Shown piece after piece: positions 1 to 64,000 of a stretch of 64,000 bases of DNA. Origin of the DNA: Alphaproteobacteria bacterium (GTDB lineage: Bacteria; Pseudomonadota; Alphaproteobacteria; Micropepsales; Micropepsaceae); contig WGNU01000003.1 in the NCBI GenBank assembly GCA_016124385.1, positions 27,731-91,730 on the forward strand, read 5' to 3'. Below the pieces are notes generated by a model, which saw nothing but the letters and a program-made list of their open reading frames with translations, made no database searches and was not told where the DNA came from. The translations under genes were made by a program, and so were the position numbers. The first letter of the stretch is position 1, and the number at the start of each line of letters is the position of its first letter.

Positions 1-1023
1 GACGATCGTGGGCTCCTTCCAGCCGAGCTTTTCATAATGGTGATGGATGGGCGCCATCAGGAAGACGCGCTTGCCCGTCAATTGGAACGAGGCGACCTGG
101 ACGATCACCGAAACCGCCTCCATCACGAAGAGGCCGCCGACGATGGCGAGCACGATCTCGTGCTTGGTCGCGACCGCGATGGCGCCGAGCGCGCCGCCGA
201 GCGCGAGCGATCCCGTATCGCCCATGAAGACCATCGCGGGCGGCGCGTTGAACCACAGGAACGCGAGCCCTGCCCCCAGCAGCGCCCCGCCGAAGATCGC
301 GATCTCACCGGTGCCGGGAATGAAATGGATCTGCAGATATTCGGCGAACACCGCGTTGCCGACGAGATAGGAGATGAGCGCGAAGGCCGCCGCCGCGATC
401 ATCACCGGCACGATCGCGAGCCCGTCGAGCCCGTCGGTGAGATTGACCGCGTTCGAGGCGCCGACGATGACGAGGCACCCGAAGGCGAGGAACGCGATGC
501 CGAGCGGCAGCAGGAATTCCTTGAACACCGGCACCGCGACCATGCCAGAGAGGCCCGCCGGCTGGAACTGCATGATCCACCAGGTCGCCGCCACCGCGAT
601 CGCAAATTCGAGGACGAGCTTCACCTTGCCGCCCACGCCCTTGGAGGATTGCTTCGTCACCTTCATGTAGTCGTCGTAGAAACCGATGAGGCCGTAGCCG
701 GCGGTGACGAACAGCACCGCCCACACGTAAGGGTTCTCAAGGTTCGCCCAGAGCAGCGTCGCCACGAACAGCGAGATGAGGATCAGGAAGCCGCCCATTG
801 TGGGCGTGCCGCGCTTGGTGAGGAGATGCGTCTCGGGCCCGTCGTCGCGGATCGGCTGGCCCTTGCCCTGCTTCAGCCGCAGCCAGTTGATGAGCGCGGG
901 CCCGAAGATCAGTCCAATCGCGAGCGCGGTCATGATCGCGCCGCCGGTGCGGAACGTGATGTAGCGGAACAGATTGAAGATCTGATACTCGTCCGCCAGC
1001 GGCACGAAGAAATACGGTAGCAA
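1..1023 (-). CDS. mraY: phospho-N-acetylmuramoyl-pentapeptide transferase MraY (3' end runs off the window)
   Basis: Absent from the ORF track because the frame leaves the window. My minus-strand translation from TTG at 1023 reads [29 protein letters not shown]...[13 protein letters not shown]...[11 protein letters not shown]...[15 protein letters not shown]. Lies directly downstream of murF in canonical dcw order. Confidence 0.93.
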
Positions 1024-1035
1024 GCGAGCCTCCCC

Positions 1036-2436
1036 TTAAGTCGCCTGCGGCGCCTTGAGCGCCTCGATGACGATGCGCATACGGCTGCCGAACGAGCCCT
1101 TGACCATGATGACATCGCCGGCCCGAAGGCTTTCGGCGACGAGCGGCGCGAGCGCCTGCGAATGCGGCGCGTGCGCGCCCCGGCGCGCCTGCGGCAGCGC
1201 CTCGAAGAGATGCTCCATCAACGGCCCGCAGGCAAACACGCGGTCGATCTTGGCCTCGCTGAGCGCCGCGGCGAGGCCGGCATGGAGCGCGGGCGCTTGC
1301 GGCCCGAGCTCGAGCATGTCGCCGAGCACGGCGATCCGTTTGCCGCCGCGCCCCGTCGGCGTCTGGGCGAGGAGTGCGATCGCGGCCCGCATCGAGGAGG
1401 GGTTGGCGTTGTAGCTCTCATCGATGAGGGTCGCTTCGCCCCCTGGCACAACCACCCGGCTGCGCGCGCCGCGCCCGCCGACCGGGGCGACGTTCACGAA
1501 TTGCGCGGCCGCGTCCGCGACCGGTACGCCGACCCCGTGCGCCGTCAAGAGCGCGCCGAGCCCGTTCATCACGAAATGCGCGCCCGGAACGCCGATCCGG
1601 AAGGTGATCGCCGTGCCGAACAGCGCGGCCGTGACGGTCGATCCCTCGGGGTCGAGGTCGGCATCGATGAGGCGTGCCTCGCAGCCCTCGCTTGTCCCGA
1701 ACCGCCACACCGCGCCCGCCCCCGCCGCGCGCGCGTGGTCGGCGACCCGCGCGCCGTGCGGATTGTCCATGTTGACGACCGCGATGCCGCCGGGCGCGAG
1801 GCCGGTAAAGATCGCGGCCTTTTCATCCGCGATCGCCTCGACGGAGGTGAAATTCTCCAGATGCACGGCCTCGACGGTCGTCACGAGCGCGCAATGGGGT
1901 TTGGCGAGCGCGGACAAAGGCGCGATCTCGCCGGGATGGTTCATGCCGATCTCGATGACGCCGAACGCGGCCGCGCGCGGCATCCGCGCGAGCGTCAGCG
2001 GCACGCCCCAATGATTGTTGTAGGAGGCCGCCGCCGCGTGCACCGCGCCGAAGGCCGAAAGCACCGTGCGGAGCGCTTCCTTCGTGCTGGTCTTGCCGAC
2101 GCTCCCGGTGACCGCCGCGATCTTCCCCGTGCTGCGCGCCCGCGCCGCGACGCCGAGCGCCCGCAGACCTTCCAGCGTGTCGGCGCACACGAGAAGCGGC
2201 GCATCGGCCGCGACATCGCCCGGTCGCCGCGCGATCAGCGCCGCCGCCGCGCCCTTGTGGAGCGCATCGGCGACGAACGCATGGCCATCGCGCGCATCGC
2301 CCTGCAGCGCGACGAAGAGATCGCCGGGCTGGAGCGTGCGCGTGTCGATCGAGATGCCGTTCGCGCGCCACGTGCCGCACGCCCGCCCGCCGGTCGCCTG
2401 CGCCGCCTCTTCGCTGGTCCACAGCGGCTCGCTCAT
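1036..2436 (-). CDS. murF: UDP-N-acetylmuramoyl-tripeptide--D-alanyl-D-alanine ligase
   Basis: 466-aa ORF with the Mur ligase P-loop (AVTGSVGKTSTKE) and MurF-like ends. Overlaps the murE stop by 4 nt. dcw context. Confidence 0.95.
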   Translation of the reverse strand: MSEPLWTSEEAAQATGGRACGTWRANGISIDTRTLQPGDLFVALQGDARDGHAFVADALHKGAAAALIARRPGDVAADAPLLVCADTLEGLRALGVAARARSTGKIAAVTGSVGKTSTKEALRTVLSAFGAVHAAAASYNNHWGVPLTLARMPRAAAFGVIEIGMNHPGEIAPLSALAKPHCALVTTVEAVHLENFTSVEAIADEKAAIFTGLAPGGIAVVNMDNPHGARVADHARAAGAGAVWRFGTSEGCEARLIDADLDPEGSTVTAALFGTAITFRIGVPGAHFVMNGLGALLTAHGVGVPVADAAAQFVNVAPVGGRGARSRVVVPGGEATLIDESYNANPSSMRAAIALLAQTPTGRGGKRIAVLGDMLELGPQAPALHAGLAAALSEAKIDRVFACGPLMEHLFEALPQARRGAHAPHSQALAPLVAESLRAGDVIMVKGSFGSRMRIVIEALKAPQAT

Positions 2437-3881
2437 GCCCGGCCTCCCATCTCGCGGAGCGCCGCCCGCGCGACCAGAAGGTCGTTGAAGGGATGAACGA
2501 TGCCCGCGACGATCTGTCCTTCTTCGTGACCCTTGCCCGCGATGACGAGAATATCGCCCGCGCCGAGCGCCGCGATGCCGCTCTTGATCGCCTCCGCCCG
2601 GTCGGCGATCTCCTCGGCCGCGGGTGCGCCGTCGAGCACGGCCTCGCGGATGCGCGCGGGATCTTCCGAACGCGGATTATCGTCCGTGACGATGACGTGA
2701 TCGGCGAGCCGCGCCGCCGCGCGCCCCATCAGGGGCCGCTTGCCGGGATCGCGGTCGCCGCCGCAGCCGATGATGATGTGAAGTCTGCCCGTCACGTGCG
2801 GGCGCACGGCCGCGAGCACCGTCTCGACCGCGTCCGGCGTATGCGCGTAATCGACATAGACGCGCGCGCCTGTGGGCGTCGCGCCCGCGGCTTCCAGCCG
2901 CCCCGGCGCGCCGGTGAGATGAGCGAGCGCCTCGATCACCGCGTCCACCGCGCCGCCGAGCCCGATCACGAGCCCCGCCGCGACGAGCGCGTTCTCGACC
3001 TGAAACCGCCCGGGCAGCGGGAAATGGAACTCGCGCTTCCGCCCGGCGATCTCGAGCGTGATCGTCTGGCCATCCATCTTCGGCGTTTGCGCGAGCAGCC
3101 GCAGATCCTTGCCGCGCGCGCCGGCCGTCATGAGGCGCAGCCCGCGCGTGCCGGCGATCTCGGCGAAGAACTCCGCGCCCGCGCCGTCCGCGTTGACGAC
3201 GGCAAGGCCGTCCCGCGGCAGCAATTCGGTGAAGAGCCGCGCCTTCGCGTCGCGGTAGTCTTCGAAGGTCGGGTGATAGTCGAGATGGTCGCGCGTGAGG
3301 TTCGTGAACCCCGCCGCCGCGAGTGTCACCCCGTCGAGGCGGTATTGCGCGAGACCGTGGCTCGACGCCTCCATCGCCAGATGCGTGACGCCCTTCTCCG
3401 CGAGGACGTCCAGCTTCTGATGCAGCTCCACCGGATCGGGCGTCGTGTGCGAGAGCGGCAAATGCCCGAACGGCGTATCGACGCCAAGCGTGCCGAGGCT
3501 GGCGGAGGCCAAGCCCAGCTTTGCCCAGATCTGCCGCGTGAAACCGGCGACGGACGTCTTCCCGTTCGTGCCGGTGACGGCCGCGATGACCGAAGGCTGG
3601 CGGCCATAGAACCGCGCCGCGAGGAGCGCCAGGCGCTGCCTCGGATTGGCATCGACGATGATCGCGGCGCCGGGCGCGCTTGGCACATCGCCATCGCTCG
3701 GGATGAGGATCGCCACCGCCCCGCGCGCGAGCGCATCGGGGATGAACCGCCGCCCGTCCGTCGCCGTCCCCGGCAGCGCCGCGAACAGGAATCCCGGCTT
3801 CACCGCGCGGCTATCTGCGGTCAGGCCCGAAATCTCAGGGCCCCCGGCACGCGGATCATCGATGAGGTCGCTCAGTTTCAT
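2433..3881 (-). CDS. murE: UDP-N-acetylmuramoyl-L-alanyl-D-glutamate--2,6-diaminopimelate ligase
   Basis: 482-aa ORF with AVTGTNGKTS P-loop, a DNPR motif (VTDDNPRSEDP) and a Mur ligase C-terminal domain. Sits between ftsI and murF. Confidence 0.95.
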   Translation of the reverse strand: MKLSDLIDDPRAGGPEISGLTADSRAVKPGFLFAALPGTATDGRRFIPDALARGAVAILIPSDGDVPSAPGAAIIVDANPRQRLALLAARFYGRQPSVIAAVTGTNGKTSVAGFTRQIWAKLGLASASLGTLGVDTPFGHLPLSHTTPDPVELHQKLDVLAEKGVTHLAMEASSHGLAQYRLDGVTLAAAGFTNLTRDHLDYHPTFEDYRDAKARLFTELLPRDGLAVVNADGAGAEFFAEIAGTRGLRLMTAGARGKDLRLLAQTPKMDGQTITLEIAGRKREFHFPLPGRFQVENALVAAGLVIGLGGAVDAVIEALAHLTGAPGRLEAAGATPTGARVYVDYAHTPDAVETVLAAVRPHVTGRLHIIIGCGGDRDPGKRPLMGRAAARLADHVIVTDDNPRSEDPARIREAVLDGAPAAEEIADRAEAIKSGIAALGAGDILVIAGKGHEEGQIVAGIVHPFNDLLVARAALREMGGRA

Positions 3882-3885
3882 GGCG

Positions 3886-5556
3886 TCATTGATCGTTCAC
3901 GACAGCGATTTGCGGTCCGTCGGAGGGCCCCGCGACGGCTTGATCCTCGGGAATAAGACCCAACATGGGCGCAATCCGGGCGATGATTCGGCCGCAAGTG
4001 GGCGCGGCCGTCCACCCGCCCGTGGCATATCCGTGCGTTTCCGCCGTTGGCTGTGGCTCATCGAGCAGGACGAGCACGAGATAGCGTGGCTGAAGCGCCG
4101 GAAAGACGCCGACGAACGAGGAGAGCAGCGCCTTGCGCGCGTAGCGTCCGCCCTGCGCCTTTTCCGCCGTCCCTGTTTTACCGCCGACCGGATAGCCGAT
4201 GACGTCGGCTTTGCCGCCCGTTCCCTCGCTCACGACCAGCCGCAGCAGCGTGCGCATCGAGGCGCTGACGTCTTCCGAGATGACCCGCTTGGCGCGGACT
4301 GGCCCCTCGGGCGAGCGCTTGAGAATGGTTGGCGGGATCATGAGCCCGCCATTCACCATCGCCGCCATCGCTGTCGCGGTCTGCAAGGGGCTGACGGCAA
4401 GGCCGTGCCCGAACGAGATCGTCATCGTCTCGACCGGCCCCCATTGCGGCGGCAGCAGGGGCGGCGCCACCTCGGCGATCTCGATCGCGGGCGCGCTGAG
4501 GAGGCCGAAGCGGGAGAGATACGCGCGCTGGCGCTCAGGGCCGGTCGCCATCGCCATCCGCGCCGAGCCGATATTGGAGGAATATTGAAAGATCTCGGGC
4601 ACGCTCAGCCAGCGCGCCTCGGGGTGATAGTCGGAGATGGTGAAGCGCCCGATGCGGATCGGCTGGGAGGCATCGAACCCGTCGCGGATGGTGACGACGC
4701 CCGCGTCGAGCGCCATGGCGGTCGTGAACGTCTTGAAGGTGGAGCCCATCTCATAGACGCCGAGCGTTGCGCGGTTGAAGCGCGTTTCTGCCGGGCTGTC
4801 GGCGGGATGGTTGGGATCGAAATCGGGCACCGACGCCATCGCCAGCACTTCGCCCGAATGAACGTCGAGCACGATGCCGGTCGCCCCGACCGCGCGGAAC
4901 TCTTCGCTCGCGGCCGCAAGCTCGTCGGCCACGACATGCTGGACGCGCAGATCGAGCGAGAGCGTCAGCGGCGCCCCGCCGCGCGCGGGATCGCGCAAGC
5001 GCTGATCGAGCGCGCGCTCGACGCCTGCGAGCCCGCGATTGTCGATGTCGACGAAGCCGACCACGTGCGCCGCGGTCCGCCCGACCGGATAGACGCGCTT
5101 GGTCTCGCGCCGCACGCCCAGCCCCGCGATCCCAAGCGAGCGCACCTGCGCATATTGCGCGGGCGTGAGGTCGCGCTTGATCCACACGAACGCCAAGCCG
5201 GAGGAAAGCTTGCGCTCGAGGCTCGCCTCATCGAGTTCCGGCAGAATGGAAACGAGCGCGGCGGCGGCTTCCTTCGGGTCCCAGATATGCCGCGCATCGG
5301 CGTAGAGCGCATCGACCGGCACTTCCGTTGCGAGCAGCCGCCCGTCGCGGTCGACGATGTCGGCGCGCGTGAGCGTCGTCGCGGCGCTGCGCACCGGCGC
5401 GGTCGTTGCGACCTGCTGTGCCTCGGTCGCGATCACGAAAAGCCGCATGACGACGGTCGCGAACGCCGCCGCGAACAACCCGGCCGCCAGCATCGCACGC
5501 TGGCGCCGCCGGACGGCGACCGCGCGATGGGGGTAAGGGAGGCGGCGGGTGCGCAT
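3886..5556 (-). CDS. ftsI: peptidoglycan D,D-transpeptidase FtsI (PBP3)
   Basis: Class B PBP with SxxK (GSTFKTF), SSN (YSSNIG) and KTG (GGKTGTA) motifs. I place the start at the internal ATG at 5556 (MRTRRLPY...), which overlaps the ftsL stop; the longer track ORF to 5763 would overlap ftsL entirely. Confidence 0.9.
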   Translation of the reverse strand: MRTRRLPYPHRAVAVRRRQRAMLAAGLFAAAFATVVMRLFVIATEAQQVATTAPVRSAATTLTRADIVDRDGRLLATEVPVDALYADARHIWDPKEAAAALVSILPELDEASLERKLSSGLAFVWIKRDLTPAQYAQVRSLGIAGLGVRRETKRVYPVGRTAAHVVGFVDIDNRGLAGVERALDQRLRDPARGGAPLTLSLDLRVQHVVADELAAASEEFRAVGATGIVLDVHSGEVLAMASVPDFDPNHPADSPAETRFNRATLGVYEMGSTFKTFTTAMALDAGVVTIRDGFDASQPIRIGRFTISDYHPEARWLSVPEIFQYSSNIGSARMAMATGPERQRAYLSRFGLLSAPAIEIAEVAPPLLPPQWGPVETMTISFGHGLAVSPLQTATAMAAMVNGGLMIPPTILKRSPEGPVRAKRVISEDVSASMRTLLRLVVSEGTGGKADVIGYPVGGKTGTAEKAQGGRYARKALLSSFVGVFPALQPRYLVLVLLDEPQPTAETHGYATGGWTAAPTCGRIIARIAPMLGLIPEDQAVAGPSDGPQIAVVNDQ

Positions 5557-5924
5557 CAGAAGGAAACGCCTCCCAGAGAGGGCTTGCGGCGCGGAACGAA
5601 CGCGGGCGCGGGCACGCCGCGCAACGGCGGCAGCGCGCTCGGCAAATCCGCGCGGAAGGGGATCCGGTCGAGCGTCGAGATCTGCGTCGCACTCACCGAT
5701 TGAAGCGCGAGGTGCCGCTCGCTGAGCGCTTCGAGGCGCGCCGGCCGCACCAGATGCGACCACTCCGCGCGCAGCACATCGATTGTCTCGCGCTCGGCCT
5801 CGATCTTCTGCTCGATCGCGTTGAGGTCGCGCTGAGCCTGACGCGTCTCGTTGGTGATCTTATAGAGGCCGAAGCAGAGCGCGATCGTCAGCGCGAGCGT
5901 CGCGAGGTTGAGGGCTTGGATCAT
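5556..5924 (-). CDS. ftsL: cell division protein FtsL (alphaproteobacterial type)
   Basis: 122-aa ORF with one N-terminal TM helix ([15 protein letters not shown]) followed by a coiled-coil-like segment. Sits between rsmH and ftsI, overlapping both neighbours. Confidence 0.8.
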
Positions 5925-6898
5925 CGGCGCGGATCCTCGTTGGGCAGGCGGGGGGCCAGGGGGGTGAGCGCGCGGGGGCTGCGCTCGGTGCGAAGGGCGG
6001 CGCGCAATTTGGCGGAGCGCGCGCGGATGTTGCGGGCGGTCTCGGCCGCGCTGGCCGTGATCGGTCCGCGGAACTCGGCAAAACTCGCCGCGGCGTCGTC
6101 GGGCGCCACCGGCAGATGGCGCGAGCGGCCGGCGGTGCGGCCCGAGCGCTCGGCGAAGAATTGTTTGACGATCCGGTCTTCCAGCGAATTGAACGTGACG
6201 ACCGCGAGCCGCCCGCCGGGCGCGAGCACCCGCTCGGCCGCCGCGAGCCCGGCTTCGAGTTCGCTCAGTTCATCGTTCACCGCATAGCGCAGCGCCTGGA
6301 ACGTGCGGGTCGCGGGATCGATCTTGCCCCCGCCCTTGACGACGCGCGCGACGATCGCGGCGAGCGCGCCCGTCCGCGTGATCGGCCCCTCGCCGCGCGC
6401 CTTGACGAGCGCCCGCGCGATCGCGCGCGCCTGGCGCTCCTCGCCGAAATGGTGGAGCACATCGGCGAGCGCGCCCTCGCTGAGCCCGTTGACGAGATCG
6501 GCCGCGCTCGGGCCTTCCGCGCCCATCCGCATGTCGAGCGGCCCGTCGGCGCGGAACGAGAAGCCGCGCTCGGGATCATCGATCTGCGGCGAGGAGACGC
6601 CGATGTCGAAGACGATGCCGTCGCACGGAACGAAATCATGCGCCCGCGCCGCCGCTTCCAGATCGCTGAACCGGCAGAGCGCGAGCGTGAGACGGGGCGC
6701 CTCCGCGCGCGCCATCGCCTCGCCCGCCGCGATCGCCTGCGGGTCGCGGTCGAGCGCGAGCACGCGCGCGGCCTTGGCGGCAAGCAGCGCCTGCGTGTAG
6801 CCGCCCCGCCCGAACGTCGCATCGATGATCGAGGCGCCCGCGACCGGCTGCAGCGCGTCCAGCACTTCTTCGAGAAGGACGGGGATATGCGCGCTCAT
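5921..6898 (-). CDS. rsmH: 16S rRNA (cytosine1402-N4)-methyltransferase
   Basis: N-terminus [16 protein letters not shown]...[10 protein letters not shown] is the RsmH/MraW signature. Second gene of the dcw cluster. Confidence 0.95.
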
Positions 6899-7374
6899 GC
6901 GCCCTCTCCCTTCGCGCTCGCCTCGCCGTTCGCGTCGAGCAGATGCCGTCGCTCCGCCGCGAGCCGGCGCATCTCCGCGATCTTGGCGGCAAAGGATTCC
7001 GGCTTCCAGATCTCGAAATGATCGCCGAGGCCGACGAACGTAGCCGCCTCGCTCAATTCCGCATAGGCCATCAGCGGCTGCGGAAGGACGACGCGCCCCT
7101 CGCTGTCGAACGAGAGTTCGTGCACCGAGCCGAGCACGGCGTACTCGAAGGCATCGCGGGTCGCCGAATATTTCTGGAGCGTCTCGATCTTGGCGGCGAA
7201 GGCGTCCATGCCGTCCTTCGTGTAGCCCTCCAGATAGCGCCCTTGAAAGGACTCGAAGCAGGCGAAATCCCGCGCGCCGTCGGCCGTCAGGATCGCGCGG
7301 AAATGCGCGGGCACGCTGACCCGGCCTTTCGCATCGATCCGGTTGGTCACCGACGTGAGGAAGGGTTTGGTCAT
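6895..7374 (-). CDS. mraZ: division/cell wall cluster transcriptional regulator MraZ
   Basis: From the internal ATG at 7374 the product [26 protein letters not shown]... has the duplicated SpoVT/AbrB-like MraZ pattern (DxKGRxxxP, then DSEGRVVLP). The upstream extension in the track (to 7521) is Pro/Gly-rich and looks non-coding. Confidence 0.9.
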
Positions 7375-7555
7375 GACGACGCCCAAACCTTCCCGGCCGC
7401 CTTGACCGGCTGTCGCGGACGCATACGCGCCATGCTGTTCGCCCCCTGCGCAGACCCGGCCGTCGTCCTTTGGGGGGCGTGGCGAAGGGACTTCAGGAGG
7501 AGGATTTGCCCTTGGCCGCACCGGACGCTTGGCACCGGTCCGTCATCCCGTCGCC

Positions 7556-7594
7556 GGGATGATTTGGGATACCATGGGACAATATGGGCGTCAA
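7556..7594 (-). promoter_or_regulatory. candidate Pmra promoter overlapped by four 10-bp-phased GGG boxes (possible MraZ operator)
   Basis: GGG at 7556, 7566, 7576 and 7586 (cGGGAtgatttGGGAtaccatGGGAcaatatGGGCg). On the minus strand, TTGACG (7594-7589), a 17-nt spacer, then TATCCC (7571-7566). Confidence 0.4.
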
Positions 7595-7827
7595 CGGAAA
7601 GTCTGGAATTTAGAAGGACTTACGGGGCCAATTTGGCACAGGGCGCGCCGGTGCGGCGGCGACCGTCGCCTCCAAAAAGGGGCGCGCGGCGGCGGGACGG
7701 GCGGAGAGCGGCCCCGCGACTCTCATCAGCGGCCCAAATCGGTTAACGAAAGGTAAAGAGGCCCCGCCGAAATGGCGGAAATCCGCGCCCATTGGCGCCC
7801 ACGCGGTCCCACTGCCTCAAGGGCCCA

Positions 7828-8195
7828 AAGTGTCAGATGGCCTGTAAGCCGGGTTCTGTCCCCGTTTCCGGGGGATGACCATTCCTCTGGGACGCTGATC
7901 GCTCAGCGCCTCGCGCGACCGACCCGAGCGACGAGCCGGAAACCGCCCATGTGCCGCTCCTATTTGGTCTTGCTCCCGGTGGGGCTTGCCGTGCCGTCTC
8001 TGTTGCCAGAGCCGCGGTGCGCTCTTACCGCACCGTTTCACCCTTGCCGGGACGAGCCCGGCGGTTTGTTTTCTGTGGCGCTATCCCTGAGGTCGCCCTC
8101 GCCGGGCGTTACCCGGCACCGTGCTTCCGTGGAGCCCGGACTTTCCTCCAGAGGCCGAAACCTCCAGCGGCCATCCGGCCATCTGACGGGTCTTA
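7828..8195 (-). ncRNA. rnpB: RNase P RNA, bacterial type A (ends approximate)
   Basis: The minus strand contains GGAGGAAAGTCCGGGCTCC (rc of 8131-8149), AAGGGTGAAACGGTGCGGTAAGAGCGCACC (rc of ~8016-8045) and GACAGAACCCGGCTTAC (rc of ~7844-7860). A P1 helix forms between GTCAGATGGCC (5' end, ~8177-8187) and GGCCATCTGAC (3' end, ~7832-7842). Confidence 0.93.
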
Positions 8196-8218
8196 CCTGC
8201 GCGCTCGGGCCCGCAAGG

Positions 8219-8908
8219 TCAAGCGAGCGCGGCGACCGCGCGCGCCAGGCCCGTCGTCTCCTCATCGGCGATGCCGTCGATCCGCGCGGTCCGATAGCGC
8301 CGCTGGAACGCGCGGATCACCGCCTCCAGCGGCCAGTCGACATGGGGCGGCACGCCATAGCCGATGGCGGAAAGCGCCGCCGCGATGGGCTGGCCGGGAT
8401 CGCCGCCCGGCCCGAGCGGCCAGAGCCCGATCCCCTCACTGGCGAGGCGCGCCCAGGGAAAGAGCTCGCCCGGATCTTCCTTCCGCGCGGGCGCGATGTC
8501 GGAATGGGCGACGATCCGCGCATCCGGAATGGCGTGCCGGCCCCGGATCGCATGGCAGAGCGCAATGACGCTCTCGATCTGGCGCGCCGGAAACGGCCGA
8601 TAGCCGAATTCGTGGCCCGGATTGACGATCTCGATCCCGATCGAGCGCGCGTTGATGTCGCTCGCCCCCGCCCAATAGGAAACGCCCGCGTGCCAGGCGC
8701 GGCGCCCCTCCGGCACCATCGCGTAGACGGTGCCGTCTTCGTCCACCGTGTAATGCGCGCTGACGCGGGCTTGCGGATCGCAGAGCCGCGCGATCGCCGC
8801 TTCCGCCGTCTTCATGCCCGTGTAGTGGAGCACGAGGATGTCGGGCTGAACGCCTTCGCCCCGCGCATCGTGATTGGGCGAGGCCCGCTCGATCCACTTG
8901 AAACTCAC
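8219..8908 (-). CDS. N-acetylmuramoyl-L-alanine amidase (amidase_2/AmpD-like) with C-terminal peptidoglycan-binding repeat
   Basis: Reads SPNHDAR...ILVLHYTGM...AHYTVDEDG...AWHAGVSYW...SIGIEIVN...HSDIAP, with a C-terminal IRAFQRRY...IDGIADEET segment. The GTG start at 8908 overlaps the upstream stop (GTGA). The track extension to 9139 is rejected. Confidence 0.85.
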   Translation of the reverse strand: MSFKWIERASPNHDARGEGVQPDILVLHYTGMKTAEAAIARLCDPQARVSAHYTVDEDGTVYAMVPEGRRAWHAGVSYWAGASDINARSIGIEIVNPGHEFGYRPFPARQIESVIALCHAIRGRHAIPDARIVAHSDIAPARKEDPGELFPWARLASEGIGLWPLGPGGDPGQPIAAALSAIGYGVPPHVDWPLEAVIRAFQRRYRTARIDGIADEETTGLARAVAALA

Positions 8909-9624
8909 GCGATCCCCCGCTCCTTCTTGATGAGCTCCCACGCGGCGTTGACGCGCGCGAGCTTTTCCGTCGCGACCGCGTGGAACTCCTCCGGCACGCC
9001 GCGCGCGGCGAGCATGTCCGGGTGGCTCTCTTTCACCTCGTAGAGATAGGCCTTCCGCACGTCGGCGTCGGACGCATCCGGCTCGACGTTGAGGATGGCG
9101 TAGGGGTCCGGCTCGCACGGGCCGCCATAGCCCGCGCAAAGCCGGTTGAAGGCGGATTCCGAGATGCCGAAAATCTCCGCGACCGTCTTCAGGAACGCGA
9201 TCTCGCTGTCGTGGATCGCCCCGTCCGCCGCCGCGATGAAGAAGAGCCCGTCGAGCAGATCCTCCAGCGTCCCCGGCCGGCCCTTCAGCCGCCGCGCGAT
9301 GTCGCGCGCATAGGAGTCGAACCCCGCCACGTCCTGCCGCGCGAGATCGAAAATGCGCTTGACGTTCGCCTCTTCTTCCGGCGGCACCTGGACGACCTTG
9401 CGGAACGCCTTGAACTCGGAATCACGCACGACGCCGTCGGCTTTCGCCATCTTGGCCGAGAGCGCGACCATGCCGATCGTGAACGCGAGCGATTCCTCGC
9501 CCGGCGCTCCGTCCTCGCGATCGAACAGCGCATGCCCCGCGAGCGCACCCAGCAGCGCGCCCAAGGGCCCGCCGCCGAGCACGAAGCCCGCCGCCGCGCC
9601 GCCGATTTTGCCCCAGATCGACAT
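8905..9624 (-). CDS. djlA: DjlA-like co-chaperone (N-terminal TM helix, TerB-like domain, C-terminal J domain)
   Basis: 239 aa. Gly/Ala-rich TM segment, a central TerB-like region (ADGVVRDSE...AADGAIHDSE), and a C-terminal J domain with HPD (DPYAILNVEPDASDADVRKAYLYEVKESHPD). Confidence 0.8.
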   Translation of the reverse strand: MSIWGKIGGAAAGFVLGGGPLGALLGALAGHALFDREDGAPGEESLAFTIGMVALSAKMAKADGVVRDSEFKAFRKVVQVPPEEEANVKRIFDLARQDVAGFDSYARDIARRLKGRPGTLEDLLDGLFFIAAADGAIHDSEIAFLKTVAEIFGISESAFNRLCAGYGGPCEPDPYAILNVEPDASDADVRKAYLYEVKESHPDMLAARGVPEEFHAVATEKLARVNAAWELIKKERGIA

Positions 9625-9745
9625 CTCATCCTGTCCTTAGGAAAAAGCGGGCGCACCCGCCACTCCCCTGCGCCGTCAACAAATCCGAAACCAACCTTCC
9701 CGCAAAGTGAAACCTCTGCTTGCCGCGACCGGGGAAGAGGGGTCC

Positions 9746-10276
9746 ATGCGCCGGCTGAAGTCGACCAAGAGCTGGATCCTGCTGGCCGACAGCGGCACCT
9801 TCCATGCGCGGCTGCTGACGAGCGTCCTCTCCGAGACGCCTTTCAGCAAAATCGACCTCGCGCATAGTTCCGAGGAAGCCTGGCGCTTCGTTTGCGAGCG
9901 CCCCTATGACGCGATCCTGCTCGATCAATCGCTTGAGCCCATGAACGGCCTCTCTTTCGCGCGGCGCATCCGCCAAACGAAAACGACGCAGAACCGCTTC
10001 TGCCCGATCATCATGATGGCCGGCCATCCCACGATGACCCTTGTCTCGCGCGCGCGCGATGTCGGCGTCACTGAATTCCTGGCCAAACCCGTTTCGCAGC
10101 GCGCGGTCGTCGAGCGGCTGGAGGCGGCGCTGCGCAATCCACGCACCTTCGTTCAGGCGGGTGATTTCTTCGGACCCGACCGCCGCCGCCGCGCGGAGGA
10201 CTATTTCGGCCCCGAGCGGCGCCAGCGCCGCGGCCGCGAGGTCGAAGTCGACGGGCTGACCGGCGCGCCGGTGTGA
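9746..10276 (+). CDS. single-domain CheY-like response regulator with Arg-rich C-terminal tail
   Basis: Receiver pattern ILLADS...AILLDQSLEPMNG...IIMMAG...EFLAKP. The tail is FFGPDRRRRAEDYFGPERRQRRG. ATG at 9746 follows a GGGGAAGAGGGG SD-like run; a GTG at 9707 is an alternative start. Confidence 0.85.
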   Translation: MRRLKSTKSWILLADSGTFHARLLTSVLSETPFSKIDLAHSSEEAWRFVCERPYDAILLDQSLEPMNGLSFARRIRQTKTTQNRFCPIIMMAGHPTMTLVSRARDVGVTEFLAKPVSQRAVVERLEAALRNPRTFVQAGDFFGPDRRRRAEDYFGPERRQRRGREVEVDGLTGAPV

Positions 10277-10292
10277 TCCGCGCTGTCGCGGT

Positions 10293-10374
10293 CTCCTCAT
10301 CCTGAGGAGCCCTGTCGCCTCCCCCTTCGAGACGCGCCCACTCCTGAAGGTGAGGCGACAGGGCGTCTCGAAGG
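10293..10374. repeat. REP/RIME-like mosaic palindromic intergenic element
   Basis: Hairpin CTCCTCA-tcc-TGAGGAG (10293-10309). Two 12-bp inverted repeat pairs follow: CCCTGTCGCCTC (10310-10321) with GAGGCGACAGGG (10352-10363), and CCTTCGAGACGC (10324-10335) with GCGTCTCGAAGG (10363-10374). Confidence 0.7.
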
Positions 10375-10398
10375 ATGGGCTCGTGGCGATGAAGCGTT

Positions 10399-10575
10399 CT
10401 AGTCCTCCCGTTTTTTCGTTTTCTTTTTCCGCTCCGCCTGCCGTTCGGCGGAGTCTTTCAATTCCTCGGCCTGGGCTTCGTCGAAATAGTGCCGGCCGAA
10501 CATCGCTCGCGCCATCGCGCGGGCATAGGCGCGCCGGGCCGCGGAATCGCCGCCCCGCTTCTCGTTGGTGGACAT
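10399..10575 (-). CDS. small basic hypothetical protein (58 aa from ATG 10575)
   Basis: ORF track entry 10399..10593. Charged, Lys-rich C-terminus. No recognisable family and a weak SD. Confidence 0.3.
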   Translation of the reverse strand: MSTNEKRGGDSAARRAYARAMARAMFGRHYFDEAQAEELKDSAERQAERKKKTKKRED

Positions 10576-10822
10576 GGAAAGACGCACTCCCAATCTGGCC
10601 TTGCCGCCCGCAAGGCACGGGCCCGCGCGCGCAGCCGCGCGACGAGGGCGAAGGGAGGGCGCTCGAACGGCGCCGGGAGGGCGTCTCAGGACATGCGGAT
10701 CATCCGTGTAATGCCCAAAGACTAGGCAGCGATCATGGCTGCATCAAGGCAACGATCGATAGCCATCGCGGGCCGCGATCCGTAAAGATCAAGGGGTTGG
10801 AACGGCGCAGCGGCGAGAGGCG

Positions 10823-14430
<3,608 letters not shown>

Positions 14431-14431
<1 letters not shown>

Positions 14432-15129
14432 TGGGCATGGCAAGTGTTCTCATCACCGGCGCCAACCGGGGCCTCGGCCTCGAATTCACGCGGCAATATC
14501 TGGACGACGGCTGGACGGTGCACGCGGCGGCGCGCGATCCGGGCGCGGCGTCGGCGCTGAAGACGCTGGTCGCGGCCTCCCGCACGCACGCCTATCTCCA
14601 CGCGCTCGACGTGGCGGATGAAGCGGCGCGCGCGGCGTTCGCCAACGCCATCAAGGGAGAGCCGCTCGACGTCGTCATCAACAACGCCGGCATCTATGGG
14701 CCGCAGCGCCAATCCTCCGTGGACGTCGATCCCGATGGCTTTGCGAGGACCCTCGCCGTCAACACCATCGCGCCGCTGCGCATCGCCCAGCTCTTGAAGC
14801 CGAACTTGAAAATGGGGCGCCTGCCGCGGCTCGTCACGATCACCTCGGCGATGGGATCGATCGCGCAAGGCGGCGGCGACTATTACGCCTACCGCGCCTC
14901 GAAGGCGGCAGTGAACATGGTGATGGTCTCGCTCGCCAAGGATTGGAAGCCCGACGGCATCACCGTCGCGGTTCTCCATCCCGGCTGGGTGCGCACCGAC
15001 ATGGGCGGCCAGAGCGCGCCCCTGAGCCCGGCCGATTCGGTGACGGGCCTGCGCCAGGTGATCGCCAGCCTCGCGATCGACAAGACCGGCCGCTTCCTCG
15101 ATCACCAGGGCCAAACGATTCCCTGGTGA
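14431..15129 (+). CDS. short-chain dehydrogenase/reductase (SDR, C-factor-like)
   Basis: TGANRGLG cofactor motif, NNAG, and the catalytic YxxxK (YRASKAA). The start could instead be the ATG at 14437. Confidence 0.88.
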
Positions 15130-15281
15130 CTCAACCCCAAATTGCTGAGCGGCCGCGGCACAAGACGGTCCAATGTGCAACAGGTCAGTCTTGAATCCTT
15201 GCAGTGCAACACAAGATTCGATTGCGCTTCGGCGTTCCTCTGGCAGGATTAACCAGCCCCATCGGGCACTGGAGGGTTGAG

Positions 15282-15356
15282 ATGCAGCACGTTGGCGTAT
15301 TGACCACTGGGTTCGCTTTTCTCTTCCTCGGCGCGATCCTTTTCGGACTCATCTAA
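15282..15356 (+). CDS. 24-aa hydrophobic small protein (MQHVGVLTTGFAFLFLGAILFGLI)
   Basis: Below the track's size cutoff. GGAGG at 15271-15275 lies 6 nt before the ATG. One predicted TM helix. Followed by a terminator hairpin with a T-run. See findings. Confidence 0.45.
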   Translation: MQHVGVLTTGFAFLFLGAILFGLI

Positions 15357-15388
15357 AGGCGCTGCCGATTCTCGAGGGGATTCGGGTT

Positions 15389-15421
15389 GAGCCGGGCCAC
15401 CGCCCGGCTCGATTCATTTTT
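15389..15421 (+). terminator. rho-independent terminator
   Basis: GAGCCGGGC-cacc-GCCCGGCTC stem-loop followed by GATTCATTTTT on the + strand. Lies in the convergent gap between the small ORF and metH. Confidence 0.6.
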
Positions 15422-15444
15422 GGCGATGAATGACTTAAGCGCCC

Positions 15445-18110
<2,666 letters not shown>

Positions 18111-18114
<4 letters not shown>

Positions 18115-18803
18115 GACGCGGCCTCGCAGATCCAGCCCTTGACCATCAGGCCCTGATAGAAGCTTTCCGCTTTCGCGAACCCGGCTTCGGCTAGGAGCGC
18201 CATCTCGCGCGCCTCGGGAAGGATGCGCAGCACGCCGGCGTTCATCTCGATCGCGCGGGCGACGACCTCCTCGGGCGCGCCCATGAGGCCGCCATGCCGC
18301 CCATAGAGGCTGAGCGTCTTGGCGAATTCCGGCGCGTCCTGCGCGCCGCACGCATGGACCATCAGAAACGGCGCGCCCGGCTTTAGCCGCTGGCGAATGG
18401 CCTTGAGGCCTTGCAGCCGCGTCCCGTCATCGGGGAGGAACGGCAGGGTGAGGAAACACGTCGCGCCGTCGAACGGGCCCGCCGGCGCATCGGGAATGAA
18501 GCCGCGCGTGAGCGCGACGCGCGTTTTCTCGATCCCCTCGCGGGCGAGGATGTGATGGGCGAGCGCGAGCATCTGCTCCGACGGATCAATGCCGCTGAAG
18601 CGCCACTCTCCATGCCGCGCCAGCGCGGTGATCTCCGCGCCGCCGCCGGCGCCGAGCACAAGCAGATGACCGCGCGGCCCGATCCGCTCGAGGAGAAGCG
18701 CCGCCGCCATCGTGTGGATCGCGTCATAGCCCGGAATGAACCAGCGCGGCCCCTTCTCGTAGGTCGCGACGAACTGGGGATCCGCGTCGAAATCATAGGT
18801 CAT
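18111..18803 (-). CDS. class I SAM-dependent methyltransferase of unknown substrate
   Basis: 230 aa from ATG 18803 ([11 protein letters not shown]...). Motif I is [11 protein letters not shown]. Overlaps both MetH pieces by ATGA. The track extension to 18968 is rejected. Confidence 0.8.
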
Positions 18804-19864
18804 GACGCAAGCTCGAACGGCTCGAGGCCAGAGAGCCGGAGCGCCTTTTCGATCGTGGGCACGGCGCGCGGCGCCCGGCCCTCGACGGCCTTGGCGATCG
18901 CGGCGATGTGCTCGGGCGTCGTCCCGCAACACCCGCCCAGAATATTGACGAGGCCCGATTGCGCCCACTCGCTTAGCATCCGCGCGGTGTCGTCCGGCTG
19001 CTCGTCATACTGGCCGAATTCGTTCGGCAGCCCGGCGTTGGGATAGGCGGCGACGAGCGTGTCGGCGATCGCGGCGAGTTCGGCGATATGCGGGCGCATG
19101 AGATCGGCGCCGAGCGCGCAATTGAGCCCGACGGCGAAGGGCTTGGCATGCCGGATGGAATTCCAGAACGCCTCGACCGTCTGCCCACTGAGCGTGCGGC
19201 CCGACCGGTCGGTGATCGTGCCGGAAATCCAGATCGGCAAGGGCTCATAGCCCTGATCTTCCAGATCGAGGATCGCCTTGATCGCGGCCTTGGCGTTCAG
19301 CGTGTCGAAGATCGTCTCGATAAGGAAGAGATCGACGCCCCCCTCGTGCAGCGCGCGCGCCTGCTCCGAATAGGAGGCATAGACGCCATCCCACGTGACG
19401 GTGCGCTTGCCGGGATCGTTAACGTCCGGCGAGATCGAGAGCGCGCGGTTCATCGGCCCGATCGAGCCGGCAACGAACCGGGGCTTTGCCGGATTCTTTG
19501 CGGTCCAGCGATCCGCCGCCGCGCGCGCAAGTTTTGCACCCTCGCGGTTGATGTCGGCGGCGGCCTCTTCCAGCGCATAATCCGCCTGCGCGATCCGCGT
19601 CGCCGAGAAGGTGTTCGTCTCGGAAATGTCGGCGCCGGCCGCGAAATAGGCATCGTGCAGGCCGGTCACGATATCGGGGCGCGTCAGGCACAGAATGTCG
19701 TTGTTGCCCTTGAGGTCGCCCTTGTGGCCGGCGAACCGCGTGCCGCGATAATCCGCCTCCTGAAGACCCTTCCGCTGGATCATCACGCCCCAGGCGCCGT
19801 CGAGAATGAGGATGCGCTCGGCCGCCGCCTGCTTCAGCGCGGCGATGCGCTCGGTGCGGGTCAT
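18800..19864 (-). CDS. metH: homocysteine S-methyltransferase domain protein (stand-alone MetH N-terminal Hcy-binding module)
   Basis: 354 aa. [13 protein letters not shown]...[26 protein letters not shown]...GLNCALG...[11 protein letters not shown], carrying the zinc-ligand Cys pattern of the Hcy-binding barrel. Confidence 0.9.
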
Positions 19865-20712
19865 GCGCGCGCTCCCGTGATGCCGATCAGCCGGCAGATC
19901 GCGTAGGTGAGATCGGCCTGGTTGAGCGTATAGAAATGGAACTGGTCGAACCCCTCGCGGCGCAGGCGCTCCACCTGCTCGGCGGCGATGGCGGCCGCGA
20001 TCAGCTTGCGCGTTTCGAGATCCTCATCGAGCCCGTCGAAGCGCGCGGCGAGCGCGGGCGGGATGCTTGCGCCGCACTTGCCCGCCATCCGCGCGACGCC
20101 CTTGAAATTCGTCGTCGGCATGATGCCCGGCACCAGCGGGATTTTGAGGCCCGAGCGCGCCATCCGGTCGCGCAGCTTCAGAATCGCCTCGGTCACGAAG
20201 CAAAATTGCGAGATCGCGCGGCTGGCGCCGGCCGCGACCTTTGCTTTGAGCGCGTCGAGATCGGCGTCCGCAGTCGGCGAATCCGGGTGCTTCTCGGGAT
20301 AGGCCGAGACCGACACCTCGAAGGGCGCGATCGCGCGGATGCCGGCAATGAGCGCGGGCGTTGATTCGTATCCTTCCGGGTGCGGACGATAGGGCCCCTC
20401 CATGCCCGGCATGTCGCCGCGCAGGGCGACGATATGCTTCACCCCCGCCGCCCAGTAGTCGCGGATCACCTCGTCGATCTCGGCCCTCGAAGCCGCAACG
20501 CACGTGAGATGCGCGGCCGGCGGGATCGTCGTTTCCTCGTGGATCCGTTTGACCGTCGCGTGCGTGCGCTCGCGGGTCGATCCGCCCGCGCCATAGGTCA
20601 CCGACATGAAGGCGGGCTTGAGGGGCGCGAGCCGGCGGATCGCCGTCCACAGCGTCTCTTCGGCCGTGGGCGTCTTGGGCGGCGAGAATTCGAAGGAAAC
20701 GATGGCGCTCAT
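19861..20712 (-). CDS. metF: 5,10-methylenetetrahydrofolate reductase
   Basis: From ATG 20712: [14 protein letters not shown]...[15 protein letters not shown]...HLTCV...ALRGD...ISQFCF. Start and stop both overlap neighbours by ATGA. The track ORF to 21300 is an artefactual extension. Confidence 0.93.
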
Positions 20713-21692
20713 GATGGGGCTCCGGATTGGGCCTGCGGCTCGAGCCGCCAGAGCGAGACGGTGAGCCCGCCCGCCGCGACCGGGGGCAGTGCCGTCTCGG
20801 CCGAAACGGTCAGCCCCGCGCCGCGCGCCCACTCGGCGATCTCGCCGCGCGCGAAGCCCAGCCGGCGATGGGCGTGCTCGGCGCGCAGGAATTCGAGATC
20901 GTGCGGCGCGAAATCGGCGATCACGATCCGCCCGCCGGGCGCAAGCACGCGCGCCGCCTCGCGGACCGCGAGCGCGGGCGTATCGAGGTAATGCAGCACC
21001 TGGTGAAAGAGCGCGACGTCGAAGCGTTCCTCGCCGAGCGCAAGCCGCAGGAGATCGCCCTGCCGCACGGTGCAATGGGCGAGCCCCTTGTCGGCGAGCG
21101 CGTTCCGCGCGACCGCCAGCATCGCGTGGCTGAGATCGACCCCGACACCCCGCCCGATCGAGGGGCCGAACAACTCCAGCATCCGCCCCGTCCCGGTGCC
21201 CAGATCGAGCAGTGAGACGATCGGCCGGTCGGCCAGCATGGCAATGAGCGCGCGCTCGACCTCGGCCTCGGGCACGTGAAGCGCGCGCAGCTTGGCCCAA
21301 TTCTCGGCATTCGCCTGAAAATAGGCGCCCGCCGCCTCCGCCCGCGCGGCGCGCACGGCGGTCAGCCGGCGCCGGTCGGCATCCAGCACGGCGTCGCTTT
21401 CCGGCAACAGGGCGCGCAGCGAATCGGCAACCCGGGCGGCGTTCCCCCGGTCAGCCAGACGGAAAAACGCCCAGCTCCCTTCCGGGAAGCGCTGGACGAG
21501 GCCCGCATCGACGAGCAGCTTTAAGTGCCGGCTGACCCGGGGCTGGCTTTGCCCCAGAACGTGGGTGATTTCGGAGACCGTCAACTCGCCTTCGGCCAGC
21601 AGAGCCAGCAAACGCAGGCGCGTGGGCTCCGCCGCCGCCCGCAGGCGCAGGACCAGATCCTCGAAAGGCGGCGTCTCGATCGCAAGGCTCAT
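20709..21692 (-). CDS. sahR: ArsR-family wHTH fused to SAM-methyltransferase-like sensor domain (SahR-type regulator of methionine metabolism)
   Basis: N-terminal ArsR/SmtB HTH (EPTRLRLLALL..GELTVSEITHVLGQSQPRVSRHLKLL). C-terminal class I MTase fold (LLDLGTGTGRM...VALFHQVLHY). First gene of the metF/metH operon. Confidence 0.8.
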   Translation of the reverse strand: MSLAIETPPFEDLVLRLRAAAEPTRLRLLALLAEGELTVSEITHVLGQSQPRVSRHLKLLVDAGLVQRFPEGSWAFFRLADRGNAARVADSLRALLPESDAVLDADRRRLTAVRAARAEAAGAYFQANAENWAKLRALHVPEAEVERALIAMLADRPIVSLLDLGTGTGRMLELFGPSIGRGVGVDLSHAMLAVARNALADKGLAHCTVRQGDLLRLALGEERFDVALFHQVLHYLDTPALAVREAARVLAPGGRIVIADFAPHDLEFLRAEHAHRRLGFARGEIAEWARGAGLTVSAETALPPVAAGGLTVSLWRLEPQAQSGAPS

Positions 21693-21720
21693 GGGGTCTT
21701 CCTAGCACCCCCCGACCTTC

Positions 21721-21740
21721 ACATAAAGATATTTTTATGT
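21721..21740. promoter_or_regulatory. 20-bp near-perfect palindrome, candidate SahR operator
   Basis: ACATAAAGAT|ATTTTTATGT with 9/10 symmetric positions. It is AT-rich in a GC-rich genome and lies 29 nt upstream of the sahR start, in the divergent sahR/mlaA region. Confidence 0.4.
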
Positions 21741-21889
21741 CCTTATCGACTTCGCGACTTGAGGCGTCCGTGCCACGCTCGCGAACTCGTCAATTTGCAT
21801 CGAATTAACGGACTTGCCTTAGCAAGGGCGTTCGATGGTATGAGGGTTTTGGATAGCCCGGCCAGGCGCCGGTGGTGAGGGGTAGGCTG

Positions 21890-22639
21890 ATGGTGTGGAA
21901 GCAATGGCTGGCTGGGCTCGCGGCAGTGTGTCTGCTGGCGGGCGGCACCCCGGCCTTCGCCCAAAGCGAGGAACCCCGCGACGAGCTGGGCGACAACGAT
22001 CCGATCGAAGGCGTGAACCGCGTCATCTTCGAGGTGAACGACGTTCTCGATCGCTTCATCCTGCGCCCGATCGCCATCGTCTATCGCAATGTGGTCCCCG
22101 ACTTCGCGCAGGACCGCATCCGCAACACGCTGAACAATCTCGACAGCCCGGTAATCTTCGCCAACGACCTGATGCAGGGCGAGTTCGACCGCGCGGGCGC
22201 GACCATGTCGCGCTTCATGATCAATTCGACGGTGGGCGTCGCGGGCCTGTTCGACGTCGCCGACGAACTGGGCGTGCCCCGTCACACCGAGGATTTCGGC
22301 CAGACGCTGGCGGTCTGGGGGCTGGGCGAAGGCCCGTACCTCTATTTGCCGCTCCTCGGCCCCTCGAATCCGCGCGATCTGGTTGGCCGCATCGTCGATA
22401 TGGGCCTCGACCCGCTCTCCTATGTCGATTGGGAGGACGAGGACCTGGAATGGGTACCCTACACCCGCTACGGCCTCGACGTGGTTGATCTCCGCGCCCG
22501 CAACATCGAGGTGCTGGATAATCTGCGCAAGACCTCGGTCGATTACTACGCGGCGATCCGCAGCTCCTACCGTCAGCTGAGGAACGATGCGATTCGCAAC
22601 GGCGAGGTCGATATCGAAGACCTCCCGGCGATCGAGTAG
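21890..22639 (+). CDS. mlaA: MlaA/VacJ family lipoprotein
   Basis: DPIEGVNRVIFEVNDVLDRFILRPIA..YR...N..SPV.F.NDLLQG...TVGVAGLFDVA...EDFGQTLAVWG is the VacJ signature. The start may be the GTG at 21872. Confidence 0.88.
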   Translation: MVWKQWLAGLAAVCLLAGGTPAFAQSEEPRDELGDNDPIEGVNRVIFEVNDVLDRFILRPIAIVYRNVVPDFAQDRIRNTLNNLDSPVIFANDLMQGEFDRAGATMSRFMINSTVGVAGLFDVADELGVPRHTEDFGQTLAVWGLGEGPYLYLPLLGPSNPRDLVGRIVDMGLDPLSYVDWEDEDLEWVPYTRYGLDVVDLRARNIEVLDNLRKTSVDYYAAIRSSYRQLRNDAIRNGEVDIEDLPAIE

Positions 22640-22789
22640 CTCACCAAAAATTCATGAGGCAGCGTAAACGCTGCCCCAATCCTGCCCGATTGGCCGTCCA
22701 TCACAGCCCGGCTCGGCGGCCCGCGCTATACCGTGCGGCATCGTCGCTTGACGCGAGCGGAACACTCGCGCGAAAGGGGAGTTTCTACG

Positions 22790-23464
22790 ATGCGTAGGTC
22801 TTTGAAGAGGAACCAACCGATGCTGGCGCGCCTGGCCTTTGCCCCCGGAACGATGATGCTCGCACTCGTCTCGCTGGTTGCGCTCCTCTTCTCACCGGCC
22901 CTGGAGGCACATGCCGCCCCCACGCCGAAGGATTTCGTCCAGAACGCGGTCGATCGCGGCGTCTCGATCCTCTCTGACGGCAGCCTCTCGCAGGACGCGC
23001 GCCGCCAGGAGTTCCGCCAGTTCATCTTGAACCTCACCGATTCGCGCCGGATCGCGCTCTTCACGCTCGGCAAGTATCGCCGCCAGGCGAGCGATGCGGA
23101 CGTCTCCGCCTTCGTCGACGCCTTCACCGAATACGCGGTCGCGGTCTATGAGGCCCGGCTCGACGACTACAAGGGCGAGAAGCTGCAGGTGACCGACGTC
23201 GTCGAGCGTTCCGCGAGCGACGTGATCGTGACGACCATCGTCGAGGATTCGGGCTCCGAGCCCATCCGCGTCGCCTTCCGCCTCAATCCGAAGGGCGACA
23301 GCTACATCGTCATCGACGTTCAGGTGGTCGGCATCTGGCTGGCCCTCGACCAGCAATCGCAATTTTCCTCGTTCCTCAGCCAGAACGACGGCTCCGTGCC
23401 GGCGCTCACCGCGCACCTGAAGAAGCAGACGGCCGAGATCCAGGCCGGCCGCGCGGAGAACTAG
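22790..23464 (+). CDS. mlaC: MlaC/Ttg2D-like phospholipid-binding periplasmic protein
   Basis: Signal peptide, then the toluene-tolerance Ttg2 pattern (FILNLTDSRRIALFTLGKYRRQAS...F...Y...Y). AAAGGGGAG SD precedes ATG 22790. Neighbour of mlaA. Confidence 0.78.
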   Translation: MRRSLKRNQPMLARLAFAPGTMMLALVSLVALLFSPALEAHAAPTPKDFVQNAVDRGVSILSDGSLSQDARRQEFRQFILNLTDSRRIALFTLGKYRRQASDADVSAFVDAFTEYAVAVYEARLDDYKGEKLQVTDVVERSASDVIVTTIVEDSGSEPIRVAFRLNPKGDSYIVIDVQVVGIWLALDQQSQFSSFLSQNDGSVPALTAHLKKQTAEIQAGRAEN

Positions 23465-23526
23465 GAGAGCGACGAAAGTTTGAAGTCCTCCCCCGTTCGC
23501 GGGGGAGGATATTCCCAGAGCGACCG

Positions 23527-24225
23527 TTGCGGCACGTTCTTATCCTTGCCCTTCTGATCTTCGCCTCGCCCGCGGCCGCGCGGGACTGGCACGGCGTGAC
23601 GCTCGACCGCGCGAAGATCATCCGCCCCGGGCTGCTCGAGGAAGCGCTGGGCGCGCTCACGTTCCACGCGGCCGTGATCCCGCAGCAGGACGCGATCGCC
23701 ATCATCGACTACGACTTGCCGTCGGATGAGCCGCGCCTGTTTCTCCTCGACCTCAAGACGGGCAAGGTGGAGGCGTTCCTCGTCGCGCATGGCCAGGGCT
23801 CCGATCCCGATCACGACGGGATGCTCGACAGCCTCTCGGACGTTCCGGGCTCGAACGCCTCGACGGCGGGCGCGTTCCTCACCGGCGAGACCTATTGCGG
23901 CGAGAACGGGCGGACGCTGCGGCTCTATGGGCTCGAGGAGCGCAACGCCAACGCCGCCACGCGCGCGATCGTCCTCCACTCGACCTATCTGAAAGGCCGC
24001 CTGCCCTATATGAGCCACGCCTTCATCGACGCGCACGGCCGGCCCGGCCGCTCCTGGGGCTGCTTCGTCCTGCCGCCCGAGGATCTGCGCCACGTGATCG
24101 AGCGGATCGGCGCCGGCCACCTCCTCTATGCGAACACGAAGCGCTTCCATAGCGGCAGCGCGGCGCCGGTGACGCCCCTGCCGGCCCTCGCGCCCCTTGC
24201 CCCCGGCACCTGCCCCTGGCCGTGA
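23527..24225 (+). CDS. L,D-transpeptidase catalytic-domain (YkuD_2-like) secreted protein
   Basis: Signal peptide. AIVLHSTYL...GRSWGCFVL resembles the His/Cys active-site motif of YkuD-fold enzymes. TTG start. Confidence 0.7.
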   Translation: MRHVLILALLIFASPAAARDWHGVTLDRAKIIRPGLLEEALGALTFHAAVIPQQDAIAIIDYDLPSDEPRLFLLDLKTGKVEAFLVAHGQGSDPDHDGMLDSLSDVPGSNASTAGAFLTGETYCGENGRTLRLYGLEERNANAATRAIVLHSTYLKGRLPYMSHAFIDAHGRPGRSWGCFVLPPEDLRHVIERIGAGHLLYANTKRFHSGSAAPVTPLPALAPLAPGTCPWP

Positions 24226-24283
24226 CTATTACGCCCGCCACTCCAATCGTTGCCAGGAGCGATTCAGCAGGACAGCATCGATC

Positions 24284-24928
24284 ATGGAAATCGCTCGATT
24301 CGTGCCCGACGAGATATCGCAAAAATTCGACGTTCGCGAGTGGCGAAACGGACTTGCTGTACTCGCTGGCGCGCATTCCAAGGAATTGAGCGACGTATAT
24401 TCAGTCTTAAAAAATTTCAGATTGTATAAATCATACATTCTCAAACCCGGAGGTAGCAAGTCACCCATCTCATCTTGGCTAGATAGTCAACTTTACAAAC
24501 TTGGTTGGAAAGAGAAAAAATTCGACACCAGCATCCTGGTAGACGGCATGGAATACAAGACGCCGACACACGCAGTCGATTGCTTTAAGAACCGTGTCGC
24601 TCTTGAAGTCGAATGGAACAACAAAGATCCATTCTTTGACAGAGATCTAAATAACTTTCGCCTTCTTTTCGAACTTCGAGCAATTGATGTTGGTATTATC
24701 ATAACGCGATGTGACGAGTTGCAGACAATTATCAAATCCCTCGGACGTGGCAGCAGCTATGGAGCTTCCACGACACATTTGTCCAAGCTCTTGCCACGAA
24801 TTGATGGTGGTGGCGGTGGCGGCTGCCCGATTGTTGTGTTCGGCATTCGTTCTTCGTGTTATGTGGATGAAAATCACCCAGAAACGTTTGGGACAGCTGG
24901 CCTGGAAGGAAGCACTGATGACGAGTAA
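24284..24928 (+). CDS. type II restriction endonuclease, BglII/BstYI/BamHI fold
   Basis: 214 aa from ATG 24284. The core VDCFKNRVALEVEWNNKDPFFDRDLNNF...IDVGIIITR aligns by eye with BglII IDFGKRDTLVEVQFSNYPFLLNN...VAIIIT. The D-x8-E-x-E catalytic spacing matches BglII D84/E93/Q95. Confidence 0.75.
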   Translation: MEIARFVPDEISQKFDVREWRNGLAVLAGAHSKELSDVYSVLKNFRLYKSYILKPGGSKSPISSWLDSQLYKLGWKEKKFDTSILVDGMEYKTPTHAVDCFKNRVALEVEWNNKDPFFDRDLNNFRLLFELRAIDVGIIITRCDELQTIIKSLGRGSSYGASTTHLSKLLPRIDGGGGGGCPIVVFGIRSSCYVDENHPETFGTAGLEGSTDDE

Positions 24929-25547
24929 TGACATGTTCGACAGTGTCAGAGGGACCAGATACCAGACAGTTCTCGCCGACCCGCCATGGCAGTTTCAAAA
25001 CCGTACTGGCAAGATGGCGCCAGAACATCGCAGGCTAAATCGCTATGGCACTATGGCTCTGGATCAAATTGCAGCGCTGCCGGTCTCAGACTTAGCTGCA
25101 CCGCGCTCACATCTTTATCTCTGGGTCCCGAACGCCCTCTTGCCAGAGGGAATTATAGTAATGAAATCTTGGGGTTTTACTTACAAAAGCAATATTGTGT
25201 GGCACAAAATTAGAAAAGATGGCGGATCTGACGGAAGGGGAGTTGGATTTTATTTTAGAAACGTCACAGAGCTTTGTCTTTTTGGGATTCGCGGTTCGAA
25301 TAACAGGACATTGAGCCCTGCACGTCGACAAGTGAACATGCTAGAGACTCGCAAGCGTGAGCACAGCCGTAAGCCAGACGAACTATATGAAATTATAGAA
25401 GCCTGTAGCCCCGGACCCTACCTCGAGCTATTCGCGCGCGGCACTAGGACCGGTTGGCATTCATGGGGTGAGCAGGCGAACGACACCTATGCACCGACCT
25501 GGAAGACCTACGCCAATCACTCGAGATCGCTCCAAGCTGCTGAGTAG
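24918..25547 (+). CDS. MT-A70 family N6-adenine DNA methyltransferase
   Basis: TVLADPPWQF (DPPW motif IV), YLWVPN, GFTYKSNIVWHK, EHSRKPDELYEIIE. ATG 24918 overlaps the endonuclease 3' end by 11 nt; an ATG at 24933 is an alternative start. Confidence 0.85.
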   Translation: MTSNDMFDSVRGTRYQTVLADPPWQFQNRTGKMAPEHRRLNRYGTMALDQIAALPVSDLAAPRSHLYLWVPNALLPEGIIVMKSWGFTYKSNIVWHKIRKDGGSDGRGVGFYFRNVTELCLFGIRGSNNRTLSPARRQVNMLETRKREHSRKPDELYEIIEACSPGPYLELFARGTRTGWHSWGEQANDTYAPTWKTYANHSRSLQAAE

Positions 25548-25592
25548 ATTGGGCCATTCGGAATGTCGGAGAAAGAACGGCCACCTCAGACG

Positions 25593-27251
25593 CTACCCCC
25601 GGGCGAATTTCTTGTACTTGATCCGGTGCGGCACCAGCGCCTCATCGCCCAGGCGCCGCGTGCGGTCGGCCATGTAGTCCTCGAAATTCCCTTCGAACCA
25701 TTCGACATGGCTATCGCCCTCGAAGGCGAGGATGTGCGTCGCGACGCGGTCGAGGAACCAGCGGTCATGGCTGATGATGACCGCGCAGCCCGCGTAATCC
25801 TCCAGCGCCTCTTCCAGCGCGCGCAGCGTATCGACGTCGAGATCGTTCGTCGGCTCGTCGAGCAGGAGAACGTTCGCGCCTGATTTCAGCATCTTCGCCA
25901 GATGCACGCGGTTGCGCTCGCCGCCCGAAAGCTGGCCGACCTTCTTCTGCTGATCGCCGCCCTTGAAGTTGAATGCCGCCGCATAGGCGCGAGAGTTCAT
26001 CTCCTTCTTGCCGAGATAGAGAATGTCGTTGCCGCCGGAGATTTCCTCCCAGACGGTCTTCTTGTCCTCGAGCGCGTCGCGCGACTGATCGACATAGCCG
26101 AGCTGCACGCTCTCGCCCACGGTGATCGTGCCGCCGTCCGGCTTGTCCTGGCCGGTGATCATGCGGAACAGCGTCGTTTTGCCCGCACCGTTCGGGCCGA
26201 TCACGCCGACGATGCCGCCGGGTGGCAGCTTGAACGTCAGATCATCGATCAGCAGCCGCTCGCCGAAGCCCTTCTTCAGATGCTCGAAATCGACGACCCG
26301 CGTGCCCAGCCGCTCGGCGATCGGAATGATGATCTGCGCGGTCTGCGGCGCCTTCTCGGACGCCTTTTGCACCAGATCCTCATAGCGCTGGTAGCGCGCC
26401 TTGTTCTTGGCCTGCCGCGCCTTGGGGGACGCGGAGATCCATTCCTGCTCGCGCGCGAGGGTGCGCTGGCGTGCCTCCTCCTCGCGGCCTTCCTGGGCGA
26501 GCCGCTTCTGCTTCTGCGCCAGCCACGACGAGTAATTGCCCTCGTAGGGGATGCCCTGCCCCCGGTCGAGCTCGAGAATCCAGCCCGTGACATTGTCGAG
26601 GAAGTAGCGGTCATGCGTGACGATGAGGATTGCACCCGGATAGGCGCGCAGATGGCCTTCCAGCCACGCGACGGATTCGGCGTCCAGATGGTTCGTCGGC
26701 TCGTCGAGCAGCAGAAGGTCGGGCTTGGAAAGCAGCAGCTGGCAGAGCGCGACGCGCCGCTTCTCGCCGCCTGAAAGGCTCTCGACGTCGGCCTCGTCCG
26801 GCGGACAGCGCAGCGCGTCCATCGCCTGATCGACCTGGGAATCCAGATCCCAAAGGCCCTGCGCCTCGATCTCGTCCTGGAGCTTGGCCATCTCATCGGC
26901 CGTCTCGTCGGTGTAGTTCGCCGCGATCTCGTTATAGCGGTCGAGGATCGCCTTCTTTGCCGCGACCCCTTCCATCACGTTGTCGCGGACCGATTTCGAG
27001 GGATCAAGTTTGGGTTCCTGCGGCAGGTAGCCGACGCGCGCGCCCTCCGCCGCGAAGGCTTCGCCGGTGAAATCGCTGTCGAGCCCCGCCATGATCTTGA
27101 GGAGCGTCGACTTGCCCGCGCCGTTGACGCCCAGAACGCCGATTTTCGCACCCGGGTAGAACGACAGGAAGATGTCTTTCAGGACCTGCTTGCCCCCCGC
27201 ATAGGTCTTCGAGAGCTTCTTCATCACGTAGACATATTGGTAGGACGCCAT
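25593..27251 (-). CDS. ettA: energy-dependent translational throttle protein EttA (ABC-F)
   Basis: From ATG 27251: [51 protein letters not shown]. Two ABC cassettes with LSGGE signatures. The track extension to 27410 is rejected. Confidence 0.95.
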
Positions 27252-27691
27252 TGGCGGGTGCCTCCCGGAAGCATGACGGCGGATGCGGAAAGGGTGGATG
27301 TTTAACGAAGGCGGCGCGCGCCCGCAACGACGCGCGTGGAGGTCCAAGCCCCCGTATTCCCCGCCCGATCGAAAGGCCTGCCTGTTAAGATCTGGCGCCC
27401 CAATTTTCATGCCTGGGTTGCAGCCTCCAGCCCTTTCTAAACAAGGTCTTGATACCGGCGCGGTGGTGGTTGGCGCGCAAATCCGCGCTCACCGCGTGTT
27501 GGAGCGACGCTTTCGGTCGCTCCCGGCCTCCGGCGCGACATGACCGGAAGCGTCCCGCCTTTAACGAATCCAGCGCCGTGTGCAACGGACGGTCGAAGAT
27601 CGCCCGAGCGCGTTAACCCAGATGTAGGACCATCGGACTTCTTATCGCGGGGCGAACCAACACATCCGCAGACAAGACCCCGGGGGAAACC

Positions 27692-29374
27692 ATGTTCGGA
27701 TTGAAGCTGTTCGGTCAGCCGAATGACCAGGCTGCCGCAGTATTGACGGCGATCGGACGCTCGCAGGCCGTTATCGAATTCACGCCGGATGGCACGATCC
27801 TGACCGCGAACGAGAATTTCCTTCAGGCGCTCGGCTACACGCTGCCGGAAATTCAGGGCAAGCATCATTCGATGTTCGTCGAGCCCGCCCAGCGCGAGAC
27901 CTCGGCCTATCAGGCCTTTTGGGCAAAGCTTGGCCGTGGCGAGTTCGATGCGGCGGAATATAAGCGCATCGCCAAGGGCGGCCGCGAAGTGTGGATCCAG
28001 GCGAGCTACAATCCCGTGCAGGATGCCTCGGGCCGCGTCGTCAAGGTCGTCAAATTCGCCACCGACATCACCGAGGCCAAGCGCCGCAACGCCAATTACG
28101 AAGGCCAGCTGCGCGCCATCGACAAGGCGCAGGCCATCATCGAGTTCGACCTCGAGGGCAAGATCCTCTCGGCCAACCAGAACTTCCTCAACGCGATGGG
28201 CTACAGCCGCGACGAGATCATCGGCAAGCATCATTCTATGTTCGTCGAGCCGAGCTACCGCGACAGCCGCGAGTACCGCGAGTTCTGGGCGAAACTCGGC
28301 CGGGGCGAGTTCGACGCGGCGGAATATAAGCGCATCGCCAAGGGCGGCCGCGAAGTGTGGATCCAGGCGTCCTACAACCCCATCCTCGAGGCGAGCGGCA
28401 AGCCCTTCAAGGTCGTGAAATTCGCGATCGATGTGACCGATCAGAAGCTGCGCACGGCCGACTATGAAGGCCAGCTCTCGGCGATCGGGAAGGCGATGGC
28501 GGTCATCGAGTTCGAGCTCGACGGCACGATCCGCACCGCCAACGACAATTTCCTGGCCGCGCTCGGCTATTCGCTGAGCGAGATCAAAGGCAAGCACCAT
28601 TCGATGTTCGTGGACGGTGAAACGCGCTCATCGACCGAGTATCGCGAGTTCTGGCCGAGCCTGGCCCGCGGCGAATTCAAGAGCGCGGAGTACAAGCGCA
28701 TCGCCAAGGGCGGCCGCGAGATCTACATCCAGGCATCTTACAACCCGATCCTCGATCTGAACGGCAAGCCCTACAAGGTCGTCAAGTTCGCGAGCGACGT
28801 AACGAAGCAGGTGCTCGCGCGCCTGCGCTCCGAGCATGTGAGTCGCATGGTCGAGAGTGTCGCTTCGGCGTCGGAGGAATTGAACGCCTCCGTCAACGAG
28901 ATCGCCGAGAGCATGGTGAAGTCGCGCGACATGGCCGGCATCGCGAGCAATCAGGTGCAGGACGCGAGCGGCTCGACCACCCGCCTCACCGAGGCGGCGC
29001 AGTCCATGGGCGGCATCGTCGATCTCATCTCCTCGATCACGGGCCAGATCAATTTGCTCGCGCTCAACGCGACGATCGAATCGGCCCGCGCGGGCGAGGC
29101 CGGCAAGGGCTTCGCGGTGGTCGCGAACGAGGTGAAAAACCTCGCCACCCAGGCGAAATCGGCGACCGAGCAGATCACCCGCGAGATCGATTCCATGCGC
29201 GGCATCTCCGACGACGTGGTGGCCGCGCTCGACCGCATCCGCCAGTCGATTGAATCGGTCAGCTCCTACGTCAACACCACGGCGGCTGCGGTGCAGGAAC
29301 AGACGGCGGTGACAACCGAGATGTCCTCCAACATGCAGCGCGTGGCCAGCGAAGCGGCGGCGATGGGGGCCTGA
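27692..29374 (+). CDS. soluble methyl-accepting chemotaxis protein with three tandem PAS modules
   Basis: No TM segment. Three 122-aa PAS repeats, then the MCP signalling domain ([44 protein letters not shown]). Confidence 0.92.
27731..28828 (+). repeat. three tandem 366-bp coding repeats (PAS modules); bounds approximate
   Basis: ATCGA(A/G)TTC anchor points at 27773, 28139 and 28505, exactly 366 nt apart. Modules 1 and 2 share a 66-nt stretch differing at one base (from ~27937 and ~28303). Confidence 0.85.
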
Positions 29375-29427
29375 ACGGCCCCTTAACCCTAGGCCGTTGA
29401 CCTGGAGAAGGCTTCCCGCGCACGATG

Positions 29428-29441
29428 TTGATCCAAATCAA
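29428..29441. promoter_or_regulatory. FNR/FixK box TTGAT-N4-ATCAA
   Basis: Perfect TTGATCCAAATCAA, ending 24 nt upstream of the GTG start of the FNR-type regulator gene. Confidence 0.65.
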
Positions 29442-29464
29442 CCCGCGAGCGTGGGGAGCCCCCC

Positions 29465-30241
29465 GTGGCCTTGGCGAGCGACAATCCGCGCGATGAACAG
29501 CGCGACGTGAAGGAGCGGCTGTTGGCGCGCCCGGCGCCGCCCGCGCCCAAGATCGCCTGCTTTCACTGCCCGGCCCGCACGAGCGATCTGTGCCGGGGCG
29601 TGGCCGACAAGGACCTGGAGGAATTATTCGCCTCCTCCAGCCGCATCCGCCTGAAGGCGGAAGAAACGCTGATCCTCGATGGCGACGAGGCCTCCACGGT
29701 CTACAATGTCATTTCGGGCGCCATGCGCCTGACGCGGCTCTCGGGCGACGGGCGCCGGCAGATCCTGGGTTTCCTCTTCACCGGCAACTACATCGGCCTG
29801 ACGCCCGACACGCTCTACCACTTCAACGCCGAGGCCGTGAGCGATGTGGAGCTGTGCGCCTTCGACCGCAGGCGCCTGGAGACGCTCTTCAAGCTCCACC
29901 CCGCGATGGAGGCGACCTTCCGCGCGATGGCGGCCAAGGTGATCGATCAGACCTATGATCTCCTCTTCACGCTCGGCCAGCGCACGGCGGTTGAGCGCGT
30001 CGCGAGCTTCCTCCTCTATCTGCGCGAGGCCGAGCAATGCCCGGGCAAGCCCGGCGCGCCGCTGCATCTGCCGATGACGCGCACGGACATCGCCGATTTC
30101 CTCGGCCTCACCATCGAAACCGTCAGCCGCTCGTTCACGAAGCTGCGCACGGACAAGATCATCCACCTCGTCGATGCGCACCGGGTGGAGGTGCTCAGGC
30201 CCGACCTCCTCTTGGCTGCCGCCGGCGAGGAAGCGCCGTGA
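29465..30241 (+). CDS. fnrL: Crp/Fnr family transcriptional regulator with FNR-type N-terminal Cys cluster
   Basis: CFHCPARTSDLC (C-x2-C-x5-C) plus a later Cys (VELCAF). cNMP-like beta-roll. C-terminal HTH RTDIADFLGLTIETVSRSFTKL. Confidence 0.88.
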   Translation: MALASDNPRDEQRDVKERLLARPAPPAPKIACFHCPARTSDLCRGVADKDLEELFASSSRIRLKAEETLILDGDEASTVYNVISGAMRLTRLSGDGRRQILGFLFTGNYIGLTPDTLYHFNAEAVSDVELCAFDRRRLETLFKLHPAMEATFRAMAAKVIDQTYDLLFTLGQRTAVERVASFLLYLREAEQCPGKPGAPLHLPMTRTDIADFLGLTIETVSRSFTKLRTDKIIHLVDAHRVEVLRPDLLLAAAGEEAP

Positions 30242-30417
30242 GCCGCGCCCGCCCCCGCCCCGAGCGCGCGCTGGGCGATTCGCTCGACGGCGCGCCGATG
30301 TCCGCCTCCGCGCTCGTCTGGCTGACGGTCGCGTTCCTGGCGAGCCTTCTCGCCATCGCGGGCATTCCCGCGATCGTTCCCCCGCCGCACGCGGCCGCGA
30401 TCACCGCCGAGCCCTGA
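30238..30417 (+). CDS. possible small membrane protein (59 aa, or 39 aa from the internal ATG at 30298)
   Basis: GTG overlaps the fnr stop (GTGA). One hydrophobic helix (LVWLTVAFLASLLAIAGIPAIV). No family recognised. Confidence 0.25.
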   Translation: MSRARPRPERALGDSLDGAPMSASALVWLTVAFLASLLAIAGIPAIVPPPHAAAITAEP

Positions 30418-30433
30418 GCCGCGGAACGCTGAA

Positions 30434-31204
30434 GTGACGACGCTCCGCAGCTGGCTGACCGCGCTCTATCAGGGCGATACGGCCCTCGCGCGCAGCTACA
30501 ATTATTTCCTGCTGATCTTCGATATCGCGATGGTGATCTACGTCATCGCCTCCTCGTTCTTCTATGGCGCGCTCGCGGTCGAGATCATCGACGCCTTGCT
30601 CGGCATCGTCATCGTGTTCGATTTCGCGGCCCGCCTCATCATTGCTGAGCGCCCCTGGCGCACGCTCTTCAGTGTCGTGGGCATCGCCGATCTGGTGGTG
30701 ATCGCCTCGCTCCTCGCGCCCATCGCGGGCGAGGGCTTCGCGTTCCTGCGCGTCGTGCGCACGCTGCGCCTGCTGCGCTCGTATCATCTCTTGAAGCAGC
30801 TACGGGGCGATTTCGCGTACTTCCGCCGCAACGAGGCGACGCTCTTTGCCGCCGTCAATCTGGCGATCTTCATTTTCGTGACGACCGCGCTCGTCTTCGA
30901 GACGCAGCACGCGACCAACCCGCAGATCCAGAACTACGCCGACGCGCTCTATTTCACCGTGACGACGCTGACGACGACCGGCTTCGGCGACATCACGCTC
31001 CCCGGCCCGACGGGGCGCCTCCTCTCCGTCGCGATCATGATCGTGGGCGTCTCGCTCTTCGTGCGGCTGATCCAGGTGCTCTTCCGCCCACCCAAGGTAA
31101 CCTTCCCCTGCCCCGATTGCGGCTTGACGCTGCACGACCTCGACGCCGTCCACTGCAAGCATTGCGGCCGCGTGCTGAAAATCCCGAACGAGGGGGTAGT
31201 TTAG
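30434..31204 (+). CDS. voltage-sensor-type potassium channel with C-terminal zinc ribbon
   Basis: S4-like LRVVRTLRLLRSYHLLKQLR, a TTTGFGD selectivity filter, six predicted TM helices, and a tail CPDCG-x11-CKHCG. Confidence 0.85.
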   Translation: MTTLRSWLTALYQGDTALARSYNYFLLIFDIAMVIYVIASSFFYGALAVEIIDALLGIVIVFDFAARLIIAERPWRTLFSVVGIADLVVIASLLAPIAGEGFAFLRVVRTLRLLRSYHLLKQLRGDFAYFRRNEATLFAAVNLAIFIFVTTALVFETQHATNPQIQNYADALYFTVTTLTTTGFGDITLPGPTGRLLSVAIMIVGVSLFVRLIQVLFRPPKVTFPCPDCGLTLHDLDAVHCKHCGRVLKIPNEGVV

Positions 31205-31257
31205 GGGATTGCGGAGGCTAGTTGGGCTGCGCCACGCGTAGCCCGTAAGGGCGAAGC

Positions 31258-32386
31258 GTGGTGGGCCCGGCAGGAACAAACTGGGCACTGGCTCATCTGC
31301 ATTCGCTGGCACCCACACCGCCGGCCAGCGCGGGACAGAGCCTAGCCTAAGCGTTTCGCCAACGTAGAATGGTCGTTCGCTTGGGCCGAATTCTGCTGCA
31401 TTCATGTTCTTTCCGGATAGCGACGCATGAACGAGATCGAACAAGAGTGCATCATCTTGAACTCGGCGTGGAAAATGATCGACGGCATGGTCAACTGGGC
31501 CATGTTCGTGAAACACGGTCACGTCGAACCGACCGATATGATGTTCCAAACTAGCCATTGCAGCGAACTGTTCATCATCCGGCTCGGTGACTTCTTGTCT
31601 CAACTCCGCGCATTCAATGGGCGGCCGGTTCCACTCGGCCTGCAAGCGGCTCCATCGAATGCCCGCCCGTCCGATCTGACCTTTCTCTATTATCTGCGAC
31701 AGGTGTGCGCGAAGCCTCACCTCGCGCCGGAAGCATCGAACCTGAGTACTCACACCGAGGCATTCGCTACCTGGCTCGAAGGAGACTTCGTCACCCAAGG
31801 CGTCAACTTGTCCGCGATCAATGTCGTCGCCGACCTACGTGTCACGCGCTATCGATACCTCAAGATTTGTGGTGACATCGCAAAACACAATCTGGCACGG
31901 CTTGAAACGAACGTCCGTTACATACAAAACCTGCTCCAAGCCAGCGGCCATCCCGTCGGCGAGCAAGAAGCATACCTGACGGTTGCAGATTTCTACGAAT
32001 GGTTCCAAAGGAAAATCTTCATCTATCACTCAAGCCAAATTGCTGAATTCCTGAACAACATTCGATGGGCGATCTTCGAGTTCCTGCAGCCTGAGTTTGA
32101 CCGGTCGTACCATCAAAAAGAAGGCTACTCACTGAGTACGCCTTTGTATGGCTATCACTATCCGGATGGCTGCAACGAGCCGCTGGCATGCGCGATGTAT
32201 TGGGATCTGATGAACCGGGTGCGCGGACGGCCGTGGCTGCACCGTTTCATTGTGTCGGACTCGTTTAAGGCGCTTTACTAGTTACAAAGCGGACTCCAGG
32301 ACGATGTCCAAGTCGCGGAGGCCGCCTGTGTTTGCCGCGTCACTGAGATTTGCGATGTACGTTCCAGTGTGGTGGGCCCGGCAGGA
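31258..32386. mobile_element. integrase-less tRNA-associated genomic islet bounded by 18-bp direct repeats
   Basis: GTGGTGGGCCCGGCAGGA occurs at 31258-31275 and again at 32369-32386, the latter covering the tRNA 3' end (32370-32386) plus one flanking base. The interior is AT-richer than the flanks and holds one ORF. Confidence 0.7.
31427..32281 (+). CDS. orphan hypothetical protein (284 aa), islet cargo
   Basis: Long uninterrupted ORF with normal amino-acid composition and atypical (lower GC) codon usage. I recognise no motif. Confidence 0.6.
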   Translation: MNEIEQECIILNSAWKMIDGMVNWAMFVKHGHVEPTDMMFQTSHCSELFIIRLGDFLSQLRAFNGRPVPLGLQAAPSNARPSDLTFLYYLRQVCAKPHLAPEASNLSTHTEAFATWLEGDFVTQGVNLSAINVVADLRVTRYRYLKICGDIAKHNLARLETNVRYIQNLLQASGHPVGEQEAYLTVADFYEWFQRKIFIYHSSQIAEFLNNIRWAIFEFLQPEFDRSYHQKEGYSLSTPLYGYHYPDGCNEPLACAMYWDLMNRVRGRPWLHRFIVSDSFKALY

Positions 32387-32446
32387 CTCGAACCTGCGAC
32401 CAGACCGTTATGAGCGGCCCGCTCTAACCAGCTGAGCTACAGGCCC
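32370..32446 (-). tRNA. tRNA with CAU anticodon (elongator tRNA-Met, or tRNA-Ile2 if lysidine-modified)
   Basis: 77 nt: GGGCCTG TA GCTC AGCTGGTTA GAGC G GGCCG CTCATAA CGGTC TGGTC GCAGG TTCGAGT CCTGC CGGGCCC A CCA. It forms a full cloverleaf with encoded CCA. There is no C1:A72 mismatch, so it is not an initiator. Confidence 0.95.
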
Positions 32447-32605
32447 CCTGCGCGTCGCCAGGCGGGAAGGTACCAGGCCGCGAACATAAACATCTCTTCA
32501 TGGGCCCGCCATGGTTTTGCCGCGGATCGGCGTGATACTCCCTGCCCCTTCGATGTGTCATCCTGTGATGCCAATCCTCAAAATCGCTCCTGAAGGAGAA
32601 TTGCG

Positions 32606-33316
32606 ATGCGTCTCGCCCTGGGCCTTGCCGCCCTCATCGCCACTGCGCTTGCCCTGCCCGCCGCGGCGGCCGAGGCAGCCATGACGCCGCCCGCCCGCCA
32701 GATCACGGTCATGGGCACGGGCGAGCGCTCGGCGGTGCCGGATTTGGCGACCGTGACGACCGGCGTCGTCAGCCAGGCAAAGACCGCCGGCGAAGCGCTC
32801 TCGGCCAATTCGCAGGCCATGGCCGCCGTCCTGAAAGCGCTGAAGGATGCCGGCATCGCCGAGCGCGACATCCAGACCTCGAACTTCTCCATCCAGCCGC
32901 AATATCCAAGCTATGATTCGACCCGCATCACGCCGCCCGAGATCGCGGGCTATCAGGTGTCGAACCAGGTGAGCGTGCGCCTGCGCGACGTGGCGAAACT
33001 CGGCCCGGTGCTCGACGCGCTCGTCGCCGCCGGCTCGAACAACGTCTCGGGCGTCAGCTTCGCGATCGACAAGCCCGAGCCCCTGCTCAACGAGGCGCGC
33101 GCGGAGGCGGTGAAGAACGCCCGCGCGAAGGCTGAGCTCTATGCTGAGGCCGCGGGCGTCAAACTCGGCCGCGTGATCGAGATCAGCGAGGCCTCCTTCG
33201 GCGGGCCGCAGCCGGTCTTTGCCCGCATGGAAGCGGCGTCCGCCCCCTCCGTGCCGATCGCGGCCGGCGAGAGCACGGTGACGGCGAGCGTCACCATCGT
33301 CTACGAGATCGAGTGA
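32606..33316 (+). CDS. SIMPL domain (DUF541, BP26/Omp28-like) periplasmic protein
   Basis: Signal peptide, then ITVMGTGERSAVPDLATVTTGVV...A..AN...M..V...L...GI...DIQT..FSIQPQY, the typical SIMPL pattern. Confidence 0.85.
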   Translation: MRLALGLAALIATALALPAAAAEAAMTPPARQITVMGTGERSAVPDLATVTTGVVSQAKTAGEALSANSQAMAAVLKALKDAGIAERDIQTSNFSIQPQYPSYDSTRITPPEIAGYQVSNQVSVRLRDVAKLGPVLDALVAAGSNNVSGVSFAIDKPEPLLNEARAEAVKNARAKAELYAEAAGVKLGRVIEISEASFGGPQPVFARMEAASAPSVPIAAGESTVTASVTIVYEIE

Positions 33317-35367
33317 GCCCTAAGCCAACGAGGATCCCGATGCCCGCTTCGCTCGCCGCGCGCCTGTCCGGCCTTCTCAAGGCCGTCGTCGCCCTTCTCT
33401 TGAGCGCAGGGGTTGCGCACGCCGCCGCCCTCATCCCGCGTGGCGACCTCTTCGGCAATCCGGAGCGCGCGTCGGCGAAGATCAGCCCGGACGGCAGCCG
33501 CATCGCGTTGCTCGCGCCGCGCGATGGCGTGCTGAACGTCTGGGTGGCGCCGACCGGCGACATCGATGCCGCCAAACCCCTGACGCAATCGCGCGAGCGC
33601 CCGATCCGTCAGTTCTTCTGGTCGGCCTCGGGCGACAGCGTGATCTATCTGAACGACAAGGCGGGCGATGAGAACTATCTCCTCTACGCCGTCGATGTCG
33701 CGAGCGGCGCGGAGACGGCGCTCACGCCCTTCGAGAAGACGCGCGCGATCCCCATCAAGGCAAGCTGGCGCCATCCCGATGACATCCTCGTCGGCCTCAA
33801 TGACCGCGACCCGCAATGGCACGATCTCTATCGCGTGAACGTGAAGACGGGCGAGCGCACGCTCGTCCTGGAAAACACCGAGCGGCTCGATGAGTTCGTC
33901 GCCGACGACGATCTGGTGCTGCGCTTCGTCTCGCGCACGACCGATGACGGCGGCACGGAAATCCTGCGCGTCGGCGACGACGGAAAGTCGCTTCAGACCT
34001 ATACGACCATCCCGTACGAGGACGCGCTCACCGGCATGCTCGGCCTGACGAGCGACGGAAAAACGCTCTACATGGACGAGACGCGCGGCCGCGACAAAGT
34101 CGCCGTCACCGCGACGGACCTTGCGAGCGGCGAAACGAAAGTGATCGCCGAGAGCGAGGTCGCAGACGTGAGTTCGCTCATCACCGACCCCGAAAGCGAC
34201 CGCGCTCTCGCCTACGGCGTCGACTATCTGACGACCACCTGGACGGCGATCGATCCCGCGATCGCGCCGGACATCGCCTTCCTCAACGAGCATCTGAAGG
34301 GCAATTGGTCGATCGCGAGCCAGACGCGCGACAACGCGACCTGGGTCATCCTCTCCGATCCGGTGACGGAACCGGCGAACTACCAGATCTACAAGCGCGC
34401 CGACCGTACGCTGACGCCGCTCTTCACCATCCGCCCGAAGCTGAAGGGCGCGCCCTTGAGCGCGATGTACCCCATTGAGATCCGCGCGCGCGACGGCCTG
34501 ACGCTCGTGGCCTATCTGACGCTTCCCAAGGACAGCGATCCCGACGGCGACGGCCGCCCGCCCGCGCCCTTGGCGATGGTGCTGAACGTCCATGGCGGGC
34601 CGTGGGCGCGCGATTCCTATGGCTACGATCCCGAAGCGCAATGGCTCGCCAATCGCGGCTATGCGGTGCTGCAGGTCAACTATCGCGGCTCCTCGGGCTT
34701 CGGCAAGGCCTTCATCAATGCCGGCGACCGCGAATGGGGCGGCAAGATGCACGACGACCTGATCGATGCCGTCAATTGGGCGGTCATGCGCGGTATCGCG
34801 CGGCGCGACCGCATTGCCATCTATGGCGGCTCCTATGGCGGCTATGCCGCGCTTGTCGGCCTGACGTTCACGCCGACGACGTTCGCCTGCGGCGTCGACA
34901 TCGTGGGCGTTGCGAACCTGACGACGTTCATGAATACGATCCCGCCCTATTGGGAATCCTTCCGCGAACAGATGTATCGCCGCGTCGGCGATCCGCGTAC
35001 GCAGGAAGGGCTGGCGTTCCTCAAATCCCGCTCGCCCGTCACCAAGGCGGACGCGATCGTGCGGCCCCTGCTGATCGCGCAGGGCGCAAACGATCCCCGC
35101 GTCAACAAGGCCGAATCCGATCAGATCGCGGCCGCGATGACGCGGGCGAACATTCCGGTCACCTATGTGCTCTATCCCGACGAGGGCCACGGCTTCGCGC
35201 GGCCGGAGAACCGCAAATCCTTCTATGCGATCGCGGAAGCCTTCCTCAGCGGCTGTATCGGCGGGCGCTTCGAGCCAATCGGCGATGATTTCGCGGGCGC
35301 GAGCCTTGAGGTGCTTGAGGGGGCCGATGCGGTGCCGGGCCTCAAAGCCGCGCTCGATTCGCAATGA
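33313..35367 (+). CDS. S9 family serine peptidase (prolyl oligopeptidase/dipeptidyl aminopeptidase-like)
   Basis: Signal peptide, beta-propeller region, and a catalytic domain with GGSYGGY nucleophile elbow, QGANDPRV and DEGHGF (Ser-Asp-His). GTG overlaps the upstream stop. Confidence 0.9.
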   Translation: MSPKPTRIPMPASLAARLSGLLKAVVALLLSAGVAHAAALIPRGDLFGNPERASAKISPDGSRIALLAPRDGVLNVWVAPTGDIDAAKPLTQSRERPIRQFFWSASGDSVIYLNDKAGDENYLLYAVDVASGAETALTPFEKTRAIPIKASWRHPDDILVGLNDRDPQWHDLYRVNVKTGERTLVLENTERLDEFVADDDLVLRFVSRTTDDGGTEILRVGDDGKSLQTYTTIPYEDALTGMLGLTSDGKTLYMDETRGRDKVAVTATDLASGETKVIAESEVADVSSLITDPESDRALAYGVDYLTTTWTAIDPAIAPDIAFLNEHLKGNWSIASQTRDNATWVILSDPVTEPANYQIYKRADRTLTPLFTIRPKLKGAPLSAMYPIEIRARDGLTLVAYLTLPKDSDPDGDGRPPAPLAMVLNVHGGPWARDSYGYDPEAQWLANRGYAVLQVNYRGSSGFGKAFINAGDREWGGKMHDDLIDAVNWAVMRGIARRDRIAIYGGSYGGYAALVGLTFTPTTFACGVDIVGVANLTTFMNTIPPYWESFREQMYRRVGDPRTQEGLAFLKSRSPVTKADAIVRPLLIAQGANDPRVNKAESDQIAAAMTRANIPVTYVLYPDEGHGFARPENRKSFYAIAEAFLSGCIGGRFEPIGDDFAGASLEVLEGADAVPGLKAALDSQ

Positions 35368-35496
35368 CGCCACAAGCGGGAGGTGGCCGATCGGCCACAC
35401 CGCACACGCGGCGGCCGATCGAGGGTCGCAACCGGCGCCCGCGCTGGGCATAATCGCGCCGCCACGACCAGCCGCGACCCGAGACGGGAGTGACCC

Positions 35497-36108
35497 ATGC
35501 TGTTGCTGAGATCGGCGCTCATCGCCGCGCTCGTGCTCGCAGCCGCGCTTGGCGCCAGCGCGCAGCAGGCGCCTCAAGACCCGCCGGCCCAGCCCCGCCC
35601 CGTGGCGCGAGCCATCGATTGGATCGAGGCGCGCCGCGCGGCCGCCGAAAGCGAGAAAACCCAGCGCACCGCCGCCATCAACGCCTTCGCGCGGCTCGAC
35701 CAGCGCGCGATCGATGAGACGCGGCTCCCCCTGCTCATCCCGACGCGCCGGCCGCTCCTTGATCGCATGCGGCTGATGTCGACCGGCGATACCTACGTGC
35801 TCTCCTCGCGCGAGGACGGCGCGACGATCGAGATCGTCGGCACGCGCCTCGCGGCGACGGCGCCCAAAGGTCCGTTGGCAGAGCAATTGGCGCGCCGCAT
35901 GAAGGACATGCGGGCCCGCGGCTATCTTATCGAGCGGACGGAGACGGGGTTCGATCTCTCCTTCTCGCGCTTCGGCGCGGCCTATTCGATGACGATCGAA
36001 TGCGCGGAACTCATCCGCGACGAGCGCTGCCGGCGGGAGGATTACCTGCGCGAGCTCTATGAGGGCATGGGCGTGGTGCTCGGCAAGGCGGCCGGAGAGC
36101 AGCAATGA
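35497..36108 (+). CDS. secreted hypothetical protein
   Basis: Signal peptide (LIAALVLAAALGASAQQ). No recognised domain. The stop overlaps the next gene's start (ATGA). Confidence 0.6.
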   Translation: MLLLRSALIAALVLAAALGASAQQAPQDPPAQPRPVARAIDWIEARRAAAESEKTQRTAAINAFARLDQRAIDETRLPLLIPTRRPLLDRMRLMSTGDTYVLSSREDGATIEIVGTRLAATAPKGPLAEQLARRMKDMRARGYLIERTETGFDLSFSRFGAAYSMTIECAELIRDERCRREDYLRELYEGMGVVLGKAAGEQQ

Positions 36109-36926
36109 TGGACAGCTTCATCCGCGTCGGCTCGCTCGTTATCATGATCGGTCTTGTGTGGGCGCTCTATGCCGGGATCGTGGGTGAGGAGACGGCCTCG
36201 TCCCCCACGCCCGAGGCGCCGACGGAAGAAACGCCGCCCGAGGAAACCCCGCCCGAGGAAACGCCAGGCGAACAGGCGGACGAAGATCTCGCCGAACCCG
36301 ACTTCGCTTTCCGCCCAACCGGCGAGTTGCAAGCGGGTTCGGGCACCGGCCAGACCGACGGCACGGTCTGGGCGCCCGCGATGCGTTTTCCGCTCGAGAG
36401 CGCGCCAGCCTATCTCAACAGTCAGGTCTATGGCGTCGGTGGCAGCCAGGGGCCGTCCGGCAACGGACAGTGCGATACGCGCAACTATGCCTATCCCTGG
36501 CGCGACAATTTCTGCGAGACGCGCTCCCACAACACGCTGATGTGTCCCGCCGCCGTCGGCCATCAGGGCCAGGACATCCGCCCCGCGACGTGCAAGAAGG
36601 CCGTTCATTGGGCGGTCGCGGCGGAAGACGGCCGCATCACCAACATCGGCACCTATACGGTGTTCCTCACCGCCGATTCAGGCCGTCTCTTCCGCTATCT
36701 CCACCTCGACATGGGGCGCTTGAACGTGATCGTCGGGCAGGAGGTGAAACGCGGCGACCGCATCGGCCTCGTCTCGAACGATTTCGGATCGACCGTCACG
36801 ACCATCCATCTCCATTTCGAGATCAAGGAAGCGATCGACACCGGCGAAGGCCAGGTCTTCACGTTCGTCTCGCCCTATACGAGTTTGGTCGAGGCCTATG
36901 AAAGGCTGCGTGCCGGCAATCCCTAG
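36105..36926 (+). CDS. membrane-anchored M23 (LytM-type) metallopeptidase with PEETP repeats
   Basis: TM helix, then TEETPPEETPPEETPGE repeats. HQGQD (HxxxD) and HLHFE (HxH) are the zinc ligands. Confidence 0.82.
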   Translation: MMDSFIRVGSLVIMIGLVWALYAGIVGEETASSPTPEAPTEETPPEETPPEETPGEQADEDLAEPDFAFRPTGELQAGSGTGQTDGTVWAPAMRFPLESAPAYLNSQVYGVGGSQGPSGNGQCDTRNYAYPWRDNFCETRSHNTLMCPAAVGHQGQDIRPATCKKAVHWAVAAEDGRITNIGTYTVFLTADSGRLFRYLHLDMGRLNVIVGQEVKRGDRIGLVSNDFGSTVTTIHLHFEIKEAIDTGEGQVFTFVSPYTSLVEAYERLRAGNP

Positions 36927-36973
36927 AGCAACGCGCGGAAAAGTGGTTACCGGTTTTCCGCAAAGCGCTGCGA

Positions 36974-37023
36974 CAAAAAAAGGCGTGAGGGGCGCCGCGA
37001 ACTGATGTGAGCGAACGCCCCTC
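36974..37023 (-). terminator. rho-independent terminator of the carbonic anhydrase gene
   Basis: On the minus strand, GAGGGGCG...CGCCCCTC stem followed by ACGCCTTTTTTT. Confidence 0.55.
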
Positions 37024-37646
37024 TAAGCGCCGCCCGCGATATCGCGGAAGGTGCCGCTCGCCTCGTCCAGCCACTCCAGCCGTCCGGTGAAGACGCTGAA
37101 GCGCGCCCCCTGGAGAGCCAGCCGTCCCTCCTTTTCGGCGCGCGCGACGAATGGAAAGCCTCTCAGGCGGTTGAGCGAAACGACGATCGACGCGCGCTCC
37201 AGCGCCGCACACGGATCATCGCCATAGGCGTGCATGAGCGCCTTAGCCGGTTCCAGAAGCGCGATCCATTGCTTCAAGAAGCTGAGCTCCTCGTTTTCCA
37301 CGCCATGAACCGCCCCGGCAACGCCGCCGCAGCGCTCATGCCCGAGAACGAGAATCAGGCCGACGCGCAGCACCTGCACGGCGAACTCGATCGCGGCGCT
37401 CGTGCCGTGAAGGCCCTCGCCCTGCTCGTAGGGCGGAACGAGGTTGGCCACGTTGCGGATGGTGAAAAGCTGGCCGGGCGGCGTATCGAAGATCGCGACC
37501 GGCTCCACGCGTGAGTCACAGCACGAGATCACGCAGACGGGCGGGCGCTGTCCCTCGGCGAGCGTTTGATAGAGCTGCTGCTGGCGCGGCCACGCCGTCT
37601 GGCGAAACCGGAAATATCCCTCGACCAGCTGATCCATCCTCGCCAC
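37023..37646 (-). CDS. can: beta-class carbonic anhydrase
   Basis: VISCCDSRV, NVANLV and LGHERCGG give the Cys-Asp-Arg...His-x2-Cys zinc site of beta-CAs. Confidence 0.92.
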   Translation of the reverse strand: MARMDQLVEGYFRFRQTAWPRQQQLYQTLAEGQRPPVCVISCCDSRVEPVAIFDTPPGQLFTIRNVANLVPPYEQGEGLHGTSAAIEFAVQVLRVGLILVLGHERCGGVAGAVHGVENEELSFLKQWIALLEPAKALMHAYGDDPCAALERASIVVSLNRLRGFPFVARAEKEGRLALQGARFSVFTGRLEWLDEASGTFRDIAGGA

Positions 37647-37691
37647 ACTCCTCTACGCGGAGAGTGAAACCTGCGGTCCTGGCACGCGAAG

Positions 37692-37907
37692 TCAAGGCCG
37701 CATGAACATGTAATCCGTATCCGGATCGACATTCTCGGCTGCCGCCAGCAATTCCTGGCGCACATCCGCGACCGGCCGCCTCTCGAGAAACGCCGTCACG
37801 GCGAGCGAAAGCATCGCCCGCGCCAGCGCGTCGGAATCATAGCCTGTGGATGCAGCCTCAGCGCGGGCCGCCTCGAAATGCTGGCGCGCGATAGCGGTTA
37901 TGCTCAT
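37692..37907 (-). CDS. small hypothetical protein (71 aa)
   Basis: ORF codirectional with and just upstream of the carbonic anhydrase gene. Helical composition. Family not recognised. Confidence 0.4.
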   Translation of the reverse strand: MSITAIARQHFEAARAEAASTGYDSDALARAMLSLAVTAFLERRPVADVRQELLAAAENVDPDTDYMFMRP

Positions 37908-38010
37908 GGTCGGCTTCCTGTGTCGAAGAAGATCGAGATGAAATCATTCTCCCGCTGGAAGGGTGAGCCACCCTTGACAGGGATCAAGTGTTTGCGGCCT
38001 GTCCCCCGCC

Positions 38011-38649
38011 ATGCCGACGCTGACACGCTATTTCGCAACGCCGATCTATGAGGCCGCCCTGCCGCCAGTCACCACGGGCGCGCTCAATCGCCGCCTCGCT
38101 GCCTCGATCGCGGCGCTCGCGCGCGACGATGGCGCGGGCATCGCCTGGTGCCGCGAGAACGCCTATCCCGGATACACGTCCTACGGGTCTTTGAACGATC
38201 TCGCCTGGCGCGATCCGGTCTTCGCCGAACTGGAAAGCCTGATCGCGCCGCATGTGCGCCGCTTCGTCCGCGCCCTGGCGCTCGAGATGCGCGGCAGGAC
38301 GCTTCTCTGCGACAGCCTCTGGGTGAACGCGCTAGCGGCCGGCGGCGCGCATTCGGGGCACATCCACCCGGGGAGCCTGATCAGCGGCACGTATTACGTG
38401 GCGATCCCGAAGGGCGCGAGCGCCATCCGCTTCGAAGACCCGCGTCTGGGCCTGATGATGGCGGCGCCCCCGCCCCGCGCCACCGCGCCCGCCGCGCGCC
38501 AGCGCTTCATCGCGCGCGCGCCGCGGCCGGGATCGCTGCTTCTTTGGGAAAGCTGGCTGCGGCACGAGGTGCCGGCGAACGGCGCGAAATCGCCCCGCCT
38601 CTCGGTCAGCTTCAACTACGCGCTGGCCGACAAGGAAACCGCCCGCTAG
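38011..38649 (+). CDS. TIGR02466-type putative 2OG-Fe(II) oxygenase-like protein (2OG-FeII_Oxy_5)
   Basis: FATPIYEA N-terminus, SLWVNAL..GG.HSGHIHPGSLISGTYYV, FEDPR, PGSLLLWESWLRHEV, RLSVSFNY. Confidence 0.75.
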   Translation: MPTLTRYFATPIYEAALPPVTTGALNRRLAASIAALARDDGAGIAWCRENAYPGYTSYGSLNDLAWRDPVFAELESLIAPHVRRFVRALALEMRGRTLLCDSLWVNALAAGGAHSGHIHPGSLISGTYYVAIPKGASAIRFEDPRLGLMMAAPPPRATAPAARQRFIARAPRPGSLLLWESWLRHEVPANGAKSPRLSVSFNYALADKETAR

Positions 38650-39011
38650 ATCGCCTCGTCCGTCTCCGAGCCCGGCGCCCCCGTCGCCCAGAGAATGGCG
38701 ACGAACGCGCCCTTCGCGCGCGGCAGAAACCACAGGGTCGCCACAAGGCCGACCAGCGGCCACAGCACCATCGGCATCCACATCGGCCAGACGGCCACGT
38801 ACTCGACGCCGATCGCGATCGGCACGAGCACATGCCCGATCACGAGGATGCTGAGCCAGGCCGGCCCGTCATCGGCCCTGATATGCCCGAGTGGCTCCCC
38901 GCACGCGGCGCAGGCCTCGACGGGCTTGAGATAAGCGCGGAAAAGCGAGCCCTTCCCGCAATTGGGGCAGCGCCCGGAAAGCCCGCGCAGGATCGCACCC
39001 GTCATCGCCAT
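38646..39011 (-). CDS. DUF983 family membrane protein with zinc ribbon
   Basis: From ATG 39011: GRCPNCGKGSLFRAYLKPVEACAACGE...DGPAW, followed by two TM helices. The track extension to 39107 is rejected. Confidence 0.78.
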   Translation of the reverse strand: MAMTGAILRGLSGRCPNCGKGSLFRAYLKPVEACAACGEPLGHIRADDGPAWLSILVIGHVLVPIAIGVEYVAVWPMWMPMVLWPLVGLVATLWFLPRAKGAFVAILWATGAPGSETDEAI

Positions 39012-39148
39012 GCCGCCTCGCCGTGAGAGGAACCGCCCCCTTAGGTGGCGTGCCGCGGCCCCGCGCGGTAGGCCGCGGATTGTCGCATCACCGTCCCAGC
39101 CTGACACAGATGTGACTTGCGCGTGCCGGGAGCCGCGCCGTTCACTCC

Positions 39149-40225
39149 TTGCAATGGGCGATGGGCGGGAGCGGCGGCGTGACGATCGAAAACGTGCGGA
39201 CCTATTACGGCGAGATCCTTCAGGGATCTGAGAGCCTGAAGACCAACGCGTGCTGCACGCCCGACGCGATGCCCGCGCTTGCCAAATCCGCGCTCGCCAA
39301 CGTGCATGACGCGGTGCTCGCCCGCTATTACGGCTGCGGCCTCGTACTGCCCGAGGCGCTGGAGGGCGCCCGCATCCTCGATCTCGGCTGCGGCGCGGGG
39401 CGCGATGTGTTCCTGCTGGCCCAGCTCGTGGGCGAGCGCGGCCACGTCACCGGCATCGACGCGACGCCCGGCCAATTGGCGGTCGCCCGCGCGCACGAGG
39501 ATTGGCACCGCACGCGCTTCGGCTATCAGAACGCGAACACGGCCTTCCTCGACGGCGAGATCGAGCGCCTGGGCGAGCGCGGCCTTCGCCCGCAGAGCTT
39601 CGACATCATCGTCTCCAATTGCGTGATCAATCTGTGCCGCGACAAGCGCGCGGTGCTGGCGGGCGCGCGGACGCTCTTAAAGCCCGGCGGCGAGATCTAT
39701 TTCGCCGACATCTACGCCGACCGGCGCCTTCCCTCAGGGCTGATGGACGATCCCGTGCTGCATGGCGAGTGCCTCGCGGGCGCACTCTATTGGAACGATT
39801 TTCAGACCATGGCGAAGGCGGTGGGCTTCGGCGATCCGCGCCTCGTCGCCGATCGCGAAGTGACGGTGGAGGATGCCGCCATCCGCGAACGCCTCGGCGC
39901 CGCGCGGTTTTTCTCCGCGACCTATCGGCTCTTCAACATCGAGGGGCTGGAGCCCGCCTGCGAGGATTATGGGCAGGCGGTCATCTACAAGGGCACGATC
40001 CCGCACCACGCCCACGCATTCACGCTCGACAAGCATCACGCGATCGAAACCGGCAAAGTGTTCCCCGTCTGCGGCAACACCTTCCGCATGCTGAACGAAA
40101 GCCGCTTGGCCCCGCACTTCGAGTTCATCGGAGACACGTCCCGCCACTTCGGCATCTTCGCGGGCTGCGGAACGATGATGCCGTACGACGAGGCCGCAAC
40201 TACCGCCTCAAGCGGGTGTTGTTAG
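39149..40225 (+). CDS. arsM: arsenite S-adenosylmethionine methyltransferase-like protein
   Basis: VRTYYGEIL...LKTNACCT (paired Cys), ILDLGCGAGRD motif I, IVSNCVINL Cys, GECLAGALY Cys, Cys-rich C-terminus. TTG at 39149 or ATG at 39161 as start. Confidence 0.82.
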   Translation: MQWAMGGSGGVTIENVRTYYGEILQGSESLKTNACCTPDAMPALAKSALANVHDAVLARYYGCGLVLPEALEGARILDLGCGAGRDVFLLAQLVGERGHVTGIDATPGQLAVARAHEDWHRTRFGYQNANTAFLDGEIERLGERGLRPQSFDIIVSNCVINLCRDKRAVLAGARTLLKPGGEIYFADIYADRRLPSGLMDDPVLHGECLAGALYWNDFQTMAKAVGFGDPRLVADREVTVEDAAIRERLGAARFFSATYRLFNIEGLEPACEDYGQAVIYKGTIPHHAHAFTLDKHHAIETGKVFPVCGNTFRMLNESRLAPHFEFIGDTSRHFGIFAGCGTMMPYDEAATTASSGCC

Positions 40226-40512
40226 CGTCCGCGCCGTTCGCGACCGTGCCACAGGCGGATGATGACAATGGCGTCGTCCCGCACCTGGTAGCGGATGATG
40301 TAGCGGGAGCGCCCGAAGCGAAGAATGATTTCGCGCAGATCACGGCGTGGCCCTGGCCTGCCGCGCTCCGCCAGATTGCCGAGCGATTGAACCGCCTCGC
40401 TGATGCGCACGGACAAACTCACCGCTGCGGCGGGGTTTCGCTCAATCAGGAAATCGGCAAGACGCTCAAGGTCCTTGACGGCCGACGGCCGAAACCGGAC
40501 CGGCCGGCTCAC
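40222..40512 (-). CDS. parE: type II toxin, RelE/ParE family
   Basis: 96 aa: FRPSAVKDLERLADFL......A......I.EAV.SL...P..GRP......LRE....FG.S.YIIRY......I.IIRLWHGRE. The GTG start overlaps the antitoxin stop (GTGA). Confidence 0.8.
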   Translation of the reverse strand: MSRPVRFRPSAVKDLERLADFLIERNPAAAVSLSVRISEAVQSLGNLAERGRPGPRRDLREIILRFGRSRYIIRYQVRDDAIVIIRLWHGRERRGR

Positions 40513-40745
40513 TTCGCCGGGCCGACGCCTTCGGCGACGCGGCGCCGGAACGTCTCAAGCGCAACGTCGGCGGCGACGTCCTCGCCCGGCTCGTCAAGAC
40601 GGCGCAAATCCTCGGCCCAGTCGTCGAGCCACGCCTCCATGGCGCGCTCGACCAGATCGCCGACGGTGAGCCCAGTGGCTTCCGCGGCCAGCCGCGCGCG
40701 CTCAGCGGTTTCCGCGTCGACCTCGATGCTTGTCTTTGCGCCCAT
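40509..40745 (-). CDS. parD: type II antitoxin (ParD/RHH-like)
   Basis: 78-aa acidic protein directly upstream of and overlapping parE. Confidence 0.7.
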   Translation of the reverse strand: MGAKTSIEVDAETAERARLAAEATGLTVGDLVERAMEAWLDDWAEDLRRLDEPGEDVAADVALETFRRRVAEGVGPAK

Positions 40746-40765
40746 GGAGAAAGCCTAGCCCAACC

Positions 40766-42964
<2,199 letters not shown>

Positions 42965-43055
42965 CGAACCGGTGGACCTTGGTAAGAAGAAAGTCGTCAA
43001 AAGGGCGAAAAAGGGCGACGCCGGTACGGCGCTCGCCCCAGGTTTGGGTTTTGGC

Positions 43056-44942
43056 TTAGGCGTCGGGCGGCGCGGCGGCACGGGTGCCAGCCTCCCCGGT
43101 CATGGGGCGCTCGAATCGAGAAAGTCGCTGTTCGATGTCGTTCATGCGCGCCCTGTTCGCCTCGGAAGGATCTCGCGCCCAGGCTCCGCGGGCCTGTCGC
43201 AGCTCGTCTCTCAATAAGGCCTCATCCTGACATCGCGCGAGGGTCGCAAGCCACCCGCCTTCGACGTCTTTGGCGCTCGCATCCGCTTGTGTAAAGCGAA
43301 GGAGTGCAAGCGCAGGTTGCGCCATGAGGCGCTTAATCGTCTCCGCAAATCCCCTCTGCGCTAAGTGGTCACAAACGCCTTGACTGTCAAGGCTTAGGCC
43401 CTCCGCCGCGAGGCCCAGCAGCGCGTCGCGCAGACGCGTCATCGCTTCGCCGGAAAGCGAAATCGCCTGAATCGCCTCGTAGTGGGCATCCAGCAGGAAG
43501 GGATGCCGCAGAATTCCAAGCAGGAGCGCCTCCTCCCGTGCGAGCCCACCGGAGCCCAGACCCTGTCGCGCACGCCGTGCGAGGGCGTTCTGGGCGAGCA
43601 CCGGATCGGGCCCGACCGGGCGCGGCCGGGCGGCAGCATCGCGCGGCCAGCGCCGCTCGGAACGCACCGGCGTCTCGCGCGCGCCGCGTCCGAACAACTG
43701 ATCGAGCCGCGCCTTGAAATCCGCCCGGTAATGGCCCTTCACGGTCTGATCGCCGATCGCATCGAGCATCTGGAAGAGCCGCGTCTCGAGCCCCGCCCGC
43801 CGCTCGGGCGTGCGCAGATCGACGCCCGCGAGCTCCTTCGTCCAGAGAAGATCGATCAGCGGCATTGCCTCGCTGACGAGCGATTTGAGGGGCTCTGCGC
43901 CCTCGTCCCGGAGGATGTCGTCGGGATCGCGCCCTTCGGGCAGAAGGACGAAGCGGAGCGACTGGCCGGGCTTCAGAAGCGGCAGCGCGCGCTCGGCCGC
44001 CCGGTGCGCGGCGCGCAGGCCCGCCGCGTCGCCGTCGAAACAGAGCGTCGGCTCGGGCGCGATCCGCCACATCATCTCAAGCTGCGTTTCGGTGAGCGCC
44101 GTGCCGAGCGGCGCGACCGCCTGCCCGATGCCCGCCCGCGTGAGCGCGATCACGTCCAGATAACCCTCGGCCGCAATGATCTCGCGCGCGCGGTGCGCCG
44201 GCTCGCGCGCCTTGTCGAGATTGTAGAGCGTGCGGCCTTTGTCGAAGACCCGCGTCTCGGGCGAGTTGATGTATTTCGGTTTGGCATCGGGCGAAAGCGC
44301 GCGCCCGCCGAACGCGATCACGCGGCCCCGCGCGTCGCGGATCGGAAACATCACGCGGTGCCGGAAGAGATCGCGCGCCTCGCGGCCCTCCTCCTCGCGG
44401 ATGAGCAGCCCCGCCTCGCGCAGCGCCTCGATCGGCATGCCCTTCGCCTTGAAGTGCTGCATCACCGCTGTGCCGGTGCCGGGCGCATAGCCGAGCCCGA
44501 ATTGCGTCGCGACCGCGCTGTCGAGCCCGCGGCCCTTCAGATAGGCCCGCGCCTCGGCGCCGCGCGGCGAGCGCAATTCGTCGGCAAAGAATGTGGCGGC
44601 CTCGGCCAGCACGTCCATGACGCCGGAGCGCGCCTGCGCTTCCTCGCGCCCCTGCGCACTGGGCGCGGGAAGCGCGACGCCGGCTTCATCGGCGAGGCGC
44701 TCCAGCGCCTCGCGAAAGCCAAGGCCCTCGGTCTCCATCACGAAGGTGAAGAGATCGCCATGCGCGCCGCATCCGAAGCAATGATAAAAGCCCTTCTCCT
44801 CGACGACGCCAAACGAGGGCGTCTTTTCGTTGTGGAAGGGACAGAGACCGACATACTCCCGGCCCTTGCGCACCAGCCGCACTTTTCGCCCGACGATGTC
44901 GGCGAGGCTCAATCGGGCGCGGATCTCGTCTTGGACCGTCAA
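43056..44942 (-). CDS. dnaG: DNA primase
   Basis: Zinc finger [11 protein letters not shown]...[11 protein letters not shown] and a TOPRIM region ([10 protein letters not shown]). Upstream of rpoD as usual. TTG start. Confidence 0.94.
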
Positions 44943-44959
44943 GGCATTGTTTCCACCTA

Positions 44960-45075
44960 TTCAGTCCTCCCCCGTTCAAGGGGGGAGGTGTCGCGCAGCG
45001 ACGGAGGGGGAGCATCTTTAAATTGGCCCCCTCCCCGGCTACGCCGGACCTCCCCCGCGAGCGGGGGAGGAGGGC
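44960..45075. repeat. cluster of CCTCCCCC/GGGGGAGG hairpin repeats (rhizobial REP-like)
   Basis: CCTCCCCC-gttcaag-GGGGGAGG (44966-44988), GGAGGGGG...CCCCCTCC (45003-45034) and CCTCCCCCGC-ga-GCGGGGGAGG (45049-45070). Confidence 0.7.
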
Positions 45076-45105
45076 GCCTCGAATCGGAGAAACATACGCG
45101 CCAGT

Positions 45106-45573
45106 CTACGCCGCGCTGAGCAATTCTTTCACGACCGCGCTCGCCTTGCCGAAATCCATTTGGCCGGCGTACCGCGTTTTGAGCTCGGTCATCGTGCGGC
45201 CCATGTCTTTCAGGCCCGCCGCGCCCAGATCGGCGATCACCGCCTCCGCCGCCGCGCGTGTCTCGCTCGCCGAGAGCTGGCGCGGCAGATAGGATTCGAT
45301 GATCTCGCGTTCTTCCGTTTCCTGCTCGACGAGATCGATGCGCCCCGCCTTCTCGTAGGTCTCGATCGATTCAGTGCGCTGCTTGATCATCTTCTGCAGC
45401 AGCTGCAGCACCTCCTCTTCGCCGACCCCCTCGTTGCGCCCATCGGTGCGGGCCGCGATATCGCGGTCCTTGAGCGCGGCGAGGATGAGACGGAGCGTGG
45501 AGACGCGGCGTTGATCTTTGGCGCGCATGGCCTCTTTCAGGCCATCGCTGAATTGCGCGCGAAGGCTCGACAT
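45106..45573 (-). CDS. yqeY: GatB/YqeY domain protein
   Basis: L...MKA..........LR...A..K.......... followed by a GatB_Yqey C-terminal pattern (ESYLPRQLS..E...AV..VI...GA....DMG..M..LK....G..D). A GTG at 45582 is an alternative start. Confidence 0.85.
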   Translation of the reverse strand: MSSLRAQFSDGLKEAMRAKDQRRVSTLRLILAALKDRDIAARTDGRNEGVGEEEVLQLLQKMIKQRTESIETYEKAGRIDLVEQETEEREIIESYLPRQLSASETRAAAEAVIADLGAAGLKDMGRTMTELKTRYAGQMDFGKASAVVKELLSAA

Positions 45574-45821
45574 GGCGAGCACAACTCCTTCACCGGGATT
45601 ACCAGGGGCGGGAGACTATCGCACTGAGGGGTCATGACGCAAATGCGAGATGTTAGCGTCAAGCTGTTGTTTTAACTGTATTTTTTGCAGTGCGTCATTG
45701 GCTTGACTCTGTCCCGGCCGATCCCTACTTTCCGCGCGTTTGACCCGAGATCGGCCGAGTCGAAGGCCGGGCGCAAGCCGCCCGGTTCAGGCGCGCGCAC
45801 AAGTAAAAAAGGGCCTGCAGC

Positions 45822-47000
45822 ATGGCGTCACCCGCCCCCGAGCCGATGGATCCCTGGGGGCCGGCGCTATTGACGGGACGCCTGGTGCTCGCCGACGGCA
45901 CGATCTTTCGCGGCACGGGCCTGGGCGCCACCGGCGAGGCGGTGGGCGAAGTCTGCTTCAACACCGCGATCACGGGCTATCAGGAGATCCTGACCGATCC
46001 CTCCTATGCCGGCCAGATCATCGCCTTCACGTTTCCCCATATCGGCAATGTCGGCGCCAACGACGAGGACGAGGAAGCTGCCCATCCCGCCGTGCGCGGC
46101 GCCGTGCTGCGCGCGGGCGTGACGACGCCCTCCAATTGGCGCGCGGCCAACCACCTCGATGTCTGGCTGAAGAAGCGCGGCATTGTCGCGCTCGCGGGCA
46201 TCGACACGCGCGCCCTCACCGCGCGCATCCGCGATCAGGGTTTCGCGAACGCCGTCATCGCGCACGAGCCCTCCGGCCGGTTCGACGAGGACGCGCTCCG
46301 CCGCGCCGCCGCCGGCTGGAACGGCCTCATCGGCGCCGACCTCGCCAAGGACGTCTCGACCCGCGAGCGGTATTCCTGGAGCGAGGGGCGCTGGCACTGG
46401 AAGGAAGGCTTCTCAGGGAAGCCGGATGCGCGCTTCCACGTCGTCGCGATGGATTTCGGCGCCAAGCGTAACATCCTGCGCTCGCTCACCGAGATTGGCG
46501 CGCGCGTGACAGTCGTCCCCGCCGATGCGAGCGCCGCCGACATCCTGGCGCTGGCGCCGGACGGCGTGTTCCTGTCGAACGGCCCGGGCGATCCCGCCGC
46601 CACCGGCGTCTATGCCGTGCCGACGATCAAGGCGCTGGTCGAGAGCGGCAAGCCAATCTTCGGTATCTGCCTTGGCCATCAGATGCTGGCGCTGGCGCTT
46701 GGCTGCCGCACCGAGAAGATGCATCAGGGCCATCACGGCGCGAACCATCCCGTGAAGGAGCTGAGCACCGGCAAGGTCGAGATCGTCTCGATGAACCACG
46801 GCTTCACGGTCGCGGGCGACAGCCTGCCGAAGGGCGTCGTTCAGACGCATGTCTCGCTGTTCGACGGCACGAATTGCGGCATCGCGCTTGAGGGCCGCCC
46901 CGTCTTCTCCGTCCAGCACCACCCCGAGGCCTCGCCCGGCCCGCAGGACAGCTTCTACCTCTTCGACCGCTTCGCTGAGATGATGGAGCGCCGCGCGTGA
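45822..47000 (+). CDS. carA: carbamoyl-phosphate synthase small (glutaminase) subunit
   Basis: [52 protein letters not shown]; GATase triad region GICLGHQ...HHGANHPV. Confidence 0.96.
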
Positions 47001-47656
47001 GGGACACCGCTCTCGTTCCCGCCCTCAGGTCCCGCTGGCGCGTGCACGTCTCGATGATCGGCAATTTTTCGGCCGATCTGACCGGCCGTCTGTTCGATGG
47101 GCTCACCGCCGCCTATCGCGAGACGCAGCGCCACTATCACACGCTCGATCATCTGGGCGCGCTCTTCACGCTCCTGGAAGAACACGGCGAGGACATTGCC
47201 GAAGCGCCCCGCGTCGCCTTCGCGGTCTGGTATCATGACGTGATCTACGATCCGCGCGCGGCAGACAATGAGGAAAAAAGCGCCGAGCGCGCCTGCGCCG
47301 AGCTGGCCGAATTGGGCGCCGATCCCGAACTCGCCGAGCGCGTCGCGCGCCTCATTCGCGCGACCAAGAACCACACCGCCGGCGGCGGCGATCCCGACGA
47401 CAATCTCTTTCTCGATGCGGATCTGGCGATCATCGGTGCCCCGCCGGAGGACTACGATGCCTATGTGCGCAATGTCCGCGCGGAGTATGCGCACCTCAAT
47501 GAGGCTGCCTGGGCGCGCGGCCGCGGCGCGTTTCTGAGCAGCCTCGCCGGTCAGAGCCGCCTCTTCCACACGGACGCGTTCGAGGCGGCTTTCGCGCGGC
47601 AGGCCCGCGCGAACATCGCCCGCGAACGGGCCGCGCTCGGCGCGACGGGAGGCTGA
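46997..47656 (+). CDS. conserved hypothetical, HD-like metal-dependent phosphohydrolase fold (start uncertain)
   Basis: RHYHTLDHL...WYHDVIYD resembles an H...HD motif. Lies between carA (GTGA overlap) and carB (3-nt gap). Confidence 0.6.
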
Positions 47657-47659
47657 CCC

Positions 47660-50600
47660 ATGCCCAAACGCACCGACATCGACCAGATCCTCATCATCGG
47701 CGCGGGGCCGATCGTCATCGGTCAGGCCTGCGAGTTCGACTATTCGGGCGTCCAAGCCTGTAAGGCCCTGCGCGCGGAGGGCTATCGGATCGTCCTCGTG
47801 AATTCCAATCCCGCGACGATCATGACGGACCCCGAATTCGCGGACGCGACCTATATCGAGCCCATCACGCCCGAATTCGTCGAGAAGATCATCGCCAAGG
47901 AGAAGGCGAACGCCAAAAAAGGCTTCGCGCTGCTGCCGACGATGGGCGGCCAAACCGCGCTCAACACCGCCCTCGCGCTCGAGCAATCGGGCGCGCTCGC
48001 CCGCCACGGCGTCGAACTGATCGGCGCGAACGCGAAGGCGATCGCGAAAGCCGAGGACCGCCTCCTCTTCCGCGAGGCGATGGAAAAGATCGGGCTCGAA
48101 AGCCCGCGCTCCGGCATCGCCAAATCGCGCGACGAGGCGCTCGCCGTGCTCGAGATGGTGGGCCTGCCCGCGATCCTGCGCCCCTCCTTCACGCTCGGCG
48201 GCCTTGGCGGCGGCATCGCCTATAACCGCGAGGAATTCCTCGAGATCATCGAGCGCGGGCTCGATGCGAGCCCCGTCAACGAGGTGCTGGTCGAGGAAAG
48301 CGTCCTCGGCTGGAAGGAATACGAGATGGAAGTCGTGCGCGACCGCGCCGACAACGCCATCATCATCTGCTCGATCGAGAACGTCGATCCGATGGGCGTG
48401 CACACGGGCGATTCCATCACGGTCGCGCCCGCGCTCACCCTCACCGACCGCGAATATCAGCGCATGCGCAACGCCTCGATCGCGGTGCTGCGCGAGATCG
48501 GCGTCGAGACCGGCGGCTCGAACGTGCAATTCGCGATCAATCCGCGCGACGGGCGCATGGTCGTCATCGAGATGAACCCGCGCGTCTCGCGCTCCTCCGC
48601 GCTCGCCTCGAAGGCGACGGGCTTTCCGATCGCCAAGGTCGCCGCGCGCCTCGCCGTCGGCTACACGCTCGATGAGCTGGACAACGACATCACGAAGGCG
48701 ACGCCCGCGAGCTTCGAGCCGACGATCGACTATGTCGTGACGAAAATTCCCCGCTTCGCCTTCGAGAAATTTCCGGGGGCAGAGCCGCTCCTCACGACCT
48801 CGATGAAAAGCGTCGGCGAGGTGATGGCGATTGGCCGGACGTTCCAGGAAAGCGTCCAGAAGGCGCTGCGCGGCCTTGAGACGGGGCTGAGCGGCTTCGA
48901 TGAGATGGAAGTGCCGGGCCTTGGCGCCGAGAACGGCAAGGACATCCTAAAGGCCGAACTCGCCAAGCCCACACCTGACCGCCTGCGCCTTGCGGCCGAG
49001 GCGCTTCGCCGCGGCCTCACCGTTGCCGAGATTTGCGACGTGACTTCGTTCGATCCCTGGTTCATCGACCAGATCGCGGGCATCGTCGCGATGGAAGAGC
49101 GCGTCCGCGCGAAAGGCCTGCCCGAGACGGCCCACGGCCTGCGCCAGCTAAAGGCGATGGGCTTTTCCGACGCTCGGCTCGCGGTCCTCAGTGGACGGAG
49201 CGAAGAGGACGTTGCCCGCCACCGCGCGCGCCTCGCCGTACATCCGGTCTATAAGCGCATCGATACCTGCGCCGCCGAGTTCGCGGCTATCACGCCCTAT
49301 ATGTATTCGACCTATGAGAGCCCGGTCGGCGAGGCGCCCGCCTGCGAGGCCGCGCCCTCCGAACGCCGCAAGGTGATGATTTTGGGCGGCGGCCCCAACC
49401 GGATCGGCCAAGGCATCGAGTTCGATTATTGCTGCGTCCACGCCGCCTTCGCGCTCAGCGAGGCGGGCATCGAGACGATCATGGTCAACTGCAACCCCGA
49501 GACCGTCTCGACCGACTACGACACCTCCGACCGCCTCTATTTTGAATCCCTCACCGCCGAGGACGTGATCGAGATCGTCCGCGTCGAGCAATCGAAGGGA
49601 ACGCTCGCCGGCCTCATCGTCCAGTTTGGCGGCCAGACTCCCTTGAAGCTCGCCCGCGCGCTCGAAGCCGCGAACGTGCCAATCCTCGGCACGACGCCGG
49701 ACGCGATCGATCTGGCCGAAGACCGCGAACGCTTCCAGGCGCTCTTGGAACGCGAGGGCCTCAAGCAGCCGCAGAACGGCACCGGCCGCACGGCCGAGGG
49801 CGTGATCGCCGCCGCCGCGCGCATCGGCTATCCCGTCGTCGTGCGCCCCTCCTACGTGCTGGGCGGGCGCGGCATGGTCATCGTGCGCGACGAGGCGCAT
49901 TTGCGCGAAACGCTCGCGAGCACCGACGTCTTCAAGATTTCCGGCACCAGCCCCGTTCTCATCGACCGCTATCTCAACCAGGCGATCGAGGTGGATGTCG
50001 ATGCGCTTTGCGACGGCGAGACGGTCCATGTCGCGGGCGTGATGGAACACATCGAGGAAGCGGGCGTTCACTCCGGGGACAGCGCCTGCGCGCTCCCGCC
50101 CCATTCCTTGAAGCCCGACACCATCGCGGAAATCGAACGCCAGACCGAACGTCTCGCGCGCGCGCTCAAGGTCTGTGGGCTGATGAACGTCCAGTTCGCG
50201 ATCGAGGCGGGCGAGATTTACGTGCTCGAGGTCAACCCGCGCGCCAGCCGCACGGTGCCGTTTGTGGCAAAGACCGTCGGCGCGCCGATCGCCAAGATTG
50301 CCGCGCGCGTGATGGCGGGCGAAACGCTCGCGAGCTTCGCCCTCACCCGGCGCAAGCTCAACCACATCGCGGTGAAGGAAGCGGTCTTCCCCTTCGCGCG
50401 CTTCCCCGGCGTCGATCCGATCTTGGGGCCCGAGATGAAATCGACGGGCGAAGTGATGGGCCTCGACACGCGGTTCGACCGCGCCTGGGCGAAGAGCCAG
50501 ATCGCGGGCGGAACGAAGGTGCCGCTCGAGGGCACCGCGTTCGTCTCCGTGCGCGACGCGGACAAGGACGGCATCCTCGAGCCGATCCGCACGCTCCTCA

Positions 50601-50926
50601 TGCTCGGCTTCAAGGTCGTCGCGACGAGCGGAACGCAGGCCTTCCTTGCCTCGAAGGGTCTCGAGGTCGATCTCGTTCCCAAAGTGTACGAAGGCGTGCG
50701 CCCGCACATCGTCGATCGCATGAAATCGGGCGAGATCCAGCTCGTCTTCAATACGACTGAGGGTGCCAAGGCACTTAAGGATTCGGCAAGCATTCGCCGG
50801 ACCGGGTTGCTCATGAAAATTCCATACTACACAACGGTTTCCGGCGCGCGGGCCGCGACCCTTGGGATTGCTTGCCTGAAAGCCGGGACTCTTGAAGTCA
50901 GGCCGCTGCAATCTTACACTGATTGA
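47660..50926 (+). CDS. carB: carbamoyl-phosphate synthase large subunit
   Basis: 1088 aa: [53 protein letters not shown], a duplicated ATP-grasp, and a C-terminal MGS-like domain. Confidence 0.97.
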
Positions 50927-51137
50927 CTGTGCGGCCTGTCCCCCCGGGTTCCCTGGGGCAAGACCGGATGGAGGCGACCCCCGAAACCCGATAGTGCAGG
51001 TAGGCGCGCCCTCGGCGCCCGGTTGGAGCCTGTTAAGGGCCTCTCATCGGGCCGTGGGCCATGATGGTGTTGTCGAAGCGAAAGGTCTGGCCAACCCGCC
51101 GAAGGGCGATAGGCTGAATGTCGAGAGGAAGAGCGTG

Positions 51138-51611
51138 ATGGAAAAGGTTCCCTTGACCCCCGCCGGGCTGGAAAAGCTCGAAGCGGAATTGAAGCGTCTG
51201 AAGTCGGTTGAGCGCCCGTCGGTGATCCGCGCGATCGCGGAGGCGCGCGCGCATGGGGATCTCTCGGAGAACGCCGAGTATCACGCCGCCAAGGAACGCC
51301 AGGGCTTCATCGAGGGCCGTGTCCTCGAGCTTGAGGATTTGATGTCGCGCGTCCAGGTGATCGATGTCGGCAAGCTGTCGGGCAAATCCGTCAAGTTCGG
51401 CGCGACCGTCACCGTGATTGACGAAGACACTGACGAAAAGGGCAAATACCAGATCGTCGGCGATTTCGAGGCGGACCTTGCGGACCGCAAGATCTCGATT
51501 TCCTCGCCCATGGCGCGCGCGCTGATCGGCAAGTCGGTCGGCGAAGCGGTCGAGGTGATGACGCCCGCAGGCTCACGCTCCTACGAGATCGTCAAAGTCG
51601 AATACCGCTAG
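51138..51611 (+). CDS. greA: transcription elongation factor GreA
   Basis: [27 protein letters not shown]...[20 protein letters not shown]. The track extension from 50892 is rejected. Confidence 0.95.
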
Positions 51612-51614
51612 TCG

Positions 51615-52103
51615 TTAGGCCGGCAATCGAACCATCTCGACCGGCACGCCCGGCTCCTGCTTTGCCGCGCGGATGACGAGCGACGTCTTCACGTGTTCGA
51701 CGTTCGGCGCCGCCGTCAGCTTCTCGGTCAGGAACGATTGGAACTCCGAGAGATCGTGCGCGACGCATTTAAGGATGAAGTCCGCCTCCCCGTTGAGCAT
51801 GTAACATTCGCGCACCAGCGGCCATTCGCGCACCCGGTGTTCGAACGCGCGCAGGTCGACTTCGTTCTGGCTGGCGAGCCCCACGGTGATGAATACGGTG
51901 ATCTCGAATCCCAGTGCCTTGGGGTTGAGTTCGGCATGATAGCCGGTGATGAGCTTGGCATCCTCGAGCCCGCGAACGCGCCGGAGGCACGGCGGCGGCG
52001 AAATCTGCACCCGGCTTGCCAGCTCGACATTCGTCATGCGACCGTCTGCCTGCAATTCCTGCAGAATACGTTTGTCGATACTGTCGAGTTTGATCCGTTT
52101 CAT
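51615..52103 (-). CDS. lrp: Lrp/AsnC family transcriptional regulator
   Basis: KLDSIDKRILQELQADGRMTNVELASRVQISPPPCLRRVRGLEDAKLI, followed by a RAM/AsnC_trans_reg domain. Confidence 0.93.
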   Translation of the reverse strand: MKRIKLDSIDKRILQELQADGRMTNVELASRVQISPPPCLRRVRGLEDAKLITGYHAELNPKALGFEITVFITVGLASQNEVDLRAFEHRVREWPLVRECYMLNGEADFILKCVAHDLSEFQSFLTEKLTAAPNVEHVKTSLVIRAAKQEPGVPVEMVRLPA

Positions 52104-52214
52104 GGGTGCTTTGGCATTGAGATGTGGCGGCGCGCACCTTGCGTTGCCGCCGCGCGCGCATCAAGCATCGGGCATCGCACGCGCGCTTTGAAAAGTCGAG
52201 TTGGCATCACGCGA

Positions 52215-53219
52215 ATGAGTGAGAGCGATTGCGCACCCGTGTGGGTGTTGAGTGAAGGCAAGGCCGGCATGGAGAACCAGGTCGTCGGCCTGGCCGAAGC
52301 CGTTGGCCTGCCCTTCGAGACGAAACGCGCGCGTCTGGCACGTCCCTGGCGCTGGATGGCGCCGTACACGCTCTTCAATCCGCTTCGATTGCTCGAAAAA
52401 GGGGCAACACCCCTGACGCCGCCCTGGCCGCGCCTGCTGATCGCGTGCGGCCGGCAAAGCGTGCCGCTCTCGATCGCGATTCGCCGCGCGAGCGCCGGGC
52501 GCACCTTCACCGTGCAATGTCAGGACCCGCGCATCTCCCCGCGCTGGTTCGATCTCGTCGTTCCGCCCGAACACGACAGGGTGTCCGGCGGCAACGTGAT
52601 GCCGATCATCGGCTCGCCCAATCGCGTGACGCCCGAGCGGCTCGCCGAGGCGAAGACGCGCTGGGCGCCGCTCTTCGGCGAGAACCCTTGCCCGCGCATT
52701 GCGGTCTTGATTGGCGGGCGCTCGAAAGCGCACGACCTGCCCCCGACCATCGCCCACGAGCTCGCCGAGCGTTTGGCCGCGCGCGCACGCGGCGGCGCCA
52801 GCTTGATGGTGACGATCTCGCGCCGCACACCGCCCGAGAGCGCCGCGATCCTCACTGACATCCTCAAGCGTGCCGGTGCCTATGTGTGGAACAATCTGGG
52901 CCCCAACCCCTATTTCGGCATGCTGGCCTGGGCGGACGCGATCGTCGTGACGAGCGATTCGGTCAATATGGCGACGGAAGCGGGCGCGACCGGGCGCCCA
53001 GTCCACGTCTTTCCCCTGCCCGGCGGCGCCCCAAAATTTGACCGCTTCCACGACAGCCTCGCCGAACGGGGCGTGACGCGCCCCTTCAACGGCCACCTCG
53101 AATCCTGGCGCTATCTGCCCCTCAACGAGACGGCCCGCGTTGCCTCGCGGATTCGCGCGGAATTGGGCCTCGATCAGGCCGCGCCAAAGAGTGACGTCGG
53201 TCGCCTTGCAGCCTCCTGA
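52215..53219 (+). CDS. ELM1/DUF1022 family protein (mitochondrial fission ELM1-like, glycosyltransferase-like fold)
   Basis: From ATG 52215: VWVLSEGKAGMENQVVGLAEAVG...LLIACGRQSVP......T.QCQDPR.....FDLVV.PEHD...G.NV....G..NRVT...L......LIGG.S..... Confidence 0.75.
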   Translation: MSESDCAPVWVLSEGKAGMENQVVGLAEAVGLPFETKRARLARPWRWMAPYTLFNPLRLLEKGATPLTPPWPRLLIACGRQSVPLSIAIRRASAGRTFTVQCQDPRISPRWFDLVVPPEHDRVSGGNVMPIIGSPNRVTPERLAEAKTRWAPLFGENPCPRIAVLIGGRSKAHDLPPTIAHELAERLAARARGGASLMVTISRRTPPESAAILTDILKRAGAYVWNNLGPNPYFGMLAWADAIVVTSDSVNMATEAGATGRPVHVFPLPGGAPKFDRFHDSLAERGVTRPFNGHLESWRYLPLNETARVASRIRAELGLDQAAPKSDVGRLAAS

Positions 53220-53266
53220 CGCGGCGTCTATCTAAGGCGCGAACCGCTCGATGAAAGGAGGCGGCC

Positions 53267-54229
53267 GTGACGACCCGCCACGCGCGCGTGCTGATTCTGG
53301 GCTCCGGGCCCGCCGGTGATACGGCCGCCATCTATGCCGCGCGCGCGATGCTCGAGCCGCTCGTCGTGCACGGCATTCAGCCCGGCGGCCAGCTCACGAT
53401 CACGACCGAAGTCGAGAATTATCCAGGCTTCGCCGAGGCCATCCAGGGCCCCTGGCTGATGGAGCAGATGCAGGCGCAGGCCGAGAACGTCGGCGCCAAA
53501 TTCGAGCAGGACATCATCATCGATGTCGATCTCACGCGCCGCCCCTTCCGGCTGAAGGGCGACAGCGGCACGATTTACACAGCCGATACACTGATCATCG
53601 CGACGGGCGCGCAGGCGCGCTGGCTGGGCCTGCCGAGCGAGGAGCGCTTCAAGGGCCATGGCGTCTCCGCCTGCGCGACCTGCGACGGCTTCTTCTTCCG
53701 CGGCAAGGACGTCGCCGTCGTGGGAGGCGGCAACACGGCCGTTGAGGAAGCGCTGTTTCTGACGAACTTCGCCAAGAAGGTGACGCTCATCCATCGCCGC
53801 GACGAGCTACGCGCGGACAAGACGAACCAGACGCGCCTCCTCAAGCACCCCAAGGTGGAGGTCGTCTGGAACAGCGTCGTCGATGAAATTCAGGGCACGG
53901 ACGAACCGCTCGCTGCGACGGAGCTAAAGCTGCGCGACGTGACGAGCGAGAACACCCAATCGCTGCCGATCGATGGCCTCTTCGTCGCGATCGGGCACGT
54001 GCCGGCAACCGAACTCTTCCGCGGCAAGCTGGAAATGGACGCCGAGGGATATATCTTGACGAAGCCCGATTCGACCGCGACGAGCGTTCCCGGCGTCTTC
54101 GCCGCGGGCGATGTAAAGGACAAGGTCTATCGCCAGGCCGTCACCGCCGCCGGCATGGGCTGCATGGCCGCGTTGGAAGCCGAAAAATTCCTCGCCCACC
54201 ACGAAGAAACGGCCGAGGCGGCGGAGTAG
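53267..54229 (+). CDS. trxB: thioredoxin-disulfide reductase
   Basis: [17 protein letters not shown], a CATCDG redox centre, [16 protein letters not shown] and GVFAAGDV. Confidence 0.96.
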
Positions 54230-54248
54230 CTGAGCATCAACATGATCT

Positions 54249-54356
54249 GACCTCCCCCTTGCGGGGAGGTCGGCGACACCGGACGTCAGTCCGGCGGCGC
54301 CAGGTGGAGGTCTCACCCCACCCCGCGCGGCGCGCGACCCTCCCCCTCAAGGGAGG
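54249..54356. repeat. CCTCCCC/GGGGAGG hairpin repeats between convergent trxB and msrP
   Basis: GACCTCCCC-cttgc-GGGGAGGTC (54249-54271), a CCGGAC-gtca-GTCCGG hairpin immediately downstream of it, and ACCCTCCC-cctcaa-GGGAGGGT (54335-54356). Confidence 0.65.
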
Positions 54357-54366
54357 GTGAACATCC

Positions 54367-55347
54367 TCACCGATAGAGATTCTGGCCCTCGAGCCCCGCG
54401 TAGAGTGACGCAACTTCCTCCGCATACCCGTTGAAGAGCTGCGTCGGCACCTGCTCACCGCTACCGAGCACGCGCTCGCTCGCCTGGCTCCAGCGCGGAT
54501 GCGGCACCTCTGGATTGACGTTCGCCCAGAAGCCGTATTCGGACGGCCCGATCTCCTCCCAGAAGCTGACCGGACGCTCCGCCGTGAAGGTCACGCGCGT
54601 GATGGATTTGATCGACTTGAAGCCGTATTTCCACGGCAGCGCGAGGCGAAGCGGCGCGCCGAACTGATTGGCGAGCGGCTTGCCGTAGACGCCCGTTGCG
54701 AGGAACGCGAGATCGTTCGTCGCTTCCGCAAGAGTCACGCCCTCCACATAGGGCCAGGGATACCAGCTCTGGCGCTGCCCGCTCGCGACGTCGGGATTGT
54801 AGAACGTCTCGAAGCGGAGATACCGCACGCCCGTCTTCGGTCGCGCAAAATCGACGAGCGCCTTCAACGGAAAACCCGTCCAGGGCACCGCCATCGACCA
54901 CGCCTCGACGCAGCGATGCCGGTAGAGCCGTTCCTCGAGCGGCATCGCGCGGATGAGCGTGTCGATATCGACCGTGCGCTCTTCTTCGACGTCGCCGTCG
55001 AGCCGAACGGTCCACGGCCGCGTCTTCAGCGCCTCGGCGGCGGAATAGATCCGCTTGTGCGAACCGAACTCGTAGAAATTGTTATAGGTGGAGGTGACCG
55101 ATTCATCCGTTAGTGCGCGGTCGAGGGTGTAGATCTCGTTGCGCTTGGCCGGATAAAGATCAGCCGTCGGATCATTGCTCGGCGCTTCCGACGCCGCGGT
55201 CGGCGCCTCGTCGCACGCCGCGAGCAGAACGCCCCCGGCCGCGATCGATCCAAGGCCCTTCAAGAGACCGCGCCGATTGAGGAACACCGCTTCGGGCGTC
55301 GCGAGCCGTTCGGGTATTTCCCAGCGTTTGGCAATCCGGATGAGCAT
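54367..55347 (-). CDS. msrP: protein-methionine-sulfoxide reductase catalytic subunit MsrP (YedY)
   Basis: Tat signal (NRRGLLKGLG). NNFYEFG, RHRCVEAWSM..PW.G, LP.KYGFKSIKS and WSQA..R are the YedY pattern. Start at ATG 55347. Confidence 0.92.
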   Translation of the reverse strand: MLIRIAKRWEIPERLATPEAVFLNRRGLLKGLGSIAAGGVLLAACDEAPTAASEAPSNDPTADLYPAKRNEIYTLDRALTDESVTSTYNNFYEFGSHKRIYSAAEALKTRPWTVRLDGDVEEERTVDIDTLIRAMPLEERLYRHRCVEAWSMAVPWTGFPLKALVDFARPKTGVRYLRFETFYNPDVASGQRQSWYPWPYVEGVTLAEATNDLAFLATGVYGKPLANQFGAPLRLALPWKYGFKSIKSITRVTFTAERPVSFWEEIGPSEYGFWANVNPEVPHPRWSQASERVLGSGEQVPTQLFNGYAEEVASLYAGLEGQNLYR

Positions 55348-55444
55348 CGCTTCCTCTTCAAGCGGTTGACGCGTGAGGATTTGCGAGAACCATAGGCGAG
55401 CCACGCCATCGCGAACCAATCACGGAAGCGTCAACGGAGCGAGC

Positions 55445-56530
55445 ATGACCGCGAACGGCCCATCGCAGGAGCGCTTCTCGCTCGCCGTGATCGAGGGATT
55501 CTATGGCCGCCTGTGGAGCGAGGCGGATCGCCTCGCGCTCGCGCCATTCTTGGCAGAGAACGGTTACGATGCCTTCATCTACGCGCCCAAGGGCGATGCG
55601 AGCCTGCGAAAATCCTGGCGCGCGCCGTTTGTGCCCGAACACAGAGCCTTTCTCGGCCGCCTCGCGGACGGCATGCGCGCGAGCGGCCTTGCCTTCGGTG
55701 TCGGTCTCAGTCCCTTTGAGATCTGGCGCGACTGGGGCCCGGCGGTTCGCGCCGATCTCGCGGCCAAGATCGCCGAGCTCGACGCGATCGGCACGGAAAC
55801 CCTTGGCATTCTCTTCGATGACATGCGCGGCGATACGCCCGATCTCGCCGCCCGTCAGGCCGAGATCATGGACGCCGTCGCCGGTGCCTCGCGCGCGCGG
55901 CGCATCATTTTCTGTCCGACCTATTATTCCGATGACCCCGTGCTCGCGCGCGTCTTCGGCACGCCGCCGGAATCCTATCTTGAGGCACTCGGCCGGCGCC
56001 TTGCCCCCGCCATCGATGTCTTCTGGACGGGCCCTCGCGTCTGCTCGGCGGACATCACGCCCGATCACTTGGAAAGCGTCATCGCGCGGTTGGGGCGCAA
56101 GCCGTTCCTCTGGGACAACTACCCGGTCAACGACGGCGCGCGCATGTCGAAGCATCTCCAACTGCGCGCCTTCTCCGGCCGCACGGCGCAGAACCGGTCG
56201 CTCCTCGCCGGCCACGCGGCCAATCCGATGAACCAGATCTGGCTCTCGCGCATTCCGCTCGCAACGCTGGGCGCCCTCTATCGCGGCGGCGCGTATGATC
56301 CTGGCGCCGCCTTCACCGAGGCCGCCCGCGCGATCCTCGGCGAAGAGACGGCGGCCGCCCTCGCGCGCGATCTCTCCTTGCTCCAGGACAAAGGTCTGGA
56401 TCACCTCTCCGATGAAGAGCGAGAGGCCCTCACAAAAACATACGGCGCCCGCCGGACACCGTATGCGCATGAGATCATGGACTGGCTGGACGGCGTTTAC
56501 GCGTTCGATCCCGCCTGCCTGACGGACTAG
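55445..56530 (+). CDS. GH84-like beta-N-acetylglucosaminidase (O-GlcNAcase/NagJ-like) domain protein
   Basis: VIEGFYGRLWS...L..F....G.DAFIYAPKGD..LR..WR.P.....GILFDDM....CPTYY....FWTG..V.S..I.......GRKP.LWDNYPVND. Confidence 0.75.
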   Translation: MTANGPSQERFSLAVIEGFYGRLWSEADRLALAPFLAENGYDAFIYAPKGDASLRKSWRAPFVPEHRAFLGRLADGMRASGLAFGVGLSPFEIWRDWGPAVRADLAAKIAELDAIGTETLGILFDDMRGDTPDLAARQAEIMDAVAGASRARRIIFCPTYYSDDPVLARVFGTPPESYLEALGRRLAPAIDVFWTGPRVCSADITPDHLESVIARLGRKPFLWDNYPVNDGARMSKHLQLRAFSGRTAQNRSLLAGHAANPMNQIWLSRIPLATLGALYRGGAYDPGAAFTEAARAILGEETAAALARDLSLLQDKGLDHLSDEEREALTKTYGARRTPYAHEIMDWLDGVYAFDPACLTD

Positions 56531-56534
56531 CGCC

Positions 56535-57023
56535 TTACGCGAGCAAGCTGCGCAGCATCCACGCCGTCTTTTCGTGCGCCTGCATCCGCGTTGTGAGGAG
56601 ATCCATCGTCGGCTGATCGCCCGCCTTCTCCGCTGCCGGGAACGCCTCGCGGCACGTCCGCGCGACGGTCTCATGGCCCTTAAGCAGCTGACGGAGCATC
56701 TTCGTTGCCTCCGGCACGTCCTCTTCGTCCTTGATCTGCGTGAGGACGGCGAAGGCCTTGTAGTTGCCCGGTGCGAAATGCCCGAGCGAGCGGATGCGCT
56801 CGGCGATCTCATCGACCGAGGTCCAAAGCTCCGTGTACTGAGTCATGAACAGCTCGTGGAGCGATTTGAACATCGGCCCCGTCACGTTCCAGTGGAAGCT
56901 GTGCGTCTTCAGATAGAGCGTGTAGGTGTCCGCCAGCACGCGGGCGAGCCCGTCGACGATCGCCTTGCGATCCGCCGCCGTGATCCCGATTTCGATACTC
57001 TCTGCCTTTGCCTTGCGCGCCAT
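56535..57023 (-). CDS. dps: DNA starvation/stationary phase protection protein Dps
   Basis: VLADTYTLYLKTHSFHWNVTGPMFKSLHELF..QY......VDEIAERIR.LG gives the ferroxidase-site pattern of Dps. Confidence 0.94.
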   Translation of the reverse strand: MARKAKAESIEIGITAADRKAIVDGLARVLADTYTLYLKTHSFHWNVTGPMFKSLHELFMTQYTELWTSVDEIAERIRSLGHFAPGNYKAFAVLTQIKDEEDVPEATKMLRQLLKGHETVARTCREAFPAAEKAGDQPTMDLLTTRMQAHEKTAWMLRSLLA

Positions 57024-57040
57024 AAGTCACCTGCCTTTCT

Positions 57041-57059
57041 GATTAGAATTATTCTAATC
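57041..57059. promoter_or_regulatory. perfect 9-1-9 palindrome matching the Irr iron control element (ICE) consensus
   Basis: GATTAGAAT-T-ATTCTAATC contains TTAGAA-N3-TTCTAA. Lies 18-36 nt upstream of the dps start, in a locally AT-rich spacer. Confidence 0.5.
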
Positions 57060-57152
57060 AATGATGGGGCGGAGTTCAACCCTGCCCCCCCGGGCTCTCC
57101 GCCGCAGCGGAGCATGCCAGAGGTTGTTAACGAAGTGATGAGGCAGACCCGG

Positions 57153-59198
57153 CTAGGCCGCGCGCGCGGTCGCGAGCACATGGTCTGCCAGTTTTCCTGT
57201 CAGTTCGGCCATGTGATCGAAATGCGCGACATACGTTCCGGTTCCCTGGGTCGCGGAGCGCAGATCGACGATGAGATCGTGCAGTTCCGCGGCCGGCAGA
57301 TGCGCCGAGACCGTGTCCCACCCGGGCCACTCCGCGCGCGCATCGAAACCGAGGATCTGCCCGCGCCGGCTGGAGACCATCGCGTTCACGCGCGCCGTCG
57401 CATCCGACGGTACATGGATCGAAACCGCCATGATCGGCTCGAGGAGGACAGGAACCGCCGCCGGCAATCCCTCGCTCATCGCGATCCGCCCCGCCGTCTG
57501 AAATGCGCCGTCGGAGGAATCGACGGAGTGATAGGAGCCGTCCGTCAGCGTGACCGAAAGGTCGACCACCGGAAAGCCGAGCGGCCCGTGCGAGAGCGCA
57601 TCGCGCACGCCCTTCTCCACGGAGGGAATCCATTGCTTGGGCACCACCCCGCCCGTGATCCGATCCGAAAAGACGAACCCGCTGCCGCGCGGCAAAGGCT
57701 TGATCTCGACGACGACGTCGCCGAACTGCCCGTGCCCGCCAGTCTGCCGCTTGTGCCGGCCGCGCTGCGTGACGGTCTTGCGGATCGTTTCCTGATAGGG
57801 CACGCGCGGCACGCTGGTCTCGACCGTGAGCCCGTATTTGGATTGGAGCCGCTCGACCGCGACGCGCAAATGGATCTCGCCCTGGCCGAGCAACACCATC
57901 TCATGCGTCTCGGGATTATGCGTGAGGTCGAGCGAGGGATCCTCCTCGCGCAATTTGGCGATCGCGCCGGTGAGCTTCACCTCGTCCTTGCGGTCCTTCG
58001 CGAGAATGGCGAGGCCGAAGACCGGCGGCACCGCCGCGCGCGGGGCAAGCTTAGAAAGGCCCACACGCTCTGTCGTCAGCGCTTCGCCCGTCTCCACTGG
58101 GTCGAGCCGGCCGAGCGCGACGATCTCGCCAATGCCCGCTTCCGTGATCTTGCTCGTCTTGGCGCCCATCAGCGTGAAGAGCCCGCCGACCCGAACGCTC
58201 GAGCCGTCGCTCCGCGTCAGCGTCGCGCCGTCCTTGATGCTTCCGGCGAGCACGCGCGCGAGCGAGAGCTTGCCGCCCGTGCCGTAGAGCGTCTTGAACA
58301 CGTGAAGGGCGCTCGGCGCATCGGCCGCAAGGCCAAGTCGCGCGGCGGTCTCCGCAACGCTCGGCGCCTCGTGCCGCAACGCCTTGAGGAGGCGCCGCAC
58401 GCCGTTGTCGCCTTCCGCAGAGCCAAGCAGCACCGGCACGATGTGACCCTCGCGCAATTCGCGCGTGAGATCCGCGAACACTTCATCGCGCGGCGGCTCG
58501 ACGTCCGAGAGCAATTCTTCCATCAGATGATCGTCGAAATCGGCGAGACGCTCGAGCATCTGAAACCGCGCTTCGCGTTCGCGCTCGGCGAGCGTTCCCG
58601 GGATGTCCGTTACGCTCGCTTCGGCATGTGGCTGCCAGTGATAGCCGCGCTCGAGCGCCAGATCGACAACGCCGGTAACGGCGCCGTCCGTCCAGATCGG
58701 GATCTGCCGCAGCACCAGCGGCTTTGGGCTCACGGCCTGGAGTGCGGTCAAGAGATCGCGCACGCGCCCCTGCGCCTTGTCGAGTTTGTTGATGAAGATG
58801 AGATGGGGGATCGAGAGATCGCCCAGCAGCTTGAGGATCGGCTGCAGCATCGCGGCCTTCGCCCCGTCCGGTTCCGCGACGACGACGGCCATGTCGACGA
58901 CCGGCAGCGCGTTCAGCGCCTCTTGCTGAAACTCGACCGAGCCAGGGCAATCGATGATCGTGAAACGGTCGCCGAGATACTCGATCGACGCGACGTTCGG
59001 CTCGACCGACATCTGATGCGCACGCGCCTCGGCGGAGGAATCGCCCAGCGTGTTGCCTTGCGCGACCGCGCCCTTGCGCGAGATCGCGCCCGTCGCGGCG
59101 AGCAGGCTCTCAAGCAGCAGCGTCTTGCCACTGGCATAGGGTCCAACCAGGGCCACGATGCGTGGCCCCTGCCCTCCTTCGGAGTGTCGGGTTGACAT
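57153..59198 (-). CDS. elongation factor G paralog (EF-G-like translational GTPase)
   Basis: From ATG 59198: G1 GPYASGKT, G3 DCPGSVEF, G4 NKLD, followed by EF-G domains II-V (...HSVDSS...). 681 aa. Confidence 0.88.
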   Translation of the reverse strand: MSTRHSEGGQGPRIVALVGPYASGKTLLLESLLAATGAISRKGAVAQGNTLGDSSAEARAHQMSVEPNVASIEYLGDRFTIIDCPGSVEFQQEALNALPVVDMAVVVAEPDGAKAAMLQPILKLLGDLSIPHLIFINKLDKAQGRVRDLLTALQAVSPKPLVLRQIPIWTDGAVTGVVDLALERGYHWQPHAEASVTDIPGTLAEREREARFQMLERLADFDDHLMEELLSDVEPPRDEVFADLTRELREGHIVPVLLGSAEGDNGVRRLLKALRHEAPSVAETAARLGLAADAPSALHVFKTLYGTGGKLSLARVLAGSIKDGATLTRSDGSSVRVGGLFTLMGAKTSKITEAGIGEIVALGRLDPVETGEALTTERVGLSKLAPRAAVPPVFGLAILAKDRKDEVKLTGAIAKLREEDPSLDLTHNPETHEMVLLGQGEIHLRVAVERLQSKYGLTVETSVPRVPYQETIRKTVTQRGRHKRQTGGHGQFGDVVVEIKPLPRGSGFVFSDRITGGVVPKQWIPSVEKGVRDALSHGPLGFPVVDLSVTLTDGSYHSVDSSDGAFQTAGRIAMSEGLPAAVPVLLEPIMAVSIHVPSDATARVNAMVSSRRGQILGFDARAEWPGWDTVSAHLPAAELHDLIVDLRSATQGTGTYVAHFDHMAELTGKLADHVLATARAA

Positions 59199-59377
59199 GA
59201 AGTGCGCCTCCCTTGGCGAGGGAAGGGGCGCGGCGGGCGCGGGGATCCCGGAAACGGGCCGCGTCACGCGTCCCTTTGCTTGTGGGAGAAATCGTCGCGC
59301 CACAGCGGGCGGCTGGCAAGGGCGCTTCGTCGCTGCGGCGCAAAAATTGCGCGTCGATGGCGAACACGCGGAAAACC

Positions 59378-60289
59378 CTAACGCAGGCCTTGCTGCAATC
59401 GCTCGCGCACGAACCGGTGGCCCGGATCCATCGTGCGCGAAGGATCGAACGCGACGAACACGTCGAAATCTGCGAGCGCGACGGGCGGAACCGCAACGCG
59501 CGCGCGCGGCCGGGCGAGCGCGACGAAGCGTGACGGCAGCGTCACCAGCATCCGCTCGCGCTGCGCAATCTCGAATGCGAGCGAGGCTGAAGCGACGCGC
59601 AGCGCGATCCGCCGCGCCGCACCGTCGCGCGCGAGCGCCTCATCGAGCGCGCTCGCTCCCCCGCCGCTTGGCGAATAGACAACATGGGACTCGCGCAAGA
59701 ACGCCGCGCGCGACAGCTTGGCGATCCCCGGAGGCAGTACGGTGACGAAGCGGTCGCGAAAGAGCGCGCGCCGCACGAAGCGGTCGACCGGGGCCCCTTG
59801 CGGCAGCGAGGCGAGAGCCAGTGCCGGCATGAAGGCGAGATCGATCGCCCCGCTCGCGAGGGCTTGGAGCCCTTCCGGCGCGGGCGCGAGCAGATCGAGC
59901 GCAAGCCCCGGCGCCCCCGCGACCACATGCCGGCGCCACGCCGCGGCGACGAGCGGCGCCAGCCAGTCGGACGCGAGAATCCGGAAGCGGCGCTGCGAGG
60001 TCGCGGCATCGAACTGGGGTCCAGCGACCGCGATATCGCGCAGGCCCGCAAGCGCGCGGTCGAGCGGCTCAGCGAAGGCGATGGCCCGGGGCGTCGCGGC
60101 GAACCGCCCGCGGGTGCGCACGAACAGCGGATCGTTGAAATGCTGCCGCAATCGTCCGAGCGCGCGGCTCACCGCCGGCTGCGTCTGGCCCAGGCGCAGG
60201 GCGGCCGCCGTGACGCCGCCTTCCTTCAAAAGCGCGTCCAGCACCACGAGAAGATTGGTGTCGAGCTTCGCGAGGGGATCGATTGCCAT
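59378..60289 (-). CDS. LysR family transcriptional regulator
   Basis: LDTNLLVVLDALLKEGGVTAAALRLGQTQPAVSRALGRLR HTH plus a LysR substrate-binding domain. A GTG at 60307 is an alternative start. Divergent from the MBL hydrolase gene. Confidence 0.88.
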   Translation of the reverse strand: MAIDPLAKLDTNLLVVLDALLKEGGVTAAALRLGQTQPAVSRALGRLRQHFNDPLFVRTRGRFAATPRAIAFAEPLDRALAGLRDIAVAGPQFDAATSQRRFRILASDWLAPLVAAAWRRHVVAGAPGLALDLLAPAPEGLQALASGAIDLAFMPALALASLPQGAPVDRFVRRALFRDRFVTVLPPGIAKLSRAAFLRESHVVYSPSGGGASALDEALARDGAARRIALRVASASLAFEIAQRERMLVTLPSRFVALARPRARVAVPPVALADFDVFVAFDPSRTMDPGHRFVRERLQQGLR

Positions 60290-60385
60290 ATCAAAAATGC
60301 ATTCCACTCATTCACATTATGCGTCTTGCGACATGTCATGCGCGCCCGCGAAATGCAACCTCACTCATCAGGAAGGAGCCGTGCC

Positions 60386-61378
60386 ATGATCTTGCGGTAT
60401 ACAATGCTCTCGGCCATGGGGCTGGCGGCGATCGCGGGGCTCGCGATCGCGCTCTCGAGCGAAAGCGGCCCGGTGTCGGTTGCCCCTGTGGCCGCCGAAG
60501 CGCCCGCCGCGCCCGATGAATCCTGGGCGGAAACGCTCGCCCGCGCGCCACGCCTCACGGTCACGGCCTTCGTCACCGGTTGGGTCGAGGCGGGTCCCGA
60601 AATTCTTCTCGATCCACGCGACCCCCGTTTTCCCGAGAGCGAGCGTCATCGCCGCTGGGTTCCCTCGATCGCCTATCTGGTCGAGCATGAGGGCGAGAAG
60701 CCGGTCGTCCTCGACACCGGCGTGCGCAGTGGCGACTGCGCCTACGGCACGCCGCCGCTCTATTGGGTGCCGTGCCGCGCGACGCCAGGCGGAGACCTCA
60801 CTGCCCGCCTGCGCGAGCGCGGCCTCGAGGCAAGCGATCTCAAGCTGGTCGTCGTTTCGCATTTTCACGGCGACCACGTGAGCGGCCTCGATCCGCTGCA
60901 GGAGAAGACGTCCGTTCCCGTACTGACGACGCGCGCGGAAGCGATTGCACTGCAAAGCTGGTGGCGCATGCTGTCGGGCTATGAAGATGAGTTGATGCGC
61001 CGCCCGCTCAATCTGCGCACGATCGACGGCGGCTTCGTCTCCCGTCCGGCGGCGATCAGGGCCTTTGACCTCTATGGCGACGGCTCACTCTGGCTGATCG
61101 CGACGCCGGGGCACTCCGCGGGTCACATCTCCGCGCTCGTGAATGCCGCACCCGCCCCGCTTCTCCTCACCTTCGATGCGGCGCATCTGAAATACGGATT
61201 CGATCACCGCATCCCGCCCGGGGCCTTCGTCGACCGTGAGAAGGCCCTCGCCTCGCTGGACGCGCTCTACAGGCTCCGTGATGCGATCCCTGGCGTGCGC
61301 GTGATCTATGGTCACGAACCGAGCCAATGGCAGGAGGAAAGCCCGGTCGTCTCCTTGTCGGGCGCGGGCGCGGGCTAG
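60386..61378 (+). CDS. secreted MBL-fold metallo-hydrolase (lactonase-like)
   Basis: GGAAGGAG SD before ATG 60386. Signal/TM segment. SHFHGDH (HxHxDH), TPGHSAGH and a later His. The track extension from 59684 is rejected. Confidence 0.82.
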   Translation: MILRYTMLSAMGLAAIAGLAIALSSESGPVSVAPVAAEAPAAPDESWAETLARAPRLTVTAFVTGWVEAGPEILLDPRDPRFPESERHRRWVPSIAYLVEHEGEKPVVLDTGVRSGDCAYGTPPLYWVPCRATPGGDLTARLRERGLEASDLKLVVVSHFHGDHVSGLDPLQEKTSVPVLTTRAEAIALQSWWRMLSGYEDELMRRPLNLRTIDGGFVSRPAAIRAFDLYGDGSLWLIATPGHSAGHISALVNAAPAPLLLTFDAAHLKYGFDHRIPPGAFVDREKALASLDALYRLRDAIPGVRVIYGHEPSQWQEESPVVSLSGAGAG

Positions 61379-61848
61379 GGCGTCGGGCTCGCCTGGCCTT
61401 CGGGCGACGGCGGCGGCGTCCCTTCGGCAGGCGCCGGCGCAAGCTCGGGGATCGCCTCGGGTGCGGAAACTTCCGGCACCGGCGCCGCAGGCAAGACCGG
61501 CAGGGACGTCTGGCAATCGGTGAGGATGAGACCCCCGCCGGCCTTCAGCATGCCAAGGCTGCCCTTCGACCAGAAGATCGCGTTGCCGTCCGTATACTGA
61601 ATGCCCGTCGTCGTACGCTCACGGCTCAGAGTAAACTCGCGCCCATCGAGCTTCACCAGCGCGGTTTCGCCGTCCTGGCTCATCGACGCGACGAACGAGC
61701 GCCCTTGCGAACAGGTGAAGGTGAGAACGGAGCCCGGCGGCGGCAGCCCGTCATCGACCGCGACCTCCTCGCTCGCGCACGCGCTCAGGAGGAGCACGAG
61801 CATCGCGCTCGCACCGAATTGCCGCTGCCGCATCGTCGATATCCTCAA
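61375..61848 (-). CDS. MliC-like lipoprotein (putative C-type lysozyme inhibitor) with Pro-rich C-terminal tail
   Basis: Lipobox LLLSAC, then TFTC..G......M......A.V.LDGREF.L......SG.QYTDG...FWSKG....L......L.DC. The tail is PAAPVPEVSAPEAIPELAPAPAEGTPPPSP. Confidence 0.65.
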   Translation of the reverse strand: MRISTMRQRQFGASAMLVLLLSACASEEVAVDDGLPPPGSVLTFTCSQGRSFVASMSQDGETALVKLDGREFTLSRERTTTGIQYTDGNAIFWSKGSLGMLKAGGGLILTDCQTSLPVLPAAPVPEVSAPEAIPELAPAPAEGTPPPSPEGQASPTP

Positions 61849-61852
61849 GCGT

Positions 61853-63684
<1,832 letters not shown>

Positions 63685-63748
63685 CGAACAGGTAAGTATT
63701 CTTGCCGTATTATGACCCGCCAAGCGATCGAAGTGAGGCGCTGGCGCC

Positions 63749-64000
63749 ATGCGGTCACTGGGACGGCTGATCACGGCAATGCTGCTTCCGGCGCTCCTCG
63801 CGGCCTGCGGGGAGACGGCGGTCCCGCCCGGTCGCTGGCAAGGGACGCTCTTCGACGGCAAGTGGATGGTGGCTGTCCGCCTGGAGGCGCGGCCCGACAA
63901 TGTGGTGCGGATGAGCGCGCCCAATCTTCGTTCGGACTATGCGCGCATGTCGCTGGGCGAGCGGATCGCCGCGTTCCATCGCGTCGCGGCCGAGCTCGAT
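63749..64000 (+). CDS. putative lipoprotein, N-terminal fragment (runs off the window end)
   Basis: My translation from ATG 63749: MRSLGRLITAMLLPALLAACGETAVPPGRWQGTLFDGKW..., with lipobox LLAAC. The frame stays open to 64000. Confidence 0.5.
   Translation, partial: MRSLGRLITAMLLPALLAACGETAVPPGRWQGTLFDGKWMVAVRLEARPDNVVRMSAPNLRSDYARMSLGERIAAFHRVAAELD

Follow-up and report, generated by a model that had tools for sequence, protein, structure and literature searches.

The 230-aa class I SAM-dependent methyltransferase (hereafter MT) that is encoded between the two halves of a split methionine synthase gene in a Micropepsaceae genome is best read as a member of the SahR regulon: an auxiliary enzyme, probably acting on a small molecule, that has repeatedly been placed behind a stress regulator, rather than a protein that forms part of MetH, reactivates it or serves it as an adaptor. 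I put the probability of this reading at roughly 0.55. The gene lies in a 64,000-nucleotide stretch of contig WGNU01000003.1, which is the whole of the DNA analysed and is called the window below; a search of the literature found no description of its product.

Results

MT is an extra gene at the domain boundary of a split metH

Five genes on the window's minus strand run in the order sahR-metF-metH(N)-MT-metH(C), and all four junctions between them are 4-base ATGA stop/start overlaps. The first, sahR (20709..21692), encodes a 327-aa protein in which an ArsR-type HTH is fused to a SAM-methyltransferase-like effector domain (Pfam HTH_5 and Methyltransf_11/25; NCBIfam HTH_metalloreg). The start of metF (19861..20712), the gene for methylenetetrahydrofolate reductase, overlaps the sahR stop, and its product matches PF02219 with an E value of 4.7e-83 and TIGR00676 with 306.9 bits (cut-off 293.7). 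The metF stop is in turn overlapped by the start of metH(N) (18800..19864), whose 354-aa product is the homocysteine-binding (zinc) domain (PF02574, E 2.7e-97) and contains the conserved Cys motifs GLNCALG and GGCCGTTP. MT follows at 18111..18803. The last gene, metH(C) (15445..18114), encodes 889 aa comprising the pterin-binding, B12 cap, B12-binding and AdoMet activation domains (Pfam Pterin_bind, B12-binding_2, B12-binding and Met_synt_B12, the last being the activation domain, E 2.4e-126).

An initial annotation of this DNA had described a class I SAM methyltransferase of 230 aa, inserted precisely where MetH is split in two. Coordinates and sequence were right, the strand being minus, and so was the placement: on the NCBIfam model PRK09490 (1234 positions), the flanking proteins match positions 6-354 for metH(N) and 357-1233 for metH(C), the latter with 1555 bits, and jointly account for every MetH module. 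The break in MetH thus falls precisely on the Hcy/Fol boundary, and MT comes on top of a complete set of modules. A profile search with the MetH models gave no match to MT, which is not one of the MetH modules (Hcy, Fol, Cap-Cob, Act). The intact activation domain of metH(C) likewise bears out two further remarks of that annotation, that the C-terminal piece keeps its own AdoMet activation domain and that MT is no obvious stand-in for it.

The ATGA overlaps that had been described on both sides of MT could be read at both junctions. At the 5' junction (...GTCATGAcg) the TGA stop of metH(N) overlaps the ATG of MT at 18800-18803, and at the 3' junction (...GCGTCATGAGT) the ATG of metH(C) overlaps the MT stop at 18111-18114. 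To conclude from this that MT is "expressed stoichiometrically" with the MetH pieces is an over-reading, since ATGA overlaps suggest translational coupling and not equal amounts. No riboswitch was found in a search of the operon, and a simple promoter scan gave no promoter-like site inside it. A G+C-rich hairpin (15384..15415, unstranded), picked up by a pattern scan alone, lies between the convergent metH(C) and SDR genes and is a possible two-way terminator.

Family, fold and conserved residues of MT

That the reading frame is a real gene, as first annotated, is upheld by homologues at 83%, 72% and 57% identity, by an AlphaFold2 model of mean pLDDT 95.5, and by three generic Pfam methyltransferase models that score above their cut-offs, namely Methyltransf_12 (42.3; cut-off 30), Methyltransf_25 (40.8; 27) and Methyltransf_11 (32.9; 21.2). 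None of the NCBIfam profiles came near its cut-off, the best being CpaM, DVU_1556 and CmoA. Assignment to the corrinoid-protein-associated methyltransferase CpaM (NF043040) was rejected, MT scoring 28.3 bits where 180 are required; the match is generic, because the SahR effector domain scores higher (50.4 bits). Among the 50 best listed Foldseek matches to the MT model in the PDB, nearly all are SAM methyltransferases, and the closest ones over the full length are CysG/BelI, MM_2633 (unassigned) and CmoA/YecO, with TM scores of about 0.80-0.85. Judged by the curated Pfam and NCBIfam profiles and by Foldseek, no characterised methyltransferase family fits, and the original description of MT as unassigned is retained.

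In family alignments of 28 and 24 sequences, motif I (V-L-G51-A-G-G-G55), D73 and D105-A-P are invariant or nearly so. MT displays the hallmarks of a class I SAM methyltransferase: the Gly-rich motif I, the ribose-binding acidic residue with which strand 2 ends, the profile matches and the seven-stranded Rossmann fold. The same alignments reveal a set of residues conserved outside the SAM site (Y15, G18-P19, D125-D126-G127, Y167, R199, F215 and G223-W224). These look like a substrate pocket, as would befit an active enzyme with a small substrate, and I infer that MT is catalytically competent and acts on a small molecule.

MT resembles several known enzymes and matches none of them

CysG and BelI are 3-alkylmalate C1-carboxyl O-methyltransferases of cystargolide and belactosin biosynthesis (PDB 9FCU, 9FCE; PMC11408123). 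They are both the top PDB sequence match to MT (E 3e-6) and its top fold match (TM 0.83-0.90 over the whole length), and they share with it an N-terminal lid helix bearing an ...IP-x-(Y/F)D motif. Identity is however 22-24%, and the genomic context of MT is not one of secondary metabolism. The catalytic site of CysG is a calcium-binding His122-His123-Asp191 (PMC11408123). A metal mechanism of this type was rejected for MT: the HH of CysG (...SIHHLEHQD) aligns with P121-F122, the family consensus at this place is H-F, and the His-His-Asp arrangement is absent.

The carboxy-SAM synthase CmoA/YecO (PDB 4GEK, 1IM8) has the same whole-length fold as MT (TM 0.82-0.85, and 0.85 for E. coli CmoA) and a similar N-terminal ...VPGY... 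segment, and many MT homologues carry the JGI name "tRNA (cmo5U34)-methyltransferase". It could thus be argued that MT is a CmoA-type carboxy-SAM synthase or another tRNA-modification enzyme, the more so as its match to TIGR00740 is weak but full-length (residues 23-218, E 9.6e-4). The score of that match is nevertheless 18.9 bits, ten-fold below the cut-off of 193.3, on which CmoA membership was rejected; no second methyltransferase such as cmoB lies beside MT in the loci examined, and the contexts of MT are the methionine cycle and zinc, not tRNA. I regard a role of this kind as scarcely credible.

YrrT of Bacillus subtilis is a putative SAM methyltransferase encoded in the S-box-controlled yrrT-mtnN-mccAB operon. 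It offers a precedent for an unassigned SAM methyltransferase that is co-regulated, like MT, within a methionine/SAM-recycling operon, although regulator, operon and lineage all differ and the two are likened by context and common fold only. A Zur-regulated class I methyltransferase is MSMEG_6055 of M. smegmatis (PMC7174638).

MT lies in a SahR unit preceded by an operator-like palindrome

In Alpha- and Deltaproteobacteria, the SahR regulon comprises ahcY, metF, metH and metH2, and the methyltransferase-like fold of SahR serves as a sensor of S-adenosylhomocysteine (SAH), according to PMC4239095. The operon of the window is a textbook SahR unit (sahR, metF, metH, metH2), matching the SahR described there in architecture and regulon. 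Unlike the window's operon, the units set out in the text of that paper include no inserted methyltransferase that is named.

A 20-bp palindrome, ACATAAAAATATCTTTATGT (21721..21740, minus strand), is found some 30 nt before the start codon of sahR and is a candidate SahR operator. Of the 14 sequences with sahR that were examined, the window among them, 13 have a near-identical palindrome ahead of that gene; Peiella (L041) has a partial one only. When the genome was scanned with the 16-bp core motif, one mismatch being allowed, two sites alone were returned: the sahR palindrome itself and a site about 50 nt upstream of ahcY. A palindrome common to sahR operons and ahcY is the pattern expected of a SahR operator, so that MT should be induced along with ahcY as SAH rises. 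The palindrome upstream of sahR is thus probably the SahR operator, which would put MT under SahR control. Membership of MT in the SahR regulon follows from its location in a unit preceded by this operator-like palindrome, the identity of the operator being deduced from its pattern.

The insertion into metH recurs in several lineages and is rare

Neighbouring genes were assigned at each locus by tblastn with defined query proteins, together with six-frame ORF clustering. MT was found inserted between the metH halves in the same genus as the window (72% identity), in the P0008 lineage (55%), in Phreatobacter and allied Hyphomicrobiales (49-52%) and in Brevundimonas (46-48%). The junction may hold other genes as well: in the P0008 lineage a PIN toxin gene and an upstream partner ORF lie between MetH(N) and MT, and in a Hyphomonadaceae MAG genes for GGACT, PNPOx-like and KptA proteins lie between MT and MetH(C). 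In distant lineages, too, MT overlaps the metH gene on either side or is separated from it by a very short gap. A scan of species-representative genomes yielded, among its 80 best loci, 8 that are metH-inserted and one sahR-MT operon; the 80 best loci of a metagenome scan included 11 metH-inserted ones and one sahR-metF-MT operon, while 14 had no recognisable neighbour. As grounds for giving up its view, the initial annotation had named a place of the homologue in a well-characterised family with an unrelated substrate together with a lack of conserved linkage to metH in other genomes. The linkage is kept in several lineages, and those grounds are therefore missing.

The converse question, how often a split metH carries the insertion, was addressed in an even sample of the class (401 genomes). 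The MetH Hcy domain is present in 122 of these, and in about two thirds of the cases it is split, as judged from a frame too short for a fused MetH. Members of the MT family occur in 14 genomes of the sample and adjoin metH in a single one, the window's own (G000); in the two genomes that hold the closest MetH(N) relatives within the sample (G093 and G389, 74-75% identity), no member of the family was found. Linkage of MT to metH is thus conserved, but in a subset of genomes, and most split metH genes in the 401-genome sample come without the insertion.

MT is also found in SahR-type operons from which metH is missing. Peiella (L041) has a sahR-MT operon without metH, its MetH(N) being encoded on another contig, and a metagenome locus (L128) has a sahR-metF-MT operon without metH. 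In two carriers of the zinc type described below (G427 and G429, genomes that may be incomplete), no match to MetH(N) or MetH(C) was found, and MetE-like genes are present. A search of 1.84 billion protein representatives returned 10,820 matches to MT; among the 150 best, which are 150-363 aa long, none is a fusion with MetH.

Close relatives of MT lie in zinc-starvation clusters

A tree of 102 members of the MT family resolves into two clades, both supported at 99% by SH-aLRT. None of the 79 rows of the sister clade is metH-linked, and in 50 of them a gene for an Rrf2-family regulator is directly adjacent, mostly upstream and co-directional, with 32-51 nt between its end and the aligned part of MT. 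The window's clade contains all the metH/SahR-linked members, and has zinc-starvation clusters as its second recurrent context. Examples are zur-znuBC | znuA-cobW-x-MT in Roseitalea (L110), zur | cobW-DUF1826-MT in Euryhalocaulis (L036), cobW-DUF1826-MT with ATGA/GTGA overlaps in Erythrobacteraceae, and zur-MT on a metagenome contig (L188); further loci of this clade lie in MerC, CobW, ABC-2 and TonB-receptor clusters. In Euryhalocaulis, the palindrome TTATGTTATATCATAACATAA between zur and cobW matches the published Zur box of C. crescentus, GATGTTATATCATAACAAT. One member of the sister clade, from Novosphingobium (L015), is also of the zinc type (MerC | cobW-DUF1826-MT-cobW-fur).

Zur-regulated clusters of COG0523 (CobW/ZigA/ZrpX) and DUF1826 genes are documented (PMC2770081, PMC4176598, PMC5786701), and it is in CobW-DUF1826-MT operons of this kind, with genes for Zur, ZnuA, MerC-like proteins and TonB receptors, that the close relatives of MT sit. 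None of these papers counts a methyltransferase among the genes of the cluster. A Zur box, and co-location with zur, znuA or COG0523 genes, are accordingly features of the relatives and not of the window, where no zinc genes lie near MT.

A second tree, made from the window's clade and eight outgroup rows, shows metH/SahR-linked and CobW/DUF1826-linked members interleaved, its well-supported branches requiring the metH label to change three times or more. When the 13 metH/SahR rows were made to form one clade, as a single origin would have it, the AU test rejected the arrangement (delta lnL 102.5, p about 1e-67); the contexts were known beforehand, rows were grouped by context and not by tree position, and some branches are long. 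Taken at face value, this means that one orthologous group has moved several times between the SahR operon and the Zur cluster.

Since the idea of MT as a MetH partner had been implicit in the initial annotation, it should be said that it fares badly here: close clade relatives occupy Zur/CobW/DUF1826 clusters, two of them in genomes without a MetH match, sahR-MT and sahR-metF-MT operons do without metH, most split metH genes lack the insert, and no fusion with MetH was seen. Two other roles that had been floated there, a SAM/SAH-sensing partner and an alternative methyl acceptor linked to homocysteine, stay speculative.

The DUF1826 partner is a predicted oxygenase and was not found in the metH/SahR-type genomes searched

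DUF1826 is Zur-regulated in Francisella (PMC5786701) and appears in figures of COG0523 clusters (PMC2770081). Its model (pLDDT 87) retrieved Fe(II)/2OG-type oxygenases as nearly all of its 50 best Foldseek matches, and H103-x-D105, H161 and R173 are invariant; the protein is thus predicted to be an Fe(II)/2-oxoglutarate oxygenase. In a search that started from DUF1826, an MT of the family was found at both of two independently sampled loci. DUF1826 itself was not found in the six metH/SahR-type genomes searched, which include that of the window (74% complete), and it was present in four of five zinc-type genomes, which served as a positive control. An obligate pairing of MT with DUF1826 is rejected by these counts, none of six as against four of five, and MT has no obligate partner in either setting. 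Because DUF1826 is absent from the six metH/SahR-type genomes, the partner of MT differs between contexts, and the two contexts may not share one function.

Discussion

The course of events suggested by these observations is as follows. MT would be transcribed from a SahR-controlled promoter, translationally coupled to both of its neighbours, and so the cell would make it alongside AhcY whenever S-adenosylhomocysteine builds up. It would have been recruited behind different stress reporters, SahR in the window, Zur with CobW and the DUF1826 oxygenase in close relatives, and Rrf2 in the sister clade. It shares its type of fold with CmoA, CysG and MM_2633; those enzymes of this type that have been characterised use small carboxylate metabolites as substrates, and MT may do likewise. 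Zinc-dependent methylation of homocysteine, by MetH(N) or by MetE, is the sole visible feature that SAH accumulation and zinc shortage have in common, and a metabolite close to this reaction is therefore the best guess for the substrate; metE expression is raised in a zur mutant of Caulobacter (PMC4176598). With low confidence, I would guess at a metabolite, an amino acid or a carboxylic acid, that becomes important once zinc-dependent homocysteine methylation fails. Plain SAM-driven methylation of homocysteine by MT would be stoichiometrically futile.

The position of MT invites the thought that it is a dedicated MetH accessory, engaged in assembly of the Hcy and Fol-Cob-Act modules, in cofactor loading or in reductive reactivation. 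MT lies exactly between the halves with ATGA coupling on both sides, this position is conserved in Caulobacterales, Hyphomicrobiales and the lineage of the window, and the SAM-binding site is intact; tight coupling to the MetH pieces in several distant lineages is also what a stoichiometric partner would lead one to expect. Against such a role, metH(C) has an intact AdoMet activation domain, most split MetH genes come without a family member, none is present in G093 and G389, whose MetH(N) is the nearest among the class genomes sampled, sahR-MT and sahR-metF-MT operons exist without metH, clade mates live in genomes without detectable MetH, and no fusion appears among the 150 best of 10,820 matches. 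I therefore consider it quite improbable. A different objection to the preferred reading is that MT could be a neutral or near-neutral passenger, the gap in metH being a permissive site in a well-expressed operon whose promoter is borrowed. A PIN toxin with its partner ORF at the same junction in the P0008 lineage and the GGACT, PNPOx-like and KptA genes between MT and MetH(C) in the Hyphomonadaceae MAG are what a permissive site would be expected to hold, few split metH genes bear the insertion, and the family has many unrelated contexts, 14 of the 80 best metagenome loci having no recognisable neighbour at all. Yet the other passengers of the junction are lineage-specific while MT is recurrent: the same MT clade has entered SahR operons on several separate branches, it stays beside sahR when metH, or metF and metH, have gone, and overlaps or very short gaps are kept on both sides in distant lineages. 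A mere passenger is unlikely, though not markedly so.

Since MT stands behind a regulator (SahR, Zur or Rrf2) in most of its settings, it might also be a non-catalytic SAM/SAH-binding sensor or buffer akin to the effector domain of SahR, which itself shows that a methyltransferase fold can be used as an SAH sensor (PMC4239095). MT has however no DNA-binding or signalling domain, its conserved Y15, D125-D126, Y167, R199 and W224 resemble a substrate pocket, and its translational coupling, in zinc clusters, to a predicted Fe/2OG oxygenase points to a pathway of two enzymes; a sensor is, to my mind, very unlikely. Bolder than the auxiliary enzyme that I favour is the proposal that the MT family links zinc supply to the methyl cycle, acting on homocysteine, SAH or another amino-acid-type metabolite when zinc-dependent homocysteine methylation fails, with, in its extreme version, a zinc-independent bypass or rescue of homocysteine methylation. 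This is a long shot. If true, it would explain why MT has repeatedly been wired either to SahR or to Zur together with a COG0523 zinc chaperone and the DUF1826 oxygenase.

SahR-controlled metF-metH operons and split MetH proteins are already known; a conserved extra enzyme inside them goes unmentioned in the literature searched, which likewise contains no description of the alternation of MT between SahR/metH operons and Zur/COG0523/DUF1826 clusters. Should MT be a passenger after all, the gap between split metH genes is still shown to collect foreign genes. If instead it takes part in the methyl cycle, then for many Alphaproteobacteria a step or a safeguard would be missing from the textbook loop that leads from SAH to methionine. 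The group of MT proteins found in Zur/COG0523/DUF1826 clusters, for its part, provides a handle on the function of DUF1826 and on responses to zinc starvation that go beyond uptake and the swapping of paralogues.

Genomic surroundings of the methyltransferase gene

The sahR-metF-metH operon of the window is bordered on one side by an SDR gene and an ORF for an apparently fused hydantoinase/oxoprolinase of 1202 aa (10823-15129, forward strand), and on the opposite side by genes for MlaA, MlaC and a YkuD_2 L,D-transpeptidase (21872-24225, forward strand). These flanking genes have no tie to methionine or zinc. The same MlaA/MlaC and SDR/hydantoinase genes border the operon in the P0008 lineage, in which the methyltransferase gene likewise lies between two split-metH genes. 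Foreign genes accumulate in the gap between the two metH genes: in one lineage, it holds a PIN toxin gene with an upstream partner ORF (L007:7085-7997; also L003:585-1497), and in another, a Hyphomonadaceae MAG, genes for GGACT, a PNPOx-like protein and the RNA 2'-phosphotransferase KptA (L042:4388-5956).

Elsewhere in the window (24281-25547, forward strand), a BglII-family restriction endonuclease gene (PF09195, E 6.5e-43) is followed by one for a DNA methyltransferase of the MT-A70 family (PF05063) that carries a DPPW motif. The two are probably an acquired restriction-modification pair, since the codon usage of their ORFs seems AT-richer than the surrounding sequence. The reverse strand carries a class A RNase P RNA (7829-8186, 315.8 bits) and a tRNA gene (32373-32446).

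Partners and regulators of the methyltransferase family

In four zinc-type relatives, a DUF1826 gene (L036:4273-4944, L038:4435-5004, L035:4375-4998 and L015:5366-6004) is translationally coupled on both sides, to a CobW GTPase gene upstream and to the methyltransferase-family gene downstream. DUF1826, an uncharacterised Pfam domain found in Zur regulons, has invariant H-x-D...H...R residues, and its predicted structure (pLDDT 87) resembles an Fe(II)/2-oxoglutarate oxygenase. G427 and G429, the genomes that contain L036 and L035, gave no match when searched for MetH and have several short MetE-like Meth_synt_2 genes (about 350-390 aa); a search for Meth_synt_2 in the MetH-bearing genomes G422, G426 and G428 gave no match.

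Most sister-clade methyltransferase genes adjoin the gene of an Rrf2-family regulator (for example, L062:4505-4969 and L040:4430-4951), which is usually found upstream in the same orientation, ending 32-51 nt ahead of the aligned methyltransferase region. This regulator has a single conserved cysteine (APGCLVEQ) and reached no equivalog cut-off in NCBIfam.

In the window's own genome, the 16-bp core of the palindrome upstream of sahR has only one other match (C1:549390-549405, or L196:1501-1516), which precedes the gene for S-adenosylhomocysteine hydrolase by about 50 nt. As judged from these sites in a 74%-complete assembly, this is consistent with a minimal SahR regulon of two operons.

Follow-up and report, generated by a model that had tools for sequence, protein, structure and literature searches.

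The segment at positions 24226–25592 of the window—i.e., of the whole 64,000-nucleotide stretch of DNA that we analyzed—contains a two-gene restriction–modification (R-M) cassette which, judged by the sequences of its two products, is a fresh member of a known and characterized Type IIP R-M family, that of Nph3I. We consider it quite probable that the segment as a whole constitutes an acquired and self-contained module of that type, directed to RGATCY and protecting through N6-methyladenine (m6A). The fold of ORF1, the families of both products, the catalytic residues, the gene order, the foreign composition, the conserved pairing of the two genes, and the identities of 61 and 66% with the characterized proteins are shown by the present data.

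Location and composition of the cassette

The GC content of the segment, at 0.493, is the global minimum of the window and compares with 0.666 ± 0.027 in 44 other segments of the same size (z = −6.5), while the GC3 was 0.47 for ORF1 and 0.52 for ORF2 versus 0.91 for ldt and 0.84 for ettA, the genes on either side (Table 1). At the left edge the 30-nt GC drops from 0.87 to 0.57 across 24180–24225, and at the right edge it rises again at around 25575–25635. The segment holds two intact, co-oriented genes whose 11-nt overlap occupies 24918–24928, the ATG of ORF2 being at 24918 and the TAA of ORF1 at 24926–24928. The ORF list contained no integrase, transposase, or HTH gene within the insert, and the direct and inverted repeats sought across its ends were limited to short, chance-level matches. 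These data corroborate the description in the earlier note of an AT-richer two-gene R-M cassette filling the gap between two convergent core genes, with an 11-nt overlap of its ORFs and no integrase, transposase, or obvious repeats.

Table 1. Features of the cassette and its flanks, in window coordinates.
Feature	Position	Strand	Remark
YkuD_2 L,D-transpeptidase gene (ldt)	23527–24225	+	Left flank, convergent with ettA
Left junction and 5' leader, 58 nt	24226–24283	+	GC fall from 0.87 to 0.57
ORF1, predicted restriction endonuclease, 214 aa, MBI1238446.1	24284–24928	+	BglII/BstYI family, orthologue of R.Nph3I
ORF1 predicted catalytic core: E77 (24512–24514, in GWKE), D99 (24578–24580), E108 (24605–24607), E110 (24611–24613)	24512–24613	+
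Predicted target sites in ORF1: AGATCC (24625–24630), AGATCT (24643–24648)	24625–24648		Pattern count
Glycine-rich loop GGGGGGCP, ORF1 residues 175–182	24806–24829	+	Invariant columns G175–P182
Shine-Dalgarno GGAAGGAAG of ORF2, inside the 3' end of ORF1	24904–24912	+
ORF2, predicted MT-A70-family (beta-class) N6-adenine DNA methyltransferase, 209 aa, MBI1238447.1	24918–25547	+	Orthologue of M.Nph3I
ORF2 predicted catalytic motif IV, D21-P22-P23-W24	24978–24989	+	Codons in sequence
Predicted target site in ORF2: GGATCT	25224–25229		Pattern count
Right junction, 45-nt spacer from ORF2 stop to convergent ettA stop	25548–25592	+
ABC-F/EttA-like gene (ettA)	25593–27410	−	Right flank, convergent with ldt

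An empty site was not found: above 50% identity the ldt protein has a single relative, its identical copy on a Logan contig that has the same insert, and around a relative at 50% identity the synteny differs. Relatives of the cassette occur in at least 573 species genomes, in several plasmids, and in 42 viral contigs, and the GC of the cassette was below that of the host in 61 of 70 loci. The low GC together with the relatives on plasmids and phages points to a mobile and foreign origin; the cassette, foreign in composition and with a core gene on either side, was probably acquired horizontally, and so large a difference in GC suggests a recent arrival, with little time for decay. The host organism is known solely from a metagenome-assembled genome.

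The endonuclease and the methyltransferase

ORF1 matched the Pfam family PF09195 (Endonuc-BglII) over the entire profile (positions 1–163 of 163; E = 6.4e-43) with 146.7 bits, the curated cut-off being 26 bits. Its AF2 model (pLDDT 80.4, pTM 0.81) retrieved from the PDB, by Foldseek, BstYI as the sole significant match (1vrr, 2p0j, and 1sdo; E from 9e-8 to 5e-7, TM 0.59–0.66), BglII being absent from that list. A profile of the ORF1 family likewise led to BstYI in the PDB (E = 5e-6) with the catalytic residues in register; phmmer with ORF1 as a single sequence found no match there, so that BstYI was reached by family profiles only. NCBIfam gave no match for ORF1 or ORF2, and no endonuclease model of PADLOC fitted ORF1. 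The protein is thus, as modeled, a PD-(D/E)XK endonuclease of the BglII/BstYI fold.

The catalytic stretch, VDCFKNRVALEVEW (ORF1 residues 98–111), has the D-x8-E-x-E pattern, the BglII peptide with which it had been compared being IDFGKRDTLVEVQ. E77, D99, E108, and E110 are invariant in 21 members of the clade; in the alignment, E77 corresponds to the GWKE motif of BstYI and D99/E108/E110 to its D119/E128/Q130. The last of those positions is occupied by Glu in BamHI and by Gln in BglII (PMC4081073), and the Pfam, Foldseek, and BstYI-alignment results uphold the BglII fold, the D-x8-E-x-E pattern, and the BamHI-like terminal Glu that had been attributed to ORF1 beforehand. The GGGGGGCP loop, also present in R.Nph3I and located where the AF2 confidence is low, is by its invariant columns a hallmark of this endonuclease clade. 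The C-terminus bears an extension of 18 residues that is unusual with respect to most homologues, which tail causes the 11-nt gene overlap, whereas the Nph3I genes lie 12 nt apart. A transfer of DNA-contact residues from BstYI (e.g., K133 = K114) was discarded as unreliable at 20% identity in a family that reads DNA differently (PMC2731914).

ORF2, for its part, contains the motifs LADPPWQF, YLWVPN, and EHSRKPDELYE and matched the full length of Pfam PF05063 (positions 1–172 of 172; E = 5.9e-33; 114.6 bits versus a curated cut-off of 23.9), in agreement with the MT-A70 assignment already read in the sequence. The PADLOC MTase_II (Type II MTase) model scored 301.7 bits (E = 1.2e-90), and the matches among PDB sequences were MT-A70 proteins (7f4r; METTL3/14; E from 4e-20 to 1e-12). 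The D21-P22-P23-W24 tetrad, invariant in 18–19 homologues including the partners of divergent endonucleases, lies close to the N-terminus and precedes the cofactor-binding region, as in the beta permutation, and aligns with the DPPW of PDB 7f4r/7f4l. The AF2 model, built from a shallow alignment, had an unusably low pLDDT of 43.4, and it is the sequence matches to solved MT-A70 domains (E = 4e-20) that speak, indirectly, for a Rossmann-like MT-A70 fold. By analogy with M.Nph3I, ORF2 would carry out a SAM-dependent N6-adenine methylation of DNA.

Gene pairing, kinship with Nph3I, and the recognition site

Of 80 related genomic loci, 78 have an MT-A70 gene adjoining the endonuclease gene, and in 74 of those 78 it is co-oriented and downstream, which R-then-M order with no controller gene is the arrangement of the window, of locus L088, and of the said 74 loci. 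The same partner was found in 30 of the 42 viral contigs and in most of the plasmid cases; where it is replaced, the substitute is a D12-class adenine-N6 methylase with a DPPY motif, and solitary homologues are an endonuclease in locus L079 and a methylase in locus L090. The MT-A70 partner remains 63–75% identical while the adjoining BglII-family endonucleases fall to 27–34% identity, those of Xanthomonas pXfc37 and Rhizobium rhizogenes pRi, for example, having about 28%. In sequence databases MT-A70 is therefore the usual partner of PF09195 nucleases, a circumstance contrary to the earlier note, which had taken the combination for non-canonical; indeed, MT-A70 methylases in "BglII R-M systems" were pointed out in print by Iyer et al. 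(2015; PMC4738411). The absence of a controller protein was, by contrast, confirmed: no HTH ORF was present in or beside the insert, and no third gene such as a C protein was conserved, the largest cluster of flanking ORFs covering 5 of the 78 loci.

The closest characterized pair is that of the Nitratiruptor phage NrS-3, R.Nph3I (NRS3_08, BCD83124.1) and M.Nph3I (NRS3_07, BCD83123.1) (Yoshida-Takashima et al., 2022, PMC9723563; Zhang et al., 2023, mSystems, PMC10734518). R.Nph3I cuts each of the four RGATCY sequences, and 6mA inhibits it completely; M.Nph3I converts RGATCY to RG(6mA)TCY, with a strong preference for GGATCC in vitro (PMC10734518), and in vivo the methylation of RGATCY reaches 100% in the genomes of both lysogen and phage (PMC9723563). 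From that GGATCC preference, the methylase specificity in the family would seem not to be fully settled. ORF1 shares 61% identity with R.Nph3I in a gap-free alignment of 190 aa (E = 9e-86), and ORF2 shares 66% with M.Nph3I in an alignment of 201 aa containing one gap (E = 6e-108). The specificity of a restriction endonuclease is usually, though not invariably, kept at 61% identity. The most likely specificity of the cassette is accordingly, by analogy, RGATCY with m6A protection, and AGATCC, AGATCT, and GGATCT in the two ORFs would be targets if R.Nph3I is the guide (PMC10734518). The guess of a GATC-containing palindrome in the earlier note thus stands; its view of the specificity as unknown does not, nor does the novelty then supposed, there being a close homologous pair already characterized as RGATCY-specific and m6A-sensitive (PMC10734518; PMC9723563).

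As an independent hint at that site, RGATCY was the most depleted of the four GATC flank classes, with an O/E of 0.73 (z = −2.6) for the window and of 0.74 (z = −6.5) when the flanks from 78 carrier genomes were pooled, YGATCR standing at 0.89 in the latter; the depletion is moderate and accompanies a depletion of palindromic hexamers in general; in a general palindrome-avoidance scan, run with no control, all four NGATCN hexamers ranked among the top 8 of 64. The methylome supplements of Blow et al. (2016) have no entry for this R-M family or the carrier organisms.

That the cassette might be an R-M system of the same kind with another site—GATC by itself, a narrower set (AGATCT or GGATCC, for example), or a different A-containing palindrome—we regard as unlikely, if the best placed of the alternatives. 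A few substitutions can change endonuclease specificity, and BstYI, BglII, and BamHI have "surprisingly distinct recognition strategies" (PMC2731914), so that minor differences could restrict the site or move it to another sequence; a methylase so much better conserved than the endonucleases could cover a core common to enzymes with differing outer bases; plain GATC is methylated by orphan prokaryotic MT-A70 enzymes (PMC7556043); and the GGATCC preference of M.Nph3I (PMC10734518) tends in the same direction. Nevertheless, ORF1 lies in the tight clade of R.Nph3I, aligned without gaps and with all clade-invariant residues in common; the carrier genomes are most depleted in RGATCY and not in YGATCR; and M.Dor12838I, a second REBASE-assigned relative and the nearest non-putative methylase there, also has RGATCY as its site (PMC9723563). 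A wider form of the same idea, by which ORF1 or the divergent (27–34%) BglII-family nucleases accompanying a near-unchanged methylase might recognize non-RGATCY sites, is doubtful to about the same degree; were it true, the conserved core adenine methylase would act as a universal antidote while nucleases of differing specificity were exchanged beside it, and the loci would furnish a natural series for the evolution of endonuclease specificity under a fixed methylation shield.

More improbable still is a decaying or domesticated remnant in which the endonuclease would be inactive or silent and the methylase, if anything, would work as an orphan epigenetic enzyme. Decay after transfer is common among R-M cassettes, the C-terminal extension of ORF1 is unusual, a strong promoter or terminator is not recognizable, and solitary homologues do exist; but both ORFs span their Pfam models completely, the invariant and catalytic residues are all intact, the GC gap suggests a recent arrival, and the identical cassette recurs in an independent sample. 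Finally, that ORF2 were an RNA methyltransferase acting, e.g., on 16S rRNA like the MT-A70 of Stx phage PA8, which with its partner PNB-2 prefers that substrate (PMC10810198), next to an unrelated nuclease ORF1 is very remote and an rRNA-methyltransferase identity was rejected, for although the nearest solved structures are eukaryotic MT-A70 enzymes, some of them RNA methylases, ORF2 has about 32% identity to the PA8 enzyme as opposed to 66% to M.Nph3I, which methylates DNA both in vitro and in vivo, a third gene resembling PNB-2 is not conserved, and only a DNA methylase would account for the near-obligate adjacency of an endonuclease.

Proposed operation and comparison with related systems

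In the Nph3I-type module that we favor, ORF1, through E77, D99, E108, and E110 and most likely as a homodimer, would cut unmethylated 5'-RGATCY-3', the Mg2+-dependent cleavage within a GATC-core palindrome being ascribed to it by analogy with R.Nph3I. ORF2 with SAM would place an N6-methyl group on the adenine of RGATCY in both strands, by which modification ORF1 would be blocked, the host DNA shielded, and incoming unmethylated phage or plasmid DNA left to be cleaved; were the cassette lost, the chromosome would lie unprotected, as in an addiction. It is in this sense that we infer the activity, the exact RGATCY specificity, the dimeric state, the cleavage position, and the mode of regulation in the host.

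The R gene and then the M gene would be cotranscribed across the overlap with no controller protein. In the leader, a promoter-like TTGCCA (24250–24255), a 17-nt spacer, and CAGCAT (24273–24278), 5 nt from the ATG of ORF1, may constitute the promoter of the cassette, and similar −10-like elements (TAGCAT/CATCATG) directly precede the start of R in related loci of other alphaproteobacteria; the promoter and terminator scan of the cassette gave no signal beyond shuffled expectation and no convincing terminator in 25548–25592. The Shine-Dalgarno of ORF1 is weak, the SD:anti-SD energy at this locus being −5.7 for M and −4.0 for R, and over 81 loci with approximate start codons the means were −5.44 and −3.73 kcal/mol, respectively (Wilcoxon p = 1.6e-4), which bias toward M is, on these sequences, a modest statistical trend. 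The better ribosome-binding site of the methylase may tilt expression toward protection. Upstream of R no palindrome enrichment of the kind expected of a methylation-sensitive operator was found (GATC: 27 observed, 29 expected).

The cassette resembles Nph3I in having an Endonuc-BglII endonuclease followed by a co-oriented MT-A70-type methylase without a C protein, and in being horizontally acquired and mobile, but it lies in the chromosome of an uncultured alphaproteobacterium, flanked by ldt and ettA, whereas Nph3I is on a phage. BstYI (RGATCY; isoschizomer MflI) shares with ORF1 the GWKE...D...E-x-[E/Q] layout, a TM of about 0.6, and the same predicted site, yet with only 18–20% identity and Gln rather than Glu as the last catalytic residue; BstYI is insensitive to 6mA, and MflI is sensitive to it like R.Nph3I (PMC10734518). 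With the BglII R-M system the cassette has in common a PF09195 nuclease and a GATC-core palindrome. The BglII system (AGATCT) comprises the N4-cytosine methylase M.BglII and the controller C.BglII. The cassette, in contrast, has an MT-A70 N6-adenine methylase with DPPW and no controller gene, so that a BglII system sensu stricto was ruled out, the nuclease family being common to both; BglII, furthermore, is confined to AGATCT, as against all RGATCY for R.Nph3I (PMC10734518).

The locus, annotated as a restriction endonuclease and an S-adenosylmethionine-binding protein, may be renamed as a predicted Nph3I-type (Type IIP) R-M system, specific for RGATCY and sensitive to m6A, and it records an apparently recent horizontal acquisition in a poorly sampled alphaproteobacterial lineage; its significance beyond annotation is little, and published knowledge is extended, not overturned. 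A comparative by-product is the association of a highly conserved MT-A70 methylase with several deeply divergent BglII-family nucleases, together with the occasional D12-class swap, which may be of modest use to specialists in R-M systems and to students of the prokaryotic roots of the eukaryotic m6A writers.

The orphan MT-A70 enzymes M.EfaBMDam (Tn1549), p32 of Serratia phage BZS1, and M.EcoGV methylate the adenine of GATC (PMC7556043; PMC10810198); they belong to the same Pfam family as ORF2, with the same beta-class DPPW chemistry, but are about 30–34% identical to it, solitary with no endonuclease, and directed to plain GATC. The best solved-structure matches of ORF2 by sequence were Tetrahymena MTA1, METTL3/METTL14, and METTL4, which eukaryotic enzymes are heterodimers with accessory domains acting on RNA or ApT DNA, whereas ORF2 amounts to the catalytic domain alone, 209 aa long and encoded in an R-M operon.

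Composition and setting of the inserted pair

The cassette lying between the L,D-transpeptidase (ldt) and EttA-like (ettA) genes, which converge upon it, is best read as a Type IIP restriction-modification (R-M) module: a fresh, uncharacterised member of an already known kind. The GC content of the insert is 0.493 versus 0.666 +/- 0.027 in 44 further windows of equal length (z = -6.5), which value is the global minimum of the 64-kb window; and in the two inserted genes the GC of third codon positions is 0.47 and 0.52, versus 0.91 and 0.84 in the flanking ones. The position of the insert, its drop in composition, and the 11-nt overlap between ORF1 (the restriction endonuclease, or R, gene) and ORF2 (the methylase, or M, gene) were as the earlier note had described them; likewise, no integrase or transposase gene—nor any HTH gene—was present within the insert, and a search for terminal repeats gave none that were meaningful.

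Coordinates of the features in the window
Feature	Position	Strand	Remark
RNase P RNA, class A (bacterial)	7829-8186	-	core gene, 315.8 bits
YkuD_2 L,D-transpeptidase gene	23527-24225	+	left flank of insert
Insert (cassette)	24226-25592
Region with -10-like element	24250-24283		upstream of R
ORF1	24284-24928	+	214 aa
GGGGGGCP loop of ORF1	24806-24829		residues 175-182
ORF2	24918-25547	+	209 aa
ABC-F/EttA-like gene	25593-27410	-	right flank of insert; true start probably Met at 27251
Chemotaxis protein (MCP) gene	27692-29374	+	tandem PAS units
Second low-GC patch	31300-32446		GC 0.50-0.58 vs 0.67
ORF in second patch	31427-32281	+	284 aa, no Pfam match
tRNA-Met	32370-32446	-	directly abutted by second patch

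The two proteins are deposited in GenBank as MBI1238446.1 and MBI1238447.1 (uncultured alphaproteobacterium), and are named in RefSeq 'BglII/BstYI family type II restriction endonuclease' and 'MT-A70 family methyltransferase'. In an independent sample ldt, R, and M recurred in identical arrangement, and a truncated ORF on the minus strand came next, where ettA lies in the window; a true empty site, sought among relatives, was not found, because the lineage is without close sequenced relatives. That the window is chromosomal is confirmed by the RNase P RNA gene. As to the remaining surroundings, the first-ATG version of the EttA-like ORF carries an N-terminal extension of ~53 residues without homology signal; the three near-identical tandem PAS units of the chemotaxis protein, in which an 18-residue peptide recurs, look like a recent internal triplication; and the second, milder low-GC patch may be one more small island of acquired DNA, at a tRNA gene.

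The two enzymes and their predicted target

ORF1 covered the full Pfam Endonuc-BglII model (E 6.4e-43). Its single sequence found no match in the PDB; a profile of its clade reached BstYI weakly, and a broader profile did so at E 5e-6, in an alignment that placed the common GWKE motif in register and D99/E108/E110 opposite D119/E128/Q130 of BstYI. This same enzyme was the sole significant PDB structural neighbour (E 9e-8, TM 0.59-0.66) of the AlphaFold model (pLDDT 80, pTM 0.81), in support of the BglII fold originally proposed. The catalytic residues are invariant across the clade, the terminal Glu being indeed the BamHI variant of a position where Gln is the BglII one (PMC4081073). Also invariant throughout the clade, including the characterised R.Nph3I, is the GGGGGGCP loop, at which the confidence of the structure model is low.

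ORF2, for its part, covered the full Pfam MT-A70 model (E 5.9e-33), and matched the PADLOC Type II methyltransferase model (E 1.2e-90), solved MT-A70 proteins (PDB 7f4r/7f4l; E 4e-20), and METTL3/14 (E about 1e-12). Its predicted structure is a low-confidence model (pLDDT 43); homologues show no variation at D21-P-P-W24 or at some 85 to 100 further positions. Its assignment to the MT-A70 (DPPW) enzymes holds, and all the peptide motifs formerly listed for both ORFs are present.

The earlier note had considered the specificity unknown, though possibly a GATC-containing palindrome. The guess appears to have been right, but the claimed novelty is not supported, since there is a close characterised pair, which the earlier note had itself named as grounds for refutation: Nph3I of Nitratiruptor phage NrS-3 (L088 among our related loci), with which ORF1 shares 61% identity over 190 residues without gaps (E 9e-86, versus R.Nph3I) and ORF2 66% (E 6e-108, versus M.Nph3I). 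RGATCY is 100% methylated in the phage and lysogen according to SMRT sequencing, and the closest non-putative REBASE methylase, M.Dor12838I, likewise recognises RGATCY (PMC9723563). Cell-free R.Nph3I (NRS3_08, with an Endonuc-BglII domain) cut AGATCT, GGATCC, AGATCC, and GGATCT, which cleavage was completely blocked by 6mA, while M.Nph3I (NRS3_07), which favoured GGATCC, turned RGATCY into RG(6mA)TCY (PMC10734518). The orphan prokaryotic MT-A70 enzymes M.EfaBMDam (Tn1549), p32 of Serratia phage BZS1, and M.EcoGV methylate GATC (PMC7556043; PMC10810198). By analogy, the predicted dimeric PD-(D/E)XK nuclease of ORF1 would cut unmethylated RGATCY, and the minimal beta-class methylase of ORF2 would shield the host sites through N6-adenine methylation.

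When GATC sites were classed by their flanking purine or pyrimidine, RGATCY was the most depleted class, both in the window less the cassette (O/E 0.73, z -2.6) and in the flanks pooled from 78 carrier genomes (O/E 0.74, z -6.5; YGATCR, 0.89); the cassette itself contains three such sites. This depletion is in the direction expected under exposure to an RGATCY nuclease, though moderate, and palindromes as a whole are depleted too. A recognition sequence shifted away from RGATCY could be envisaged, in that BglII-family members read DNA differently (PMC2731914) and a common methylase could cover a core shared by several nucleases; in view of the Nph3I pair, we consider such a shift rather improbable.

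Gene order and expression signals

The order is R first and M second, and the controller protein is absent, as had been noted. The ribosome-binding site of R is weak, close to background, and that of M (GGAAGGAAG) is embedded in the 3' end of R; when 81 loci were compared, the site of M stood at -5.44 versus -3.73 kcal/mol for that of R, and was the stronger in 54 (Wilcoxon p 1.6e-4). A -10-like CAGCAT/TAGCAT recurs only 5-9 nt upstream of the initiation codon of R in alphaproteobacterial copies (besides the window, L005, L006, L010, L012, and L015), often within CATCATG, and those copies lack a Shine-Dalgarno sequence there, which hints at a short-leader or leaderless endonuclease message. 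From these site strengths and this element we can only infer regulation.

Distribution, mobility, and exchange of partners

Relatives at 65-78% identity number in the thousands for ORF1 and ORF2 alike. Relatives of ORF1 occur in at least 573 genomes (scanned at one genome per species), the matches listed including Alpha-, Gamma-, and Deltaproteobacteria, Bacteroidota, Planctomycetota, Verrucomicrobiota, Spirochaetes, Chloroflexi, Actinobacteria, and Bacilli. An MT-A70 gene directly adjoins the nuclease gene in 78 of the best 80 of these loci (74 co-oriented just downstream of R, 4 convergent), one of the other two being interrupted by a contig end; thus the partnership that the earlier note had called non-canonical is what nucleases of this family normally have, and is already in the literature. 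Across the loci compared we found no conserved third gene beside the pair, and the flanking contexts were unrelated to one another, which findings together make the pair a self-contained mobile module. Relatives are also carried by 42 IMG/VR viral contigs, by the cultured Mesorhizobium phage Lo5R7ANS (beside an integrase) and Nitratiruptor phages NrS-2/3, and by plasmids, often beside toxin-antitoxin genes. On L089, L091, L092, and L095 the latter (YafQ/DinJ, VapC, RelE/ParE, PIN) directly neighbour the cassette, consistent with a clustering of addiction and defence modules.

The cassette is poorer in GC than its host in 61 of 70 loci, and the 18-point gap of the window, among the largest of the loci compared, suggests a recent arrival in this lineage. 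A decayed remnant is therefore unlikely, the more so as ORF1 and ORF2 are both full-length with all invariant residues present. That ORF2 should be an RNA methylase, as reported for a protein of Stx phage PA8, is very improbable: it is only 32% identical to that enzyme versus 66% to M.Nph3I, and it is almost always nuclease-linked.

The methylase remains 63-75% identical to ORF2 beside BglII-family nucleases that are 45-69% identical to ORF1 and equally beside those that are just 27-34% identical; several nuclease lineages, deeply divergent from one another, appear to be served by one conserved MT-A70 methylase. The divergent nucleases (loci L089, L091, L093-L096, L129-L137), cases of which include Xanthomonas pXfc37, Rhizobium rhizogenes pRi, Comamonas, Roseomonas, Roseivivax, Stappia, and many viral contigs, are often convergent with the methylase and, at about 270-290 aa, longer. 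In the opposite sense, an HTH regulator, a ~400-aa D12-class adenine methylase (DPPY), or both take the place of MT-A70 beside some nucleases of the clade to which ORF1 belongs; about 11 viral contigs and two plasmids are examples. The D12-paired ones, 48-58% identical to ORF1, are on Dyadobacter (L086) and Acinetobacter (L092) plasmids, both with an HTH regulator annotated beside the nuclease, and on viral contigs (L101-L107, L111, L115); this replacement of MT-A70 by D12 is a partner swap inside one nuclease clade. All the methylase partners act on adenine N6, which argues that the host is shielded from these nucleases by adenine methylation within a common core site.

Two single genes were also encountered. 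In Candidatus Azophilus lithoversatilis (L079, 5977-6768) a 263-aa endonuclease homologue, next to a MoCF-biosynthesis/FAD-synthase-like protein and with no methylase gene alongside, is apparently a solitary nuclease; and on Arthrobacter plasmid pA48BH1 (L090, 2393-3307) a 304-aa MT-A70 homologue, 68.6% identical to ORF2 and neighbouring an AAA-family ATPase gene with no adjacent endonuclease, may be an orphan methylase or a component of a different system.

Follow-up and report, generated by a model that had tools for sequence, protein, structure and literature searches.

How does a single gene come to lie between two copies of the 3′ end of a tRNA gene, in a segment of about 1.1 kb that encodes no integrase? 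The question is raised by a locus on contig WGNU01000003.1 of Alphaproteobacteria bacterium, of which 64,000 nt were analyzed. This stretch, here called the window, is the only part of the source genome that was examined. An identical contig, L053, is represented by the read set SRR10063240. The evidence presented below leads us to regard the segment at 31276-32368, hereafter the islet, as probably a very small CIME-like, non-autonomous integrative mini-element that is moved by an integrase from elsewhere.

The repeat copies and the tRNA gene

A preliminary description of the locus reported an 18-bp direct repeat, a tRNA gene whose 3′ end together with one flanking base makes up the second repeat copy, and a single ORF between the copies without an integrase. 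All three observations held up. The 18-mer GTGGTGGGCCCGGCAGGA is present in the window in two exact copies, both on the plus strand (31258-31275 and 32369-32386), and a third copy is absent from the 64 kb even when two mismatches are allowed. The chance expectation is a mean of 0.01 matches per shuffle, and two or more matches were reached in 0 of 100 shuffles. If one mismatch is accepted the repeat extends to 21 nt, with AGCGTGGTGGGCCCGGCAGGA at 31255-31275 and AGTGTGGTGGGCCCGGCAGGA at 32366-32386.

The sole tRNA gene that ARAGORN found in the window is a tRNA-Met(CAT) on the minus strand, and Rfam recognized it as full-length with a score of 66.9 bits. The anticodon CAT, labeled Met by ARAGORN, fits an elongator tRNA-Met or a lysidine-modified tRNA-Ile2. 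Of the right repeat copy, 17 nt belong to the 3′ end of the tRNA and one base to its flank; the 17 nt cover the CCA, the discriminator, the 3′ acceptor strand, the 3′ strand of the T stem and one nucleotide of the T loop. Between the copies lie 1093 bp with one plausible ORF, here named ORF284 after the length of its product. The intact reading frame accounts for 855 bp and non-coding DNA for 238 bp, and pseudogene debris was not detected in the islet. A scan of the islet for promoters and terminators gave nothing useful. The features of the locus are collected in Table 1.

Table 1. Features of the islet locus and its neighbors, in window coordinates.
Feature	Position	Strand	Basis
Left neighbor, ion-channel gene (Ion_trans_2 and zinc ribbon)	30434-31204		
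Native intergenic DNA from the ion-channel stop codon to the displaced tRNA fragment; the last ~10 nt (GGGCGAAGCG) are native flank from downstream of the tRNA	31205-31254	.	L113 comparison
attL-type junction, displaced native tRNA 3′ fragment (17 nt) plus flank; repeat copy 1	31255-31275	+	Repeat, empty sites
Left non-coding arm, 151 nt, starting with ACAAACTGGGCACT; presumed P′ arm of the former attP and upstream region of the ORF	31276-31426	+	
Single cargo ORF, 284 aa (ORF284), conserved uncharacterized family	31427-32281	+	
Right non-coding arm, 87 nt, ending with GATGTACGTTCCAGT; presumed P arm of the former attP	32282-32368	+	
attR-type junction, repeat copy 2; overlaps the intact tRNA gene at its 3′ end	32366-32386	+	
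Intact tRNA, anticodon CAT, integration target	32370-32446	-	ARAGORN, Rfam
Right neighbor, SIMPL/DUF541 gene			

Empty sites in relatives and foreign composition

The arrangement of the two repeat copies had been likened to attL and attR sites, and inspection of the same tRNA locus in related genomes had been proposed as a check. Relatives of the channel protein encoded in the window were sought and their contigs were fetched. One of these (L113, read set SRR19514064) is 94% identical at the nucleotide level to window positions 29547-31205 and is devoid of ORF284. Here the flank is joined straight to the tRNA: GGGCGAAaCG is followed by TGGTGGGCCCGGCAGGACTCGAACC, or, in fuller form, GGGCGAAaCG by TGGTGGGCCCGGCAGGACTCGAACCTGCG (L113 positions 2498-2536). 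The window counterpart of this flank, GGGCGAAGCG, stands beside the left repeat copy. Since the L113 flank runs directly into the tRNA body, the left copy in the window, together with about 10 nt next to it, represents the native tRNA 3′ end, displaced along with its downstream flank, and the likeness to attL and attR is borne out. The corresponding empty-site junction at the window locus is predicted to be GGGCGAAGCG-TGGTGGGCCCGGCAGGACTCGAACC.

More distant relatives (L114-L121, 77% nucleotide identity) show the channel stop codon, 52 bp and the tRNA in this order, with one repeat copy and no islet. If the repeat were a coincidence, relatives that lack the ORF were expected to keep both copies; L113 and L114-L121 carry one. 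The other outcome that was to speak against an insertion was an interior of core sequence with typical composition, and this was not found either. The GC content of the islet is 54.5% as compared to 66.3% for the window, and the GC3 of ORF284 is 0.67 as compared to 0.90 in both flanking genes. The islet is a real insertion of foreign DNA into the 3′ end of a tRNA gene.

Apart from its last ~10 nt, the intergenic stretch 31205-31254 is itself a variable spot. At this position L113 carries a different segment, 838 bp long, with low GC and a single ORF (L113 positions 1661-2497; GC 0.559 vs 0.662 in its flank).

A second copy of the islet at tRNA-Tyr

The nearest homologue of ORF284 is a protein with 93% amino acid identity (P0001) that is found on several metagenomic contigs. 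On the contigs L054-L058 and L066 a 1.1-kb islet lies beside tRNA-Tyr(GTA), between a MarR gene and rlmB, in the geometry seen in the window. This copy is 91.6% identical at the nucleotide level to window positions 31255-32399, and the identity ends at the islet ends, except for T-arm bases that are common to both tRNAs. The left arms are colinear (151 nt in the window and 158 nt in the tRNA-Tyr copy, ca. 92% identical, with one 7-bp indel) and so are the right arms (87 and 89 nt, ca. 83% identical); the non-coding arms of the two copies differ by this 7-bp indel and two smaller ones only. The tRNA-Tyr copy has a GC content of 0.55 in surroundings of 0.65. Relatives of its host (L122 and L123, with RlmB sequences 89-90% identical) have an empty tRNA-Tyr site, with 453 bp from MarR to rlmB and a junction in which ...GCGCGCGAAGAC is followed by TGGTGGGAGAGGTAGGA. 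The 1.1-kb unit is present, with its ends unchanged, at two different tRNA genes. The dN/dS ratio between the window and tRNA-Tyr copies of ORF284 is 0.225, and the gene has therefore been maintained by purifying selection.

Joining the right end of the islet to its left end yields a reconstructed attP that is colinear in both copies and reads GATGTACRTTCCAG(TG/CGA)-TGGTGGGCC-9 variable nt-CAAACTGGGCACT. Written with the variants of the two copies it is GATGTAC(G/A)TTCCAG(TG/CGA)-TGGTGGGCC-(CGGCAGGAA/AACCGGGGG)-CAAACTGGGCACT. For the excised window islet the predicted circular junction is ...GATGTACGTTCCAGTG-TGGTGGGCCCGGCAGGA-ACAAACTGGGCACT..., and CAAACTGGGCACTNNNTCATCTGCATTCGCTGG together with right-arm sequence constitutes the sequence patterns by which insertion sites of the islet can be located.

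The direct repeat at the tRNA-Tyr site is only 13 bp long (CAGCGATGGTGGG), of which 7 bp lie inside and 6 bp outside the tRNA. The left fragment at this site, TGGTGGGCCAACCGGGGG, is no copy of tRNA-Tyr and resembles a 3′ end from a different tRNA; a search for TGGTGGGCCAACCGGGGG as a tRNA 3′ end in all fetched loci gave no match. The simplest reading would be that the attP of this copy was matched to another tRNA and that recombination used tRNA-Tyr secondarily, by way of the CCCACCA end that they have in common. Six of the 13 repeat base pairs are in flanking DNA that is supposedly unrelated, and the event looks like secondary-site use or may be of some other nature. We also considered that the islet reached this site through homologous recombination between tRNA-Met and tRNA-Tyr. 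This was rejected, as the tRNA-Tyr gene retains its own acceptor and T stem, which are the same as in the genes at the empty sites.

Search for mobility genes

Neither copy of the islet was found to have an integrase gene. In the window islet there is no integrase and no transposase domain (Pfam), and ORF284, its only ORF, has no match in Pfam, NCBIfam, PADLOC or PHROGs. No integrase was found within 8 kb of the tRNA-Tyr copy on L054-L058 and L066. Ten integrase-sized ORFs of the window with host-like codon usage were identified by Pfam as housekeeping genes, with no recombinase among them, and an integrase recognizing an att site of the GTGGTGGGCCCGGCAGGA type was not identified within the 64 kb of the source genome. 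Viral contigs were searched for islet DNA and for its circular junction, with 0 matches in both cases, and no parent ICE or IME of the islet was found.

Two of the fetched loci have islets of a similar build. In L011 an 18-bp-bounded islet of 1.45 kb is located at tRNA-Glu and contains a truncated integrase (PF00589). A jackhmmer search of all loci and the window, seeded with this integrase remnant, which is a weak fragment, recovered the seed itself only. In L032 two islets stand in tandem, with 24- and 18-nt repeats of the 3′ end of tRNA-Ser as their boundaries. One of them includes a frameshifted ORF284 homologue, both share a homologous tRNA-proximal segment, and no integrase-like ORF was seen in the three ORFs scanned with Pfam.

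An IS element, MITE or transposon was considered and rejected. Terminal inverted repeats and a transposase are missing from the islet, the repeats at the two sites are of inconsistent length (18 vs 13 bp), and the element ends also shift relative to the repeats.

The cargo protein family

ORF284 belongs to a family of proteins that are annotated as hypothetical throughout. Searching sequences clustered at 90% identity gave 495 matches at E ≤ 1e-3, most of them exactly 284 aa long; the best 120 of the 495 are 60-93% identical. At 50% identity the family comprises 528 clusters. Its members are found in Alpha-, Beta- and Gammaproteobacteria, Acidobacteria and Nitrospinota. Two residues, D55 and W116, are invariant, and conservation reaches 90% or more at E5, E7, N23, R141, K153, H154, N210 and Y219.

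Fifteen diverse homologues gave no match in Pfam, NCBIfam, PADLOC and PHROGs, and none of the defence HMMs of PADLOC-DB 2.0 was matched by the window protein or by five diverse homologues. A sequence-profile search against the PDB with ORF284 also found nothing. An AlphaFold model built from an alignment of 96 sequences is mostly helical with a beta hairpin and has a pLDDT of 95.8 and a pTM of 0.93. In Foldseek searches against the PDB and BFVD, with a poor model (pLDDT 74) and with this good one, the best hits had E values of about 0.1-1 and TM scores below 0.3. According to the model, ORF284 would have a fold that matches nothing solved.

Homology that extends beyond the coding sequence is confined to the L054 group. 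A tRNA gene within a few kb was found only in the window, the L054 group, L011, L002 and L032, and a flanking repeat was not found as a general feature of the family: about 100 other loci have neither a tRNA neighbor nor flanking repeats. The att-bounded state is thus confined to the sub-lineage of the window islet.

Gene neighborhoods of the homologues

No partner gene is conserved across the ca. 100 loci, apart from a divergently transcribed ORF of about 390 aa in five of them. Eight plasmids carry a homologue. On pSchITTGS70a of Sinorhizobium chiapasense it lies between the 389-aa partner and AbiV, and AbiH, VapBC and a tyrosine recombinase are close by. On pP88_c of Phaeobacter inhibens it directly follows AbiEi-AbiEii, and on Azotobacter and Agrobacterium plasmids it is near DUF4917, AbiEii and site-specific integrases. 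The plasmid homologues near tyrosine recombinases are distant relatives of ORF284 (33-60% identity).

Outside plasmids, the homologue of Bradyrhizobium diazoefficiens and the end of a 1319-aa PIN-TPR-GreABC gene share 14 bp, and in a Xanthobacteraceae lineage the homologue follows a Phd/YefM-like gene. On an IMG/VR contig the tail-tube and tape-measure genes are separated by the homologue, a lone gene on the other strand, which is where a moron classically sits; isolated phage genomes contained no homologue. The family shows the recurrent defence and TA neighbors and the association with mobile elements that guilt by association looks for. Judged by gene neighborhood, the best guess for ORF284 is a protein that acts alone in phage defence, abortive infection or conflict, with a chance that we put at a little under even.

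Origin of the islet

In the sequence of events that we propose, a 1.09-kb foreign segment would have been integrated at the 3′ end of the tRNA(CAU) gene through conservative site-specific recombination as carried out by tyrosine integrases, with the crossover inside the 18 bp of identity, which represent the T-stem, acceptor and CCA part of the tDNA. In this way an intact tRNA would have been restored at the right end, and the native 3′ end would have been pushed, together with its flank, to the left end. The integrase may have acted in trans, or may have come from an integrase-bearing element that joined the islet by accretion and was later excised (cis-mobilization). A unit that has the same ends is found at tRNA-Tyr in another organism, and movement therefore probably happened at the present element size. 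The single gene would be an accessory cargo from an uncharacterized family.

The preliminary description left two explanations standing, a larger island that decayed to one retained gene and a minimal element mobilized by an integrase that it does not encode. The tRNA-Tyr copy and the colinear ends favor the second and count against the first. In the decay scenario an integrase-bearing tRNA island lost everything in situ except one cargo gene, and the remnant never moved as such. Decayed islands are common at tRNA genes, and L011, with its truncated integrase, is a direct case. Plasmid homologues are located 0.1-2 kb from tyrosine recombinase genes, which means that modules of an integrase and an ORF284-type gene exist, and CIMEs by definition arise by such decay (PMC5704250). 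However, two independent decays are not expected to stop at identical ends with colinear arms, so the unit will have moved at least once when it was already without an integrase. An intact ORF makes up most of the islet and there is no debris of other genes. We consider decay in situ unlikely, and an outside tyrosine integrase, as for CIMEs, would fit the tRNA-Tyr copy better.

An autonomous single-gene element was also considered, in which ORF284 would insert its own gene at tRNA 3′ ends and other sites as a recombinase or nuclease of a new kind. A unit with one ORF at two different tRNAs could be read in this way, and so could the family member in L073, which has an 18-bp direct repeat on both sides and no tRNA, and the patchy distribution across phyla of a highly conserved family that has no known fold. 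Against this stand the ca. 100 other loci, where tRNA linkage, flanking repeats and conserved non-coding ends are missing and homology ends at the start and stop codons. Terminal inverted repeats are absent, the repeats are unequal in length, the ends are not fixed relative to the repeats, and the copy number is apparently about one per genome. The gene behaves like cargo instead, being translationally coupled to the PIN-TPR-GreABC gene in Bradyrhizobium and situated among Abi and TA genes on plasmids. Such autonomy strikes us as very improbable.

The notion that no mobile insertion took place, the left repeat being a chance match or the relic of a duplicated tRNA and the ORF ancestral core, draws on the short, GC-rich nature of tRNA 3′ ends and on one unrelated 15/17 match to the repeat near tRNA-Tyr in L122-L126, and we give it next to no credence since it is already contradicted by the empty sites with one copy in relatives, besides being at odds with the chance expectation, the foreign composition of the interior and the 91.6% identical unit at another locus in another organism.

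Relation to known integrative elements

The mini-element that we favor would be of a known kind, CIME-like and with the tDNA signature used by Islander, that is unusually small, is found at two tRNAs and carries an uncharacterized cargo protein with an unmatched predicted fold. Tyrosine-integrase islands at tDNA leave a regenerated tDNA and a displaced 3′ fragment in direct orientation, and the junction of T stem and acceptor is one class of crossover subsite (PMC4383910). The window islet resembles these islands in its intact tDNA with a 3′ end fragment in the same orientation, its atypical interior and the empty attB sites in relatives, and its 17-nt fragment fits the T-stem/acceptor junction subsite (PMC4383910). 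Islander requires an integrase and a length of 2-200 kb (PMC4383910). The islet differs on both counts, having no integrase and a length of 1093 bp, which is below the 2-kb minimum. Because of these two properties it would be missed by standard island finders.

CIMEs depend for their movement on related elements that carry an integrase, typically following accretion in tandem, and examples are the relatives of ICESt1 and ICESt3 in Streptococcus thermophilus (PMC6323972, PMC5704250). Like them, the window islet retains attL and attR (18 bp identical, with a predicted att function) at the 3′ end of its target gene and is devoid of integration and conjugation genes, its single ORF belonging to an uncharacterized family. 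Mobilization would likewise be expected from the integrase of a related element, which may act in trans or once the two have accreted in tandem, and the tandem islets at tRNA-Ser in L032, with no integrase-like ORF among the three scanned, are a further likeness. In contrast to described CIMEs the islet is much smaller (1.09 kb with one gene) and is located in Alphaproteobacteria-type genomes at tRNA genes. Moreover, the tRNA used differs between its close copies (Met/CAU and Tyr), and its mobility is deduced from sequence.

In their patchy distribution, horizontal transfer, position in a prophage tail module and Abi and VapBC neighbors on plasmids, ORF284 and its relatives are similar to phage morons and stand-alone Abi-type genes. 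ORF284 is different from Abi and other defence proteins in that it lacks sequence or structural similarity to them (PADLOC, Pfam, PDB and BFVD were negative).

Implications

If it was indeed moved by an outside integrase, the islet would be a clean natural example of the smallest integrase-dependent hitchhiker, with one gene in 1.1 kb at two tRNA genes with the same ends. The two junctions and the reconstructable attP of about 50 nt provide a concrete substrate for finding the mobilizing integrase. A broader picture, which we put forward as speculative and rather doubtful, is one of cassette-like traffic in which recombinase-less, att-bounded single-gene units are shuffled among the 3′ ends of tRNA genes (Met, Tyr, Ser and others) by trans-acting integrases, supplying defence genes in the way that resistance genes are spread by integron cassettes, with ORF284 as a stand-alone defence protein of a new fold. 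With some 500 clusters in several phyla, the ORF284 family is a good candidate for a new single-gene function in defence or conflict.

Insertion spot beside the tRNA in the window

L113, a relative 94% identical to the window and with an empty tRNA(CAU) site, carries an 838-bp low-GC segment (1661-2497; GC 0.559 vs 0.662) in place of the 44 bp that separate the channel gene from the tRNA flank (window 31205-31248). Around this segment no flanking repeat was seen. Because it is a different low-GC segment with a single ORF (Table), the spot downstream of this tRNA is a hot spot that takes up different single-gene islets.

The CAU tRNA in the window (32370-32446) has a G1-C72 pair and is therefore not the initiator. 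Since its sequence resembles Ile-type tRNAs, it could be a lysidine-modified tRNA-Ile2 instead of an elongator tRNA-Met; ARAGORN gives the Met label to every CAT anticodon.

Features at the loci discussed
Feature	Locus	Coordinates	Orientation	Match or setting
Gene for ~390-aa protein	L075	2040-3209	divergent from ORF284 homologue	
Gene for ~390-aa protein	L127	3751-4923	divergent from ORF284 homologue	
243-aa ORF	L113	within 1661-2497	minus strand	no Pfam or PADLOC match
ORF284 homologue	L112 (IMG/VR contig)	6001-6855	opposite strand	between tail-tube (PF18906) and tape-measure (PF09718) genes
BglII-like restriction endonuclease	window	24197-24928		PF09195
MT-A70 adenine methyltransferase	window	24711-25547		PF05063

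Other small inserts and repeats

In L032 (1093-7062), which belongs to a MAG of the Hyphomicrobiaceae, repeats of the tRNA-Ser(gct) 3' end, one of 24 nt at 4371 and one of 18 nt at 7045, bound two tandem low-GC islets that have a homologous tRNA-proximal segment in common. One islet encodes a trypsin-like protease along with a DNA methylase; in the other, a 217-aa ORF accompanies a frameshifted homologue of ORF284, the cargo gene of the window islet. No integrase-like ORF was seen in either islet among the three ORFs scanned against Pfam. In L011 (10900-12424) the 3' end of tRNA-Glu(ctc) recurs as an 18-bp direct repeat on both sides of a 1.45-kb islet. The islet ORF nearest the tRNA encodes a tyrosine integrase that is truncated (PF00589, 26.5 bits), and the islet is a decayed island caught partway through the process.

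Among relatives of the host that has the unit at tRNA-Tyr, L124-L126 have a spacer between the MarR gene and tRNA-Tyr that is ~290 bp longer (L124 3444-3683) and includes a 79-aa GIY-YIG ORF downstream of the tRNA. It adds one more small, variable insertion in the 3' flank of a tRNA. Relatives with an empty tRNA-Tyr site also carry TGGTTGGCGCGGCAGGA ~50 bp to the 5' side of this tRNA (L122 3926-3942; also L123-L126), with 15 of 17 bases as in the window repeat; the near-match is probably due to chance or a promoter sequence.

At L073 (2856-3912) an ORF284 homologue (70% identity) lies between copies of the 18-bp direct repeat AATTGCACTCTGACCCCA (2988 and 3895), and this repeat-flanked homologue has no tRNA. 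The repeat belongs to upstream inverted and tandem motifs of the GGGGTCAGAGT type, possibly of a REP-like or Tn3-IR-like kind.

A second low-GC patch in the window (24197-25547; GC 0.48-0.57 vs 0.66) has no adjoining tRNA. Its endonuclease and methyltransferase genes overlap, and the patch is a small acquired type II restriction-modification islet.

Gene contexts of ORF284 homologues

Directly upstream of the ORF284 homologue, five loci (L075, L127, L008, L040 and L076) have a divergently transcribed gene for a ~390-aa protein that is absent from the window. The protein, 62% identical between two of these loci, has no Pfam or PADLOC match and may be the partner in a two-gene variant.

The homologue in L112, identical in sequence in L010 and L081, occupies a moron position within a prophage, with genes for a major capsid protein (PF03864) and an S49 protease nearby. 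In L062 (2055-6855) from Bradyrhizobium diazoefficiens, the homologue overlaps the 3' end of a gene for a 1319-aa PIN-TPR-GreABC protein (PF20698) by 14 bp, and a fragment of an IS200-like Y1 transposase follows the pair. The overlap suggests that the two genes are translationally coupled within a conflict system.
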